A stretch of 64,000 nucleotides of DNA from an uncultured Planctomycetaceae bacterium (GTDB lineage Bacteria; Planctomycetota; Planctomycetia; Isosphaerales; Isosphaeraceae), in NCBI GenBank assembly GCA_963833985.1, contig CAWIAD010000002.1, positions 2,784,001 to 2,848,000 of the forward strand, given 5' to 3'. The notes under the pieces were generated by a model, which was not told where the DNA came from, did no database searches, and saw only the letters and a program-made list of their open reading frames with translations. Made by a program: the position numbers and the translations under genes. Below are positions 1-64,000 of this stretch, in pieces. Every line of letters starts with the position of its first letter. Position 1 is the first letter of the stretch.

Positions 1-305
1 AAGACGCGCTCGTAGCCCTCATCATTGGCCCAGGCCATGATGCCGGCCGTGTTATCGGTGAGGCTGAGCACCTTGAGCCGCTTCTGGTTCTCGAAGTCGC
101 AGAGGGTGCACTTGGCGAGGTCCTCGCAGAGGTGCGACGCGTTGGCCCCGGAGCCGCCATTGCCGATGATGAAGACGAAGCGACCGGAATCGTAGGCCTG
201 CTCGATCAGGTCGCTCACGTTCTCGACCTGGGCAGTGTCGAGCCGCTGGATCTCCTGGCAGACGCGTGCAAGGTAGTCGTCCGCCGACATCGTCGCTCCG
301 ATCAT
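1..305 (-). CDS. gmhA: SIS-domain phosphoheptose isomerase (partial, runs off window start)
   Basis: Manual translation of the minus strand from ATG at 305: MIGATMSADDYLARV...VFIIGNGGSGANASHLCEDL...LSLTDNTAGIMAWANDEGYERVF. GNGGS and ANDxGY are GmhA motifs. Confidence 0.85.
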   Translation of the reverse strand, partial: MIGATMSADDYLARVCQEIQRLDTAQVENVSDLIEQAYDSGRFVFIIGNGGSGANASHLCEDLAKCTLCDFENQKRLKVLSLTDNTAGIMAWANDEGYERV

Positions 306-404
306 TCTGATTCTCCGGGTGCTCCATGGCCATGGGACCATGGATGAAATGCCATGACGCTACAGCGAGATCATAATCTTCGCTGCCGGGTGGCGTAAAG
401 CGAA

Positions 405-1322
405 TCAGCCCGGCAGCGCGGGGGCGGGGTGGTAAATCTCAACATTGGCGTGAACGCGGAGCCACACCTGGACGCCGATGCTCTTCAGCTCCTCACTCGT
501 GAGCGGTTCGGCCGCGGCCATGGCGGGCGTCCGGGCCACCGTGTAAATCTGCACCCGGGCGATGCGGCCTCCCGAAACGAGAATTCTTTTCAGCTTCTGG
601 CAGTAGGCATCGACCTCCATACCCGATGGCCCGAGGCCCTGCCAGCGCAGGAACAGGCTCTGGATCACCACCGGCCGGACCCACGCGGCTGCCTTGATGT
701 TGGCCTGAACGCTGAGAAAGGGGACGCTGGTCCGGTGGATCGCGCGGTAATAGCCCTCTGTCCCGGCGTCGAGCTTGGCCCAGATCTCTCCGCCACTGGC
801 GTCGAGCGTCCGCAACGCCCTCTCCACTCCGGGCCGGTGCAGCAAGGTGGCATTGGTGATGAGCACGAGCTTGACTTCGTCCAGGTGCCGGGCGCGCCGC
901 AAGTCCGCCACGCGCGTCACGATGCGCTCGAAACCGGGGTAGGCCGTCGGCTCGCCGTCGCCGGAGAACGCAATGTCGTTCAGTCGCCGTAGCGACGTGG
1001 GCACGCCCGCGAAGCGCTCGATGCCGAAGATCCGCCCCGAACGCACCAGCTCGACGGTGGTTTCCAGCTCCTGCATCAGCCGGTCTTCGTCCACCTCCGT
1101 CGCAATCGCCGGCCTTTGCCTGTCCACCTGGCAGTAGACGCAATCGAAGTTGCAGCTCTTGTCCGGGTTGAGGTTGATGCCGATGGAGATCCCCCAGCTG
1201 CGCCGTGAGAGCACCGGGTAGACGTACAGGTTCTCCTCGAATTGCCGCGCATGGTCGGCATACAGGCCGCCCGGCATTTCGGCGGCAGGCTCGGAAACGG
1301 ACTCTGAAGATGGTTTGCGCAT
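405..1322 (-). CDS. Radical SAM protein
   Basis: CNFDCVYC (CxxxCxxC) cluster motif, FSGDGEPT and LITNAT motifs. Confidence 0.9.
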   Translation of the reverse strand: MRKPSSESVSEPAAEMPGGLYADHARQFEENLYVYPVLSRRSWGISIGINLNPDKSCNFDCVYCQVDRQRPAIATEVDEDRLMQELETTVELVRSGRIFGIERFAGVPTSLRRLNDIAFSGDGEPTAYPGFERIVTRVADLRRARHLDEVKLVLITNATLLHRPGVERALRTLDASGGEIWAKLDAGTEGYYRAIHRTSVPFLSVQANIKAAAWVRPVVIQSLFLRWQGLGPSGMEVDAYCQKLKRILVSGGRIARVQIYTVARTPAMAAAEPLTSEELKSIGVQVWLRVHANVEIYHPAPALPG

Positions 1323-1468
1323 GCTCGAGAACCGCGGTCTGGTTCGGGAAGCTCCGGCACTCTTTTCCTGACCAGTCTACCGCAGACCGGCCAGGGTGGC
1401 CCACGGCGCAGACCCTCGGTTCAGGAATTCTCTGGAGAAGAGGCTGCACGCTGAGCCTTGCAGCGTGG

Positions 1469-3919
1469 TCATTCCACCTCCCACTCGCTGATGCCGCCAG
1501 ACCAGCCGGGCCGGAGCTGCACTTTCAGGCGCAGAGCGGAAGTGGTGACGGGCGGGAAGGAGGTCTCGTTGAACTGGTCGGCACGCACGCCGTAGCCGGA
1601 GACGTTCTGGAGCGGAGTCCACGCGGCACCGTCCCGGTAGAGCAGACGCCACGATACGGGCAAGTCGCAGCCGCCCCGGGCCGGGCGGTCGGCGAACCAG
1701 TAGACGCGTGATCTGGAGAGCGTCGTGGGTGCCGGGAAGTCGTACTGCACCCACTCCGCCGTCCCCTTGCGATCCCACCAGCTCATCCGGGGCTTGCCCG
1801 TATCGCTGGAGCGCGCCGGGACAATGCCATCCTGGAGCGCGGCGAGTGAGTCTCCCGCGTAGCAATGGGAAGCGGAAACGGTGGCCAGTTGCGCCAGGGT
1901 GGTCTGTTCCGCATCCGCTTCGTTCTCGGGAACCCAGACACGCAGCTCGGAAGGGCCGCGGTTCAGGTAGGCGAAGTAGGGAATCGCATCGAGTGCCACA
2001 GGCCGCGCGGAGGGTTGACCTTTCTGGCGTGTCATCAAGCCGCTTTTGACCACGACGACTCCGCCCAGCCGATCGGCACGGTACGCCGATGAGAGCGGCG
2101 CATCGGGCGGCAAGAACAGGCTGCCGGCCGCATACCGGGCAGCGACCGGCTCGAAGGCGTACACCACCGGGCCGCGCTTCAGCGCAACGAGCCCCTTATC
2201 GGCCGGGACCCCTGGAGCCCGCACCCGGCGGACCGGCATCTCCATGATCACGTCCACAAGGTCTCCCGGCTTCCAGGTCCTGTGGATCCGGGCGTAGCCC
2301 TTGCGGACGACCGGCTGGAACTCCGTTCCATTCACCCTGAGCCGGAACGCCCCCTGCTCGGGCAGGCCTTCCACCTGGTAGAGAGCGTCGGCAGACGCTT
2401 TCCCCTGGCACCAGCCAGGCACGCGCACACACAGGTCGAAGGCTCTGTCGCCATCGGGCTCGACGGCGATCGACACCGAGCCGTCCCAGGGATATCGAGT
2501 CTTCTGCCGCAGCACGACGTTCCGGCCGCCAGCAGCCACCCTCGCCTGGCAGCCGATAAACAGGTTCACGTACACGGCGCCGGCGTCCTGAGCATAGATG
2601 TAACCCGGCAGCGCGCCGATGAGCTTCAAGAACATGGGCGGGCAGCAGGGGCAGTCGTGCCAGCTCCAGCGCGCCTGTCCGCGCCCGAAGGCGAGCGGGT
2701 TCACGTAGGAATAGGTGTTGCCCGCCTGCGACGTGTGCCCGAGCGCTCCGTTGTAGAGCACCGTTTCCAGCTCATCCACGAACCGGGCGTCCCCGAAGAC
2801 GCGGTTCATGTTCTGGCTGAAGAAGCCGCCGCCGATCGCCGCGCAGGTCTCCAGGTAGCCCGTGTTGGGTAAGTCGTAGTCCGGACCGAACGCCTCGCCC
2901 TCGCTGGTCGCCCCCACGCCGCCGGTGATGTACAGCTTGCGCCCGGCCATGTTCTCCCAGAGCCGGAGCGCCGCTTGCTGGTACTCAGGGCGGCCGTTCG
3001 CCGCCGCCAGCGCCGCGACGCCGGTGGCCATGAGCGTGGCGCGGACGGCGTGCCCCTCGATGGTGCGCTGGTCGAAGACGGGCTGGTGGTCCTGGTCGTA
3101 GGCCCCGAAGTCCTTGCGTCCTGCGTGATGCCCGCGCGCCTCGATGAAGAACTCGGCGAGCCGGAGATAACGCACCTCGTCGACGGGGAAACGCAGCCGG
3201 GCCTTGAGCGCGGGCTGCTCGCGAAACAGCTCATACATCCGCACCAGCGCTTCCTCCGCCAGCGCATGTCCCGGGACGACGTTCTGTCGGGGAGGCGGGC
3301 CGATGGTCTCGCACATGAGGTTCGCCATCCGGACCGCGGCCGCCAGCAGGTCGGTCTTGCCGGTGGCGCGGTAGAAGTGCACTCCGGCCTCGATCAGGCA
3401 GCCGGCGTTGTACACGTCGTGCTGCTGGACGTCGTTGCCGCCGTTCAGCCCCCACCGCTTCCCCGGCGCCACGAGCTGCGTCCAGGTATTGAGGTAGCCG
3501 TCCGGCTCCCTGGCCTGGGCCGCGACGATGCGTGCGATGTAGCCGTCCAGCCGTTTTTCGAGCGCAGGGTCGGGCCGCTGGGCCAGGAAGTCGGCCGCGC
3601 CGCGGATCATCTCGTAGATCAGCCCATCGTACCACTCCGGCCCGGCATGCCCCCCGCGCTTGCCGTCGCGCACCCGGTCAAAGTTGTGGATCGCCCCACC
3701 TCGGTCGTTCTCGAACTTGGTGAAGCAGTCGTTGATCGTGACCGTGCGCCAGACTTCCAGCCGGGGCGACCAGAAGGCGTCGTCGATGACCACCCGCGAG
3801 ATGGGAACCGGAGCCAGGGGGTGCGGGTCCGGCCGCGGCTCACTGGCATGGGCGAGAGTCGCCAGGCAAGCGACCAGAAGCAGTGGACCGGGTCTCGAGA
3901 CAAGTCTGAGCGTCTTCAT
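1469..3919 (-). CDS. Secreted glycoside hydrolase family 127 (beta-L-arabinofuranosidase-like) with C-terminal discoidin/F5-8-like domain
   Basis: GHAVRA, YLETCAAIG and CPCCPP motifs of GH127. Signal peptide after MKTLRLVS, so the start is placed at 3919 rather than 4048. C-terminal WVQYDF...LRL...ISEWEV. Confidence 0.85.
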   Translation of the reverse strand: MKTLRLVSRPGPLLLVACLATLAHASEPRPDPHPLAPVPISRVVIDDAFWSPRLEVWRTVTINDCFTKFENDRGGAIHNFDRVRDGKRGGHAGPEWYDGLIYEMIRGAADFLAQRPDPALEKRLDGYIARIVAAQAREPDGYLNTWTQLVAPGKRWGLNGGNDVQQHDVYNAGCLIEAGVHFYRATGKTDLLAAAVRMANLMCETIGPPPRQNVVPGHALAEEALVRMYELFREQPALKARLRFPVDEVRYLRLAEFFIEARGHHAGRKDFGAYDQDHQPVFDQRTIEGHAVRATLMATGVAALAAANGRPEYQQAALRLWENMAGRKLYITGGVGATSEGEAFGPDYDLPNTGYLETCAAIGGGFFSQNMNRVFGDARFVDELETVLYNGALGHTSQAGNTYSYVNPLAFGRGQARWSWHDCPCCPPMFLKLIGALPGYIYAQDAGAVYVNLFIGCQARVAAGGRNVVLRQKTRYPWDGSVSIAVEPDGDRAFDLCVRVPGWCQGKASADALYQVEGLPEQGAFRLRVNGTEFQPVVRKGYARIHRTWKPGDLVDVIMEMPVRRVRAPGVPADKGLVALKRGPVVYAFEPVAARYAAGSLFLPPDAPLSSAYRADRLGGVVVVKSGLMTRQKGQPSARPVALDAIPYFAYLNRGPSELRVWVPENEADAEQTTLAQLATVSASHCYAGDSLAALQDGIVPARSSDTGKPRMSWWDRKGTAEWVQYDFPAPTTLSRSRVYWFADRPARGGCDLPVSWRLLYRDGAAWTPLQNVSGYGVRADQFNETSFPPVTTSALRLKVQLRPGWSGGISEWEVE

Positions 3920-4140
3920 GGCGGCTCTTGAGGTCTTGCGGTCTTGCGGTACGAAGGCGGGGAGGAACGAAGGCACGGAGCGCGAGGTCGAAAGGCCGGC
4001 GACATCGCGCCTCGATCCATTCTGGCGCGCCGGCTGGCGGTTTTCCATTCACAGCGAGCGGTCTTCCTTCATTGTGCTCACATCGACGCCCTGGCTCCTC
4101 ATGGCCGGCCGCATCCCAGAAAGGCAATCGCTAAACAGAG

Positions 4141-4191
4141 AGGACAAGCAATGTAGCCCTTTTTTCGAGGGCAGGCTGCATTGCCTGTCCT
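4141..4191. repeat. 51-bp inverted repeat (MITE-like), arms AGGACAAGCAATGTAGCC / GGCTGCATTGCCTGTCCT
   Basis: Arms 4141-4158 and 4174-4191 are complementary at 16/18. Followed by TTACCTTTT x2 (4192-4209). Same motif as at 14587 and 16248. Confidence 0.85.
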
Positions 4192-4370
4192 TTACCTTTT
4201 TTACCTTTTCTAGAGGCAGCATGCTGGAACCGCCAAATGAGCACGGGTCAGCAAGTCTTCCCGCCCCCAACTGAGGAAGCTATTTCGTGATATGCCATCT
4301 CAGTTCAGGATGAGATAATAGCCCCGCTACGTTGGCATGATTGAGACCGATCGTTGTCAAGGACCGAGCA

Positions 4371-5516
4371 ATGGATGAGACGAAGAGCCTGTCTGAAAAT
4401 GAAGGCACGAAACCGCCCACTGAGGGGTCGAATGACTTTTCAGAAGGCGATGTCAAGAAGATCGGGCGTTACACGATCCTCGGGATCTTGGGCAAGGGCG
4501 GGTTCGGAAGGGTCTATTTTGCCCACGACGATGACCTCAACAGGGCGGTTGCGATCAAAGTTCCCCGCCCAGATCGAGTCTCGCAGCCCAAGGATATCGA
4601 CGCATACCTCAACGAAGCCCGCATCCTCGCCAGCCTCGACCACCCCCATATCGTGCCTGTTTATGACGTGGGACGTAACGACGATGGGCTATGTTTCGTT
4701 GTGTCCAAGCTCATCGAGGGAAGTGACCTTGCCAAGAGGATCAAGGAAAGCCGCCCCGGCTTTCACGAGTCTACGGCACTGGTGGCGACGGTCGCAGAAG
4801 CCCTGCATTACGCTCATACTCGTGGCTTGGTCCACCGGGATATCAAGCCCGCCAACATCCTGATTGATTCCTCGGGCAAGGCGTTCGTTGCCGATTTCGG
4901 ACTTGCCCTCAGAGACGAAGACTTCGGCAAGGGTGGAGGGATCGCCGGGACACCTGCCTACATGAGCCCGGAGCAGGCGTGCGGCGAGGGGCATCGTGTC
5001 GATGGTCGATCTGACATCTTCAGTTTGGGCGTTGTTTTCTACGAGTTGTTGACCGGGAGGCGGCCTTTCACAGCGAATGCTGAGGACAAGAGCGATGCTC
5101 TCGACGAACTCTTAGAACTCATCACCATGATCGAGCCTCGTCCACCCCGTCAGGTCGATGACACAATCCCGAAGGAACTCGAACGGATTTGCTTGAAAGC
5201 GATGACTAAGCGAGCGTCCGACCGGTACACAACCGGACGGGACATGGCTGAGGATCTTCGGGAGTTTCTCAAAACGGCAGGTGCTACGGTCACACTTCCT
5301 CTCCCTGCGGTTCCGGTCGCCATCTCACCGGCATCGACCCTCGAAGCCGCTCCACCCCCCACTACTTACAGGCAATCGGACTCCGACCAGCGACCGATCA
5401 ACATCGTCCCGAAGGGTCTGCGGTCGTTCGATGAGCATGATGCCGACTTTTTCCTGGAATTGCTTCCTGGTCCAAGGGACCGAGATGGTTTGCCCGACAG
5501 CATTCGATTCTGGAAG
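4371..5516 (+). pseudogene. Ser/Thr protein kinase, C-terminally truncated by an IS3 element
   Basis: [21 protein letters not shown] and YMSPE motifs. Homology-like sequence stops at ...DSIRFWK exactly where the IS left inverted repeat begins (5517). Confidence 0.85.
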
Positions 5517-5586
5517 TGTCTTGCTTCAGCCGGAAATGGAGAGACGTACCACCCGAGTTATACGACAACTCGGCAGGAGTCTCACC

Positions 5587-5895
5587 ATGCGAAAGCCCCG
5601 CAAGAACTATACGCCTGTCGAGAAGGTCGCCATCCTCCGGCGCCACCTCATCGATCGCGTCGCCGTTTCCGATCTCTGCGACGAGCACCAGCTGTCGCCC
5701 ACGTTGTTCTACCTCTGGCAGAAGCAGTTCTTCGAGGGGGGCACGGCGGCCTTCCAGCGCAAGAACGGACCCTCTGAGAGCCAGCACCTTCGCACCATCG
5801 CAGCCCTCCGCGACAAGCTCCAGCGCAAGAATGAAGTCGTCGCCGAGCTCATGGAGGAACACATCCAGCTAAAAAAAGAGCTTGGGGAGCTCTGA
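5587..5895 (+). CDS. IS3 transposase OrfA (HTH)
   Basis: [21 protein letters not shown]...LFYLWQKQF, followed by a coiled-coil. Ends over the A7G slippery motif at 5871-5878. Confidence 0.9.
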
Positions 5896-6860
5896 CCAAG
5901 GCATGGGTTCCCCACGATACCCGCGACGGCATCGTTGACTTCGTCAGGCGCTGGTCGCAGCGAACCGAGATCCCCGTCGCCAGGTTCATCACCTGGCTGG
6001 GGATCGCAGCCAGCAAGTTCCAGAACTGGAAGACTGGCTATGGACTGGCCAACGAGCACAATGCCTTGGTTCCACGCGACTGGTGGCTGGAGCCGTGGGA
6101 AAAGCGAGCCATCATCGAGTTCCACAAGGACCATCCCGTCGACGGCTACCGGCGACTGGCGTTCATGATGCTCGACGGCGATGTCGTCGCGGTCAGCCCT
6201 TCCAGCGTCTATCGCGTGCTCCGTGATGCGTGGTTGGTAAAGCATCATAACAGCAAACCTTCACTCAAAGGCAAAGGCTTCCAGCAGCCACTTTTGCCCC
6301 ACGAGCACTGGCACGTGGACATGTCGCACATCAACGTCGCCGGCACGTTCTACTCGCTTTGCAGCCTGCTCGACGGCTGCAGCCGGTTCATCGTCCACTG
6401 GGAGATCCGCGCGAGCATGACCGAGGCTGAAGTCGAGACGATCATCCAGCGCGCACGCGAGCGATACCCTGACGCCCGCCCGCGGATCATCTCTGACAAC
6501 GGGCCCCAGTTCATCGCCAGGGATTTCAAGGAGTTCATTCGGATTTGCGGTATGACACATGTGAGAACATCGCCATATTATCCGCAAAGCAACGGCAAGA
6601 TCGAGCGCTGGCACCGCTCGCTGAAATCCGAGTGCATCCGGCCCGGCGTGCCGCTGTCGCTGGAGGATGCCCGTCGTCTCGTGGAACGTTATGTTGATCA
6701 CTACAATCAAGTGCGTCTTCATTCTGCGATCGGTTACATCGCCCCGGCCGACAAGCTGGCCGGCCGTGGTCCAGCGATCTTCGCCGACCGCGACCGTAAG
6801 CTGGAGACTGCCCGTGAAAGGAGGGAACAGGTGCGTGCGACGACCCGAGCGACGGGTTGA
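5871..6860 (+). CDS. IS3 transposase OrfB (rve/DDE), expressed by -1 frameshift
   Basis: WHVD, ISDNGPQF and NGKIERWHRSLK DDE motifs. Frame is -1 relative to OrfA at AAAAAAAG. Confidence 0.9.
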   Translation, partial: KKRAWGALTKAWVPHDTRDGIVDFVRRWSQRTEIPVARFITWLGIAASKFQNWKTGYGLANEHNALVPRDWWLEPWEKRAIIEFHKDHPVDGYRRLAFMMLDGDVVAVSPSSVYRVLRDAWLVKHHNSKPSLKGKGFQQPLLPHEHWHVDMSHINVAGTFYSLCSLLDGCSRFIVHWEIRASMTEAEVETIIQRARERYPDARPRIISDNGPQFIARDFKEFIRICGMTHVRTSPYYPQSNGKIERWHRSLKSECIRPGVPLSLEDARRLVERYVDHYNQVRLHSAIGYIAPADKLAGRGPAIFADRDRKLETARERREQVRATTRATG

Positions 6861-7111
6861 TCACAGGGAGGCGATTGTCTCGTTCAGCTCGGTGCGGCTA
6901 CGATGAGAGATGGCCTGGGCGGAAGGTAGGGCAACGTGGCGACACGACCTGAGCGCCGACCCAGGGACCAAGACCGAAGGGGGCGGCACGATGCCGCCCT
7001 GTCTTCTCCTTCGGGATTGGTAAGAAAGCGGAAAACCGGTCCATCTGTGTGAGTGTTCACTCCACCTTATCTTTCGACCCCGGTTTCTCCATTTCACGCT
7101 GAACCATTACA

Positions 7112-7304
7112 CTTCGGGGGTAGTCGCACCTTTCAAATGAAGCACAAGAAGCGGAGAGAGTTGAAGGCCTCGGTTGAGCTCACTCATGGCAGTCTACTTA
7201 TCATGCGAGGCGGCACCCAGGCGAATTGGCTGCACCAGATTCCAAAGACGGCGAAGCCAGTTCCCGAGCGGCTCAATCTGACGTTCCGCCGGATTGTCAC
7301 GTAA
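7112..7304 (+). pseudogene. 3' remnant of AlkB-like 2OG-Fe(II) dioxygenase
   Basis: FGGSRTF...LTHGSLLIM...WLHQIPK...RLNLTFR is the AlkB C-terminal signature. The HxD-containing 5' part is missing and the remnant begins at the IS right end. Confidence 0.8.
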
Positions 7305-7317
7305 GCCCACTTCTCTC

Positions 7318-7647
7318 TCAGCTTAGCTCCGCCGCCACATCGGCGAATTCCACATTGTCATACTCATCAATCACTGCGACGGCCGACCCGGTGATGACCT
7401 CACCTGTTGGCCGGTTTGCTTCGTCCGTGCCTTCCATCACAAAGGTGAAGTCGGCCCTGATTGGGTCTCCGGTCTGAGAGTCTTTGACGGTGAACGACTT
7501 CATGAACCAGGAATATGTGTCGAGTGACTCTTGAAGCTTGCTTACCGGTTCCTCGTCAGCCACGTCGGTCCAACGGCTCTGAAGGAACACCGCAATCTGG
7601 TCTTGCCGTTCGTCTTCATCATCCGAGATGTAATCTTGAAGGGGCAT
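7318..7647 (-). CDS. Small acidic hypothetical protein
   Basis: ORF from MPLQDYISDDEDER, protein-like composition, no recognisable motif. Confidence 0.55.
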   Translation of the reverse strand: MPLQDYISDDEDERQDQIAVFLQSRWTDVADEEPVSKLQESLDTYSWFMKSFTVKDSQTGDPIRADFTFVMEGTDEANRPTGEVITGSAVAVIDEYDNVEFADVAAELS

Positions 7648-7921
7648 CAGTCGCTCTCTCGTTCGACGCCTCACAGCACCAACCCAGCCTCGACGCTAAA
7701 GAACGGGGGGTGCGGTAATATCGCTCACTTCATTATAGAACCGGCCTAGGCGACCCAGAAGACGGCAGGGTCTTTCGCCACGGGGAGGAAGGCTTTCCTT
7801 CCTGGGGGACCCACCTTCGTGCCAGACTTGGAAGAGATTTGGGAGTATCGAGTCATGGAAATCTCTTTGACCGCTGACGTCCGAAGGCCTTGTCTCGCAA
7901 GGCTGGTAGCGACAAGGGAAC

Positions 7922-8434
7922 TCAGAGGAGTTCTGAAAAACTGGCAAATGTGAGTGTAAACTTATGCTTCGTTTGCCATTCTACTTTTAGGCCGTCTGCT
8001 ACTTCAACGCTCAGGGCATTGGCTCTCAGGAGCGAGAGAATTAAGTCGACAGTGCCCAATACCTCAAGCGACGAGTCGAAACTCGCACATCGCTTGCGGG
8101 CAAGCCTATCATCTAAGGCGACGACATAGGACTGCACCGAGGCAAGAGCGATGGCAGCACACTCTCCCAACCCAAGCCGTCCGTCGGCTGTGAGGTGGGC
8201 AAAGGTTTCTAGCTCTTTGAGGCCCGTTACACTGACCTGCTCAAGTAGCTGCGCGTCGAGGGCTATATCAAGCCGGGCCAACTGGTCGGCATCGGTGACT
8301 TCCCCTCGCACGTGGTCTGTGACAAGGAATCTGTATTGCGGATGAGACGTGAGGAGGTCTACCCGGTCAACCGCGAGGAAGTTTATCAGAACCGATGCAT
8401 CGATAACGACTATTGAACGGCCATCCGTGGCCAT
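7922..8434 (-). CDS. PIN-domain protein (VapC/DUF3368-like)
   Basis: VVIDASVLINF, LGLGECAAIALA and ALDDRLAR acidic PIN motifs. Lies 12 bp downstream of the XRE-peptidase gene. Confidence 0.8.
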   Translation of the reverse strand: MATDGRSIVVIDASVLINFLAVDRVDLLTSHPQYRFLVTDHVRGEVTDADQLARLDIALDAQLLEQVSVTGLKELETFAHLTADGRLGLGECAAIALASVQSYVVALDDRLARKRCASFDSSLEVLGTVDLILSLLRANALSVEVADGLKVEWQTKHKFTLTFASFSELL

Positions 8435-8446
8435 GCTCCTGCTCCG

Positions 8447-9682
8447 TTAATCGTGGGGATCGTTCAAAGCAGCCTCGCCTAGGTCGAGTAAATCCTTGGC
8501 GGGAATGTCGAGCAACCGGCTCAGCTCCTTCAGCCGAGACTTCGTGATCTCTTCGCGCCTGTAAGCTTCGATGGCCAAGTGGGCGACCTGACTTACAAGC
8601 TCAGAGTCATTTCTCGGACTGCCATCTGCATGGAGAATGTCGATATACCTGCGCCCCGCATCGGCCTTCTCAATGAGCGCTTCGCGCTCCGGGAACGTGA
8701 CAATTCTCAGATCGCTTAGCCGATACACCGCGGCATGGTAGCTGACCCCAAAGTGGTGGGCGAGCGCAGCGACGTCCTGATACGTAATTTGCTGAGTGCC
8801 CGGTACGGTGCGAGCTTCGGTAACCACCTCCTCACAGGCAGTCTCATCGTAGCTCAGATAGAGGTGACGGCTAGGTCCCCCCTTCTCAAGCCGGTCTAGG
8901 AACCCCTCGATGCCCGCTACCGGCATTAAGAACCCGCTTGCGAAAGCATTTGCTCGTCTCTCAATGAGGTCTTTCGAGTTCTCGCTTGTACTCACGATTG
9001 CCGACACGTTCCTGTCGAGCAAGGCGTGCGCATACTCATGAGCGTAGGAGAACCGCTTCCTCGCCCTGGGATGGGAGAAATTCACCAGGATGAACATCCC
9101 AATCGACGAATCGCGAAGGAAGAGCCCGGACATTTCATCAGGGAGCTTCGTCCCAGACGCCCAAATCCCCTGACTAGAGATGAGGTCGGCCATGTCGGCG
9201 ATAGCCCCGTGACCGAGTCCAAGCCGTTTCCGCTCCTCGGCGGCAACGCGGAGGCCTTGCTCAATCGCGTCCGACGCTTTCGTGAGGGGCGGCAGCTCAT
9301 AACTCGGGACCCGCACCCGTCGCGAATACCCGAGGAGGTTTTCAAGCTTCACTCCCTCGCGGCAGATGCCGACGCATCGAGTGACTTCTTGCCTCACCTC
9401 TGGATTGTCGCGGTACCCGACGGGAAGACGGTGGAGAGCCAGAAGGGCGTCTTCCGCAGCCGGCGAAGCTTCCTCCTGGACGAAAAAGTCGGTGATGCGC
9501 CGACCGTAGAGTTCGGCCAGGCCGGCAAGTTCCAGGGTGGAAAGAGTTCGGTTTCCAGCCTCGATGTTAACCATCGCCGTGCGCTGGATCCCGAGGTTCT
9601 CTGCTGCCTGCCCTTGGCTGAGACCACAGTTGACGCGAGCCTCCTTGAGCCTCCTTCCTAAAGTCTGCTGATCTAATGGCAT
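8447..9682 (-). CDS. XRE-family HTH fused to ImmA/IrrE (Peptidase M78) metallopeptidase
   Basis: N-terminal LGRRLKEARVNCGLSQGQAAENLGIQRTAMVNIEAGNR HTH. RKRFSYAHEYAH (HExxH) and ERRANAFASGFLMP. Confidence 0.92.
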   Translation of the reverse strand: MPLDQQTLGRRLKEARVNCGLSQGQAAENLGIQRTAMVNIEAGNRTLSTLELAGLAELYGRRITDFFVQEEASPAAEDALLALHRLPVGYRDNPEVRQEVTRCVGICREGVKLENLLGYSRRVRVPSYELPPLTKASDAIEQGLRVAAEERKRLGLGHGAIADMADLISSQGIWASGTKLPDEMSGLFLRDSSIGMFILVNFSHPRARKRFSYAHEYAHALLDRNVSAIVSTSENSKDLIERRANAFASGFLMPVAGIEGFLDRLEKGGPSRHLYLSYDETACEEVVTEARTVPGTQQITYQDVAALAHHFGVSYHAAVYRLSDLRIVTFPEREALIEKADAGRRYIDILHADGSPRNDSELVSQVAHLAIEAYRREEITKSRLKELSRLLDIPAKDLLDLGEAALNDPHD

Positions 9683-9856
9683 AGCAGAATTCCTTTAACA
9701 GGGACTGACGATCGCTTGGGCTCCCAAGAAGCCTTGCCACAGCACGCGAAGTACGTAAATCGTTAAGAGCAAACGATTTTCTGATTGGATGGACCGACTC
9801 TCGGAGAGCCGGAGCCACCGTACCGGTGCCGGACAACCAGGTCAAGTTCTATCTCT

Positions 9857-9885
9857 AGTGTACAGCCAAAATACAAAAGAGTCAA
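9857..9885 (-). promoter_or_regulatory. Putative sigma70 promoter for the XRE-peptidase/PIN operon
   Basis: Minus strand TTGACT (9885-9880), 17-bp spacer, TACACT (9862-9857). Confidence 0.6.
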
Positions 9886-9893
9886 AGCCTTCC

Positions 9894-9921
9894 TTGACTG
9901 TCTGAATTTCGGACATACAAT
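9894..9921 (+). promoter_or_regulatory. Putative sigma70 promoter for the CBASS operon with overlapping palindromic operator
   Basis: TTGACT (9894-9899), 16-bp spacer, TACAAT (9916-9921). Imperfect palindrome TGTCTGAA-T-TTCGGACA (9899-9915) fills the spacer. Confidence 0.6.
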
Positions 9922-9985
9922 ATAGGCAGGAGGGCTGAGGGTCCAGCTCCGTAGAACATGGCCGAGTGAAGGGGGGTTCAAGGAA

Positions 9986-11140
9986 ATGGCGACGATGCCA
10001 AAGATGGTGACGGCCTCGATGAACGTGGCTCTTGATAGCTTGCTCGAGGAGTTGTGCGAGACGGTCCAACTGACTGAAACGCAGTTTAAGGAGGCTAGGG
10101 GCCACTATCATGCGGTCGGCGACTGGTTGGCCGACCCGAAGAACCCCTTTGCCATCTATAAACCAAGGATTCGCTCGCAGGGCTCAGCGAGGCTAAAGAC
10201 CACCGTAAAGCCGGTCAGGCAGAACGAACACGATATCGACCTCATCCTGTTTCTCGACCTACCTTACAGCAGCTTCTCTCAACCAAAGGCCGTCTTTGAC
10301 CTTGTCGAAGCGAGACTTTGCGAGAACGAGTTCTTCCGGAAGAACATGGAGCACTACAAGCGGTGCATCCGAATCACGTATGCATCTGAGTTCCATCTCG
10401 ACATCACCCCCGCCCGTCAGGACTGGACCCGTGGGGGAAACAACATGCTCGTCCCGGACCGGAAAATCCGGGAATGGAAAGAGTCGAATCCTATCGACTA
10501 CGCCGACTTCTGGTTCGACTCCCGCGCATTGATGAGCCGGACCACAAAGGCGGCACGTTACATCGAGTCGCTTCCGGAGCGGGAGTCGGCTCGGCAGAAG
10601 GCCCCGCTGCGCCGCGCTGTGCAGCTCATGAAGCGGCATCGGGACATTCGTTTCAAGGACGACCCGGATGCTCCACGGTCGATCGTCTTGACCACACTCG
10701 CCGGGCTCCATTACGGAGGCGAAGAGCTTGTCTCGGACGCTCTTCTTACCGTCCTAGACGGCATCGTCGACCAGATCGCATCGGAACCCAATGGCGTCAT
10801 TGAGGTGCCGAATCCGGTGAACCCGGCTGAGATGTTTTGTGAGGCCTGGGCGAAGAACCCTGAGGCGTACCAGAAGTTCGTCAACTACGTTCAAGACTTC
10901 CGAGCCAAGCTCGTTCAACTTCTCTCGACGAGAGGCCTTGAGAACATTGCCAAGGGGCTCAACGTGCTCTTTGGCGAACCGCTCACGAAGCAGGCCGTTG
11001 CGTCCTACACGCGCAAGTTCCAGCACGACCGCGATAGCGGCCGAGTCGAGTTCTCAAAGACGAACGTGGGCCTTTCAACGGCGGCCTCGGCCGTAGCCGC
11101 CACCCGCACTGTCCCGGGGAACACTTTCCATGGGGACTAG
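9986..11140 (+). CDS. CBASS cGAS/DncV-like nucleotidyltransferase (CD-NTase, SMODS)
   Basis: SQGSARLKTTVKP...HDIDL and HLDITPA catalytic motifs, SNPIDYADFW, VQLMKRHRD, VPNPVNPAE. C-terminus ...NTFHGD. Operonic with E2 and patatin. Confidence 0.92.
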   Translation: MATMPKMVTASMNVALDSLLEELCETVQLTETQFKEARGHYHAVGDWLADPKNPFAIYKPRIRSQGSARLKTTVKPVRQNEHDIDLILFLDLPYSSFSQPKAVFDLVEARLCENEFFRKNMEHYKRCIRITYASEFHLDITPARQDWTRGGNNMLVPDRKIREWKESNPIDYADFWFDSRALMSRTTKAARYIESLPERESARQKAPLRRAVQLMKRHRDIRFKDDPDAPRSIVLTTLAGLHYGGEELVSDALLTVLDGIVDQIASEPNGVIEVPNPVNPAEMFCEAWAKNPEAYQKFVNYVQDFRAKLVQLLSTRGLENIAKGLNVLFGEPLTKQAVASYTRKFQHDRDSGRVEFSKTNVGLSTAASAVAATRTVPGNTFHGD

Positions 11141-11609
11141 CCAGGTCTTGAGGATTCACACCCTCGGGATCCACGAGCAGGCCGCGTGGATGCGGCGAGA
11201 ACATCCGGGGTTCAAAACCCGGGTTGACGGCGGTCTGCTTGTGACTCGTGGCCTCGTGCAGCCGACCGAGCTTAACGACACCTACCAGGTCCGTGTTGAA
11301 TACCGAGCGTGGGACCCTCCGAGGGCCTGGGTTGAGGAGCCGAAGCTCAAGAGGCTAGAGACCGATGAGCGGATCCCGCACACCTACCTCGATGACGATG
11401 GTACTGAGCGGCCGTGCCTGTATTTGCCCCAGACCGGCGAGTGGTCCACTGAAAAGAAGCTCGCCCTGACAATCATCCCCTGGTTATCGGTCTGGCTCCT
11501 CTTCTACGAGACGTGGCGGGTGACGGGCGAATGGCTAGGTGGTGGGGTCCATCCGGCGCCGCAGGAGCCCATCGTCAGACGTCCCATAACATGGAGTCCC
11601 AATCGGTGA
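11130..11609 (+). CDS. CBASS-associated stand-alone prokaryotic E2-like (ubiquitin-conjugating fold) protein
   Basis: IPHTY...RPCLYLP...W...IIPWLSVWLLFYETWRVTGEWLGGGVHP pattern. Start overlaps the CD-NTase end. Confidence 0.8.
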   Translation: MGTSQVLRIHTLGIHEQAAWMRREHPGFKTRVDGGLLVTRGLVQPTELNDTYQVRVEYRAWDPPRAWVEEPKLKRLETDERIPHTYLDDDGTERPCLYLPQTGEWSTEKKLALTIIPWLSVWLLFYETWRVTGEWLGGGVHPAPQEPIVRRPITWSPNR

Positions 11610-12592
11610 GCCGATTCCGGATCTTGAGCCTTGATGGCGGGGGTATTAAAGGCACCTTCACGGCGTCTTTCCTCGCTGAACTGGAGAGCATGACCAAGAC
11701 ACCAATTCATAAATATTTTGACCTAATAACCGGTACCTCAACCGGCGGGATCATCGCCATTGCCCTCGGCTTGGGAATCCCGGCGTCCGAAATTCTCGAT
11801 TTCTACGTTAAGAAGGGCCCGGAGATTTTCCCCGCCATCGGCATCAAGAAGAAATCTCAGCACTTCCTCCGCTGGATGTTTCGGACCAAGTACGGCCAGA
11901 AATCCCTCTTAAACGCCATCGGCTCGGTGACCGGTAATCGCAAGCTCGGGGACTCGAAAGTGCGGCTTGTCATCCCCTCGTTTAACGCGGTAAACGGCAA
12001 CGTCCAGCTCTTCAAGACTTCGCACCACCCGAGGCTTCGTCGCGATTACCTTCGCCCGGCTGTCGAAGTTGCTCTCGCGACGTCTGCGGCCCCAACCTAC
12101 TTTCCGGCGTTCATCGGTGAGGATGGTCTGGCCTGCATCGACGGTGGTATCTGGTCCAACTGCCCTGCCGCAGTCGGCGTCATCGAAGCCATTTCAGTCC
12201 TTGGCCAGGATCTGAAAGACGTCCATGTTCTCAGTATCGGAACGACGGACGTGCCCTACCACGTCTCAGAGGCACGACGTCAAAAGGGAGGCGTGCTTCG
12301 CTGGGGCCTTTTTAGCAAAGACTTCATCGGACTCCTGATGCAGGCGCAGATGCGGGCCTCGATTGCACAGGCCAAGGTCATGTTGAACTATGACGAGGAG
12401 CCCCACAGGTTCCACCGCATCGACGAGGTGACCAACCCGTCACGCTTCAGCTTGGATAGCGTCTCCGGGATTCCCGACTTGAGGGCCCTGGGTGCCGAGA
12501 CCGCCCGACACCAGGCAAGCGTTGTCCAGCGCCTCTTTCTGGACAAGGAAGCCGACCCCTTTGTCCCTTGCCATTCCCTCCCCTGTCTCTAG
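11606..12592 (+). CDS. Patatin-like phospholipase, CBASS effector (CapV/CapE-like)
   Basis: LDGGGIKG, GTSTG nucleophile elbow, TSAAPTYF, IDGG. GTG start overlaps the E2 stop (GTGA). Alternative ATG at 11591. Confidence 0.9.
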   Translation: MSRFRILSLDGGGIKGTFTASFLAELESMTKTPIHKYFDLITGTSTGGIIAIALGLGIPASEILDFYVKKGPEIFPAIGIKKKSQHFLRWMFRTKYGQKSLLNAIGSVTGNRKLGDSKVRLVIPSFNAVNGNVQLFKTSHHPRLRRDYLRPAVEVALATSAAPTYFPAFIGEDGLACIDGGIWSNCPAAVGVIEAISVLGQDLKDVHVLSIGTTDVPYHVSEARRQKGGVLRWGLFSKDFIGLLMQAQMRASIAQAKVMLNYDEEPHRFHRIDEVTNPSRFSLDSVSGIPDLRALGAETARHQASVVQRLFLDKEADPFVPCHSLPCL

Positions 12593-12750
12593 GAAGGTCC
12601 CAGCGATCAAGGCAGCGTCATGGAAGCGGAAGCGAAGCTTCGGTGACATCCTTCGGCAGCTTCGCCTAGCCATCGGCGTGAACGATGCAGTCTCTTAGCG
12701 TACAACTTTTCCCGTTTCCAGGTCACTGTTCGTCCTAGCCGGGGACTATC

Positions 12751-13137
12751 ATGCCCAGCCGAAAGCCGCTAATTCCGCCAAGCTGGCAGCGTTACGACGT
12801 GAGTCACCTTGTGCAGGAACACATCAACTCGTGGCAGGCCTTTTGCCGCCAAAGGGATGTGCTTCAACAAGGCCCCCTCGGGCACTCCCCAGGCGAGATG
12901 CATCGGAAGAACCGAGAGCGTCCTCGCTTGGAAACCACAACTAAATTGCTCGACATCGCCCTGCGAGTGACCGGACCCGTGCGATTCAACGGCCGGCTCT
13001 ACAAGTCCTCGGAATCTACGTACATGGGCACCGAGCCAGCCGATGGCTCGGTGCAAGCTGCCGAAGGCTTGTTCGTCGAGATCCATTCACCAATTAACGG
13101 CCTAGGCCGACTCGCACCGGCAAAGCAACGCAGGTAA
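12751..13137 (+). CDS. Hypothetical protein
   Basis: 128-aa ORF with purine-rich RBS-like GGGGA upstream. No recognisable motif. Confidence 0.45.
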   Translation: MPSRKPLIPPSWQRYDVSHLVQEHINSWQAFCRQRDVLQQGPLGHSPGEMHRKNRERPRLETTTKLLDIALRVTGPVRFNGRLYKSSESTYMGTEPADGSVQAAEGLFVEIHSPINGLGRLAPAKQRR

Positions 13138-13183
13138 CCTGCCACGCCACCGACAGCGAGGCCTTAGGAGCCCTTATCCCCCA

Positions 13184-14035
13184 ATGCTTTCCGTACGTGT
13201 AATCACGTTCCCTGGACTAAGAGGTGCAGACTTTGCTTACAACTACGTTGGCACCGACGATGGAGTCGCGATTCATTTCTCAGTCGATATGGCCCAGGTC
13301 TTTGGCGAGCGTCAAGCGTTTAAGCTAGTTGAGGAACGGATCCAAAAGACTGAGCTTGACTGGGTTAGGCCCGGAGCCGACCGCTGGGTCATATACCTCG
13401 ATAGACTTAAACGACCAGGTACCCCCTTAGCTGAGCTAGATTGGCTTCAAGGCAAGGCGGAAGTTAGACCTGAGCTAGACGTAATAGTGAGCCCCCCAAA
13501 TCTCTCGGGCTTGATGGCATCTTGCCCGCCTCAAGGTCGAGTAATCCTTTTCATTCGACCGGAGAACGTCATGAGCAGCGTGGCCGGTATCCCACTCTTT
13601 TACAGCTATTCACATGCAAATGAGCGGTACAGGAAACAATTGGAAACCCACCTTAGCACCCTAAAGCGGGAAGGCCTTATATCAGAATGGCATGACCGCG
13701 CTATTACACCGGGCAGTGAATGGAACAAGGAGATCCGGAGGCAACTTGAAACCGCCCGCACCATCCTTCTCTTGGTCAGTGCCGACTTTATCCATTCCGA
13801 GTTCTGCTCGAGCGTTGAGCTAAAACGAGCCATGGAGCGCCATGAGTCCGGCGATGCCCGCGTCATTCCCATTATCGTAAAGCCCTGCGATTGGCACTCA
13901 GCCCCCTTTGGGAAGCTCCAGGCGCTGCCGAAGGATGGAAAGGCGATTACGACCTGGAAGAACAAGGACGGAGCTTACCTTGATATCGTAAACGGCATAC
14001 GCCGTGTCATTGAGGAGTTGAACGAGCACCCTTAG
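13184..14035 (+). CDS. TIR-domain protein (TIR at 13571-14035; N-terminal extension of unknown family)
   Basis: LFYSYSH...WHDRAITPGSEW...LLLVSADFIHSEFCSSVELKRA...VIPIIVKPCDW. GGAG at 13561 before ATG 13571 suggests a stand-alone TIR start is also possible. Confidence 0.85.
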   Translation: MLSVRVITFPGLRGADFAYNYVGTDDGVAIHFSVDMAQVFGERQAFKLVEERIQKTELDWVRPGADRWVIYLDRLKRPGTPLAELDWLQGKAEVRPELDVIVSPPNLSGLMASCPPQGRVILFIRPENVMSSVAGIPLFYSYSHANERYRKQLETHLSTLKREGLISEWHDRAITPGSEWNKEIRRQLETARTILLLVSADFIHSEFCSSVELKRAMERHESGDARVIPIIVKPCDWHSAPFGKLQALPKDGKAITTWKNKDGAYLDIVNGIRRVIEELNEHP

Positions 14036-14064
14036 ACGCCCCACCGCCGGATTCACGGCTCGAG

Positions 14065-14557
14065 GTGGCAGGGGCAGAACGAGACAAGAGCCAGAAGGCC
14101 AGCACCACGGCTGGGGCGTTGGAGGCGCGTCTGACGACCAATGTCTCTGACCAGATGCTTAAGACGGTGGGTTGTCCCAGCCTTTTACTTACTCTTGTCT
14201 GTCGCGGTACGAAACCCGCTCGCATTCGCGGAGCTGAGCTTAGACTCAAAGGCCCCCAGTTTGTGGCCTTTCTTAAGTCACTTGAGCATGCGTTCGGCAG
14301 CGACTTTGATTACAAGCCTGTCGGGAAGGAACCTCACTCGACCGGCGACTGTGCAGCGGTGTCCTTTCTACCAGCCTCCCGGCCAATTTCACCGAACGGG
14401 TTTATCGTCGAGCCGGATGACGTGTGCCATTTCATCCTACCCGCATTAGGGATCCCAGTTACTTTCGCCGAGAGCCCACCTGACGACCTGTCTGTCGCTG
14501 CTATTTTCTTCGACGAGAGCGAGGAGACAGTCCTTGAAGGCGAGAAGGTCTCTCTCC
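14065..14557 (+). pseudogene. Hypothetical protein, probably truncated at the RAYT-element junction
   Basis: Protein-like ORF runs without a stop into the AAGACGAAA x3 junction repeat (reads DEKDEKDEK). Confidence 0.4.
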
Positions 14558-14584
14558 AAGACGAAAAAGACGAAAAAGACGAAA
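14558..14584. repeat. 9-bp tandem repeat AAGACGAAA x3 abutting the left inverted repeat
   Basis: Exact copies at 14558, 14567 and 14576. Confidence 0.9.
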
Positions 14585-14660
14585 AAAGGACATGCATTGC
14601 AGTCTTCCGCTGGCCGGGCCGATCTGGTAGATTGCGTGGATCTTGCCAGGAGGGACGGCC

Positions 14661-15696
14661 ATGACGATCGCGCGCTGCGCATCTGGTTGATCCCAGTGTC
14701 ACCCGCTGGTATCACTGCATCACGCGGTGCGTGCGGCGGGCGTTTCTGCTGGGGGAGGGCGGGCTCGACCGCAAGGAATGGATCGAACGGCGAGTCCAGG
14801 AACTTGCGGAGATCTTCTCCGTGGCCGTGGGCGGGTTCGCCATCCTCGATAACCACCTGCACCTGCTGGTGCGGCTCGACCCGGATGTGGCGGCGGGGTG
14901 GTCGGATGAAGAGGTCGTGCGGCGCTGGGGGAGGCTGTTTCCGCCCCGCGACAGGGCGCGGCGGGCACTGCCGGTCTCGGACGGGTGGGTCCAGGAACGG
15001 CTGAAAGACGTGAAGTGGGTGGCGATGGCACGCCAGCGGCTGCAAGGCCTGAGCTGGTTCATGAAGTGCCTGAAGGAGCCGCTGTCGCGACTGGCCAACC
15101 GCGAGGAGAACACCCGCGGGGCGTTCTTCGAGGGGCGGTTCCAGAGCGTGGCGATCCTGGATGAGGAATCTCTGCTGGCGACGTGTGCTTATATCGATCT
15201 GAACCCGGTGGCGGCGGGGATCGCCCAGGTTCCGGAAGCCAGCCCGCACACGTCGATCAAGCAGCGAGTGGAGCACGTGCAGGAACAGGAGCGCGCGGAG
15301 GATCTGCAAGCCGCGAAGCAAGGCAGCGTGGCGGGGTCGAAAGCGGCGAGTGGGATGGAGGAGCAGCTCTGGCTCTGTCCGATCGAGGACCGCCGGGGGC
15401 TCGACTCGATGCGGGAAGGGATGCTCGAGGGGTTCTCGCTGGGGAACTACCTGCTGCTTGTGGACTACACCGGGCGGCTGTTTCGCGAAGGGAAGGCGAT
15501 GATCTCGGCGGAGCTGGCCGGGATATTGGAGCGGCTGGGGAGCAACTCGGAGAACTGGCAGGCGCGGCTGCTGAAGCTGGCCGGTGGCCGGCTGCTGGGC
15601 CGGTTCTTTGCGGCGAGCCGGGAACGGCTGCGGGATGTGGCCGGGCGGCTGGGCCGGCATCACCTGGCGAACCTGGGCGGGTGCCCGGCGCGGTGA
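14661..15696 (+). CDS. REP-associated tyrosine transposase (RAYT / Y1_Tnp), one-base frameshift near 14675
   Basis: MTIAR/AHLVDPSVTRWYHCITRCVRRAFL, HUH motif DNHLHLL, FFEGRF, and AYIDLNPVAAG (catalytic Tyr, NP). Confidence 0.88.
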
Positions 15697-15767
15697 AGCC
15701 GCGGCGAGATGCGCGGCGTGTTGGTCTCAGGTGCTGGTCGGCCTCACGGCCGAGGTTGGGGGCTGCA

Positions 15768-15917
15768 CCCGTCCGAACCACGCGCTCACGCACGTGGTCA
15801 CGCGTATCAGCCTGGCGGGATCGCCCAGCCGAGCCACATGATCACGTACATAGGTGCCGACCTGAGCGGAAGTGGAGGCCGCGCCCGTCCGACCCACGCG
15901 CTCACGCACGTGGTCAC
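15768..15917. repeat. Two 34-bp direct repeats with internal imperfect hairpin
   Basis: CCCGTCCGA(A/C)CCACGCGCTCACGCACGTGGTCAC at 15768-15801 and 15884-15917, one mismatch. CCACG...CGTGG stem. Confidence 0.85.
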
Positions 15918-16004
15918 TCACCCCGCGCCAGGCAGATGACGAGATCGCGTGGCGAGCCTTTCGCCGACTGTCATTACAGGTTCGTGGATGACCGCGAGAA
16001 CCAT

Positions 16005-16193
16005 CCGGCCACGGTTCCACGAATGGTGGGCCTCGCGGGGACGCTCGACCCACCCTACCGGGCGGCCAATCCCCGGGCCAGTTCGACGCGCTTCCGGCCA
16101 CGGTTCCAGGAAAGGTGGGCCTCGCGGGGACGCTCGACCCACCCTACCGGGCGGCCAATCCCCGTGCCAGTCCGACGCGCTTCCGGCCACGGC
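16005..16193 (-). repeat. 89-bp tandem repeat, each unit containing a GTAG-type REP
   Basis: Minus strand GTAG-GGTGGGTCGAGCGTCCCCGCGAGGCCCACC at 16025-16058 and 16114-16147 (identical): GTAG tetranucleotide followed by an imperfect palindrome. Confidence 0.85.
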
Positions 16194-16261
16194 AACGAGC
16201 ATGGGATTCGGTTGCTGAGCCGATCAAGGGACGCCCTGGGAGGGAGAGAGTCCAATGCCTG

Positions 16262-16319
16262 TCCTTTCTTCTCTCTTCTCCTTTCTTCTCTCTGTCCTTT
16301 CTTCTTCCTTTCTTCTCTC
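16262..16319. repeat. Pyrimidine-rich iterated repeat TCCTTTCTTC(TCTC) x4 at the right inverted repeat
   Basis: Copies start at 16262, 16279, 16295 and 16306. The unit overlaps the TCCT end of the inverted repeat. Confidence 0.85.
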
Positions 16320-16342
16320 GGCATGGCGGCCGCCAGGCAGCC

Positions 16343-16821
16343 TCATGTCTTCCTGGGCGTCTTTCGCTTCGACTCCGAGACCGAAGCCTCGCACCGCGCG
16401 ATATACTTCCGCGCGGGTACGCGCCGGATCGTGTCGCCGATCACCTCGAGTGCCAGGTCGTCCAACTTCTTGAAGCGGATGCACGACTTGCCCATGTCGA
16501 GTTTCTTGCCGGTCTGCGCCAGGCCTCCCGAAACGAGTTCGCCTGCTCGCTGTCGGCGTAGACGCACATCAGGTAAAGCGACATGTAATTCTTCTGCGAG
16601 GCAAGCGCCGCGAACGGCAAGGGTTGCTTCGGGTCGCAGTGGTAGCCCGCCGGGTGCACGCGGTGCGGCACATAATACCCGATCATGCCGTACTGGATGC
16701 CTTCTTCGTAGTCCTTGTCCAGGTTCCTGAGAATGACCTGGCGCACTCCCTGGAGCGCGCTGCGGCGATCCTCCGGCAGTGCGGCGAGATACTCTTCAAC
16801 GGTCGCGGGCTTCTCGGGCAT
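16343..16821 (-). CDS. DUF1801-family protein, frameshift near 16530
   Basis: MPEKPATVEEYLAALPEDRR...YEEGIQYGMIGYYVP...LASQKNYMSLY, continuing in another frame as GKKLDMGKSCIRFKKLDDL. Confidence 0.8.
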
Positions 16822-17478
16822 GGGGCACCTCAGGCGGTGGGGAAGGGTTGGGGACAAGGATGGGGAAGGCTGCGGTCGACATCGTCCTGAGCCGGTGAGC
16901 GGGGGGACCGACATGGTCCTTGAGTAACGCCTGGATCGCCTCCTGATCTCCTGGGTAAGTCGGAAGGCGGCGATGTGGTTGGGCACCTTGACGCGCAGTA
17001 CGAACGGTTCGTCGACCCACTCCCACCCGCGGATCCTGTCCCAGGAATAGAAATTGGTACTCCACAAGAGCCCGTGCTCGCGGAATTCGAGATAGGTAGG
17101 GCGTAGGCAAGGGTACATGCAGACGAGTGCCCCGCAGGTTCCCAGGATCCAGACATCAACCAGATTCATCACGACATCCGTCGTGGTACATGCCCTGCCG
17201 GGGGCAGGGGAGTTAATTGCCACCCGGTGGCTCATGGGGACGATCAGCAGCAAGCCGCAAGCCAGGGCGAGGACTCTCTCCCAGCGTTGCGCACGCGGGC
17301 GAACGGCCGTGTATTGCCGGCTGCCCGCCTGCCTGAGGTGTTGCCAGCGCACCACCCAGCAGTGGCATACGGGAAAGATCATGGGCAGGAACGCCACGCC
17401 CGCGCCGAGCACCAGTGCGACGGCCGCCACCGCGACCATCATTCCCCGGATCGAGAAACGCAGCCAGTGCAACCGCAT
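16796..17478 (-). CDS. Membrane-anchored hypothetical protein (probable frameshift near 16955)
   Basis: MRLHWLRFSIRGMMVAVAAVAL N-terminus of the kind common in planctomycetes, hydrophobic segments, and a PH-like EFREHGLL...YSWDRIRGWEW tail. Confidence 0.5.
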
Positions 17479-17501
17479 GACGCTTCCTCCGCTTGGTTCG
17501 C

Positions 17502-17939
17502 TCAATGGGCGCGCTTCAGCCTGCGCCAGGTCTCGTCGACGTCGATGGCCGTCCCGGGGGCGGACCTGATGGATAGCTCATCCCCCTTGTACTTGAGGAT
17601 GTAGGCGTATTCGTTGCCCTTGAGGTGGTCGAAGCCCGGGCTCACGAACTCGCATTTCTCTCGGTAGATGTCGCCGCTGAGCGTCCACGTTCCGCCCGCG
17701 GTGGCCAGCACGGTCATCTTCTTGGTGTCGTAGGTGACCCACGTGAAATGGGTGGAAGTGACGTGCTTGATGCTCTTCACGTCCTTGAATTGCGCGGGGA
17801 GCCGCAGTGAGAGGTTCATCCAGGTGCCGAGTATCCCGTTCTTGATGCGCTCCTCGTCCGGCTCCGCTCCATTCCCGCCAGCCGCCCGCAGAGCCACCAG
17901 CCCGATCGCGATGCCGATGAGCAGCCTCTTCATGGTCAT
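17502..17939 (-). CDS. Secreted hypothetical protein (lipocalin-like beta barrel possible)
   Basis: Signal peptide, ILGTW, AGGTWTLSGD and ETWRRLK patterns. Confidence 0.65.
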   Translation of the reverse strand: MTMKRLLIGIAIGLVALRAAGGNGAEPDEERIKNGILGTWMNLSLRLPAQFKDVKSIKHVTSTHFTWVTYDTKKMTVLATAGGTWTLSGDIYREKCEFVSPGFDHLKGNEYAYILKYKGDELSIRSAPGTAIDVDETWRRLKRAH

Positions 17940-17984
17940 GCCCCTTCCTGTCCGATGTCACCCGCAGCCGCGTGCGGCGCAACG

Positions 17985-19238
17985 TTATTTGTGGAATTCA
18001 GGCGCGGGCAAGAAACGATTGTCGTGCAGGTCTCCATGCTCGTTGAAGTAGCGCTTGCGCTTGGCCGAGTTCTGATAGAAAGTGGTCAAGGACGGGTAGG
18101 CCAGCAGCAGGACCAGGACCAGAACGTATGCCGGCCGGCCCAGCCGGGCGCGCACCACCCGCGTGCCCTCGGCGATCATCAGGTAAAACGGAGGCACGAG
18201 CTCGATCATCAGGCGACCATGCAAGGGATATTTTCTCAGGCCGGCGGCCGCCACCGCCAGCAAAATCGGCAGCGTGAGGACGAGCCATGCCGCGCCGTCC
18301 CGCGCGGCCATTGAGCCGGCACCGATCAGCAGCAGCACGATGGGCAAGGCCACCCACCAGGCCGGCAGCACGGGTGCCAGCAGGTTGAGCGGGTTGACGA
18401 AGATCTCCAGCAGCACTCCCGCCACCTTCACCACGTCCGCCCAGCCTGACGGCGGCAAGGGCAAGAAAGCAAAGTTCCAGAACACATACATGGAGGTCGC
18501 GGGATGCAGCAAGGCGTGTGATGCCCGGTACGCCAGGGTAAAGTTCAGGGTCCAGCCCGCGGCGATGGCCAGCAGCCAGCCGACTTCGGCCCACGCTCGT
18601 TTTGACAGCCGGTTGATCAGCAGGGCCGTGCCGCACCCGGCGATCACGAACGACGAAGAGAACGAGAACCAGGGGGCCGCAACCATGAGCACGACGAGCG
18701 CCGCCAGCGCTCTGCCGCGCAGCGCGCCGTCGAGCCATTGCAGGCTCAGCAGCGTGATCGCCAGCCCGATCAGCAGATCGCAGGAATATGGCTTCAGCTC
18801 GCTGGAGTAATAGACCATGTCGTCCGACAGGGCAAAGAGCACCAGGGCGACCATCGCGGGCCCGGGCGCGAGCAACCGGAAGGCCAGCCGCTTGAACAGC
18901 CAGAGTGACGCGATGCCGCAGATGAGCGGGACCAGGCGCGTGGCGTAGCCCGAGGTCCCAAGGAGCGTCACGATCACCCGCTCGACGATCACGAAGCCGA
19001 AAGGCGCGAGCTGGTCGCCGCTGAGACAGGTGGAGAAGTCGAGGATCCGCACTCCGATGAAGTTGCTCAGAAGCGAGCCCTCGTCCATCCAGTAGGGGCG
19101 GTTCCAGAGATACGCCACAACCCGCAGCAGCACACCCAGCCAGCAGAGATCCTCGACCGGATGATCCCTGAGGGCCAGCCAGAGGGGTCGCAGGTCGACC
19201 TCCATGGAGAGGATTCGCCGGGACAATCCCATGAGCAT
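17985..19238 (-). CDS. GT-C type membrane glycosyltransferase (GT39/ArnT-like)
   Basis: YWMDE loop motif, YYSSELKPY, many transmembrane helices. Start uncertain (19205-19238). Confidence 0.65.
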   Translation of the reverse strand: MLMGLSRRILSMEVDLRPLWLALRDHPVEDLCWLGVLLRVVAYLWNRPYWMDEGSLLSNFIGVRILDFSTCLSGDQLAPFGFVIVERVIVTLLGTSGYATRLVPLICGIASLWLFKRLAFRLLAPGPAMVALVLFALSDDMVYYSSELKPYSCDLLIGLAITLLSLQWLDGALRGRALAALVVLMVAAPWFSFSSSFVIAGCGTALLINRLSKRAWAEVGWLLAIAAGWTLNFTLAYRASHALLHPATSMYVFWNFAFLPLPPSGWADVVKVAGVLLEIFVNPLNLLAPVLPAWWVALPIVLLLIGAGSMAARDGAAWLVLTLPILLAVAAAGLRKYPLHGRLMIELVPPFYLMIAEGTRVVRARLGRPAYVLVLVLLLAYPSLTTFYQNSAKRKRYFNEHGDLHDNRFLPAPEFHK

Positions 19239-19412
19239 GCGCCCTCGAACGTGGCCTCGAGCCTCGACTTCCCTCAAAAGAATGAGGATATCGTCACCAT
19301 GCCGGATCTGGCTGTCAATCGAGCGCAGAGCGGCTGCAACGTGCCTGCGGGGGCCGGACCCGGTAAACTGGAGCACCAGCCCGAACGATCCTGACCCGAG
19401 GGCACCCTCACC

Positions 19413-20075
19413 ATGCGCATCACCTGGTACGGCCACGCCGCGTTCCTCATCGAAACGGAGGGATCGCGGATCATCCTTGACCCGTATCGCTCGCCCGATT
19501 CGGGCGGTTATTTGCCGATCGACGAGCCGGCCGACATCGTGGTCGTCAGTCACGAGAACGACCGCTACCACAGCCACACCGGGCAGATCGTGCCTCCCTT
19601 CCAGCTCATCCGTGCTCTCGATCTGCCGCCCGCCGGAAACGAGGCCCGCGGCATCCGCTTCCGGGCGATCCACGTATTCGAGACGCCCGAGCGCAAGGCC
19701 GAGGACGAGGTGACCATCGTCCACTTCACCACGGAAGGGCTGCACCTGGTGTTCCTGGGCGACCTGGGGCATGCACTCGAGGAAGCGGATCTGGTCCCCC
19801 TGCGCGGGGCCGACGTGCTGCTGGTGCCGGCCGGAGGGCCCCCGACCATCGATTTCCCGCTCATCCCTGCCCTGGTCGACGCCATCGGCCCCCGGCTGGT
19901 GCTGCCGATGCACTACAAGACGCCGAAGATCAACCTCAACATCCAGCCCGTGGAGCGGTTTCTGGCGGTGCTGCCGGACGAGCTTGTGGAGCGCGCTGGG
20001 GCAAGCTCGGTCGAAGTCACGCGAGCCAGCTTGCCGGCACGGCGGACAATCGTCTTGCTCGACCACGCACGCTGA
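19413..20075 (+). CDS. MBL-fold metallo-hydrolase
   Basis: ITWYGHAAF, ILDPY, SHENDRYH, FLGDLGH and LPMHY motifs. Confidence 0.85.
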   Translation: MRITWYGHAAFLIETEGSRIILDPYRSPDSGGYLPIDEPADIVVVSHENDRYHSHTGQIVPPFQLIRALDLPPAGNEARGIRFRAIHVFETPERKAEDEVTIVHFTTEGLHLVFLGDLGHALEEADLVPLRGADVLLVPAGGPPTIDFPLIPALVDAIGPRLVLPMHYKTPKINLNIQPVERFLAVLPDELVERAGASSVEVTRASLPARRTIVLLDHAR

Positions 20076-20179
20076 AGGGCCAGGACAGGAAACCGCCGGG
20101 TGGACGCTTGACCGGGCTGGTGGCACCGCGTCCAATGAGCTTCCTGGGGGAAAGAACAACCTGACGCTGGAAACCGAGC

Positions 20180-21673
20180 ATGAAACGTTACCTTGCGGTG
20201 GCCCTGGTCGCTTTTGGCGGAACCCTTGTCTCGGCGGCCGAGCCGGCCGCGGCACTGCCGCGTTCCAGTCCCGAGGCCCAGGGAATGGCCTCGTCGGCCA
20301 TCCTGGCGTTCGTCGAGGCAGCCGACAGGTCGGTGGATGCGATCCACAGCGTCGTGGTCGTGAGGCACGGGCACGTCGTCGCCGCGGGCTGGTGGTCTCC
20401 CTACGAGGCCGGCTCACCGCACTCGCTCTACTCGCTGAGCAAGAGCTTCACCTCCACGGCCGTGGGGCTGGCTGTGGGCGAAGGCAAGCTGAGCGTCGAT
20501 GATGAGGTGCTCAAGTTCTTCCCGGATGAGGCCCCCGAGTCACCGAGCTCCAACCTCAAGGCCATGCGCGTGCGCGACCTGTTGCGCATGTCCACCGGGC
20601 ACCAGTCCGAGCCGAGCGTCAACGGCAAGCCGAACTGGGCCAGGGCCTTCCTGGCGCAGGCGGTCCCGAACAAGCCGGGGACGCATTTCCTGTACAACAC
20701 GGCGGCCACCTACATGCTCTCGGCCATCGTCCAGAAGGCCACCGGCATGACGGTGCTCGACTACCTGCGGCCCCGCCTCTTCGACCCGCTGGGCATCGAA
20801 CATCCCACCTGGGGCACCAGCCCGCAGGGCGTGTCCCTGGGCGGCTACGGCCTGAGCATCCGCACCGAGGACATCGCCCGCTTCGGCCAGCTTTACCTCC
20901 AGAAGGGAGAATGGCAGGGCAGGCAGCTCGTCCCCGCAGCCTGGGTGCACGCCGCCACGGCGCGTCAGACCTCCAACGGCAGCAACCCCAGGAGCGACTG
21001 GGAGCAGGGCTACGGCTACCAGTTCTGGCGCTGCCGGCATGGAGCGTTTCGCGGTGACGGAGCCTTCGGCCAGTTCTGCATCGTGCTTCCCGAACAGGAC
21101 GCGGTCATCGCCATCACCAGCGGCACGAAGAACATGCAGAACGTGCTGAACCTGGTGTGGGAGCACCTCCTGCCCGCCATGAAGCCCGCTCCTCTGGCCG
21201 AGGACGAGAGCGCCCGCAAGGCGCTTGAGCATGCCCTGGGCAGCCTCGCGCTGCACCCGCAGGAGGGTTCGGGCACGCCCTCCGCCGCGACCATCGCGAG
21301 CCTGATGAACAAGAAATACGTCTTCCCCGAGAATGACCGCAAGCTCGAGGCCATCACGCTGGAAGGCGGAGGCCCCGGCGGCGAGACGACGATCGTGGCG
21401 CGCACGGGGGGCAGCGACCAGCGCATCGTCTGCGACCGGGGCGCCTGGCACAAGGGCGAGCTGGCGCTCGGGATGCTGCCACGGCAGCCGGCGGCGGCCA
21501 GCGGCGCCTGGACTGCCGACGACACGTTCACGGCCCGGATCTGCTTCTACGAGACGCCCTTCCTGTACACGCTGCACTTCAAGCTTGCGGACGGGAAGCT
21601 GCTCCTGGATGCGGAGTCCAACGTCGGCTTCGGGCCCACCCGGCAGCCGCAACTGGTCGGAACCACGGAGTGA
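20180..21673 (+). CDS. Secreted serine hydrolase (beta-lactamase class C-like)
   Basis: Signal peptide, SLSK (SxxK), FLYN, LRPRLFDPLG, YGYQFW and GAFGQ motifs. Confidence 0.88.
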   Translation: MKRYLAVALVAFGGTLVSAAEPAAALPRSSPEAQGMASSAILAFVEAADRSVDAIHSVVVVRHGHVVAAGWWSPYEAGSPHSLYSLSKSFTSTAVGLAVGEGKLSVDDEVLKFFPDEAPESPSSNLKAMRVRDLLRMSTGHQSEPSVNGKPNWARAFLAQAVPNKPGTHFLYNTAATYMLSAIVQKATGMTVLDYLRPRLFDPLGIEHPTWGTSPQGVSLGGYGLSIRTEDIARFGQLYLQKGEWQGRQLVPAAWVHAATARQTSNGSNPRSDWEQGYGYQFWRCRHGAFRGDGAFGQFCIVLPEQDAVIAITSGTKNMQNVLNLVWEHLLPAMKPAPLAEDESARKALEHALGSLALHPQEGSGTPSAATIASLMNKKYVFPENDRKLEAITLEGGGPGGETTIVARTGGSDQRIVCDRGAWHKGELALGMLPRQPAAASGAWTADDTFTARICFYETPFLYTLHFKLADGKLLLDAESNVGFGPTRQPQLVGTTE

Positions 21674-21692
21674 CAGCCGGACCGCGCGGCGG

Positions 21693-22241
21693 TCACGAGG
21701 GGTCCTCCGTGACCCGCACGCCGTGCGCCGCGGCGCGTTCCAGGATCTCGTCGAGTGCTTGCTTCACCAGGTCTCCGGCGTGCACGGTCTGTGTCTCGCC
21801 CGACCTGGTCAGGCAGTTCAGGTGGACGTTCACCTTCCCCCGGGCTCCCCGCACCCGCGCGATGTGGATCTCGCGCAGGCTGTCGAAGCGGATGCTGTGC
21901 ACCGTTGGGCTGAACCACATGCCGTAGCTGCACTCGAAGTGCTGGTCGTCCACCACCACGCGGTTACTGTACATGGCCGGCACCACCGCAACCAGCAGGA
22001 ACGGACCCAGGAACAGCAGGCCATAGCCCATGCGCTTGTTGACCGAGCGCAGGAACCATCCGGCCGGCAGCGCGGCGATCGCTCCGGCGATGATCGCCGG
22101 GCCCATCCACCAGGCGAAGTGGTAGACCGGCTGATCTCCTTTCTCGACGCGCTCGTAGCAGCCCGAGAAGAACAGCAAGGCTGGCAGCACAAGGGAAGCG
22201 GCCAGTCGTGGCACACAAGGTGTGGGAAGTGGACGTTCCAA
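21693..22241 (-). CDS. Hypothetical membrane protein
   Basis: Lipobox-like FSGC, two further hydrophobic helices, small soluble tail. Confidence 0.6.
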   Translation of the reverse strand: MERPLPTPCVPRLAASLVLPALLFFSGCYERVEKGDQPVYHFAWWMGPAIIAGAIAALPAGWFLRSVNKRMGYGLLFLGPFLLVAVVPAMYSNRVVVDDQHFECSYGMWFSPTVHSIRFDSLREIHIARVRGARGKVNVHLNCLTRSGETQTVHAGDLVKQALDEILERAAAHGVRVTEDPS

Positions 22242-22372
22242 GTTATGTGTCCTCCGGAAACGCTTGAATCGGGTACCCTTGCGGTCCGCGCAGCAGCGAA
22301 CCCCGAGCGCCGCTGCCGGTGAGATGCACGATCACTTCCGTAGCAGGCGATTTTCGGCCGCTGACAGGGCGC

Positions 22373-23533
22373 TCATAGTTCGCGTAAGGCCGCGATGACC
22401 TCCAGGCGCACGGCGCGGAGAGCCGGCAGCATGCCGCCGAAGAGTCCCATGGCCAGGGTCATGATCACCGCCACCGCGGCGACCGTCCAGCCGAACCGGA
22501 ACGAGATCGAGATCGAGGCGAAGCTGCCCATGTTGAAGGTCTCGATCGTCAGGAAGTTGAGCGGCAGCGTGGCCAGCAGGCCCAGTGCGCCGCCCAGGGC
22601 GCACAGCAGGAACGATTCGCCCAGGAAGGAGATGAGGATATCGGACTGGGGGAACCCCAGGGCCCTCATGGTACCGATCTCGCGGGTCCGCGAGCTGACG
22701 GCGGCGAACATCGTGTTGGCCGCGGCGAACATGGCTCCGAAGGTGAGCAGCACGGCGATCAACGTTCCGGCGGCCTGAAGGAACAGGCTCATGCGCGATT
22801 GTTCCTCGAAGTAGGCCTTCTCGGACTTGGCCTCGAGCTTGAACTCGGTGTTGTCGTTGATGGTCTTCTGGAGCTTCTCGAAATCGGGCAGGCTGGCGGC
22901 GCGCAACTGGACACAGGAGACCGATCCGTCCCGTCCCGTGTTCTTCTCGACGTCCTTCAGATCGGCCCAGACCTCGCTCTCCGCCGCACTGCCGCCGGCC
23001 GTGAAGATGCCCACCACGCGGTACTGTTCCTTGTCGCCGAAGGAGAGCAGCCCGCCGATCTGTCCACCCTTGAACTTACGCGCGATCGTCTTGCTGACGA
23101 TGCACTCGCCGCGGCCCTCGACGAAGTCGCGCCCGGCCACGATCTTGAACTCGGGCCGCAGCAGACGAGACGCCGGCTGCACGCCCCGGATGATGATGTT
23201 GTTGCGGGTGCCGTTGGCGCGCTCGCCGTTGGCGATGTTCAGCAGCTCCTTGGCGGCCAGCGGCATGCCCGAATTGTGCTCGATGCCGTCGAGGGTCAGC
23301 AGCTTGTCAGCCTTGTCGCTCTCGAACCCGCCCGACGTCTCATTCGAGGAGCCCTTGCGGAGCACGATCAGGTCGAGCGGATCGCCCGAGATCTTCAGGC
23401 TGTACTCGAGACCCTCCACCAGGCCGAAGAGGATGCACGACGATGCCACCAGGAGCGCCGTGCCGACGACCGTCATGAGCGTCGTCTTCCAGCGGACCCG
23501 GAGGTTGCGCACGTTGTATTTGAGCGGGATCAT
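22373..23533 (-). CDS. ABC transporter permease (FtsX/MacB-type)
   Basis: RTREIGTMRALGF motif, four-TM layout. Confidence 0.9.
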   Translation of the reverse strand: MIPLKYNVRNLRVRWKTTLMTVVGTALLVASSCILFGLVEGLEYSLKISGDPLDLIVLRKGSSNETSGGFESDKADKLLTLDGIEHNSGMPLAAKELLNIANGERANGTRNNIIIRGVQPASRLLRPEFKIVAGRDFVEGRGECIVSKTIARKFKGGQIGGLLSFGDKEQYRVVGIFTAGGSAAESEVWADLKDVEKNTGRDGSVSCVQLRAASLPDFEKLQKTINDNTEFKLEAKSEKAYFEEQSRMSLFLQAAGTLIAVLLTFGAMFAAANTMFAAVSSRTREIGTMRALGFPQSDILISFLGESFLLCALGGALGLLATLPLNFLTIETFNMGSFASISISFRFGWTVAAVAVIMTLAMGLFGGMLPALRAVRLEVIAALREL

Positions 23534-23539
23534 GACGAC

Positions 23540-24742
23540 TTACACCACCTTCCTCAGTCCATTGATCACCGACGAATTGGCTGCGAGGAGCGCGGGGGCC
23601 AGGCCGCTGGCGAAGCCAACGAAGAGCGCGACGCCCAGGCCGAAGAGGGCGATGTCCCAGGAGACGTAAAAGAACGGCAAAAAGCCGCCGGTGTAGGGGG
23701 CGATGTCGACGAAGTCGAAGAAGTACTTGCTTCCCACCGCGCCGATCAGGCCACCCAGGCCGGCCACCAGAACGGCCTCGGAGAGCACCAGGAAGAGCAC
23801 CAGGCCCTTGGGGAAGCCGATCGCCTTGAGGATCGCGACCTCGCTGGTGCGCTCGCGCATCGCCATCGCCATGGCGTTGCCCGCCACGAACAGCAGCGCC
23901 ACCACGATCGCCAGGCCAATCCCGTAGATGGCATAGCGCAGGTCGCCCAGCATGTCGGCGAACATCTTGTCGAAGGCTTCCTCCGTCTGGGTGCGCGTCG
24001 GGTAATTGCTGTTGCGGTACAGGTCGTCGATCTTGTTGCCCAGCGAGGGCATGATATTGCCGTTCTTGCACTTCAGAAAGATGATGCCGGCGTTGCCCGA
24101 GACACGGGCGCTGGCCGGCGCCAGCGAGCCGCCGGAGGCCGCGCTCATCGTCACCCGCTTCAGCGCCTCGTCGAAATAATCAAAGTGGAACAGGCACATC
24201 CGCTGGTCGCTGTTCGATGGGCCGCTGTAGATTCCGCGGATGGTCAGGTTCATGTCCACCGGGTAGAGGTCGCCCTTCAGCGGCAGCGAGTCGCCGACCT
24301 TCAGGCCGCGGTCCCGGGCCAGTTTGGCGCCGATGATGCAGCCGTCCTTGTTCGCCTTGAAAGCCTGAAGCTGCGCGGGCGGCACGACCAGCTCATCCAT
24401 GACGTTGAAGATGGTCTCCGCGTCAACCGCGAACTGGGAGAACGGCACGACCTCGTCATGGTACTTGCCGCCGTACCAGTTGAAAGGAGTGGCCGCCAGC
24501 ACGCCGTCCATCCGCGCCACCTCGCCCACGAACGAGATCGGCACCATCCCGGCGAAGCCGTTGGCGTTCATCGTCACCAGGCGGTTGTGGATCTTCGATG
24601 CCGCGGCGATCTCGTTGTTGATGGCGAAGAACGCCAGCAGCAGCATCATCAGGAACAGGCAGATCGCCGTCGAGGCGATCGTCAGCAGCGATCGGACAGG
24701 ATTGCGGCGCGCATTCCGGAAGATGTAAGGGAGGTGCTTCAT
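23540..24742 (-). CDS. ABC transporter permease (FtsX/MacB-type), paralog 2
   Basis: Starts MKHLPYIFRNARRNP. RERTSEVAILKAIGF motif. Confidence 0.9.
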   Translation of the reverse strand: MKHLPYIFRNARRNPVRSLLTIASTAICLFLMMLLLAFFAINNEIAAASKIHNRLVTMNANGFAGMVPISFVGEVARMDGVLAATPFNWYGGKYHDEVVPFSQFAVDAETIFNVMDELVVPPAQLQAFKANKDGCIIGAKLARDRGLKVGDSLPLKGDLYPVDMNLTIRGIYSGPSNSDQRMCLFHFDYFDEALKRVTMSAASGGSLAPASARVSGNAGIIFLKCKNGNIMPSLGNKIDDLYRNSNYPTRTQTEEAFDKMFADMLGDLRYAIYGIGLAIVVALLFVAGNAMAMAMRERTSEVAILKAIGFPKGLVLFLVLSEAVLVAGLGGLIGAVGSKYFFDFVDIAPYTGGFLPFFYVSWDIALFGLGVALFVGFASGLAPALLAANSSVINGLRKVV

Positions 24743-24747
24743 GACCG

Positions 24748-25953
24748 CTAGACTACCTTCCTCAGTCCATTGATCACCGACGAGTTGGCGGCCGTGAGGG
24801 CCGGCACCACCCCGCTCACCAGCCCCACCAGCACGGACACCGCCAGGCCCAGGCTTGCCACGCGCCAGGGCACGAAGAACACCGGCAAGAACCCGTTCGT
24901 GTACCGGGCCACGTCCACCAGGTCGCACAGCGCCTTGCACCCCAGCGTCCCCAATGCGCCCCCCACACTCGCCACCAGCACCGCCTCGGTCAGCACCAGG
25001 AAGAGCACCTTGGCCCTGGAGAAGCCGATTGCCTTGAGGATCGCGACCTCGCTGGTGCGCTCGCGCATCGCCATCGCCATGGCGTTGCCCGCCACGAACA
25101 GCAGCGCCACCACGATCGCCACGCCGATCCCGTAAATTGCGTTTTGCAGGTCGCCCATCATGTCGGCGAACATCTTGCCGAACGCCTCCTCGGTCTGCGT
25201 CCGGGTGGGAAACTCGCTGTTGTGATAGAGGTCGTCGATCTTCTGGCTCACCGCCGGCATGACATCGGCGTTCTTGCACTTGATGAACACCATGCCGGCG
25301 TTCCCCGAAGTCCGCGAGCTGTTCGTGGCCAGCGAGCCGCCGGAGGCCGCGCTCATCGTCACCCGCTTCAGCGACTCATCGAAGTACTCGTAGTGGAACA
25401 GGCACATCCGCAGGTTGCGGTTCGAGGGGCCGTCGTAGATGGCCTTGATGGTGAGGTCCATGTCCACCGGGTAGATGTCGCCCTTCAGCGGCAGCGAGTC
25501 TCCGACCTTCAGGTCCCAGTCGCTGGCCAGACGCCGCCCGATCGCGGCTCCGTCCTGGCTGGCCTGGAAGTCCGCGAGCTGCTTCTCGGGAACGTGGAAT
25601 TCATTGAGCACCTTGAAGACGGTGCCGGCGTCCACGGCAAACTGCGCGAAGGGGAGCTGCTGGTCATGATACTTGCCGCCGTACCAGCTAAATGGGCTGA
25701 CGGCCAGGACGCCGTCGAGCTGCGCGATCTCGGGTACCCGGCCGATGGGCACCATGCCGGCAAACCCGTTCCTGTTCATGCAGATGATGCGGTTGAACAC
25801 CACGTTCGACCGCGCCGCGTCGTCACGCATGGCGAAGAAGGCCAGCAGGATCATCATCAGGAACAGGCAGATCGCCGTGGACGCCACCGTCAGCAGCGTG
25901 CGAATGGGGTTCCTGCGGGCGTTGCGGAAGATGTAGGTGAGGTACTTCATCAT
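24748..25953 (-). CDS. ABC transporter permease (FtsX/MacB-type), paralog 1
   Basis: [30 protein letters not shown] motif. Confidence 0.9.
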   Translation of the reverse strand: MMKYLTYIFRNARRNPIRTLLTVASTAICLFLMMILLAFFAMRDDAARSNVVFNRIICMNRNGFAGMVPIGRVPEIAQLDGVLAVSPFSWYGGKYHDQQLPFAQFAVDAGTVFKVLNEFHVPEKQLADFQASQDGAAIGRRLASDWDLKVGDSLPLKGDIYPVDMDLTIKAIYDGPSNRNLRMCLFHYEYFDESLKRVTMSAASGGSLATNSSRTSGNAGMVFIKCKNADVMPAVSQKIDDLYHNSEFPTRTQTEEAFGKMFADMMGDLQNAIYGIGVAIVVALLFVAGNAMAMAMRERTSEVAILKAIGFSRAKVLFLVLTEAVLVASVGGALGTLGCKALCDLVDVARYTNGFLPVFFVPWRVASLGLAVSVLVGLVSGVVPALTAANSSVINGLRKVV

Positions 25954-26693
25954 GACACCGCCGAGACCCGGGCTTCCTGGATCACGTCATCGACGAGCCG
26001 GCCCTTGTCCAGGTGCAGGATGCGGCTGGCCCGCGCCGCGGCCAGCGGGTCGTGCGTGACCATGACGATCGTCTTTTGAAACTCGCGGTTGAGCAGCTCC
26101 AGGAGGTCGAGGATCTCGCCGGCCGTCGTGCGGTCGAGGTCGCCGGTGGGCTCGTCGGCCACCAGCAGGTACGGATCGGTGACGATCGCGCGGGCAATGG
26201 CCACGCGCTGCTCCTGGCCGCCGGAAAGCTGCCGGGGGTAGTGATGCTCGCGGCTTTCCAGGCCCACGATCCGCAAGGCCGTCATGACGTTCTCGCGGCG
26301 CTTGCGGCGTGAGAGGTGCGTGAGCAGGAGCGGCAGCTCCACGTTCTCGAACGCCGTGAGCACCGGGATCAGGTTGTAGGTCTGGAAAATGAAGCCGACG
26401 TTGTTGGCGCGCCAGCGAGTGATCTCGGCCTCGGAGAGCTCGCCCAGCGGCTGGTCGTGGACGACGACCTCGCCCTTGGTCGCCTGGTCCAGCCCGGCAA
26501 TCAGGTTCAATAGGGTGGTCTTCCCCGATCCCGACGGCCCCATGAGCGCCAGGTACTCGCCCTCCGCCACCTCCAGGTCGAGGCTTGCCAGGACGGGCAC
26601 CACGAATTCGTCCCGGCGATACTCCTTGTACACGCCCCTGAGCACGATCGACGACGTCTGGCCCATGTCAGGAATCACCTTTCGCTTCGCCAC
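25950..26693 (-). CDS. ABC transporter ATP-binding protein (LolD/MacB-like)
   Basis: [22 protein letters not shown] and VTHD motifs. Confidence 0.93.
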
Positions 26694-26717
26694 AAAAAAG
26701 TCCCGGCGTCCCAGGCG

Positions 26718-28010
26718 TCATTCGGCGATCCGTACCTCTTCATTGTCTTTGAACGTTTTCGGAGGATTCAGCACCACGGTCTCGCCCGCGGCCAGCCCGG
26801 ACTCGACCCGGGCCAGGTCCTCGCGCGTTGTGGCCACTTCCACCTGCCGCTTCAGGAGCCGCGACCTCGGGCCCACCACCCACACGTAATCGTGCCCGTT
26901 CTGCTGGAACACGGCCGACTTGGAGACGAACAGGTACGATTTCGAGGTCTCCGCTGCGAGGCCCGTCTTGAAGGGAAGGAAGTGGACCGTCGCCGCCAGC
27001 TCGGGGAAGAGTTTCTCGTCCGGGTCGATGATCTCCACCTTCACCTTCACGGTGCCGCGGGTGCGGTCGCCCATGGGGATGATCTGCCGCAGCTTGCCGT
27101 GATAGCGCTTGTTTGGATTGGCGCTCACGGACACCTCCGCGGGCTGGCCCAGCTCGATCCGCGACATCATGTTCTCGGAGATGTCGGTCTCCACGTCCAT
27201 GTGGGCCAGGTCGGCAAGCGTGACCACCGCCGAGCGGCCCAGCGACGAGCTCATGGCCATGGGCGAGATGATCTCGCCCACCTCGCCCTGCTTCTCCACC
27301 ACGGTGCCGTCAAACGGCGCCACAATCTGCATCTGGTACTTGCGGGTGTATTCCATCTCGTCGATATTGGCCTTCATCATCTTGATGGAAGCCTCCAGCG
27401 CCGCCACCTTGGCGGTGGACATCTTGCGCAGCGACGATGCCTTCTCGAAGTCTTCCTGGGGGAGCATCTTCTTGGCCACCAGGCGTTCGGACCGCCTGGC
27501 TTCGCGGTCCTTCTCCCAGAGGTCGGCCTTGGCTTCCTCCAGCTCGGCCCGCGCGCGCTCCATGCCGGCCTTGCGCTGCTCGATCATGGCCAGCAGGTCG
27601 TGATGCTCGATGATGGCCAGGATATCGCCTGTCTTCACCTGGTCGTGCTCCTTGACGCGCATCTCCTCGACACGGCCCGCGACCTTGGTGCCGATCATCG
27701 CCTGCTTCTGAGACTTGAGATAACCCTTGGCGGTGAGCAGCTTCTCGGCCTCGCCGGTGGTCATCTGCTGGACCAGGCCAACGGTCACCTCCGGCCGCGA
27801 GCGCACGCGGTCGTACTCGCGGTAGCCGACAATCCCGGCCCCGCTGACGACCCCCAGCGGTATCAGCCACAGCAGCCACGAAAGCAGCCGCAGCCCGCCC
27901 CCCCGGCGGCGGTATTCGGTACCTGTCTGCCCCTTGCTGCTGGCCGGACGGAACTGGTCCGGCCGCTCGATCTTGAGCGACGCAAGCTCGTCGCGCAGTG
28001 TGCTCGCCAT
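26718..28010 (-). CDS. Efflux periplasmic adaptor subunit (MacA/HlyD-like)
   Basis: Single TM, coiled-coil hairpin, IVAPFDGTV lipoyl-like motif. Heads the ABC operon. Confidence 0.88.
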   Translation of the reverse strand: MASTLRDELASLKIERPDQFRPASSKGQTGTEYRRRGGGLRLLSWLLWLIPLGVVSGAGIVGYREYDRVRSRPEVTVGLVQQMTTGEAEKLLTAKGYLKSQKQAMIGTKVAGRVEEMRVKEHDQVKTGDILAIIEHHDLLAMIEQRKAGMERARAELEEAKADLWEKDREARRSERLVAKKMLPQEDFEKASSLRKMSTAKVAALEASIKMMKANIDEMEYTRKYQMQIVAPFDGTVVEKQGEVGEIISPMAMSSSLGRSAVVTLADLAHMDVETDISENMMSRIELGQPAEVSVSANPNKRYHGKLRQIIPMGDRTRGTVKVKVEIIDPDEKLFPELAATVHFLPFKTGLAAETSKSYLFVSKSAVFQQNGHDYVWVVGPRSRLLKRQVEVATTREDLARVESGLAAGETVVLNPPKTFKDNEEVRIAE

Positions 28011-28137
28011 GAGAGCTCAAAGCCTTTCTGGACCAGGAAACGGACGCCGAGTCCTTGGAACGGCAGGCGAAAGCACCACCCACTTTAGCACAGATCGGTA
28101 TCGGCATCGAGACTGAACTGACCGCCTGCCCAGGCGC

Positions 28138-29877
28138 GGGTGTAAGACGCGGTTCGCGCCGCCCGAGGCCGGTGGTAGCATGTCAAGTCAAGTTTCCCAA
28201 ATTGTCCGTCACCGGAAGTCCAAGGAGGGACCTGCTATGCCTTTCCGTAAGTCACCATCGATGGATCGCACCGGGGTCGAGCAGATGGCCAAAGGGTGGG
28301 GGAAAACTGTGGCGCGACGGGTCCACGAAGAAGTTGGGCCTGACCTGGACCTCGATGCCGACGACATGGAACAAATGGCCATGACCGCGGCCTGTGCCGT
28401 GGCCAAGGGAACCATCGAGGAACTCCTGAAGCAGAAAGCCTCCCTCTTGGGGGCCGAGCAGCCTTGTCCCAACTGCAAGCGGCTCTGTCCGGTGCAACGC
28501 AACGATCGAACCATTGAATTCTGGGGAGGCAAGGTCACCTACGCCGAACCGAAGTGCCACTGCCCGGCATGTCGCCGGGATTTTTTTCCCTCAGCGTCCG
28601 GCCTTGCGCCTCACGCCACATGACTACAGCCCTTCGGTGCTGCGCAAGATCGTCCGTTGCGGTGCCCGGGAGCCCTCCTTCCGGGAGGCGGCCGAGGCGA
28701 TGGCGGAATTGGCCGAGGTGACCATCGGCAGTCGGCAGATCGGCCGCATCGCCCAGGAGGTCGGCCAACAATTGCAGGCCGAGAGAGATCAGCATGTGAG
28801 CGAACTTCAAGCCCATAAGCTCGAGCCGCGAGTCGAGACACGGCCGGCTCTGGCAGTGGTCGAGGTTGACGGCGGCCGGCTGCAGATTCGCGGCCAGGGG
28901 GAAGGGCCCGGTGCCCATGATGCGTCCTGGCGTGAGGACAAGATCGCGATTCTGGCCACCATGGCCAATGTCGTCTCGGACTGCGACCCGGAGCCGGAGT
29001 TGCCCGCCTGCTACCGCGACCGGGGATACGTCGAGAAGCTTGTCGGCGGGATCAGCGGGTCGAGCTCGATGGGCCTACAGGAGGCCCCGGCGGAGAACAT
29101 CGACGAAGCATCTCTGCCGTCCCCCGGGGATCGGTCCGAGCCGAGGGAAAGGCCCGAACTGGTGGTGCGGACTTACGTGGCGAGCACCTGCTCCAGCGAG
29201 CAATTCGGGCCGATGGTGGCCGCGGAGGCGTGGCGACGCAATCTCATGAAAGCGGCTCATCGGGCGTTCCTGGGGGACGGCTCGGCCTGGATCTGGAAAT
29301 TGCAGCAACGGCATTTTCCGACCTTTCTGGCCATCGTTGATTTTCTCCACGCCCTGGGTCACCTGTTCGCGGCCGCCAAGGCTGCGGCGATCGAGACCGA
29401 AGGCCGCTGGGAGTTGTTCCAGGCATGGGCGGAGGCCTGCTGGAAGGGACGCGTGGGCCAGGTGATTGAGGAACTCCGTACCCTGCGAGATGCCCAGGCG
29501 TCCTTATCCGGAGACGAGCTCGAACGGCTGGCCGACGATGACCCGCGCAAGATCATCGCCCAAGAACTCGGCTACCTGGAGCATAATCGAGAGCGGATGG
29601 ACTACCCTGCTTATCGACGCGGGGGATTGCCGTGGACGAGCAGTCACGTGGAGTCGACCGTGAAGATCTTCAACCGGCGGGTCAAGGGGTCGGAGAAATT
29701 CTGGAGCGACGCCGGTGCCGAGACGATGCTTCAGCTTCGAGCGTCGTTCCTCTCGGAGGACGGACGCCTGGATCGGTACCTCAAAGAGAGGCCCAGCAGC
29801 CCCTTCCGCAACTATAAAGCCAGGGAAACTGGGAAAGCGGCGTAGGACCTCAGAAAAACGAACCGTGTCTTACACCC
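28138..29877 (+). mobile_element. ISKra4-family (IS256-related) insertion sequence, intact
   Basis: IRs GGGTGTAAGACGCGGTTCG (28138-28156) and CGAACCGTGTCTTACACCC (29859-29877), 18/19. Perfect 9-bp target duplication CCCAGGCGC (28129-28137, 29878-29886). Confidence 0.92.
28237..29845 (+). CDS. ISKra4-type DDE transposase split into two frames at T7CCC (28581-28590)
   Basis: ORF1 has a CPNC...CHCPAC zinc ribbon ending DFFP. ORF2 (+1 frame) has VEVDGG, LGDGSAWIW, VDFLHA and SSHVES. Confidence 0.88.
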
Positions 29878-30693
29878 CCCAGGCGCGCTGGCGGGGCATC
29901 GATTCCCTATATGTGCAACCATGCGTGATACACAAAGAAAGAAGTTCGAAGAACACCGGAAATCGTGGAAGGATCGAGGTGCCAACGCATCCTCTGCAAA
30001 CTCGCGGATGGCGTCGATACACCCTCTACCGGTGGATCAGCACTCTGCACCTCTTGGCCAGGGGCCCCGGGGTTCACGGAATCAGGCCCCACTGGCATGC
30101 AGGAATCCGCGATCGCAAAGCGCTTGGAGTGAATGGTCAAGGAGAAGGTAGTAAAGCGCCTCGATCACGGGAAGTCGGTGTCGGAGAGGTCAAAGACTGC
30201 GATGGCATGCGTGGAAACGCTGCTCAACCTCGGCTCACCGAATTCGGCTCGCCTCAGGCGGGATCCCCTTGTGGCTGCCTCACGGGACGGTATCTCGAAC
30301 GCTGCTCCACAAGTTCAAATCTGCACCCGGTGCCCGTCGATCCCCGCCTCCTTTTCCACTTCCAGGCTTTCGCAAGGAGACGCGATGCCGCACGAGGATC
30401 CGGCGCGCTCTGGCGGAACACGCCGCGGAAGTGCGTCAAGTTCCGGGAGGGGAACGCGGGCGGCCGCTTCCCACGAATGCGATCGCGAACCCGGGCCGGA
30501 CCGTCTGAGCGAGCGCACGGGCGGCGTGCTCTCGGCTGGACGCGGCACAACCGGGTTCAGGGACGCTGATTCTGCCACGCCACGCTAACCCCGCACTCGC
30601 AGCAGCCTGGCGCTGGGGCAGGACAGAGTCGGACCGCGCGCATTTCCCAGCAAGCCGTGGGACTTTCTTTCAAACTCAACAGGAGCCACACCC

Positions 30694-32644
30694 GTGCTTC
30701 GATCCTCACCAAGATCCGGGCGACATGCGGAAGAGCCGCCTCGGCGGCAGGCCGGGCGGCGGTACCGGCGTCCCGCCATCGATTTGCTGGAGAGCCGCCA
30801 GTTGATGGCGGCCGCCTTGACGGCCAGCAGCGTGCCGCTTGTTCCCTCACCTATTGAAGGTCAGTCCTTCACCGGGATCGTCGCCCGTTTCAGCGACGCC
30901 GATTCAAACACCGATCCCACCGCATATGCGGTGTCGGTTCAGTGGGGTGACGGCACGGCCTCGCAGGGCACGGTGACGGTCGATCCGAACGGCGGGTTCG
31001 ATGTCACCGGTACGCACACTTACGCCAGGCCCGGCGCAGTTCCGGCTCACGGCCCAGATCGCCGACCAGGACGCCGACGCGACCTCGATCTCCACCACCA
31101 ACGTGGTCTCCGAGGCCGCCATCACGGCCGCGGGGACGACCATCAACCTGATGCACGGCAGAATGCTGTCGAACGTCGTCGTGGGCACGTTCACAGACGC
31201 TGACCCGGCCCTTCGTGCCTCGGCGTTCTCCGCAACGATCGACTGGGGCGACGGACGAACCTCGGTGGGACGGGTTGTGGCGCTCAGGTCCGGAGGTTTC
31301 GAGGTCCGGGGTTCGCATACTTACGCCGCGCCCGGTTCCTATGCCGCGAGCGTGCACATCCAGCAAGGGAAGCTGGGTAGCCCGGCCCAGTTCTTCACGG
31401 AGTCCGACCTCATCTCCGATGGGTCGATCCCCGCCGACCACATCGACCCGGAGCTGGTCAATCCCTGGGGGCTGGTGGCGAGCGGGGCCAGCCCGTTCTG
31501 GGACGGCAATAACGGAACCGGGACATCCTCGCTCTTTGATGGAGCGGGCAATGTGAGCACGGGTCTGCCCTTCGTCACCGTGCCTCCGCCTGGCGGCAGC
31601 GCGCCGGGAACGACGTCGGCACCTACCGGAATCGTCGCGAACGGGACCTCGTCCTTCGTGGTGAGCTTCACAAACGCCCAGGGCGTGACAACCAGCGGGC
31701 CGTCGGCGTTTCTCTTCGCCACCGAGGACGGCACCATCAGCGGCTGGAACCCCAGGGTCTCGCCCACCGGATCCAGCTTCTCGGTGCAGGCCGTGCTCGG
31801 GGTGGACAACTCGGCCTCGGGTGCGGTTTACAAGGGTTTGACCGAGGTGACCTTCGGTACTGGCGAGGCACTGCCCGCCGGTTCGTACCTGTTCGCCACG
31901 AACTTCCATGCCGGCACGATCGACGTATTCAACTCCAGCTTCCAGCCGGTGAGCGTTCCCGCCGGGGCGTTCCAGGACACCAGTCTGCCCGCCGGCTACG
32001 CACCCTTCGGCATCCAGACCATCGGCAACGCGATCTACGTGAGCTACGCCATGCAGGACGCAGCCAGGCACGATGACGTCGCAGGCGCAGGGCACGGCTT
32101 TGTGGACGTCTATTCCTTGAGTGGATCGCTGCTCATGAAGCTGGGAGGTCCGGGGCTTCAACCCGAGCTCAATTCTCCGTGGGGCATCGTCCAGGCGCCG
32201 GCGAGCTTCGGCCCGTTTGGGAATGCGATCCTGGTCGGCAACTTCGGCGATAGCCACATCAGTGCCTTCGACTCGACCACGGGCGCCTTTCTCGGCCAGT
32301 TGAGCGACGCCCAGGGCCATCCGCTGGTGCTCGCCGGCGGTGTGTCGGGCAGCGATACGAAGGGTCTTTGGGGACTCTCCTTCGGGAATGGCAAAGGGTC
32401 GGGAAGCACCAGCACGCTCTACTTCAACACTGGCTTCAACGACGAGCAGGACGGGCTCTTCGGCAGCCTGACGGCCAGCTCGGCCGCCACGGCCAGCGCG
32501 CACTCGATCGTCGCGATTCCCGCGCACTCCGCTGGTGCGGCCTCGGCCCCGTCAGGCCGGACTTCCGCGGCCGCGGAGGCGATCGACATCGCCATCCTGT
32601 CTCTGCTGGAGCATCGCGATCGGCTGCACCATCGCTCTGCGTGA
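30694..32644 (+). CDS. Exported TIGR03118-family protein with N-terminal PKD/Ig-like repeats, frameshift near 31035
   Basis: LLESRQLMA export motif, two WGDG...GxHTY repeats, LVNPWGL, PTGIV, FATEDGTISGW, LNSPWG, LVGNFGD and GLWGLSF. Confidence 0.8.
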
Positions 32645-32852
32645 GAGGTCAGATCGGGCTCTCTCGAGTACGGCTGGGTGCGCGGGGTCAGGGACGAGCC
32701 CGCGGCACTCGGCCATCGCGCTTTCCGGATGTTACGAGATCCGTGCCGCGGCAGGCACCGTGGATGGCTCACGCCACCGGCATCCGGCTGGGGTTATGGC
32801 GCCCGGGCCTGCAACGATAAGATGATCCTCGACACGGGAACGGAGGTGAGGC

Positions 32853-33437
32853 GTGAGCAGTGAGACATCGCAGGGAACAGTCGGTGAGTACATCGCGCGT
32901 ATCCGGGCCGGCGACGAGGACGCGGCAAGCGAGCTGCTGCGGCGCTACGAACCGAAGGTGCGGCTGGTCGTACGGCGGCAACTGCCGCGGTTGCTGCGCT
33001 CGAAGTTCGACTCGCTGGATTTTCTCCAGAGCGTCTGGGGCAGCTTTTTCCATCGCGTTCGCACGGGAAGCACTGACATCGAGGACGAGCCGAACCTGGT
33101 CGCCTTTCTTACCTGGGCCGCACGCAATCGCGTCTTCGACGAGTACCGGCGCGCCTCGACCCGTAAGCATGACGTGCGCCGGGAGGAGCCGCTGGGCCAG
33201 GGCGATGATCCGGAGCAGGGCCTGGTCGCGTCCCTGGAAACCGCCAGCGAGATCGTGCAGGCCCGGGAGACCTACGAGCAACTGCGGAAACGGGTTCCCG
33301 AGGATCGGCAAGCCGTCTTGATGTTGAAAGCAGAAGGGTACTCCTGCCGCGAGATTGGCGAGCGCCTGGGCCTGAGCGAGCGGACCGTGCAGCGCGTCAT
33401 CGAGAGCCTCCGGGAGAGCACGCGGGATAGCTCGTGA
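32853..33437 (+). CDS. ECF sigma factor (kinase-associated type)
   Basis: GDEDAASELLRRY region 2, FDSLDFLQSVW, region 4 HTH EGYSCREIGERLGLSERTVQR. Confidence 0.9.
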   Translation: MSSETSQGTVGEYIARIRAGDEDAASELLRRYEPKVRLVVRRQLPRLLRSKFDSLDFLQSVWGSFFHRVRTGSTDIEDEPNLVAFLTWAARNRVFDEYRRASTRKHDVRREEPLGQGDDPEQGLVASLETASEIVQARETYEQLRKRVPEDRQAVLMLKAEGYSCREIGERLGLSERTVQRVIESLRESTRDSS

Positions 33438-33449
33438 CGAGGTGGACCG

Positions 33450-36400
33450 ATGATTTCCGACCCACTCTGGGACCAGGCGGACGGCCCCGAGCCGCGATTG
33501 CTGGCAGAGCGGTTCGAGACCGCGTGGCGCGCGGGCCACATGCGGCGCCCGGACCCGGCAGAGTTCCTGAGCAGTGATCGTGCCGCGGACCCGGCCGCCC
33601 TGCTGGCTCTGCTGCGCACCGACCTGGTCTTGCATCACGAAGTGGGTGAGCCCCTCGCCGTCGAGAGCTACCGTGACCGCTTTCCCGGCCTGCCCGCCGC
33701 CGTGCTGGTCGCCCTGCTCTACGAGGAATACTGCCTGCGCGAGGACACCGCCCAGGCTCCGACCCTGAGCGAATACGAGCGCCGCTTTCCCGCGCTCGCG
33801 GGCGAGCTGCGCGAGATCCTCGAGATCCACAGCCTCGTCCGCAATGGACAGCACCGGGTCTCGCCCGCCACCGGCCTTCCCGCCTCTCCGTTCCCCGAGG
33901 TCAGCCAGACGATTGCCGGTTACCACCTGGTGGAGGAGCTGGGCCGCGGCGCCTTCGCGCGGGTCTTTCTGGCACGCGAACGCGCGCTGGCAGACCGCCT
34001 TGTGGCGCTGAAGGTGGCCCGCAACGGCTCGCGAGAGCCCCAGACGCTGGCCCGATTGCAGCACACACACATCGTGCCGGTGTACTCGTACCGGATCGAT
34101 CCGGCGACGGGCCTGCACATGTTATGCATGCCTTACCTGGGCAGCGTGACTCTCGCCGACATCCTGGCCTATCCTCGGTCAAGGAGCTGGAGATCCGGGG
34201 CCGACCTCGTCGCCGCGCTCGATGCGCTCGGCGCAAGCCCGATGACCGAAGTGCAACGTCCCGAGGGGAGGCGAGAGCTGATCGGCCGCTCCCATGCGCG
34301 TGCCGTCGCCTGGTGGGGAGCCCGGCTTGCCGAGGCGCTTCAGCATGCGCACGACCGTGGCGTGCTGCACCGCGACGTCAAGCCCTCGAACATCCTCATC
34401 ACTGGCGACGGTTTGCCGATGCTGCTGGATTTCAACCTGGCGCAGGAGTGCTGGGTGTCCGATCCACAGGCCGCCTCCGCCGCGCTGGGCGGAACCCTGG
34501 CCTACATGGCACCGGAGCATCTGGAAGCCCTCGCGGATGGGCATGGCCAGCGCGTGGACGGCCGTGCCGACGTGTATGCGCTGGGAGTGGTGCTGTTCGA
34601 GGCGTTGAATGACGGCCGGCGGCTTTTTGCGTCTCCGCGAACAAGCACTTCCGTCCCCGAGCTGTTACGCCGCGCCGCAAGGGAGCGGCGCGCAACGGTG
34701 CTCAGGCTGCGCGCCGTGCGTCCAGACATTCCACTGGAGCTCGAGGCCGTGGTAAGGCGCTGCCTGGCTCCGGACCCGGCGGAGCGGTATGCCGCCCCCT
34801 CTGAGCTTGCGGCGGACCTGCAAGCCGTTGCCGACGATGCGCCCTTGCGGCACGCCCCGGAACCGCTGACCAGCCAGGCCAGGCGCTGGCTGCGCCGGCA
34901 TCGCCGTACGCTGGCCCTGGCCGCTCCTGTCGTCCTGGTCCTGGCGTCGCTCGCCGTGATGACCGTCAATGCCAGGCTTGCCGGGCTCAAGCTCGCCGCG
35001 GAGATCGAGCTCGAGATGCGCGAGGCCGAGCATTCCTTTGCCGCCGATCAGCTCGAGCAGGCGGCGGGCCAGTTCGGCACGGCCATGCGGCTGGCGGCTG
35101 GCAGTCCGGCGCTCGTGTCGCTCCGGGACACCTGCCTGGAGCGCCGAAGTCTCGCGCTCGCGGCCAGGGAGGTGCGCGACCGTGCCGATGCACTCTCGCG
35201 GCAAGCCGAGACATTGCGCTTCGGTCTGCTTGGGTTCGGCGGCGATCCGCAAGCCGCGCTGCACGATGTCGAGGAGGTCCTCGGCAAGTTCGCGATTCCC
35301 GCCAGGGTGAACTGGTCCGATCAGCAGGAGCTGCAACTTCTGGATGCCCCTCGCCGCGCTCGCCTGTTTGCGGAAGCCAACGAGCTGCTGTTCCTGTGGA
35401 TCCTGGCGCTGGACCGCGGCCGTCCGGCGGAGCCGGAGAGAGACCGCCGGTCGCTGGAGCTCTGTCATGCCGCTCAGGTCTTTGCCGCGGATGCGGGTCC
35501 CTGGCCCGCCCTGACAGCACGCTACGAGGCACGCCTGGCCGGGCGGCGGGTGCGCCCGGCCGCGGATCTACCTCCGCCGGACGCATCGGCCCTGGCCTGC
35601 TTCCAGTGGGGCCTGCTACGTCACCTGGAGGGAAAGCCGGATGCAGCCATCGCCTGCCTGGAGCGCGCGGTACAGCTCAAGCCCGATGATTTCTGGTTTC
35701 AGTTCTACCTGGGCTACCGGCACCAACGCGCAGGACGCGTCCAGCAGGCGATCGAACACGACAGCGTGGCCATTTCGCATCGCTCCGAAATGCCCTGGGC
35801 CCTGTACAACCGGGCGCAGCTCCGCCGCCAGCAGGGGGAGTGGGAACTGGCCCTCGCCGACATCCAGAATGCCCTCGCCGCCGCCCGGAAAGGGGGCTTC
35901 GAGTTCATCGAGGCACGCCTGGAGCTGGGAGTCGTGCGCGAGTTTCTGGGCGATCTTGCGGCAGCACGCGCCGAGTATCAGAAGGTCATCGACGCCGGCG
36001 GAAAGGAAGCCTACACCCGGGCGGCCCGGCTCAACCTGGCCAAGCTCGATCTCAACAACGGATCCCGGGCACGGGCCCAGGCCCTGTGGAGCGTTCTCCG
36101 CACGCACGAGTCGCTTGATCCTGGCGAGCGTTTCAGCCTTGCCGTGCTGGCGATGCGGCTCGGTGAACCGGCATGGGCGGAGTCCAGCCTGACATCGCTG
36201 CTCCGCGACCGCGGTGGCGATGCAGCCGAGATCCGCTCGCAGCGCGCGGTCTGCCGGCTGGCGCTCGGCAAGAGCGCCGAGGCCTGGGCGGACGCTGATG
36301 CGGCGCTTTCACTTCATCCCTGCCCCGGGCACGAGCGGCTGCGGCTTCGCGCACTCCTCGCCAGTCGTCCCGCAGCCGACCTGCACGAGCTGTTCGTCCT

Positions 36401-37176
36401 GGACGACCCGGAGGAGGTCCGGCGGCTGGATGTGGCCGGTGGCACGTTCCAGCAGGATCTCCGCACCGCGGCACAGCGACTGCGCGTGCTGGCCCGGCGC
36501 CGAGCCGTCCTCGCCGCCCCGGCGTTGCGCACCTGCGCGGTGCTGCTTGCCACCCTTCGCGACCCGGACGCCGGACCGGAAGCAACCCGGGCGGTGGCTG
36601 CGGCGCCGACATCCGCCGATGGCTACCTGGTCCGTGCCCGCATCGCGCGGCTGGCGGGCAACTTGCACGCCGCGCTGGCCGATATCGGCGTGGGCCTGAC
36701 ACTCGCTCCGGCGGATCCAAGGCTGCGCGAGCTGCGCGGCCGGCTGCTGCTGGATCTGGGCAAGCCGGCAGCCGCTCTGACCGATCTCGACCACGTAGGC
36801 GTACGCGGGGTCCGCGGCCCGGCGCACGCGGCCCGCGCCTCGGCACTCGAGCTCCCTCGCTCGCGACCACGAAGCGCTGGACGCCTGGTCCGCTGCGCTG
36901 GCCTTCGACGCTGAGGATGCGCAGGCCTACCTGGGCCGGGCGCGGAGCTTGCTGCGGCTGGGCCGCTGGCAGGACGCCTGTGCCGACCTGGAGCAGGCGG
37001 CAGGATGGTCGCGGAACCGCCCCGGCCTGCTCCTCCGCATCACGCTGACGTATGCGACCTCCGTGGCGCTCCATCCCGGCAAGCTCCCTCATGCCAGGGA
37101 CCTTGCTCGCCAGACCCTGCAAGCCTGGACCAGCTCGCTGGCCACGGCGGGGACGGGAGCTGCATCCGGAGAGTGA
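33450..37176 (+). CDS. Membrane Ser/Thr kinase with TPR repeats, frameshift near 36860
   Basis: GRGAFA, VALK, HRDVKPSN, LDFNLA and YMAPE motifs. TM segment, then TPR-like repeats. The last TPRs continue in another frame to TGA 37176. Confidence 0.85.
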
Positions 37177-37187
37177 GCCCCCGCGGA

Positions 37188-38648
37188 TCAGAGCAGGGGG
37201 AATGGTCCATTGCGCGGCTTCCTGGCCGCCCGAGTCGGGACTCGGGGCCGGAAGAACGCACGCCGGTGCGGCAACAGATCGAGGAACTGTGCCGGATCGA
37301 TGGATATGCCGTAAGCTGCGGCCAGGGCCGCGTAGCACGTGCCCGCGGAGACGGAGGGCGGACCGGCCGGCTGCTGTGCTCGCAACCCCGGGGCCGCAAT
37401 GGCCACCATCAAGGGGCCAAGGGCGGCCGCGCATGGTTCCGTTGTGGTCGTGACCGCACCTTCGATGAGCCCGTGGCCATTGGCCCGGGACGTCGTCTCC
37501 CGCTCGCCTTCTTGCCAGTCACCGGTCGCGGTCGCGGCCAGGACCGGCAACCCGCCCGGCCCCTGGATGGCGACCAGGGGCCGCGGTCCCTCGGAATCAT
37601 CTCCATCGCCTGAACGATTCTCGAATGCGTGGGCGAAAGCCACTGCACCCGAGGGTCGGTCCGCGAGCAAGTCCGAGCGACCTGGCGCCGGGGCGGCCAT
37701 GGCAAGCGTGACGGTGGGAGCGGTGTCGGACAGGAATCCGGCCGAAGGGGCAGCCGCCAGCGCCGAGGAGTGGGCCGAGGTCAATGCCGACGCACTCATG
37801 GCGGACGCGCTGCCGGTAGACCCTGCCGAGACGGACACGTCCCGTCCCGGTCCTGCGAAATTGAGAGGGCCGGCTGCCGTGATCGCGGCCTCGGACGCAC
37901 CTCCGTCCAGGCTCAACCCCGCGGACCCCGCCTCGGCGGACGAGGCTCGCAGGAACCACAGCTGGTAATTCACGGCGGTTCCATCCTGGCCGGAGTTCGC
38001 GGAATCAACTCCGATATAGACGTTCGAGCCGCTCACGAGCCCGGAGAGCCCGGACACGACGCTCCGGTCGACCACGCCGCCGGAGGTCGTCGCCGTCGCG
38101 AGCACCCGCCCCTGGGCGTCAAAGATCCACAGCCGCAGCGTGGGGGTACTGCCGTTCAGGCCCGCAGCAACAGCCAGGCGCAGGGCGAGTATCCCCGAGC
38201 CGAGCTGCACGCGGTAAAGATCGACCGCGTCGCCGCTGTCGTATGAGCCGGGGACCCCGACGAACGGAACATTCGGGATCTCCTGCGCCGTGGCGACGGT
38301 GCCATGAAATCCCGGCGTCTCCGGCACGACCACGTACGAAGCCGAACCCGAAGACGGAGCGTACGACTCGTTATGCTCTGAGGATGCAGCCGGCCCCGGG
38401 TTTTCGTGAGAGTCGACGCCAGGACGAGCGACCGCTGCCGCGGGTTGTGGCGCGAGGGTCCACCTGCGGACCGCCAGGAACGGGTCCAGGCCGGCGGCCC
38501 GAGCGTCCATGAGAGACGAGCCGCCCGCCATCAGGAGACGAGGCTCCAGGACTTCCAGGCAGATTCGCGATCGATCCGCGCGCTGCCTGGAAAGGACCGG
38601 GTCTCGTTTCCGCCGGCCTGAACTGGGACGGAGAGGTCGGCGCTGCAT
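37188..38648 (-). CDS. Exported protein with LEPRxLL motif and PPC-like domain
   Basis: CLEVLEPRLLMAG, DAVDLYRVQL...LWIFDAQG...YQL, Ala/Ser-rich tail. Confidence 0.65.
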   Translation of the reverse strand: MQRRPLRPSSGRRKRDPVLSRQRADRSRICLEVLEPRLLMAGGSSLMDARAAGLDPFLAVRRWTLAPQPAAAVARPGVDSHENPGPAASSEHNESYAPSSGSASYVVVPETPGFHGTVATAQEIPNVPFVGVPGSYDSGDAVDLYRVQLGSGILALRLAVAAGLNGSTPTLRLWIFDAQGRVLATATTSGGVVDRSVVSGLSGLVSGSNVYIGVDSANSGQDGTAVNYQLWFLRASSAEAGSAGLSLDGGASEAAITAAGPLNFAGPGRDVSVSAGSTGSASAMSASALTSAHSSALAAAPSAGFLSDTAPTVTLAMAAPAPGRSDLLADRPSGAVAFAHAFENRSGDGDDSEGPRPLVAIQGPGGLPVLAATATGDWQEGERETTSRANGHGLIEGAVTTTTEPCAAALGPLMVAIAAPGLRAQQPAGPPSVSAGTCYAALAAAYGISIDPAQFLDLLPHRRAFFRPRVPTRAARKPRNGPFPLL

Positions 38649-39152
38649 TGCGAACTTTCCGCAGTTAAAGCCTGATGCGGGGACGACGCCGACGTGTGAT
38701 CATCCTACGGTGCCGGGAACCTCGAATACCAACTGAAAATCTCGGAACCCGCATGCCCGCGGGCCATTTCGCCGGACTCTCCTTCTGCTTTGACGCGGAA
38801 CCAGGACGGATCCCGACACGATTTCTTGTGACATTTTTCGATCGCCCGCGCTGGCGCGATCGCCCCGGGCTCGGTCCGCTGGATCACGTAGCAGCAAGCG
38901 CCCCGGCGCGCCTGGTGGGAACGCTCGGTTCTGCTCAACGGTGGACACGAAAACCAGATTCGCGGCGAGGTCTTCCTCTGGCAGGGCGCAGGGATGCGTC
39001 CGGCCTGGCCGCCTTCCGGCCTTGAAGCTCTCTTGCATGAGAGACGCACAAGGTGCTGAACTGGGGTGGCTTCCCGAGGAAGATGGCGTCGTGACCCGGT
39101 TGGCGAGAGACGTCCCCTCGCGGTTTCAGGCTCCTGTACCCACGGCTTGTCC

Positions 39153-40832
39153 ATGTCGCGATTGACTCTCTGGCTGTGCCTGGCGGCGTCGCTTGGCTGG
39201 GGCGTTTTGCTGCGCATCCCGCTCATGATCAACGCCCAGGCGCACCTGGATAGCGACCTGGCGGTGGACGGGCTGACGCTGCGGGAGGCCGTGCATGGGC
39301 ACTGGCGCTGGCACTACCCAGGCACGCCGTACACGGGCACCGGGGCAGTGCTTCTGAGCTGGCCGCAGGCGCGGATCTGGGGGGCGAATGCGGTCACGCT
39401 CGTGAGCGGGGGAACGGTCGCGCACGGGCTTGTGACGCTGGCCGTCTTTCTGCTGGCCTGGCGCGTCTTCGGGCGCACCGTGGCACTCTGCAGCCTTTTC
39501 CCGCTGACCTTCGCGTCCACCGGCGAGCTCTGGCTGTCGGGGCGGATCACCGGCGGGCACCTCCTGGTTGTGGCCTGGAGCGCGTGGGCGTGGCTGCTGC
39601 TGCATGAGTTCTGCCTGCGCCGCAGCGTGCCGGCGGCGCTTGTGCTGGGGCTCTGGTGTGGTCTGGGCATGTATCTGGACTCGATGTTCACGATCACGCT
39701 GGCGGCGCTGGCTGGCGGCGGACTGGCGGCCCTGGTGCTGGCCCGAAGGGAGAGTCGCCGCGCCGGCGGCGCCGCGCCGGCAAGCCAGCGCACGCGGGCT
39801 GCCGCGCTGGCAGGTCGTGCGGTGCTGGTGCTGGCATTCCTTGTGGGGCTGGCGCCGCGGATCATTGGCCAGCAGCTCGATCCGCACGACCCCTACCACG
39901 AGCAGTTCTCCTGGAGCCTCGAATCGCAGGTTCTGGCCGGGCACGGGCGCATCCTCGTGCTCGATTGCCTTCCCCGGCTGGTGGCCGGCCACCGCCTGCC
40001 TGGCCTGGAGGCCGACCCGGACCCCGCGCTGCTGGGCACCGCAGGGCCAGTCCGGCGCGGTGTGGGAGGCGGAGGATCGTTTCACGGCTGGTCGCTGCTG
40101 CTTGCGGTCCTGGCGCTTGGTTACTTCGCCGCGTCGCTCGCAGCGCTCGGTGCCATGGCCGTCCGCGGTCGCGAGCCCGGCCAGCGGGTCGTCGCCGCGG
40201 GACTCTTTGCATCGGCGCTGGTGATTGCCGCCGGGTTCCTGGTCAATCGCAATATCTTCAACTCGGACAACTACCGGTATCTCGTGCTACTGATCGTCCC
40301 CCAGGCGATTGGCAGCGGGCTGGTGCTGCGCCTTGCGGCGCACGCGCGACGGCCGATCCGGTGCGGGGCCACGGCCCTGGTGCTCACCCTGGGCGCGCTC
40401 TACACCGGCGACGCCGTGACGTGGTATCGTCGTTTCGGGTGGATCGATGGGAGGTTGGTGCCGGTCCAGGCTCGGCCGGTTGACCAGGCGCTTGCGTGGC
40501 TGCGGGACCATCCCGAGATCCGTTCGATCTTCGGCGATTACTGGGATGTTTACCGGCTGGCTTTCCTGAGCGGCAGAGCGGTGGAAGGCGTGCCGTTCCC
40601 GCTCTATCCGAACCGCTTTCCGGAGTGGTCGGCCGGACTGCCTGAGGATCGGCCGGAAACGCTGCTGGCCCGGCGGTCGCCGGAGGGTCGACTGTTCCTG
40701 CGTCGTGCGCTTCGCCAGGGTGGAACCGTCCTCCACCAGCAAGGCGGGCTGACCGTCGTACACTGGCCGTGGCCGGCGTCGGCGTCGGAGTCGGAATCGG
40801 CGCCGGTGTCGGCAGAGGCATCAGCGCCCTGA
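39153..40832 (+). CDS. GT-C type membrane glycosyltransferase-like protein
   Basis: LDSDLAVDGL loop, multiple TMs, NYRYL and GDYWDVYRLAFLS. Start placed at MSRLTLW. Confidence 0.65.
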   Translation: MSRLTLWLCLAASLGWGVLLRIPLMINAQAHLDSDLAVDGLTLREAVHGHWRWHYPGTPYTGTGAVLLSWPQARIWGANAVTLVSGGTVAHGLVTLAVFLLAWRVFGRTVALCSLFPLTFASTGELWLSGRITGGHLLVVAWSAWAWLLLHEFCLRRSVPAALVLGLWCGLGMYLDSMFTITLAALAGGGLAALVLARRESRRAGGAAPASQRTRAAALAGRAVLVLAFLVGLAPRIIGQQLDPHDPYHEQFSWSLESQVLAGHGRILVLDCLPRLVAGHRLPGLEADPDPALLGTAGPVRRGVGGGGSFHGWSLLLAVLALGYFAASLAALGAMAVRGREPGQRVVAAGLFASALVIAAGFLVNRNIFNSDNYRYLVLLIVPQAIGSGLVLRLAAHARRPIRCGATALVLTLGALYTGDAVTWYRRFGWIDGRLVPVQARPVDQALAWLRDHPEIRSIFGDYWDVYRLAFLSGRAVEGVPFPLYPNRFPEWSAGLPEDRPETLLARRSPEGRLFLRRALRQGGTVLHQQGGLTVVHWPWPASASESESAPVSAEASAP

Positions 40833-40854
40833 GTCAGTCGGGGCATCGTCCAGC

Positions 40855-43530
40855 TTGTTCGCGGGCCTGGCAACGTATCGAGGGGCCGTCGTGGCAGGAG
40901 CAGTTGCAGAGCCGGAGGCAACGCAGGCCCCGGCGCAAGGTGATACCTGGTTCGTGCGAACGGCCCGGAGCCCGGCGGACCTGGCTGCCCTGCTGGTCTG
41001 GACACTCGCAGTGGTCTGGCTCTTCCGCGAGGCCGTCCTGCTCCGCGGCGCGCTCTTCTACTTCGACATCACCGAGATCAACTTCCCCTACCGGGCGTTC
41101 TTCGCCGCCGAGCTGAGGGCTGGGCGATTCTCGCGCTGGTGTCCGCTGCTGTACTGCGGCATGCCGCTCTACAGCGAAAGTCAGGCGGGCTACCTGCACC
41201 CGCTGAAGTACCTGCTCTATCCCTGGATGGAGACCTGGAAGGCGTTCAACCTGGACACGGTGCTCTCGATCTGGCTCACCGGCCTTGGCACGTACGGATG
41301 GCTGCGCCGGCACGTTCGCCCGGCGGCCGCGCTCACGGGCGCGGGTCTCTTCGGGCTGGGAGGCTTCACCTGGGCGCACCTGGTTCACACCAGCATGATC
41401 AACGCGCTGGCGAGCGTGCCGTTTGTCATCTGGGGGCTGGAATGGTCCTGGCAGGACGGCCGCTGGCGCGGGATCATCCTGGCGGCCCTGGCCCTGGCGT
41501 GTGAGGTCTTCGCGGGGCATCTCCAGGACGTGCTGCTCACGTCTGGAATCGTCGCGCTCTATGGGCTGTACCGGTTCGCCACCGGGCCGCCGAGGCCAGC
41601 GCGGCGCGATCTGGCAATGGCCGCGGGGCTGATCGGCCTGGGCGTGCTGATCTCGGCCGTGCAATGGATCCCGTCCAAGGAGCTGCTCGACCGCTCGCCC
41701 AGGGCCGGCGGGCTGAGTTACAAGGAACTGACCTACGCTTCCTGGTCTCTCGAGCTGCTGCCGACGCTGGCGATGCGCGAAGCCTACGGCACGCGGGCCC
41801 GCGATACCGACTGGATGAACGGGTTCTATCCCTATCACGAAATGGACGCCTACCTCGGGCTGCTGGGGCTGGCCCTGGCGGTGATCGGCGCGGGAGGGCC
41901 GGGTCTGCGCGATCGCTGGACGGGCTTCTGGGTGCTGCTGGCGGCCCTCGGCGGGGTGCTCATGCTCGGTCGGTTCACTTTCCTGTTCGACTACGCGAAC
42001 CGGATTCCCGTGCTGGGCAGCTCGCGGGAGCCGGTCCGGTTCCACCTCTGGGTGTCGCTGGCGGTGGCCGCGCTGGCGGCCACCGGCGTGGAGCGACTGG
42101 CCCGGCCGGGCTTCGTGCGGCTCCGCTGGGCGGCCCTGCTGGTTGCGGGGCTGATCGCCGTCTCGATCCCGATCATGGTCTTCATCTATTCGCCCGTCTG
42201 GACCGATCCGGGGCGCTGGAGCACCGCGTACCACCTTCAGCGTTACGCCTGGCTGGGGAAAGAGCTCCAGCGCGCCGGGGCGCGCGACGCGGTCTTGATC
42301 GTGCTGGGTCTGGCGGTTGCCTGGTGCGCCAGCCGATCCCGGCTGGCCCGGACGAGGGGGGTCCTGGCCTGGGTGTTCCCGATTCTCGTCCTGGTTGACC
42401 TGGGCTGGGCACACATGCACGATGCACCGACGGTGGACCCGGCCTACTGGACCACTCCGCCGGAGACGGTGGTCCGGCTCAAGTCCGACCCGGGCTTCAT
42501 CCGGGTGTTTGGGCGCGGCGACAAGCATTCCGGCGAGCCGGGCCATGCGTCGGAGGCCATCGATTATCTGCCGGCGCGCGACGCGCTGGACTGGAGCTTG
42601 CCGGCGGTCTGGGGGCTGGCCTCATCCAAGGGAGAGACGCCGATGATTCCGCGCCGCCTGCTGGATTACTTCGACCACGTGCAGCGCGGGACCGGGCGGT
42701 TCGACATCGAGTGCGTCAGCCACTTCGTCACGGGACGAGCCCTGAGGAAAACTTCGACCTCGGGCGAGCCCGTGGGCATTGCGTTCATTCATCGCAACCC
42801 CGGCGTGCTCCCCAGGGCCCGGTTGCTGGGCCGGCCGGTGTACGTGGCAGACGCGGCCGAGGGAGTGCAGGCTCTGGAGCGTCTCGGACCGGAGAACTTG
42901 AAACGGCTGATCGTGGAGGACGCGGACCGGCCGCTCGACCCGGACGCCGGGGTTTCGGGAACGGCCCGGATCATCACCGATCTGCCCGAGCGGGTGGCCG
43001 TCGCGACTGAAGCTTCAACGCCGGCCTACCTGTTCCTGGCCGACACCTTCGATCCCGGCTGGTCGGCCACCGTGGATGGTAAGCCAGCGCCGATCCGCCC
43101 GGCCTACGTGGCATTTCGAGCGGTGGCACTGCCGGCGGGGTCGCATACGGTCGTGTTCCGTTACGTGCCCGCCGGCTTCAAGCTGGGGCTGGCGATCTCG
43201 CTCGCAGGGCTCTTGCTTGCGATCCTCGTCTGGCTGCGGCCGGCTCTGGCCATTTCCATGACCCGTTTGAGTTCGACGAGCATCTTGCTCGCGAGCGTCC
43301 TCCGGCTGCGGCCGGCTGCGGCCGGTTCACCGTACGGCGACCACCTGGTGCTGGACCGGGCGCCCTGGTTCCGCAAGCGGCTCTTCCTGGCGCTGGCGTT
43401 CATCGTGGCGGTCTCCACTGTGAAAATCGCTCCGGGGCCGAGGCTCACGGTGCACGACCGCTGGACCGGCGGCGTTCACCGTTTCACCTGGGGCGCGGGG
43501 ATCGCGGCGATGAAGGATAACCGGCAATGA
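40855..43530 (+). CDS. YfhO-family membrane protein (GT-C fold)
   Basis: WCPLLYCGMP, AGHLQ and the C-terminal LADTFDPGWSATVDG...FRAVALPAGSHTVVFRY YfhO signature. Confidence 0.85.
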   Translation: MFAGLATYRGAVVAGAVAEPEATQAPAQGDTWFVRTARSPADLAALLVWTLAVVWLFREAVLLRGALFYFDITEINFPYRAFFAAELRAGRFSRWCPLLYCGMPLYSESQAGYLHPLKYLLYPWMETWKAFNLDTVLSIWLTGLGTYGWLRRHVRPAAALTGAGLFGLGGFTWAHLVHTSMINALASVPFVIWGLEWSWQDGRWRGIILAALALACEVFAGHLQDVLLTSGIVALYGLYRFATGPPRPARRDLAMAAGLIGLGVLISAVQWIPSKELLDRSPRAGGLSYKELTYASWSLELLPTLAMREAYGTRARDTDWMNGFYPYHEMDAYLGLLGLALAVIGAGGPGLRDRWTGFWVLLAALGGVLMLGRFTFLFDYANRIPVLGSSREPVRFHLWVSLAVAALAATGVERLARPGFVRLRWAALLVAGLIAVSIPIMVFIYSPVWTDPGRWSTAYHLQRYAWLGKELQRAGARDAVLIVLGLAVAWCASRSRLARTRGVLAWVFPILVLVDLGWAHMHDAPTVDPAYWTTPPETVVRLKSDPGFIRVFGRGDKHSGEPGHASEAIDYLPARDALDWSLPAVWGLASSKGETPMIPRRLLDYFDHVQRGTGRFDIECVSHFVTGRALRKTSTSGEPVGIAFIHRNPGVLPRARLLGRPVYVADAAEGVQALERLGPENLKRLIVEDADRPLDPDAGVSGTARIITDLPERVAVATEASTPAYLFLADTFDPGWSATVDGKPAPIRPAYVAFRAVALPAGSHTVVFRYVPAGFKLGLAISLAGLLLAILVWLRPALAISMTRLSSTSILLASVLRLRPAAAGSPYGDHLVLDRAPWFRKRLFLALAFIVAVSTVKIAPGPRLTVHDRWTGGVHRFTWGAGIAAMKDNRQ

Positions 43531-43856
43531 TTCAGCCGGAGTTCGCAGCGGACGCCATCCCTTGCATGCTGAACCCGTGCGATCGCGCCGGGGTTGAGGT
43601 CGGGAAGTGCCGGCAACCGCGGAACTCCGTTTCTTGAAGCTCAGGATCCTCTCCGGTACTCATCCCCGGGCGCGAGGAATCCCCCTTGTCCCTGGTCCGG
43701 CAGTCCCATCTTACCCATAGATGCAAGCATGATGCGGCGGCTCGCTGATGAGGGATTGAATTCCGCCGCGTCTTTGCCTATTGTTGGTACCTTAAAGTGT
43801 TGTACGGTTTCACAATGACGGCCGTCGGACGAAGGGCGGCGGTAGTGGGGTCAGAG

Positions 43857-44126
43857 ATGTCGATCACCAGGGAGAAGAAGTCGGAACTGATCGAGTCGTT
43901 CAAGCGGGGCGAACACGACACGGGTTCGCCGGAGGTGCAGATCGCGCTGTTGACGGCCCGGATCAATGACTTGACGGACCATTTCAAGACGCACGCCAAG
44001 GACCATGCCAGCCGCCGCGGACTGCTCATGATGGTCTCGAAGCGGTCGGGGCTGCTCAAGTACTTGCGGCTGCACGATCGGAAGAAGTATCTCGACGTGA
44101 TCGGCCGCCTGGGAATTCGCAAGTAG
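43857..44126 (+). CDS. rpsO: 30S ribosomal protein S15
   Basis: 89 aa MSITREKK...[13 protein letters not shown]...[12 protein letters not shown]...LGIRK. Confidence 0.98.
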
Positions 44127-44151
44127 CCTGCTCCCCGATCGCGGGGCAGGC
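44126..44151 (+). terminator. GC-rich hairpin directly after rpsO (terminator or processing stem)
   Basis: GCCTGCTCCCCG-ATCG-CGGGGCAGGC stem-loop. No U-tract. Confidence 0.4.
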
Positions 44152-44518
44152 ATGCCGCGCAGTCAGGCAGCCGCGGCCCGTAGCATCTGGGACAGACGCC
44201 GGTTCCATCCGGCCTGATTTGCGTTTCATCGAAGATTGTTTTCTTGCCGGTGCAATGCCAGCAACGGGATCCGAGTTCACCGTGACAATTCGCCCGCGTT
44301 CTGCCGGGGAGCCCTGCGATGGTGAGCCTGCGAGCAGCCGAGGCCTGGCTGGCGTAGTCGAACTCCACGCGCCGGGTCAGCGGGCTGGCGGACTTGCGGT
44401 CGGTCCCCGCGGAGACGCGTGCACGCTCCCACGGAGCGCGTGCCGCCGGCAGCGGGCATTCCACTCCTCCTCTTACATTCAGTGACGCCGCCTCGGGCGG
44501 CCTTGCAGGTAGTATTCC

Positions 44519-46911
44519 ATGTCCAGTAACGCCTTAGCTCGCAAGATTGTGGAACGGACCATCGGTGGGAAAGTGATCAGCATCGAGACGGGCTTCCTGG
44601 CCAAGCAGGCCAGCGGCGCCGTGGTCGTGCGCATCGGCGATACCATGTCGCTGGTGGCAACCATGGCCGCGCCGGACGGGAGGGCCTTGATTTCTTTCCG
44701 CTCACCGTGGATTACCGCGAGAAGACCTATGCCGCGGGCAAGTTTCCCGGCGGCTTCATCAAACGTGAAGGGCGGCCTTCCACCAAGGAGATCCTCACCG
44801 CCCGCCTCATCGACCGGCCGATCCGCCCGCTTTTCCCGGAGTGGTATCGCGAGGAGGTGCAAATCCAGGCCGGGCCGATCTCGGCCGATCGCCAGAACGA
44901 TCCGGACGTTCCCTCGATCATCGGGGCCTCGGCCTCGCTGTTGCTGACCAAGGCGCCTTTCCAGGGGCCGATCGGCGCTGTGCGGCTGGCGCGCGTCGAG
45001 GGCGCGCTCATCGCGTTCCCCACGGTGGAAGAGCTGGAGAACAGCGATCTGGACCTGGTCGTTTGCAGTACCTCGAAGGCCGTGGTGATGATCGAGGGCT
45101 TCGGCGACGAGCTGCCCGAGCCCGAGATGGCCGACGCGATCATGCACGCACACGGGCTGAACCAGGAGGTCATCCAGCTTCAGTTCGATCTGCTCGAGGC
45201 CCTGGGTCTGCCCATACCCGAGCATGCCGAGACGCACCCCGACGCGCTCCGACAGTTGCTTTACGACCGCTTTGCCGAGCGGCTCCGCGAGGTGAAGCAG
45301 ATTGTGCTCAAGCAGGAACGGAACAGCGCCACGAAGGCCCTGCTGGAGCAGGTGATCAAGGAGCTGATCCCCGCCGAGGGCGAGCCGCTGGCCGTTGCCG
45401 CGGCAACACCGGCCGGGGGCAGCGAGGGAGCCGAAGCACCGGGGCCGACGCCCGTGACGCCCGGCCGGATCAAGGCCGCGTTCACGGCGGTCGAGGAGCG
45501 GGTGGTGCGTGAGCTGATCCTCGACGGCAAGCGGCCCGACGGCCGCGGCCCGCGCGACCTGCGCTCCATCCGCTGCGAGGTGGGTCTGTTGCCGCGCGCC
45601 CACGGCTCGGCCATCTTCCAGCGCGGCGAGACCCAGGCCCTGGTGACCACGGTGCTGGGCACCACCGCCGACGAGCAGCGCGTCGATGGCATCATGGACG
45701 AATATAGCAAGAAGTTCATGCTCGATTACAACATGCCGCCGTTCGCCGTCGGCGAGATCCGGCCCATTCGCGGGCCGGGCCGGCGTGAGATCGGCCATGG
45801 CGCCCTGGCGGAACGCTCGGTGGCGCCGATCCTGCCCAATCCCGCGAAGTTTCCGTACACGATCCGGGTGATCTCCGACATCCTCGAGTCCAACGGCTCC
45901 AGCTCGATGGCCTCGGTCTGCGGTGCCACGCTCAGCCTGATGGACGCAGGCGTACCGATCAGCGACCCGGTGGGGGGAATCTCGATCGGCCTGGTGCAGG
46001 ACGAGTCCGGCGGCCGTCACACCCTCCTGACCGACATCATCGGCGACGAGGACCACTTCGGCGACATGGATTTCAAGGTCGCCGGCACGCAGCGCGGGGT
46101 CACCGGCATCCAGCTTGATCTCAAGAACAAGGGGATCACCGAGGAAATCATCCGCGAGACCCTGGAGCAGGCCCACGAGGCACGGCTGGAGATCCTGCGG
46201 GCCATGCTGCGGGCCATCAAGCGGCCGCGTGACGAGATCTCGTCGAACGCTCCTCGGCTCATCCAGATCCAGATCAATCCCGAGAAGATCGGCCTGATCA
46301 TCGGCCCGGGTGGCAAGACCATCCGCCGGCTCCAGGACGAGACGGGCGCCAAGATCGACATCGAGGACAGCGGCGTGGTCACGCTCTCGAGCCCCGATGC
46401 GACCGGGGCCGAGGCGGCCCGCGACAAGATCGTCGCCATGACCGAGGGCGTGCAGATTGGCCGCATCTACGAGGGCCGGGTCACCTCCATCAAGGAGTTC
46501 GGGGCCTTCGTGGAGATCCTTCCCGGCAAGGACGGCCTGGTGCACATCAGCGAGCTTTCCGACGGCTACGTCTCGAGCGTGACGGACATCTGTCGGGTCG
46601 GCGATCCGATGCTGGTGAAGGCCATTGCGGTGGACGACCAGGACCGTGTGAAGCTCTCGCGCAAGGCGGCGATGGCCGAACGCGGCCTGCCCGACGAATT
46701 CGCGAGCAGGACCCGGCCGCCGGGCGGCCCCGCCGAGAGACCGCCGGGCGGCGGGCCGGGAGCCGCGCCGCGACGCGTTCCAGGGCCTCCGGGAGACCCC
46801 GGCAGGGATCGCGACCGTGAACGCGAACGGGGCTTCGCCGGCGGCGACCGTGATCGTGATCGTGATCGTGATCGTGATCGTGGCGGCGCGCGGGGACCCT
46901 CTCGGCCCTGA
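44519..46911 (+). CDS. pnp: Polyribonucleotide nucleotidyltransferase, frameshift near 44673
   Basis: IETGFLAKQASGAV, DFFPLTVDYREK, RREIGHGALAER, ESNGSSSMAS, GDMDFKVAGT, KH and S1 domains. Follows rpsO. Confidence 0.96.
46847..46881 (+). repeat. (GATCGT)n hexamer repeat encoding Arg-Asp repeats in the PNPase tail
   Basis: Visible tandem CGTGAT units, reading DRDRDRDRDRDR. Confidence 0.9.
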
Positions 46912-47005
46912 CCGACAAGCGATGCAAAACGCGGGCCGGCCCGGTTGTTGCGGGGAGGTCCATTTGCCCACAGCCGGGAATCGAGGGATTCCGCGAAGGG
47001 GTCTC

Positions 47006-47971
47006 ATGGTGAACCCTGCTCCCCGCTCCGCTGCCGATCCAGTCGTCGAGCCGGCCGGCAGCACCGGGCCGCACGCCCGGGCCGCCAGTCCGGCCGCGTC
47101 TGCGTCTGGGTCTGCATCCGCGTCTCCGTCTGCATCCGCGTCCGCACCGCCGCGATCGCAGGCCGGCGGTGCGAACCCGCGCGTGCTGTCCCGTCCGCCC
47201 GGGCCGGATGCCGATGCCCCACCGGTCGACCAGCCGGGCGACCCTGATCTGACGAATCGATTGCGGGCGCAGTATGCCGAGATCTCCCAGCTTGCGGGCG
47301 GGCTGGCACACGAGATTCGCAATCCGCTGTCCACGCTATCCCTCAACCTGGACCTGCTGGCCGAGGATTTCCAGACGCCCGAATCGCCGCGCGACCGCCG
47401 GGTCAAGCAGCGGCTGGAGCGGCTCAAGCGCGAGACGCAACGGCTCTACGACATCCTGGAAAACTTCCTGCGCTTCGCCCGGGTGCAGGAGCTGAAGCGA
47501 TCCGCCACCGATCTGAACGCGCTGGCCGCCGAGCTGACCGACTTCTACGAGCCGCAGGCCTCGACCCGGGGCATTCTGGTGCGCACTTACTTCGCCCCCG
47601 ACCTGCCGCGGCTGGAGATCGACGCCGACCTGATCAAGCAGGCGCTCCTGAACCTGATGCTCAACGCCGAGCAAGCCATGGGTCAGGGTGGAGAGCTGAT
47701 CATGACCACCAGGCGCGAGGGACCCTGGCTCGTGCTCGAGGTGACCGACACGGGCAGCGGCATGGCGGCGGACGTCCAGCGCAGGATCTTTGATCCGTTT
47801 TACTCCACGCGTCCCGGCGGCAGCGGCCTGGGCCTGCCGACCACCCGGAAAATCATCGAGGCGCACGGCGGGACGATCGAGGTTCACAGCGAGCCGGGCA
47901 AGGGGTCGCGCTTCTCCCTGCGGTTGCCCCTGCGGACCCCGGCGCAGACGATCGCCTCCGAGACGTCGTGA
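47006..47971 (+). CDS. Sensor histidine kinase (NtrB-like, cytoplasmic)
   Basis: [10 protein letters not shown]-box, NLMLNA, DTGSG and GSGLGL motifs. No TM segment. Start uncertain. Confidence 0.88.
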
Positions 47972-48099
47972 GTGGGCGGCGTCCTGCTTTCCTTCCCCGT
48001 GAGCGGTCCTGGTTGGCCCGGCATTCGAGTGTCGTCATGCAGGGCAAATCGGGTCCCGCGGAAACCAACGCACCACCCGGACGAGCTGAGAAGCGGCCG

Positions 48100-49470
48100 A
48101 TGGACCAGCAGATTCGCGTGCTTGTGGTCGACGACGATGAGCCCCATGCCGAGGCCGTGGCCGAGAGCCTGGAGCGCGTGGGCTACGAGTGCGTCGTGGC
48201 CAACAGCGGTCGCGAGGGACTGCGGCTGATCGAGGAACAGACCTTCGACATCATCATCTCCGACCTGATCATGGAAGGCGTGGGCGGGCTGGAGATCCTG
48301 GCCAAGGCCAAGCGCGAGCTGCCCGACGCCGAGGTGGTCATCCTCACCGGGCACGGTACGATCAAGACCGCCGTCACGGCCATGCAGGCGGGCGCCACCA
48401 CGTACCTTACCAAGCCGCTCGATATCGGCGAGCTGCGCACGGTCGTGGACAAGGCATCGCAGTCCCAGCGCCTGGCGCGGTCGAACGTCGAGTTGCAGAA
48501 GCAGCTCAACGAGAAGTTCGGCTTCGAGGGGGTGATCGGCAACTCGCCGGCGATGCACACCGTCGTCGCCCGGCTGCGGCAGATCGCACCCACCTCGGCC
48601 TCGGTGCTGATCACCGGCGAGTCAGGCACCGGCAAGGAGCTGGTCGCCAAGGCGCTGCACAATAACAGCCCCCGGCGGTACAAGCCGTTCGTCGCGCTGA
48701 ACTGTGCCGCGCTCTCCGACAACATCCTGGAAAGCGAGCTGTTCGGGCACGTCAAGGGCGCCTTCACCGGGGCTGACCGGGAGCGCAAGGGGTGGTTCGA
48801 GCACGCCAACGGCGGCACGCTCTTCCTGGACGAGGTGGGCGACATCCCGCTGGGCACCCAGGTGAAGCTGCTGCGCGCACTCGAGAGCGGCGAGATCGTC
48901 CGCGTGGGCACGAACGAGCCGATCAAGGTCAACGTCCGGCTCATCTCGGCCACCAACCGCGAGCTCAGCGACGCCATCGCCGCCAGCGACTTCCGCCAGG
49001 ACCTGTACCACCGGCTCAAGGTGGTGAGCATCAAGCTTCCGCCGCTCCGCGAACGGCGCGAGGACATGGACCTGCTGATCGACCACTTCCTCAAGGAATT
49101 CTCCGCGTCCCACAGTCGCAAGATCAGCGCCGTCACTGCCGCGGTGCGCAAGCTCTTGCGGCAATACTCCTGGCCGGGAAACGTCCGAGAGCTGAAGAAC
49201 GTGATCGAGAGCATGGTGGTCATTGACACCGACGGCGTGCTTGACGTCGACGACCTCACCGAGGACATCCAGGCCGCCACCGTGGCCAGGACCGGCGACA
49301 GCGGCAGCGTCTCCGATGCACTCCTGGGCAAGCCGCTCGATGTCATCGAGAAGCACTTCATCCTGGAAACGCTGAAGCTCTGCGGAGGCAACCGCGAGGA
49401 GGCCGCGCGGATGCTCGGCATCGGCGAGCGCACGCTGTACCGCAAGCTCAAGGAGTATGGCGGAGGCTGA
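48100..49470 (+). CDS. Sigma54-dependent response regulator (NtrC family)
   Basis: Receiver [27 protein letters not shown] and a Fis-type HTH. Confidence 0.95.
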
Positions 49471-49526
49471 TGCGGTCCGGCCATTTCGATGGCACATGTT
49501 CCTGTAGACAATGGGAGATCCCGTTC

Positions 49527-50804
49527 ATGGAAATGACGCTCGAGACCGGCGCGGCGGGCCGCGCTGCCCTGACATCGATGTTCTTCTGTGTGCTGCCCCT
49601 GGTGCTCGAGCCGGCGGGCCGGTCCCAGGAGGTCCTTCCGCGCGCCACTCCCGAGTCGGTCGGCGTCTCCTCCGAGCGACTCCAGCGCGTCGGCACGGCC
49701 ATCCAGCGGCACATTGACGCGCAGCACATCTCCGGGGCCGTCACCCTGGTGGCTCGCAAGGGGTTCGTCGTTCAGTATGAAGCGTACGGCGTGCGGGATG
49801 TCGCATCGAAGGCGCCCATGACCCGCGACACGATCTTCAGGATGGCCTCGTCGACCAAGCCGGTCACCGGAGCGGCCGTGCTGATGATGGTCGAGGAGGG
49901 AAAGCTCCATCTGGCCGATCCGGTTTCGAAGTACATCCCGGAGTTCAAGGACCTGAAGGTCGCCGTCGAGAAGGAGCATTCGTCCGATGTGGAGCTGGTG
50001 AAGGCCGACCGCGAGATCACCGTGCGCGACCTGCTCACCCACACGTCCGGCTTGCTCAGCGGCGGTGCGGGCACGCGGAAATCACCCCAGGACCTGATGT
50101 GGCCGAAAGGCGAGGACACGCTTGCAACGCACGTCCCCCGGCTGGCCGCGGCCGCGCTGGATTTCCAGCCGGGCACGAAGTGGCGTTACAGCGGCCTGGC
50201 CGGCATCGACACCCTGGGGCGCCTCGTCGAGATCGCCTCGGGCGAGAGCTTCGACGCCTTCCTGCGACAGCGGATCTTCGAGCCCCTGGGCATGCGCGAT
50301 ACCTGTTTCGTCGTTCCCGACGACCGCCAGGCGCGGGTCGCGACGATCTACCGGAGCACGGGTAACGGGCTGGAACAGAACCCCATGCAACTGCGGTTCC
50401 CGAAGACCTATTTCTCGGGAGCCGGCGGGCTCGCCTCCACGGCCGCGGACTACTTCCGCTTCGGCCAGATGCTGCTGAACCGCGGCGCACTCGACGGCAA
50501 GCAGATCCTCAGCCCGCGCAGCGTGGCGCTCATGTCCTCGAACCACGTCGGCGAGATGTTCCCGGGTCAGCTTGGCCGGCCCGAGGGCATGGGGTTCGGC
50601 TTCACGGTCGAAGTGGTGGTCGACCCGATCGCCGCCGGGACCTATCGCTCGGCCGGCAGCTTCGGCTGGGATGGCGCCTTCGGCACCCACTTCTGGGTCG
50701 ACCCCGAGGAGCAGCTCGTCGCCGTACTCATGATCCAGACCTCCGCCGCCCGCCCCATTCACCGCGACTTCGAGACCGCCGTGATGCAGGCGATCGTGGA
50801 GTAG
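49527..50804 (+). CDS. Serine hydrolase (beta-lactamase family)
   Basis: FRMASSTK (SxxK), LLTHTSG, WRYS and GWDGAFGT motifs. Start uncertain. Confidence 0.88.
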   Translation: MEMTLETGAAGRAALTSMFFCVLPLVLEPAGRSQEVLPRATPESVGVSSERLQRVGTAIQRHIDAQHISGAVTLVARKGFVVQYEAYGVRDVASKAPMTRDTIFRMASSTKPVTGAAVLMMVEEGKLHLADPVSKYIPEFKDLKVAVEKEHSSDVELVKADREITVRDLLTHTSGLLSGGAGTRKSPQDLMWPKGEDTLATHVPRLAAAALDFQPGTKWRYSGLAGIDTLGRLVEIASGESFDAFLRQRIFEPLGMRDTCFVVPDDRQARVATIYRSTGNGLEQNPMQLRFPKTYFSGAGGLASTAADYFRFGQMLLNRGALDGKQILSPRSVALMSSNHVGEMFPGQLGRPEGMGFGFTVEVVVDPIAAGTYRSAGSFGWDGAFGTHFWVDPEEQLVAVLMIQTSAARPIHRDFETAVMQAIVE

Positions 50805-51094
50805 CTCCCAGGTACTCAGGACGAACCTCCCGGCGCAGCAGGCGACTGGCCGCCCCTGGTGCGCCTGAGAGTGGGGTCGACGAACTCGAAGCGTGACCGA
50901 GCCGGTCGTCGAGCAGGCTGATGACCTGGCTCGACCTGCCGGGGACGGCCGCCCGGTGGCCCCCGCCGTCTCCATCCGGTAAGATGGCGCACAGGTACCC
51001 GCGCTCTGCTGCGCGTTCCCGATGCCGGACCGAAAGCATGCCCCGGCGCCTGGGGTTGACGGGTACCTCGATCGGTCCGGAGCGGAGCCCTCAC

Positions 51095-52676
51095 ATGGCG
51101 GTCTCGTCCAGCCCATGGACCCAGGCGGTGGACAGCGTTGTCCATGCTCGGGGTGCCTTGCCGATCGCTCTCCTGCTCGCGGGGCATTTCCTCTTCCTGG
51201 CAGCCTTTTTCGCACCGGCGATCTCAACCCCTGATGCGAATGGGTACATGGCCCAGGCGCGGCTGATCGCGCGGCAGGGGCGGACGGACATCGTGGTCGA
51301 ATCGCCCGCGCAGTACGTGGGCGACCACTGGATGCCCGTGGCCGACGGCGAGTACTACGGGCAATATCCGCCGGGACTGCCTGCGTTGCTGGCGCTGGTC
51401 TTCAGGCCGCTGGGTTGGTATGCCACGCTCTGGGTGATCCCGATCCTTGGCTCGCTGTCGCTGCTGGGGCTCTATCTCGTGGTCCGAGACTGGGTCGGGC
51501 CGGAATGGGCGCTTCTGGCCGCGGTGCTCATGGCGGTCAATCCGTTCGCGAACAAGCATGCGCTGGGGGCGGACTCGCACACGGCCGTCTGCTTCTTTCT
51601 GATCTGGGCGCTGTACGCGCTGGTGCGCTGGGAGCGCAGCCGCGCGCCGGGGTGGGCCGCCCTGGTGGGGTTCTGCCTGGGCGTCATCCCCAGCATCCGC
51701 TACGCCGAAACACTGTTCCTCGTTCCCTTCGTTGTGTACGTTCTGGCCAGCCCGCCGCGCGGTGGCCGCTGGTGGCGGTCGATGCTGACGGCGCTGGTGT
51801 GTGCCAGTGTCCCGCTGATCGCCCTGGCCGTGCGCAACCAGGTCGCATTCGGTGCCTTCTGGAAGACCGGCTACAGCGTCTCTGGTGAGCAGACCGTATT
51901 CGGCCTGGGATACTTCGTGCGGCACGCGATCCCCTACCTGGTGATGCTGCTGATCCTGGGCGTGGCACTGCACTGGGGCCTTCCCTATTCCACGATCGCG
52001 CTGTACCGCCTGAAACAGGAAAACCTGGCCATCGCCCGGGTGACGCGGGCGGTGCAGGAGCACGTGCAGCCTGGCAGTGTGCTGATCGCGCAGAGCGGAC
52101 TGTTGCAGCACCTCGATTATCTGGGCGACTGGCGGCTGGCCCCCGAGGAAGCGTTCGAGCGGCCGGTGCGTCACTCCGGGCCGCGCGGTCCGGGAGCACA
52201 GTGGAGCGAGGAGGCGGCCGAGCCCGGTTCGAGTCCCGCCGGGTACGCCCGCGGCTTCCTGGGCGACATCGCGCGCTGGGCGGGCCCCGCGGGGCAGGTG
52301 TACTGGCTGACGACCGCGGATCAACTCCAGGCTATTCGCGCGCGCCTCGGGCCGGAGGCGGGCCACTGCGAGCCGATCGCGGAGGTTCATGTCGACCTGC
52401 GCCGGTCCGGGTCCGCCACGCTTCGGCGGCGGTTCTCCGGACGCGCGCCGCGGTGGCCCGCCCCGCGGCCCGGGAATGTTTCCCTGGGCCGGGCCGCCGC
52501 CCGGCGGCATGAACCTTCCGGGCCCTCCCGCGCACTTCGACCCTCCCGAGGACGGCCAGTTCGTGCTCATCCGCTGGACGCCGCACGCGACTTCCCGCGC
52601 GGCGACTCCGAGCGGGGCAGGGGGAGGCGGATCGATCGCACTGCGGCTCCAACCTTTGCATTCTGTAGCATATTGA
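51095..52676 (+). CDS. GT39-like membrane glycosyltransferase, frameshift near 52395
   Basis: PDANGY, YPPGLP and IRYAE motifs, many TMs. Probable true C-terminus ...PPEDGQFVLIRW... lies in another frame ending at 52676. Confidence 0.6.
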
Positions 52677-52693
52677 TTGAAAGATTATTGAAC

Positions 52694-54790
52694 ATGTTCA
52701 TCCTGAATTCAGGTGGCCGTCTCGTCCGGTTCTTGACGCGTTCCTTCTCCCGAACCACAGGCGTGGACAATCGCCCGTCGGGGCGCTCGCGTCATCAGTC
52801 ATCCTGCCGGCTCGTGGAGCGGCTCGAGCGGAGGGAGCTGCTGGCGACGCTGATGGTCTCCACCCTGGCCGACTCCGGGCCGGGCTCACTCCGCGCGGAG
52901 ATCTCGCAGGGCAACGTGGATACGAGCCCGGATACGATCACCTTCGGTCCCGGGGTGGTCGGGACCATCGTGCTGGTCTCCCCTTTGCCGGACCTGTCCG
53001 CAACGCTCTCGATCATGGGTCCCGGGTCCTCGGCGCTGGCGGTCGCGAGGAGCAGCGCCTTCGGAACGCCCTCGTTCCGAATCTTCAGCGTGGCTCAAGG
53101 CGCACGCGTCGTGATGTCCGGACTGACCATCACGGGAGGGAGCTTCACGGCGGTGCCGCCGACGGGAACCGATGGCGCGGGGATCCATAACGCCGGCGTG
53201 CTCACGCTCAGCGGCTGCACCATCGAGAACAATTCCAGCTCCGGCAATGGCGGAGGCATCCTGAACTCCGGCACCCTGTCGCTCATCGATTCATCGGTGA
53301 GCGGCAACAGCGCGGGGTTCGAGGGGGGCGGAATCGAGAGCTGGGGCACGCTCACGGTGAAAAACTCTATGATCGGCAACAACACGGCCGGAACATCGGG
53401 TGGCGGAATCAACAGCAATTACCCTGGGAGCCTGAATCTGGTGGGTTCGACCGTCTCCGGCAACATGGCGGATGGGACCGGAGGGCGTGGTGGCGGCGTG
53501 GGCGGGGGCATCTTCAGCGAGGGTCCGATCACGGTCAGCAACTCCACCTTGAGCGACAACACCGCCATCGGTGAGGTCCAGTATGGCGGCGGAGCGGGAG
53601 GCGGGATCATCTGCTCCAACCCGCCTTTCGGACTGACGATCACCGGCTCGACCGTCAGCGGCAACAAGGTGGTCACGGTCGGCGGCGTTTCGGGATTCAC
53701 CGGGCAGGGGGGCGGCATCTGGTGCGGCAATGCTCCGCTGCTCATGACCAACTGCACCGTGAGCGGCAATAGCGCCTTCGACGGCGGCGGAATTCTCGGC
53801 TCTCTCGGCCGCATCGTGTTCTCGACGATCAGCGACAACTCGGCAACGCGCGGCGGTGGCATCGCGCTCTCGGAGCTTCAGGGGCCGGTGCTGACGCTCG
53901 GCGACTCGCTCCTCTCCAATCCTCAGGGTGGAAACCTGGCGCTGTCCTTCAACTCGAACGGTTCCTACGTGTCTCTGGGACACAACCTCTTCTCCGACGT
54001 TCCGCCGATCGCTCTGGCTGCGACCGACCTCGTGAACACCAACCCGCTGCTTGGTCCACTGGGCGATCACGGTGGACCTACCTTCACACGGGCGTTGCTG
54101 CCGGGCAGTCCGGCCATCGACGCCGGTGTGACCATCGGCGGGGTTCTGACCGACCAGCGCGGGATTTTCCGTCCTCAGGGTAAGGCGCCGGACATCGGCG
54201 CGTTCGAGGTCGAAGCGACGTCGCCGACGGTCATCCTCCTGCAACGCCTCGGGGTCCACGACCAGCCGACCTCCTTGCTGGTCACGTTCAGCTTGCCCAT
54301 CGATCCCATGCGCGCCGAGGACCTCGCGAATTACCGCTTGGTCTGGTCCGGCCCGGATGCGAAGTTCGGCACCAGGGACGGTCGACTGATCCCGATCGTG
54401 ACGGCCCGGTACGATGCCGCGACGCAGACGGTGACTCTCCGTCCGCGGTGGCGTTTGCCGCTCCGCGACACGTTCCGGCTCACGGTGGTCGGCACGCCGC
54501 CTGGCGGACTGGCCACCCCGACGGCGGCCTACCTCGCTGGCTCACCGGGCGCCCGGCCAGGCACGAACTACGTCGCGCGGATCACGGGCAAATTACTGTC
54601 GCCACCAATCGAGCATCCCCGGGCGCAGCGGGCAGCCGCGGTCCGCGAACACGCATCTCGATCCAGACCCGGTCCCGTCCCCGTTCCCATCCATTCAGCG
54701 CGCTCGCTGTCTGGCTGGCACCGGGCAACTGCCGCCAGGCCGCGTGCCAGGGTGTTCCACCCGGCTACCTTGTCGCCGCTGCCGCGGTAG
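52694..54790 (+). CDS. Exported parallel beta-helix (choice-of-anchor Q / GGG-I repeat) protein
   Basis: ERLERRELLA motif, DSGPGSLR, repeated GNxA...GGGI, LGPLGDHGGPTFT...GSPAIDAG...DQRG...DIGAFE. Confidence 0.85.
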   Translation: MFILNSGGRLVRFLTRSFSRTTGVDNRPSGRSRHQSSCRLVERLERRELLATLMVSTLADSGPGSLRAEISQGNVDTSPDTITFGPGVVGTIVLVSPLPDLSATLSIMGPGSSALAVARSSAFGTPSFRIFSVAQGARVVMSGLTITGGSFTAVPPTGTDGAGIHNAGVLTLSGCTIENNSSSGNGGGILNSGTLSLIDSSVSGNSAGFEGGGIESWGTLTVKNSMIGNNTAGTSGGGINSNYPGSLNLVGSTVSGNMADGTGGRGGGVGGGIFSEGPITVSNSTLSDNTAIGEVQYGGGAGGGIICSNPPFGLTITGSTVSGNKVVTVGGVSGFTGQGGGIWCGNAPLLMTNCTVSGNSAFDGGGILGSLGRIVFSTISDNSATRGGGIALSELQGPVLTLGDSLLSNPQGGNLALSFNSNGSYVSLGHNLFSDVPPIALAATDLVNTNPLLGPLGDHGGPTFTRALLPGSPAIDAGVTIGGVLTDQRGIFRPQGKAPDIGAFEVEATSPTVILLQRLGVHDQPTSLLVTFSLPIDPMRAEDLANYRLVWSGPDAKFGTRDGRLIPIVTARYDAATQTVTLRPRWRLPLRDTFRLTVVGTPPGGLATPTAAYLAGSPGARPGTNYVARITGKLLSPPIEHPRAQRAAAVREHASRSRPGPVPVPIHSARSLSGWHRATAARPRARVFHPATLSPLPR

Positions 54791-54874
54791 GCTGCGGTCC
54801 GGAAGCGGTAGTCCATGCCGGGTGCACGCACAGCCTTCGCATGGTTCTGAAGATTCATTGATCATTCATTCGAA

Positions 54875-56188
54875 TCATGCATCAATATTGATCGGAGAAC
54901 CTTGGGTCAGTCCCCCCGCGGTCCAGTCACAGTGCCAGCCCGGGAAGGCCACCTGCGGGTAGGGGTCCGGGGCAATCAGGTCCCGGGACTCGTGCACAAC
55001 CTCGAACTGGCGATCGGCCCGCACCCGGCCGAGACGGAATCGCTTGTATGCGTGCTGAGTCTTCGGGTCGATGGTGAGCGTCCCTCCGGGCGCGTCGAAC
55101 TCGATGCCTGCGCAAGGCCTGCCGGACCCGCTCCACCTCGAATCCGCCGGCTTTTTCCACGGCCAGCTTCCAGAGATGCACCTGGGAGTACGCGGCCTCG
55201 ATGGGGTCATCGGTCACGCGGTCGTAGCCGAACTCGCTTTGAAACCGGTCGATGAATTCCCGGTTCTTCGACGACTCGACGCTTTGGAAGTAGCTCCACA
55301 CGGAGTAATGACCCGCGACACGCGACGGCAGGATCCCCCGCAATTCGTCCTCGCCGACACTCGTGGCCAGCACCGGGAGCTGCTTTGCGGTGATCCCCTG
55401 CGCGGCCAGTTCATCGTAAAAGCTGGCGTTACTGTCGCCGTTGATCGTACTGATGATGGCATCCGGATCGGCCTTGCGAATGTTCTGGATGGTCTCCTTG
55501 AAATCACGATGGCCGAGCGGTACGTAGGTCTTGCCCACGATGCGGGCGCTGCGCCCTGCAAGCACCTGGTGATGATGTAGTTGGCCGTACGCGGGAAGAC
55601 GTAGTCCGAGCCGATCAGGTAGAGTCGCTTGCGAGCGCCCGCGGCCTCGCTCATGAGCCAGTCGATGGCTGGCAGAATTTGCTGGTTGGGCGTGGCGCCC
55701 GTGTAGACGATGTTGCGTGAAGACTCGTTTCCCTCGTACTGGACCGGGTAGAAGAGCAGGCCGTCGAGCTCCTCGAACACCGGCAGCACGGCCTTGCGGC
55801 TCGCGGATGTCCAGCAGCCGAACACGACGGCGACCTTGTCCTCGACAAGCAGCTTCCGGGCCTTCTTCGGGAAGACCGTCGTGAACCGCGAGCGCCCGTC
55901 CTCGACGACGGGTTCGAGCTGGCGGCCGAGGATTCCGCCCGACGCGTTGATCTCCTCGATGGCCAGGATCTCGGCGTCGCGCAGCGAGGTCTCGCTGATC
56001 GACATCGTTCCGGTCTGCGAGTGCAGGATGCCCACCTTGACCTTCTCCGGGCGCGTGCGAAAGCCCGGGACGCAACCGGACGTGACCAGCGGCGCCACCG
56101 TGTTCGTCGCGGCCAGGGCCAGCGCGCGGCCCCACTGTCGGATGTGGTCGCGGCGCGTCGATGCGCCGGTCTGGATGCCGCTGGTCAT
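54875..56188 (-). CDS. UrtA/AmiC-like urea/amide substrate-binding protein, frameshifts near 55560 and 55110
   Basis: [56 protein letters not shown] and DPIEAAY. Twin-arginine-like N-terminus. Confidence 0.85.
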
Positions 56189-56226
56189 CTTCGAGCCCTT
56201 CCTCCGTCAGCCATCTGTCCATTCAA

Positions 56227-57018
56227 TCAGTAGGAGTCCTCGATCATCATCCTGTGCAGGTTCTCGAACGCCTCGGGAGTCACGCTCACCTCGCCCCGGA
56301 ACGGGTTGTCCATCGCCGCGATCAGGAAGATCATGGCCCCCAGAAAAAAGGCAAGCAACCCTCCCAGGACAAGCTGGGTGATGAGCCGCATCTCGAACAT
56401 CCACAGGAACGCGAGGTTGATGGCGGCGCCCAGGATGACAACGTACCAGAGGACGGCGGGGATTCCGGTCGTGACGGTGTTGATGCGCATCCGACGCGCC
56501 TCGAGGAACGTGTTGAACTGGCGGAGGGTCTCGGCGTGGAGGATCTCCTCGGCCTTCGTCTGCGGCTGAAATGTGGTGAGCCGCTCCTGAAAGGCCACCA
56601 CGCGCACCTGGCCTTCCTCCGGGATGATTCCGCGCTGCTGGAGCGGCCAGGCATACTTGACCACGTAGCGGCAGTAGTCGCGCAGCAGCCAGCGCAGGTT
56701 CTGGTTGTAGGGCTCGGGGAAGCTCTTGCAATCCAGGTACAGGGCCGAAAGTGTGACCACTTCTTTCGAGACGTTTGATTCCACCTCGCTCAGGTTCTGG
56801 TACGAAGCCACCGCGATCAGGCCCAGCAGCAGGCCGTAAAAGACACCGAAGCAGGAGAGAATGTGGCCGACGATGTCATTGGACCCGGAGGTCGACCGCA
56901 CGATCAACCGAAGGATCGGCCGGATTACGAGACAGCCCGCCCAGAAGACCCCGACAAATGTGCCCGAAACCAGGAGCGCCAGTTCCGTGCTCGAGAAGTC
57001 ATAAATCCAGTAAAACAT
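56227..57018 (-). CDS. DUF4239-like membrane protein
   Basis: GVFYGLLLGLIAVASY, RRMRI...IPAVLW and MDNPFRGEVSV motifs. Start MFYWIYD. Confidence 0.75.
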   Translation of the reverse strand: MFYWIYDFSSTELALLVSGTFVGVFWAGCLVIRPILRLIVRSTSGSNDIVGHILSCFGVFYGLLLGLIAVASYQNLSEVESNVSKEVVTLSALYLDCKSFPEPYNQNLRWLLRDYCRYVVKYAWPLQQRGIIPEEGQVRVVAFQERLTTFQPQTKAEEILHAETLRQFNTFLEARRMRINTVTTGIPAVLWYVVILGAAINLAFLWMFEMRLITQLVLGGLLAFFLGAMIFLIAAMDNPFRGEVSVTPEAFENLHRMMIEDSY

Positions 57019-57097
57019 GTCGCAGGCCCTCTCCGTCGCAACGCAGCAGAAAGGCTTCCTCGATCGGCGACGAGGCGGAGATCCGCTGCATGGACCG

Positions 57098-57149
57098 CCA
57101 GCACCAGCACCAGCACCGGCACCGGCACCAGCACCAGCACCAGCACCGG
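57098..57149. repeat. Intergenic hexamer microsatellite (GCACC[A/G])n
   Basis: About 8 tandem units visible between divergent genes. Confidence 0.85.
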
Positions 57150-57467
57150 TCGCCAGAGCCGGTATGGGGCATGGGACGCCGGTCTGGCCCGGAAGCTCTC
57201 CGGCCATGGCTGCTGGATACCTACTGCACAGGCTCTCGCCAATCATGGCCTGGCCTGCTGGGTGGTACAAGCCGGAAGCCCGCAAATGGCGCCGGGGAGT
57301 GGTCAGGTCGCGCCGTCTGTCATGCTCCGCTGCCGCAATCCGGGCCGTTCCGTTCCGTCCTTTCCTTTCCTGTGTCTTCGTCTTTCTGTACGCAAGATCA
57401 GCAAGGTACAATGGGGGGTGCTCACGCAGAGCTGGCGATGGCGATGGGCACCAGGGAGGACGCTACG

Positions 57468-59497
57468 ATGGGAGTGATCCGTCAGTTACCGCAGTCGGTG
57501 GTGAACCAGATCGCCGCGGGCGAGGTGGTGGAGCGGCCGGCGAGCGTGGTCAAGGAACTGCTTGAAAACGCCATCGACGCCGGCGCCACACGCGTGGACG
57601 TGAGCGTGGAGCGCGGGGGGAAGGACCTGGTGCGGATCGCCGACAACGGCCTGGGGATGGCCCCGGAGGACCTCACCCTGGCGTTTCAGCCGCACGCGAC
57701 CAGCAAGCTGACGGACGTGGACGATCTCTGCCGGGTGCGCACGCTCGGGTTTCGCGGCGAGGCGCTGGCGGCCATTGCCGAGGTGTCGCGGGTACGCTGC
57801 CAGACGCGGCAGGCCGACGCAACGGAAGGCTCGGAGATCGCGATCGAGGCGGGGATTGCCGGCCCGATCAAGACCTGCGGGTGCCCGCCTGGCACCATGA
57901 TGGAGGTGCGTAACCTGTTCTTCAATACGCCCGTCCGGCGCACCTTCCTGAAATCCGACAGCACCGAGGCCGGGCACGTCGCCGAGACGTTCTCGCGGAT
58001 CGCCCTGGCGCACCCGGAGGTCCACCTCACGTTCCGCTCCGGCGGCAAGATCGTCCACGACCTGCCGCCGGTGACCGGCATGCGCGAGCGGATCGCCATC
58101 TTCTTCGGCCGCGAGCTGGCCGAATCGCTGCTCTGGATCGAGGGGAAGCTCGACAGCCTGTCGCTCTGGGGCTACGTCGCCCACCCGTCGCAGAGCCGGT
58201 CGAGCAACAAGGCCCAGTTCCTCTTCCTGGGAGGGCGCTTCGTCCGCGACCGCTCGCTCAGCCACGCACTGAGCGAGGCCTACCGCGGGCTCCTCATGGT
58301 CGGCCGCAACCCGATCGCCTTCCTGCACCTGGAGATTCCACCCGAGGAAGTGGACGTGAACGTGCACCCGACGAAGATCGAGGTCCGGTTCCGCGACCCC
58401 CAGCGCGTTTACAGCCACCTCCTTTCCACCCTCCGCCAGACGTTCCTCGCCAGCGACCTGCACGCCCGGCTTCAGTCCGCCCAGGATCAGCCTGCCGAAC
58501 CGGCAGGCACCATGGATGACCGGGTCGGCTTCACCGCCGGCGGCCTTGACCGGGCTGGCAGCGCCGGCTTCGCCGCGGGAACCAGCCCGGGCGCCCACGC
58601 TGGCCCCGCTCCGGGCACGGGCGCGACCTACGAGCTGTCGGCACGGGCTCCCGACCGGCAGCTCGTCTCCTCGTGGTTCGAACCGTCATCCTCCGGGCGG
58701 CCGGCGCCGGCGATCCCGGACTCGGTGGGCCGCGTGGAGCCGCCTGCGTGGTCCCGGTCGCTCCCGGGTCAATTCCAGTTCGAAGGCGCGGACAGCTTCA
58801 ATGAGTTCTCGGGCCCGGCGGAATTCTCGGGCCCGGCGGCACGGCCGGGGGCGTCCGGCTCCGGCAGCGAACCAGGCTCCCACACCAACGGGGATGCGGG
58901 TCTGCCGCCGGACCGTCCCGGACCTTTGCCTCCCCGCGCGATCCAGGTGCACGACAGCTACCTGATCGCCGAGACCAGCGACGGCATGATGGTCATCGAT
59001 CAGCACGCGCTGCACGAGCGGATCCTCTACGAGGAGCTCCGCCAGCGGGTGGCCGCGGGCAAGGCGGAATCGCAGGGCCTGCTCGTGCCCGAGCCGGTTC
59101 ACCTGAGTGCCGATGAGGCCGCCGTGATCCTCGAGCAGCGCGCGCTGCTGGCCGAGCTGGGCCTGGATGTGGAGCCCTTCGGCGGCGATACGGTCGTGGT
59201 GCGCGGCACGCCTGCGATGCTGGCTCATCTGCCGCCCGACCGCCTGGTCCGCGACCTGGCCGAGCATCTGCACGCCCAGCCCGTCCCCCCGTCGCGTGAT
59301 GCACTCCTGGCCGACATCCTGCACACCGTCGCCTGCAAGGCGGCCGTGAAGGCCGGCGACCGGCTCGGGCCCGAGGAGATCGAGGCCCTGCTGCGCGCAG
59401 GCACCTGGTGGCCGACTCGCACCATTGCCCGCACGGCCGCCCCACGGCGCTGGTCTTCACCAAGGCCGAGCTGGAGAAACAGTTCGGCAGGACCTGA
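57468..59497 (+). CDS. mutL: DNA mismatch repair endonuclease MutL, frameshift near 59397
   Basis: [50 protein letters not shown] and ACKAAVK. CPHGRP...FGRT stop lies in the shifted frame. Confidence 0.95.
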
Positions 59498-59546
59498 TCG
59501 TTCAATTCATCCAGGGCAAGGGCGACCGGACACACCCCTACAACGT

Positions 59547-60622
59547 TCAGGCCAGGCAAAGGCCCATTCGAATCGACCGGTTCAGGGACCGGCGCACCAC
59601 GGGCCAGACGCGGTCGGGAGTGAGCTCGGTGAAGCAGTCGAGCCGATCGCACGTCTTCCGGCAGCTCGATGCACACGGCACCTGGCTCTGAACGGCGGAG
59701 ACATTGCGGCCGTAAGGACCCGTGAGTGCTGGGTTCGTGCATGTGTAAATGCCGACAACACTCGCGTCGGCGGCAGCCGCCACGTGCAAGGGGCCCGAAT
59801 CGTTCGAGACGAACAGGTCCGCCTGCCGCGCCAGCGCGGCGAGCCGCGGCAGCGTCGTCCTGCCGGTGAGGTCCAGCAGGGGCAGCGGATCAAGGGCGCC
59901 GGCCAGTGCGCTCGCAAGCGGGGCATCCTCGGCAGCTCCCACGCAGATCAGCCCCGCGCCGAATTCCGTGGCGGTGCGCCGGGCGATCTCGGCGAAGTGT
60001 TCCACGGGCCAGCGCTTGGTGACCCAGCGGGCGCCGAGGTTGAGGACCAGCCGCGGGCTCGGGACGCCCTCGAGCACCTGCCCGGCCCAGAACGTGTCCT
60101 TGTCGCTGGTGCAGACCTGGAAGGACGGCTCGAACCCCGCCAGACCAAGGCATTCGACCACGCGGACCACGCGATCCACGGCGTGCATCCGCAGCCGCGA
60201 GGCGGTCACCTGGTGGGTGTAAAACCAGCGCGCGCCCTCGCGTGCGTCGGCCATGCCGACACGCACCGCGCGCGGGTCGCCGCGGTCATCAGGCCGGATC
60301 GCAGCAGTCCTTGCAGATCGATGGTCAGGTCGAACCCGTGCGCCAGCAGCCGGCGGCAAACCCGGCCGATTCCGGCGACCCCGCTGGATGAGATCCCGGT
60401 TTTGCCTCGATCGAAGACGATCACCCGAGCGAGGAGCGGATGATGATCGAGCAGGCCGCGGAACGCGGCGCTGACCACCCAGGTGATCTCGGCCTCGGGA
60501 AAGAGATGGTGAAGGCCAGGCAAGATGCAAAGGCTGTGGGAGATATCACCCAGCGAGCTTGGCTTGATGATGCAAATTTTCCGAGGCTTCAGCCTCCGCA
60601 CCCGATTGGCCAGGTTTTCCAT
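59547..60622 (-). CDS. Glycosyltransferase family 9 (heptosyltransferase-like), frameshift near 60270
   Basis: IIKPSSLGDI, IDLQGLLRS, KRWP and SNDSGPLHVAAA motifs. Confidence 0.88.
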
Positions 60623-61225
60623 GAGAGAAGGCCTTCCTTTGCAAGGAGAAGTTCGGTCGCAAACGCCCGGGGAGCGGATCGGGCAGCGCAGGGCCCGATT
60701 TTCGTGCCCCTCCGGACGGGACATGACCCAGGACAACCGATGCGCCCGCCTCAGCGCTCCCGGCCACCGGGCCGCCGGGCGGAGCAGTGCCCGGTCGGGA
60801 CAAGATTCAGAGGACAGATCCTGGCCGCGGCAAAGCATGTCGCCGGGCCACGGCGTGTCCGCGCACGGCCGGCAGCCCCTGGGGGGACAGGATTGCCCAG
60901 ACCACAAGAAGGAGGACACGCGCCCGCGGCACCGAACCTGGCGGGTTCAAAGGGCCTTTACTCCGACCCGCGCTGGCCGGCGTGCGGCCTCCGCAACAGG
61001 AATCGCGCTTTCTGGCTCGGAGCGCGCGCTCAGGATGAGAAATCGATCGCGCGGCCGGCCGTCTCGCCGGTCCGCGAGGCGAGCGGCTTGCGAACGGGTC
61101 CGCGACGTCCCACTATCCTTGAGCGGCTGGGTTCTCGTACAATCAACGACCTTGATAGGGGCCTGTTTCCGAGGGTCGTGGTCAAGGCATCCGGGCGCAG
61201 GTTCTTGAAAACGGGGCCTGTCAGT

Positions 61226-62731
61226 ATGATTTGCGTGACGATAGGACGGGGGAGGCATTCCTCGCTGGTTGAGGAGTGGCAGGCAGCCGCCAGGGCGGGG
61301 GCTGATCTGGTCGAGCTGCGGATTGATTGCCTGCGCAGGGATCCGGATCTGAAGCGGATCCTCAAGGAGCGGCACACCCCCATGGTCTTTACCATCCGCC
61401 GAGGCGCCGATGGCGGCCTCTGGCGCGGGCAGGAAGAGAAGCGGCAGCAGTTGCTGCGTGAGGCGATCGCGCTGGGCGTCGATTACGTCGACCTGGAGCA
61501 GGACATCGCCGCCAAGATCCGTCGCTTCGGCAAGACGAAGCGGATCATCAGCCATCACAACCTGAAATCGACGCCGACCGACATCCAGGACGTTGCCGAG
61601 CAGTGCGAGGAACTCGACCCGGACATCGTCAAGGTCGCCACCACGGCGACGACCCTGGCCGAGGCCTCGCGGGTGCTCCACCTGGGCGTGACCGGCAAGT
61701 TTCCCACGATCCCGATCGCCATGGGAGAGATCGGCGTCTTCACGCGCATCCTGGGTGCGAAGTTCGGAGCGCCCTTCACGTACGCGGGGTACAACCCGGA
61801 GCGCGTCTTCGCGGTGGGCATGCCCCGGTTCGCGGTGCTCAAGAAGGACTATTTCTACAACAGTATCGACTCCAAGACCGAGATTTACGGCGTCATCGGC
61901 GACCCGGTCGAGCAGAGCCTGAGCCCGGCGGTGCACAACGCGGCGTTCCGCCACCTCGGTCTGAACAAGCTGCTGGTGCCATTTCTGGTTCCCAACGGCG
62001 AACTCGAGGCGTTCTTTCGTGAGCTGCTCTGGTTGGAAATCAAGGGTTGCTCCGTGACCATCCCGCACAAGGAGGCGATCGTCCCTCTCCTCCAGCAGAA
62101 GGAGGGCGCCGTCGACCGGACCGGGTCGTGCAACACGGTGGTCTTCGACGCCGCCGGCCGGCGGATCGGCTACAACACCGACTACCGCGCGGCCATGGAG
62201 TCGCTCGAGGCGGCCATGGGGGGGACCGCCGGCGGCGACGAGGATTCCAGCCCGCTCATCGACAAGCAGGTGCTCATCCTGGGCGCCGGCGGAGTGGCCC
62301 GGTCGATTGCCTTCGGCGTGCTGCGCAGAGGCGCCCACGTCACCGTGACCAACCGGCACGACGAGCGCGCCACCAGCCTGGCCGAGGAGGTCGGATGCCG
62401 GATGATCACCTGGTCGCAGCGTGCCACGGCCATCGCCGACGTGATCATCAACTGCACTCCGGTGGGCATGTACCCCAACGTGGACGACACGGCGCTGCCG
62501 CCGGCGGCGTTTCCCCGTCCCGGCATCGTGCTCTTCGACACGGTCTACCACCCCGAGAGCACGATGCTGCTGAAGCTGGGCCGGGAACGCCAGGCCGTCA
62601 CGATCAGCGGTGTGGACATGTTCCTCCGCCAGGCCGCCCTCCAGTTCAAGATCTACACGGGGCAAGACGCCCCGCTCGAGGTCATGAAAACCGCCTTGAA
62701 ACGGAAGCTGGGGCAAGTACGCGACGAATGA
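61226..62731 (+). CDS. aroE: Bifunctional type I 3-dehydroquinate dehydratase / shikimate dehydrogenase
   Basis: VELRID and IISHH (AroD part). SLSPAVHN, SVTIPHK, NTDY and GAGG (AroE part). Confidence 0.92.
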   Translation: MICVTIGRGRHSSLVEEWQAAARAGADLVELRIDCLRRDPDLKRILKERHTPMVFTIRRGADGGLWRGQEEKRQQLLREAIALGVDYVDLEQDIAAKIRRFGKTKRIISHHNLKSTPTDIQDVAEQCEELDPDIVKVATTATTLAEASRVLHLGVTGKFPTIPIAMGEIGVFTRILGAKFGAPFTYAGYNPERVFAVGMPRFAVLKKDYFYNSIDSKTEIYGVIGDPVEQSLSPAVHNAAFRHLGLNKLLVPFLVPNGELEAFFRELLWLEIKGCSVTIPHKEAIVPLLQQKEGAVDRTGSCNTVVFDAAGRRIGYNTDYRAAMESLEAAMGGTAGGDEDSSPLIDKQVLILGAGGVARSIAFGVLRRGAHVTVTNRHDERATSLAEEVGCRMITWSQRATAIADVIINCTPVGMYPNVDDTALPPAAFPRPGIVLFDTVYHPESTMLLKLGRERQAVTISGVDMFLRQAALQFKIYTGQDAPLEVMKTALKRKLGQVRDE

Positions 62732-63327
62732 GCCATCCTTCCACGCCGATCTCGAGTGATCGCCGCGGCCCCGGTCTGGTCCTCGTGGGCTATAGAGGAA
62801 GCGGCAAGACCACCGTGGGCACGATGGTAGCCGGATCCCGGCGGCGCCCGTTTCTGGACCTGGATCACGAGATCGAGACGCGGGCCGGACGGCCGATCCG
62901 GGCAATCTTCGCCGAGTCGGGAGAGGAGGTCTTCCGCGACTGGGAAGAGCTCGCCTTGCGGGCGCTGGCCACGCAATACCCGGGCGCTGTGCTGGCCAGC
63001 GGTGGCGGCACCGTGCTTCGTGCGGTCAACCGCCGGCTGCTGCGCGCGTTTGGCATCGTCGTCTGGCTGCGGGCCGAGCCGGCCGCCCTGGCGCAGCGGA
63101 TCGAGTCCGACGTGCGAGCGGGCCGCGAGCGCCCGGCACTCACAACCGCCGGGGCGGTCGCCGAGGTCGCCCACGTGCTCGCGCAGCGCACGCCGTTGTA
63201 CGAGGAAGTCGCGGACGCTGCCATCGAGACCCGTGACCGCGCACCCGAGGAGATCGCCGCCTTGATTCTGGACCTCTGGCCCGCTGATCCTGACGCCTTC
63301 CGGGAGAACCTGCCGCCGTGCTTGTGA
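62728..63327 (+). CDS. aroK: Shikimate kinase
   Basis: GYRGSGKTT, DLD, FRDWE, SGGG and RP motifs. ATGA overlap with the upstream gene. Confidence 0.92.
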   Translation: MSHPSTPISSDRRGPGLVLVGYRGSGKTTVGTMVAGSRRRPFLDLDHEIETRAGRPIRAIFAESGEEVFRDWEELALRALATQYPGAVLASGGGTVLRAVNRRLLRAFGIVVWLRAEPAALAQRIESDVRAGRERPALTTAGAVAEVAHVLAQRTPLYEEVADAAIETRDRAPEEIAALILDLWPADPDAFRENLPPCL

Positions 63328-64000
63328 TGGGACCGGTCCTGGTGCTGCTTGGCTGCTTCGTCTTCGCGATCGGCACGGTCGTGGGCAGCTTTCTGAACGT
63401 CTGTATCTACCGGATCCCCTGGGAGAAGAGCGTGATCTGGCCCAGTTCCCGCTGTCCCCACTGCTGGAACCCGATCGCGGCTTACGACAATATCCCGATC
63501 GTGAGCTGGCTGGCCCTGCGCGGGGAGTGCCGGCAGTGCGGTGCTCCCATCTCCCGGCGCTATCCACTGATCGAGCTGCTCGTGGGGTTGCTATTCGTCG
63601 GGGTCTTCTATGTGGACGTGATTCTGGGCGAGCGCGGGCGGTACGGTTATGACATCGGTCTGCCCCTGGCGCGCCTGGGCTATCACGCAATCCTGGTGGC
63701 CCTGCTGGTGGCAGCGACCTTCATCGATTACGACCTCTACATCATCCCGGACTCGATCACCCTCACCGGGATGGTTCTGGGGCTCGCCCTGGGGACCGCC
63801 ATGCCAGGGCTGCGGCTCGAGCCGGCGGCCGCGACCACCACCGCGCATGGGCTCTGGACGGGGGTTCTGGGGCTGGTCATCGGCGGCGGGATCACCCAGA
63901 CGGTGCGGGTGGTTGGCACCTGGGTCTTCCGGCGTGAGGCGATGGGCTTTGGCGATGTGACGCTCATGGGGATGATCGGCGCGTTCCTGGGCTGGCAGGC
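63327..64000 (+). CDS. pilD: Prepilin peptidase (A24), partial
   Basis: Manual translation: GSFLNVCIYRIP...SRCPHC...DNIPIVSWLALRGECRQC...FIDYD...MGFGDV. Confidence 0.9.
   Translation, partial: MGPVLVLLGCFVFAIGTVVGSFLNVCIYRIPWEKSVIWPSSRCPHCWNPIAAYDNIPIVSWLALRGECRQCGAPISRRYPLIELLVGLLFVGVFYVDVILGERGRYGYDIGLPLARLGYHAILVALLVAATFIDYDLYIIPDSITLTGMVLGLALGTAMPGLRLEPAAATTTAHGLWTGVLGLVIGGGITQTVRVVGTWVFRREAMGFGDVTLMGMIGAFLGWQ

Follow-up and report, generated by a model that had tools for sequence, protein, structure and literature searches.

Genes and features of the locus

The window (the whole 64-kb stretch of planctomycete DNA that was analysed) contains an island of accessory genes, from the kinase to the TIR-domain entry of the following list, next to a Y1 transposase gene. 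TIR alone stands for terminal inverted repeat, and copies 1 to 4 are the motif copies described below.

4141..4191, no strand: 51-bp mini-element of two inward-facing TIR copies (copy 1, 4141-4158, +; copy 2, 4174-4191, -)
4192..4213, no strand: tandem stutter beyond copy 2, on its outer, cargo-facing side; a family-wide feature
4341..5516, +: 5' part of a Ser/Thr kinase gene interrupted by IS3 (Pkinase, 2e-48)
5517..7112, +: IS3-family element linking the kinase fragment to the AlkB fragment, ~99% identical to 4 other genomic copies
7113..7304, +: 2OG-Fe(II) (AlkB-like) gene, C-terminal fragment (profile positions 129-194 of 194)
7922..9682, -: PIN-like gene (PADLOC PDC-S70; label PIN by eye) and HTH + Peptidase_M78 regulator (RmrA/capP-like)
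9986..12592, +: CBASS operon of CD-NTase cyclase, E2 and patatin phospholipase (PADLOC 3e-92, 8e-41 and 2e-101)
13184..14035, +: TIR-domain (Toll/interleukin-1 receptor) protein, ThsB-like match
14065..14586, +: orphan ORF running through the stutter into copy 3
14556..14604, +: stutter (GACGAAAAA x3) and copy 3, left end of the Y1 element
14661..15696, +: HUH/Y1 transposase gene, assigned to TnpA-Y1 subclass 2.3, with a single additional base following codon 5
15734..15917, +: double-hairpin repeat of the REP-like kind (68 bp), with partial copies, 3' of the Y1 gene (folded; 125 genomic copies in 61 clusters)
16248..16265, -: copy 4, right TIR of the Y1 element
16266..16319, no strand: tandem stutter beyond copy 4, on its outer side

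Matches to AGGACA[G/A/T]GCA[A/T]TG are found at 4141(+), 4179-4191(-), 14587(+) and 16253-16265(-), and with up to one mismatch allowed these four are the only ones in the 64 kb (shuffle mean 0.36; four were reached by 0 of 100 shuffles). The first-pass annotation had described an 18-bp motif in four copies; number and positions held, the length did not, the conserved core being about 13-15 nt in the family-wide comparison. It had also read copies 1 and 2 as a 51-bp mini-element, copies 3 and 4 as a frame around the transposase gene and the DNA between copies 2 and 3 as less GC-rich cargo, all of which was borne out. Copies 1-2 fold into a 51-nt hairpin of -14 kcal/mol (DNA parameters), five more minis of this kind (48-55 bp) occur elsewhere in the same genome, and the mini-element is likely a non-autonomous derivative. 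Copy 3 lies 74 nt before the ATG of the Y1 gene and copy 4 563 nt past its stop, a distance of ~180-430 nt in most relatives. The GC content is 0.573 between copies 2 and 3 versus 0.664 and 0.651 outside, and the maximum-likelihood change points, 3860-4150 and 14570-14870, coincide with copies 1/2 and copy 3.

Copies 1 and 4 point toward each other, and the DNA on either flank is intergenic, as would be expected if these copies were the outer ends of a 12.1-kb composite transposon (mini-element, island and Y1 gene) that moved whole into the space between DUF1801 and GH127. A 1.5-kb toxin-antitoxin (TA) module at C2:3037727-3039231 is likewise enclosed by a TIR pair that faces inward. We nevertheless consider the composite transposon very improbable: the GC step at copy 3 divides the cargo from the Y1 unit, neither a second copy of the unit nor a clear target duplication was found, and the 1.5-kb module, whose homologues in the loci of 9 relatives have no flanking TIR pair, was rejected as a mobile unit.

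The CBASS operon, which we take to be of the 'type II short' kind, has an NCBIfam CBASS_lipase match above the cut-off, and the closest cyclases in 401 genomes of the phylum are a mere 32-38% identical to its CD-NTase. For the kinase fragment there is a longer paralogue near C1:1517676, but the homology begins at window position 4298, 85 nt inside the edge, and not at the motif. The orphan ORF, for which homologue and Pfam searches were both empty, is possibly cut off at copy 3. A donor of the cargo was not found within the same genome. Searches of 41 and 121 genomes for a syntenic or an empty allele of the GH127-DUF1801 site found none, and the two genes are adjacent in none of the 121 family genomes; in one of the relatives (G060) they are oppositely oriented and separated by 24 kb of ordinary genes. 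A GH127 orthologue in genome G010 (75%) was discarded as an empty allele, not being syntenic.

The Y1 transposase and its terminal repeats

Judged by its motifs, spacing, length, TS motif and copy number, all read from sequence, the Y1 gene is a member of TnpA-Y1 subclass 2.3. Among 37 homologues N59, H60 and H62 as well as Y172, D174, L175 and N176 are near-invariant with a HUH-to-Y distance of 112, the NHLH, YIDLNP and TS motifs are conserved, and T192 and S193 are kept. The protein is 344-350 aa long with a long C-terminal tail, and the genome has 13 full copies at 85-100% identity. A PDB search with the protein sequence gave 0 matches; the closest fold to the AF2 model (pLDDT 89) is TnpA-REP (4ER8, E 6e-5). 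TnpA of IS200/IS605 has ~150 aa, a Y---Q motif and near-identical copies, whereas here we find ~345 aa, Y---NP and copies 85-93% identical to that of the window. The features of a REPtron are also missing: the gene is multicopy, NF047646 scores 37.5 bits (cut-off 80), and motif and mini-element have no GTAG foot. The extra base after codon 5 is possibly real and possibly an assembly error, the latter because the flanking DUF1801 gene is frameshifted too. An Rfam search of 5 loci gave 0 matches. No sigma-70 consensus was found at the left end in the window; at the left end of most Y1 paralogues TTGAC..TAG-like boxes were noticed by eye.

The motif travels with this gene. It stands 74 nt ahead of the start in 12 of the 13 full genomic copies (89-90 nt before the P0001 start), and of its 56 matches in the genome 37 are no more than 2 kb from a Y1 piece, DNA this close to one making up 1.4% of the genome. 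In relatives it is found upstream of the Y1 gene in 60 of 77 cases, and an inverted copy follows the gene in 22 of 66, compared with 3 of 151 control windows, two-ended elements being 1.3-1.8 kb long. At least five motifs were present in 12 of 13 Y1-positive and in 0 of 34 Y1-negative genomes of the family. The window copy alone among the 13 has kept its right TIR; copy 4 is missing from its nearest paralogue, whose sequence departs from it around window position 16190-16240. The TIRs also recur solo, as dimers and in groups, both in this genome and in relatives. As far as sequence comparison can tell, the motif is thus the terminal inverted repeat of a multicopy, widespread planctomycete element with a subclass 2.3 TnpA-Y1, and its suspected connection with the Y1 family was supported by the scan of this genome and its relatives. 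The accompanying premise that Y1 enzymes have no terminal inverted repeats is contradicted by the TIRtrons (TIRYT), Y1 genes with such repeats, already described in the part of Di Nocera et al. 2013 (PMC3733652) available to us. Most of the 45 loci from a metagenome scan for mini hairpins were a single low-GC locus that turned up repeatedly or chance hairpins resembling terminators; only one had a Y1 gene.

Rearrangements at the outer edge of the repeats

Of 66 left ends 28 carry a tandem stutter, and of 49 right ends 23 (1.8 and 0.8 in shuffles), versus 16 of 280 IS ends; A predominates at TIR positions -2 and -1. A C|T cleavage rule, tried by eye on a few junctions, matched some and not others, and was abandoned. 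Genes are cut at the same edge: a C5 methylase (from profile position 74 of 324), a DDE_5 (ending at 92 of 272), a DDE_Tnp_1 (from 156 of 200), an S41 peptidase (from 82 of 165) and, three times, the Y1 gene itself. In this genome 98-100% identical duplicates end at a TIR edge at C2:1453097, C2:3032744 and C2:5692252, and the motif marks 5 of 106 low-GC island edges (0.47 expected). Our literature search found no account of Y1 TIR edges with tandem stutters, gene cuts or duplicate boundaries.

Some of these data would also fit a passive pile-up, in which element and minis make local jumps into dispensable, A-rich DNA and delete adjacent DNA as any IS does, the CBASS island having arrived otherwise and been trimmed to the ends. 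The outer-side GC content of motif ends is 0.619 (38 ends), compared with 0.632 at IS ends and 0.647 at random; low-GC island edges also lie at IS ends (16/106) and tRNAs (5/106), only 4 of 53 low-GC islands involve the motif, several of the truncated neighbours are other IS elements, and one edge-bounded duplicate has IS3 at its opposite end. On the other hand, there was no clean insertion among the minis with traceable flanks, four of them in this genome and three or more in G060. With the strong clustering and complete co-orientation described below, and a 99% identical segment that ends at TIRs on both sides and would require two independent trims, we think a passive pile-up quite unlikely.

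Arrays of mini-elements in relatives

In relatives the minis form same-orientation arrays of up to 110 kb, in which they alternate with toxin-antitoxin, kinase and orphan genes, some of the accessory genes being common to different arrays. G060 has 41 minis in 6 clusters (random mean 37.6, minimum 30), with neighbours co-oriented in 35 of 35 cases, and arrays were also found in G049, G051, G057 and G072. Co-orientation could be a product of lagging-strand bias; the GC skew, by which the replication strands would be told apart, is flat. A 2.55-kb cargo, 99% identical to another locus, stops at TIR edges on both sides; the 99% copy adjoins a decayed Y1 gene, so that copying may have run either way. 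In a 7.6-kb cargo the homology to motif-free paralogues ends 8 and 9 nt from the flanking TIRs. Of 54 duplicate ends listed by hand in G060, however, 48 fall elsewhere than at a TIR edge and the 6 that do fall there come from 3 segments, which speaks against the ends acting as joints. We found no published account of Y1 TIR mini arrays bearing accessory genes, or of cargo copies ending at TIR edges.

The arrays invite comparison with a dedicated, integron-like cassette system, whose Y1 enzyme would insert, excise and reorder cassettes at mini hairpins and whose hosts would keep them as TA/defence reservoirs. The arrays hold 2-17 co-oriented minis, some end at a Y1 gene or stub, two of them share a cargo-plus-mini unit at 95% identity, and many TA families are represented among 83 hand-picked array proteins. 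A few units fit snugly, namely MazEF with a mini on either side (L128), a pair of RelE-like and HTH genes (L133) and a 167-aa ORF that starts ~45 nt past one 40-bp hairpin and stops 8 nt before the next. However, precise, single-gene, co-oriented cassettes are not the rule: many segments start or finish in broken genes, the cargo lies in both orientations with 0.4-26 kb between minis, and in most genomes the copies are scattered rather than arrayed. No defence/TA asymmetry was seen at 44 related Y1 loci either (3 loci upstream, 4 downstream, 1/42 far). We therefore regard a dedicated cassette system as unlikely.

The same 44 loci bear on the proposed preference for defence cargo. Of 38 motif ends, 6 have a TA gene in the 1.5 kb beyond their outer side, compared with 9 of the 280 IS ends and none of the 38 inner sides, the families having been picked after viewing the neighbours; this post hoc signal of a single genome was not repeated in the independent 44-locus test, and defence specificity was rejected. 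What survives of the suggested capture or shuffling hotspot is that the outer edge of the TIR is a rearrangement breakpoint and that the TIRs punctuate accessory arrays in relatives.

Interpretation

In our estimate there is about an even chance that copies 1-4 are TIRs of a subclass 2.3 TnpA-Y1 element whose predicted enzyme cuts single-stranded DNA just outside them and rejoins it imprecisely, the ends being the joints from which arrays are built. The cut would fall a few bases beyond the TIR, and the strand would be rejoined imprecisely to A/G-rich targets. By analogy with the BIME amplification model, the enzyme would nick beyond the TIR, the 3'-OH would be extended and the strand transferred, which could yield stutters, adjacent deletions and copies of flanking DNA, and repeated local rounds might join each end to unrelated DNAs and so produce arrays. 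The element is likely a TIRtron whose ends join unrelated DNA imprecisely, and the CBASS island is likely one such segment between two outward-facing ends. Because of the broken genes and the mixed cargo the process looks opportunistic, not a precise cassette or defence-specific system.

A bolder proposal, which we find possible but rather doubtful, is that subclass 2.3 Y1 TIRtrons constitute an integron-analogous gene-accretion system with mini hairpins as attachment sites, in which a HUH enzyme captures DNA of chromosomal and of foreign origin, such as TA, CBASS and kinase/sigma modules, and moves it between co-oriented arrays of up to 110 kb, and which is the source of much of the hypervariable accessory DNA in Isosphaeraceae.

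Comparison with known systems

The Y1 gene between TIRs at a near-fixed distance, and TIRs that are also solo, dimeric or grouped, resemble TIRtrons as presented in the available part of PMC3733652. The consensus here, AGGACA[GTC]GCA, does not fit GGGGWSAS, which according to that text is common to some TIRs only, others being unrelated, and the same text makes no mention of stutters, truncated neighbours or cargo-bearing arrays.

In the accessible part of Quentin et al. 2018 (PMC6006769), none of the 26 TIRYT examples is assigned to subclass 2.3. Protein length (~345 aa vs. a median of 325), HUH-to-Y distance (112 vs. a median of 110), the NHxH, Y(V/I)DLNP and TS motifs and multiple copies of moderate intragenomic identity all agree with that subclass as portrayed there. 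The same part places it mainly in Chromatiales and Alteromonadales and reports no REP-like or other end sequences, whereas here it is planctomycete, with a defined TIR, mini-elements and the 68-bp REP-like repeat. The subclass, published without an end sequence, thus acquires an end of 13-15 nt, a minimal substrate of 40-55 bp and a footprint at its junctions, and the role of the long Y1 proteins is now open to oligonucleotide testing; the portions of the literature on TIRtrons and subclass 2.3 at our disposal contained no bench test.

The closest fold to our model, E. coli TnpA-REP (PDB 4ER8), is described in the available text of PMC3333891 as cleaving with loose specificity away from the recognised site, with a nick-extend-rejoin model of amplification; the same behaviour here would account for the tandem stutters. 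Unlike TnpA-REP/BIME, our element has no GTAG-footed REP, its gene is multicopy and kilobases of cargo lie between the repeats. Full and truncated Y1 genes among variable accessory genes, with a proposed role in diversification, are known from the tnpA-REP/prochlorosin case (bioRxiv 10.1101/2020.03.09.984088), but there the enzyme is of subclass 2.1, the cargo is one family and no inverted repeats were found; in a later note its authors find that the evidence does not speak strongly either way on causality.

Should the arrays grow by capture, a recombinase so small, acting on single strands at a short site, might find use as a tool. Integrons and superintegrons have co-oriented, hairpin-forming spacers that alternate with TA-rich accessory genes near a recombinase gene, the recombinase being IntI and the site attC. 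Here the enzyme is HUH/Y1 and not the tyrosine recombinase IntI, which was not recognised in the gene calls of the array loci, attC boxes were not seen by eye, the junctions are imprecise with broken genes and the cargo lies in both orientations. Common to both are co-oriented hairpins and TA-rich accessory genes near a recombinase gene, and growth by capture would make the arrays a second, HUH-driven bacterial route to integron-like gene arrays.

Motif copies and cargo of the window

The first-pass annotation had described four copies of the motif AGGACA[G/A/T]GCA[A/T]TG around a cargo less GC-rich than its surroundings, and both points held. The copies lie at the positions claimed and are the only matches at ≤1 mismatch in the 64 kb; shuffled sequence gave a mean of 0.36 matches, and none of 100 shuffles reached four.

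Features of the window

4099-4111 and 16324-16335: near-direct repeat of 12-13 nt (CATGGC[C]GGCCGC) in the backbone flanking the entire unit; in such GC-rich sequence it could be a chance match
4141, plus strand: copy 1, forming with copy 2 a 51-bp mini (two inward-facing terminal inverted repeats, TIRs, without a gene)
4179-4191, minus strand: copy 2
7922-9682: PIN-like gene and HTH+M78 regulator, divergent from CBASS; the regulator gives weak capH and capP hits within a single polypeptide
14587, plus strand: copy 3
14661-15696: Y1 transposase ORF
16004-16181: two copies of an 89-bp tandem repeat within the Y1 element; more occur in the paralogue at C2:2549164-2549530, and solo copies elsewhere in the genome
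16253-16265, minus strand: copy 4
16337-16821: DUF1801 gene

GC content is 57.3% between copies 2 and 3 versus 66.4% and 65.1% outside, and the intervals of the fitted change points (3860-4150 and 14570-14870) take in copy 1 and copy 3. The island is a mosaic of an IS3-cut kinase, an AlkB fragment, the PIN-like gene, the HTH+M78 regulator, CBASS (cyclase, E2, patatin) and a Toll/interleukin-1 receptor domain gene. Foreign origin of this cargo fits the observation that the best matches of the cyclase in 401 genomes of the phylum are 32-38% identical; no donor was found within its own genome.

Other results told against the proposal that the motif marks a hotspot for capturing foreign defence DNA. 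No empty or alternative allele of the GH127-DUF1801 locus was found in the 41 and 121 genomes compared. Toxin-antitoxin (TA) genes lie outside the motif at 6/38 ends in this genome versus 9/280 IS ends, for TA families picked post hoc, and a hand count of TA/defence Pfam hits in 44 related Y1 loci (3 loci upstream, 4 downstream, 1/42 far) did not replicate any enrichment. Defence specificity is thus unsupported, the signal being post hoc in one genome and absent from the related loci.

The motif as the end of the Y1 element

This genome has 13 full Y1 copies (85-100% identity) and many fragments. The motif stands 74 nt upstream of the ATG in 12 of the full copies, the 13th being without its 5' end, and 37 of the 56 genomic matches fall in the 1.4% of the genome that lies no more than 2 kb from a Y1 piece. 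It is found upstream in 60 of the 77 Y1 relatives with sufficient flank, and in inverted form with a pyrimidine-rich outer flank 3' of the gene in 22/66 relatives versus 3/151 control windows, gene and both TIRs forming compact units of ~1.3-1.8 kb. Among 47 family genomes, which are non-independent kin with overlapping locus sets, five or more motifs occur in 12/13 Y1-positive versus 0/34 Y1-negative genomes. The motif therefore belongs, as had been supposed, with this RAYT-like Y1 family, and it is the terminal end of the element. The accompanying premise that Y1 enzymes lack TIRs was wrong: TIRtrons, on record since 2013 (PMC3733652), are Y1 genes framed by TIRs, which also occur solo, dimeric or grouped. 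By this description copies 3-4 are a TIRtron and copies 1-2 a TIR dimer.

The Y1 ORF contains a single extra base after codon 5 (14676). Since the adjoining DUF1801 gene is likewise frameshifted by a single base, this may be an assembly error, and the pair suggests indel errors in the assembly. The frame past the extra base encodes NHLH, YIDLNP 112 residues on, and TS, all conserved across 37 homologues; the predicted fold (pLDDT 89) has E. coli TnpA-REP (4ER8) as its best structural match. In these respects the protein agrees with TnpA-Y1 subclass 2.3 as defined by Quentin et al. (PMC6006769), a subclass for which those authors found no end sequences.

A 68-bp double-hairpin repeat follows the Y1 copies of this genome (window 15734-15917), at the position of the right TIR in relatives. 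Its 125 genomic copies are grouped into 61 clusters, of which 33 are distant from any Y1 or motif. Among the loci fetched from relatives it was present in one related genome only, and it could represent a REP family that this enzyme has newly spread. A palindromic family, GACAGGCA-TTCT-TGCCTGTC (27 copies, 14 clusters, e.g. C2:5714559-5714669), has the GGACAGGCA core in common with the motif; it is not near this Y1 family and was kept out of the motif counts.

The outer edge as a breakpoint

The outer edge of the TIR is a breakpoint. In relatives the bases abutting it are tandemly repeated (stutters) at 28/66 left and 23/49 right ends (shuffles 1.8 and 0.8; IS ends 16/280); the count in this genome, 30/38, is inflated by ends partly chosen for A-rich flanks. 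A C5 methylase, two DDE transposases and an S41 peptidase stop at the edge without the portion beyond, and in three cases it is the Y1 gene that is truncated there, once with ~165 codons swapped for a 55-bp mini. Three stretches 98-100% identical to other sites in this genome terminate at the edge, one of them having IS3 as its opposite boundary; a fourth (95%) stops 28 nt before the motif.

The layout of the window is seen again at C2:5023785-5034450 (mini, 7.7 kb, mini, 1.7 kb, Y1) and at C2:3032840-3041082. It might be taken for a composite transposon, a reading that we consider highly improbable. Low-GC island edges fall at the motif in 5/106 cases (0.47 expected), at IS ends in 16/106 (3.3) and at tRNAs in 5/106 (0.53); the motif is involved in only 4/53 islands.

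Some further loci deserve mention. A 50% GC cluster at C2:3196034-3198613 adjoins another left end. It contains a C5 methylase that the motif truncates, together with two genes that by eye look like an endonuclease III-like gene and an adenine methylase. Stepwise restarts, a left end with 78, 114 or 154 Y1 codons followed by a fresh left end and the entire gene, occur at C2:3954754-3956428 and in a relative, G060 (locus L134 2543-8355, contig C1). Another G060 locus (L132 2004-5838, C2) has five or six tandem 615-bp units of ~98% identity with one motif each, which would be a long-period form of the stutter.

Arrays in related genomes

G060 gave 47 matches to a 200-bp mini, 41 once merged, a lower bound with 40 of 77 candidates scored. 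They form 6 clusters (37.6 under random placement, minimum 30), neighbours are co-oriented in 35/35 cases, and the biggest array spans 110 kb, with a Y1 gene ~10 kb further on. Between the minis lie MazEF, PIN, AbiE, DUF433 and GNAT modules, ECF/kinase pairs, a TIR-kinase and orphans, a list from 83 hand-picked proteins and not a rate. Such arrays could also be read as a dedicated integron-like cassette system, which we regard as unlikely.

A 2.55-kb ECF/kinase segment with TIR edges at both ends is 99% identical to a second locus; as the latter adjoins a decayed Y1 gene, copying may have run either way. In a 7.6-kb segment homology to motif-free paralogues ceases 8 nt from one flanking TIR and 9 nt from the other, and one cargo-plus-mini unit is common to two arrays at 95% identity. 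Among 54 hand-listed duplicate ends (IS copies and mini-only matches excluded), 6, from only 3 segments, are no more than 15 nt from a TIR edge, a zone of 2% of the sequence (p about 8e-4), and 48 lie away from it. Passive pile-up with trimming is, in our judgement, unlikely as well; that TIR ends act as imprecise joints building the arrays has about an even chance of being right.

Shorter arrays occur in G051, G057, G072 and G049, the last with ~8 hairpins of 40 bp and small ORFs, closing at a Y1 stub; many other motif copies are scattered. In G060 (L128 3640-4100, C2) a CRISPR-like repeat array begins ~20 nt beyond the outer edge of a mini, its first repeat apparently truncated.

Possible mechanism and relation to known systems

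If accretion through imprecise joints is correct, the Y1 protein would recognise the TIR when the DNA is single-stranded or extruded, and nick a few bases outside it; the A/G-rich linkers that new junctions inherit suggest that the nick site varies. Stutters would result if the 3'-OH were extended and the strand then transferred to the tyrosine-linked end; a nick-extend-transfer scheme was proposed for BIME amplification (PMC3333891). If the strand went to a distant target, deletions or copies of flanking DNA would follow, and repeated local rounds would give arrays, each mini joining unrelated DNA. TIRtrons in general may have such stutters and cargo joints, as a distinct motif, AACTGACACTGATTTTC (C2:3199950-3200030), shows a like stutter and genes of other Y1 families (C2:2427239, C2:3098937, C2:6400663) have TA genes within ~2 kb.

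TIRtrons are already known. For subclass 2.3 ends, stutters and Y1/TIR cargo arrays we found nothing in the literature searched, subscription journals being mostly outside it; figures or supplements of PMC3733652 and PMC6006769 may hold the motif. Within that scope the array behaviour was found nowhere in print, and in this TIRtron variant it is directly testable. The closest prior idea is that of the tnpA-REP/prochlorosin preprint (bioRxiv 10.1101/2020.03.09.984088), whose authors are now agnostic on causality. That system involves subclass 2.1, for which no inverted repeats were found, whereas the elements described here correspond to subclass 2.3 and have TIRs.
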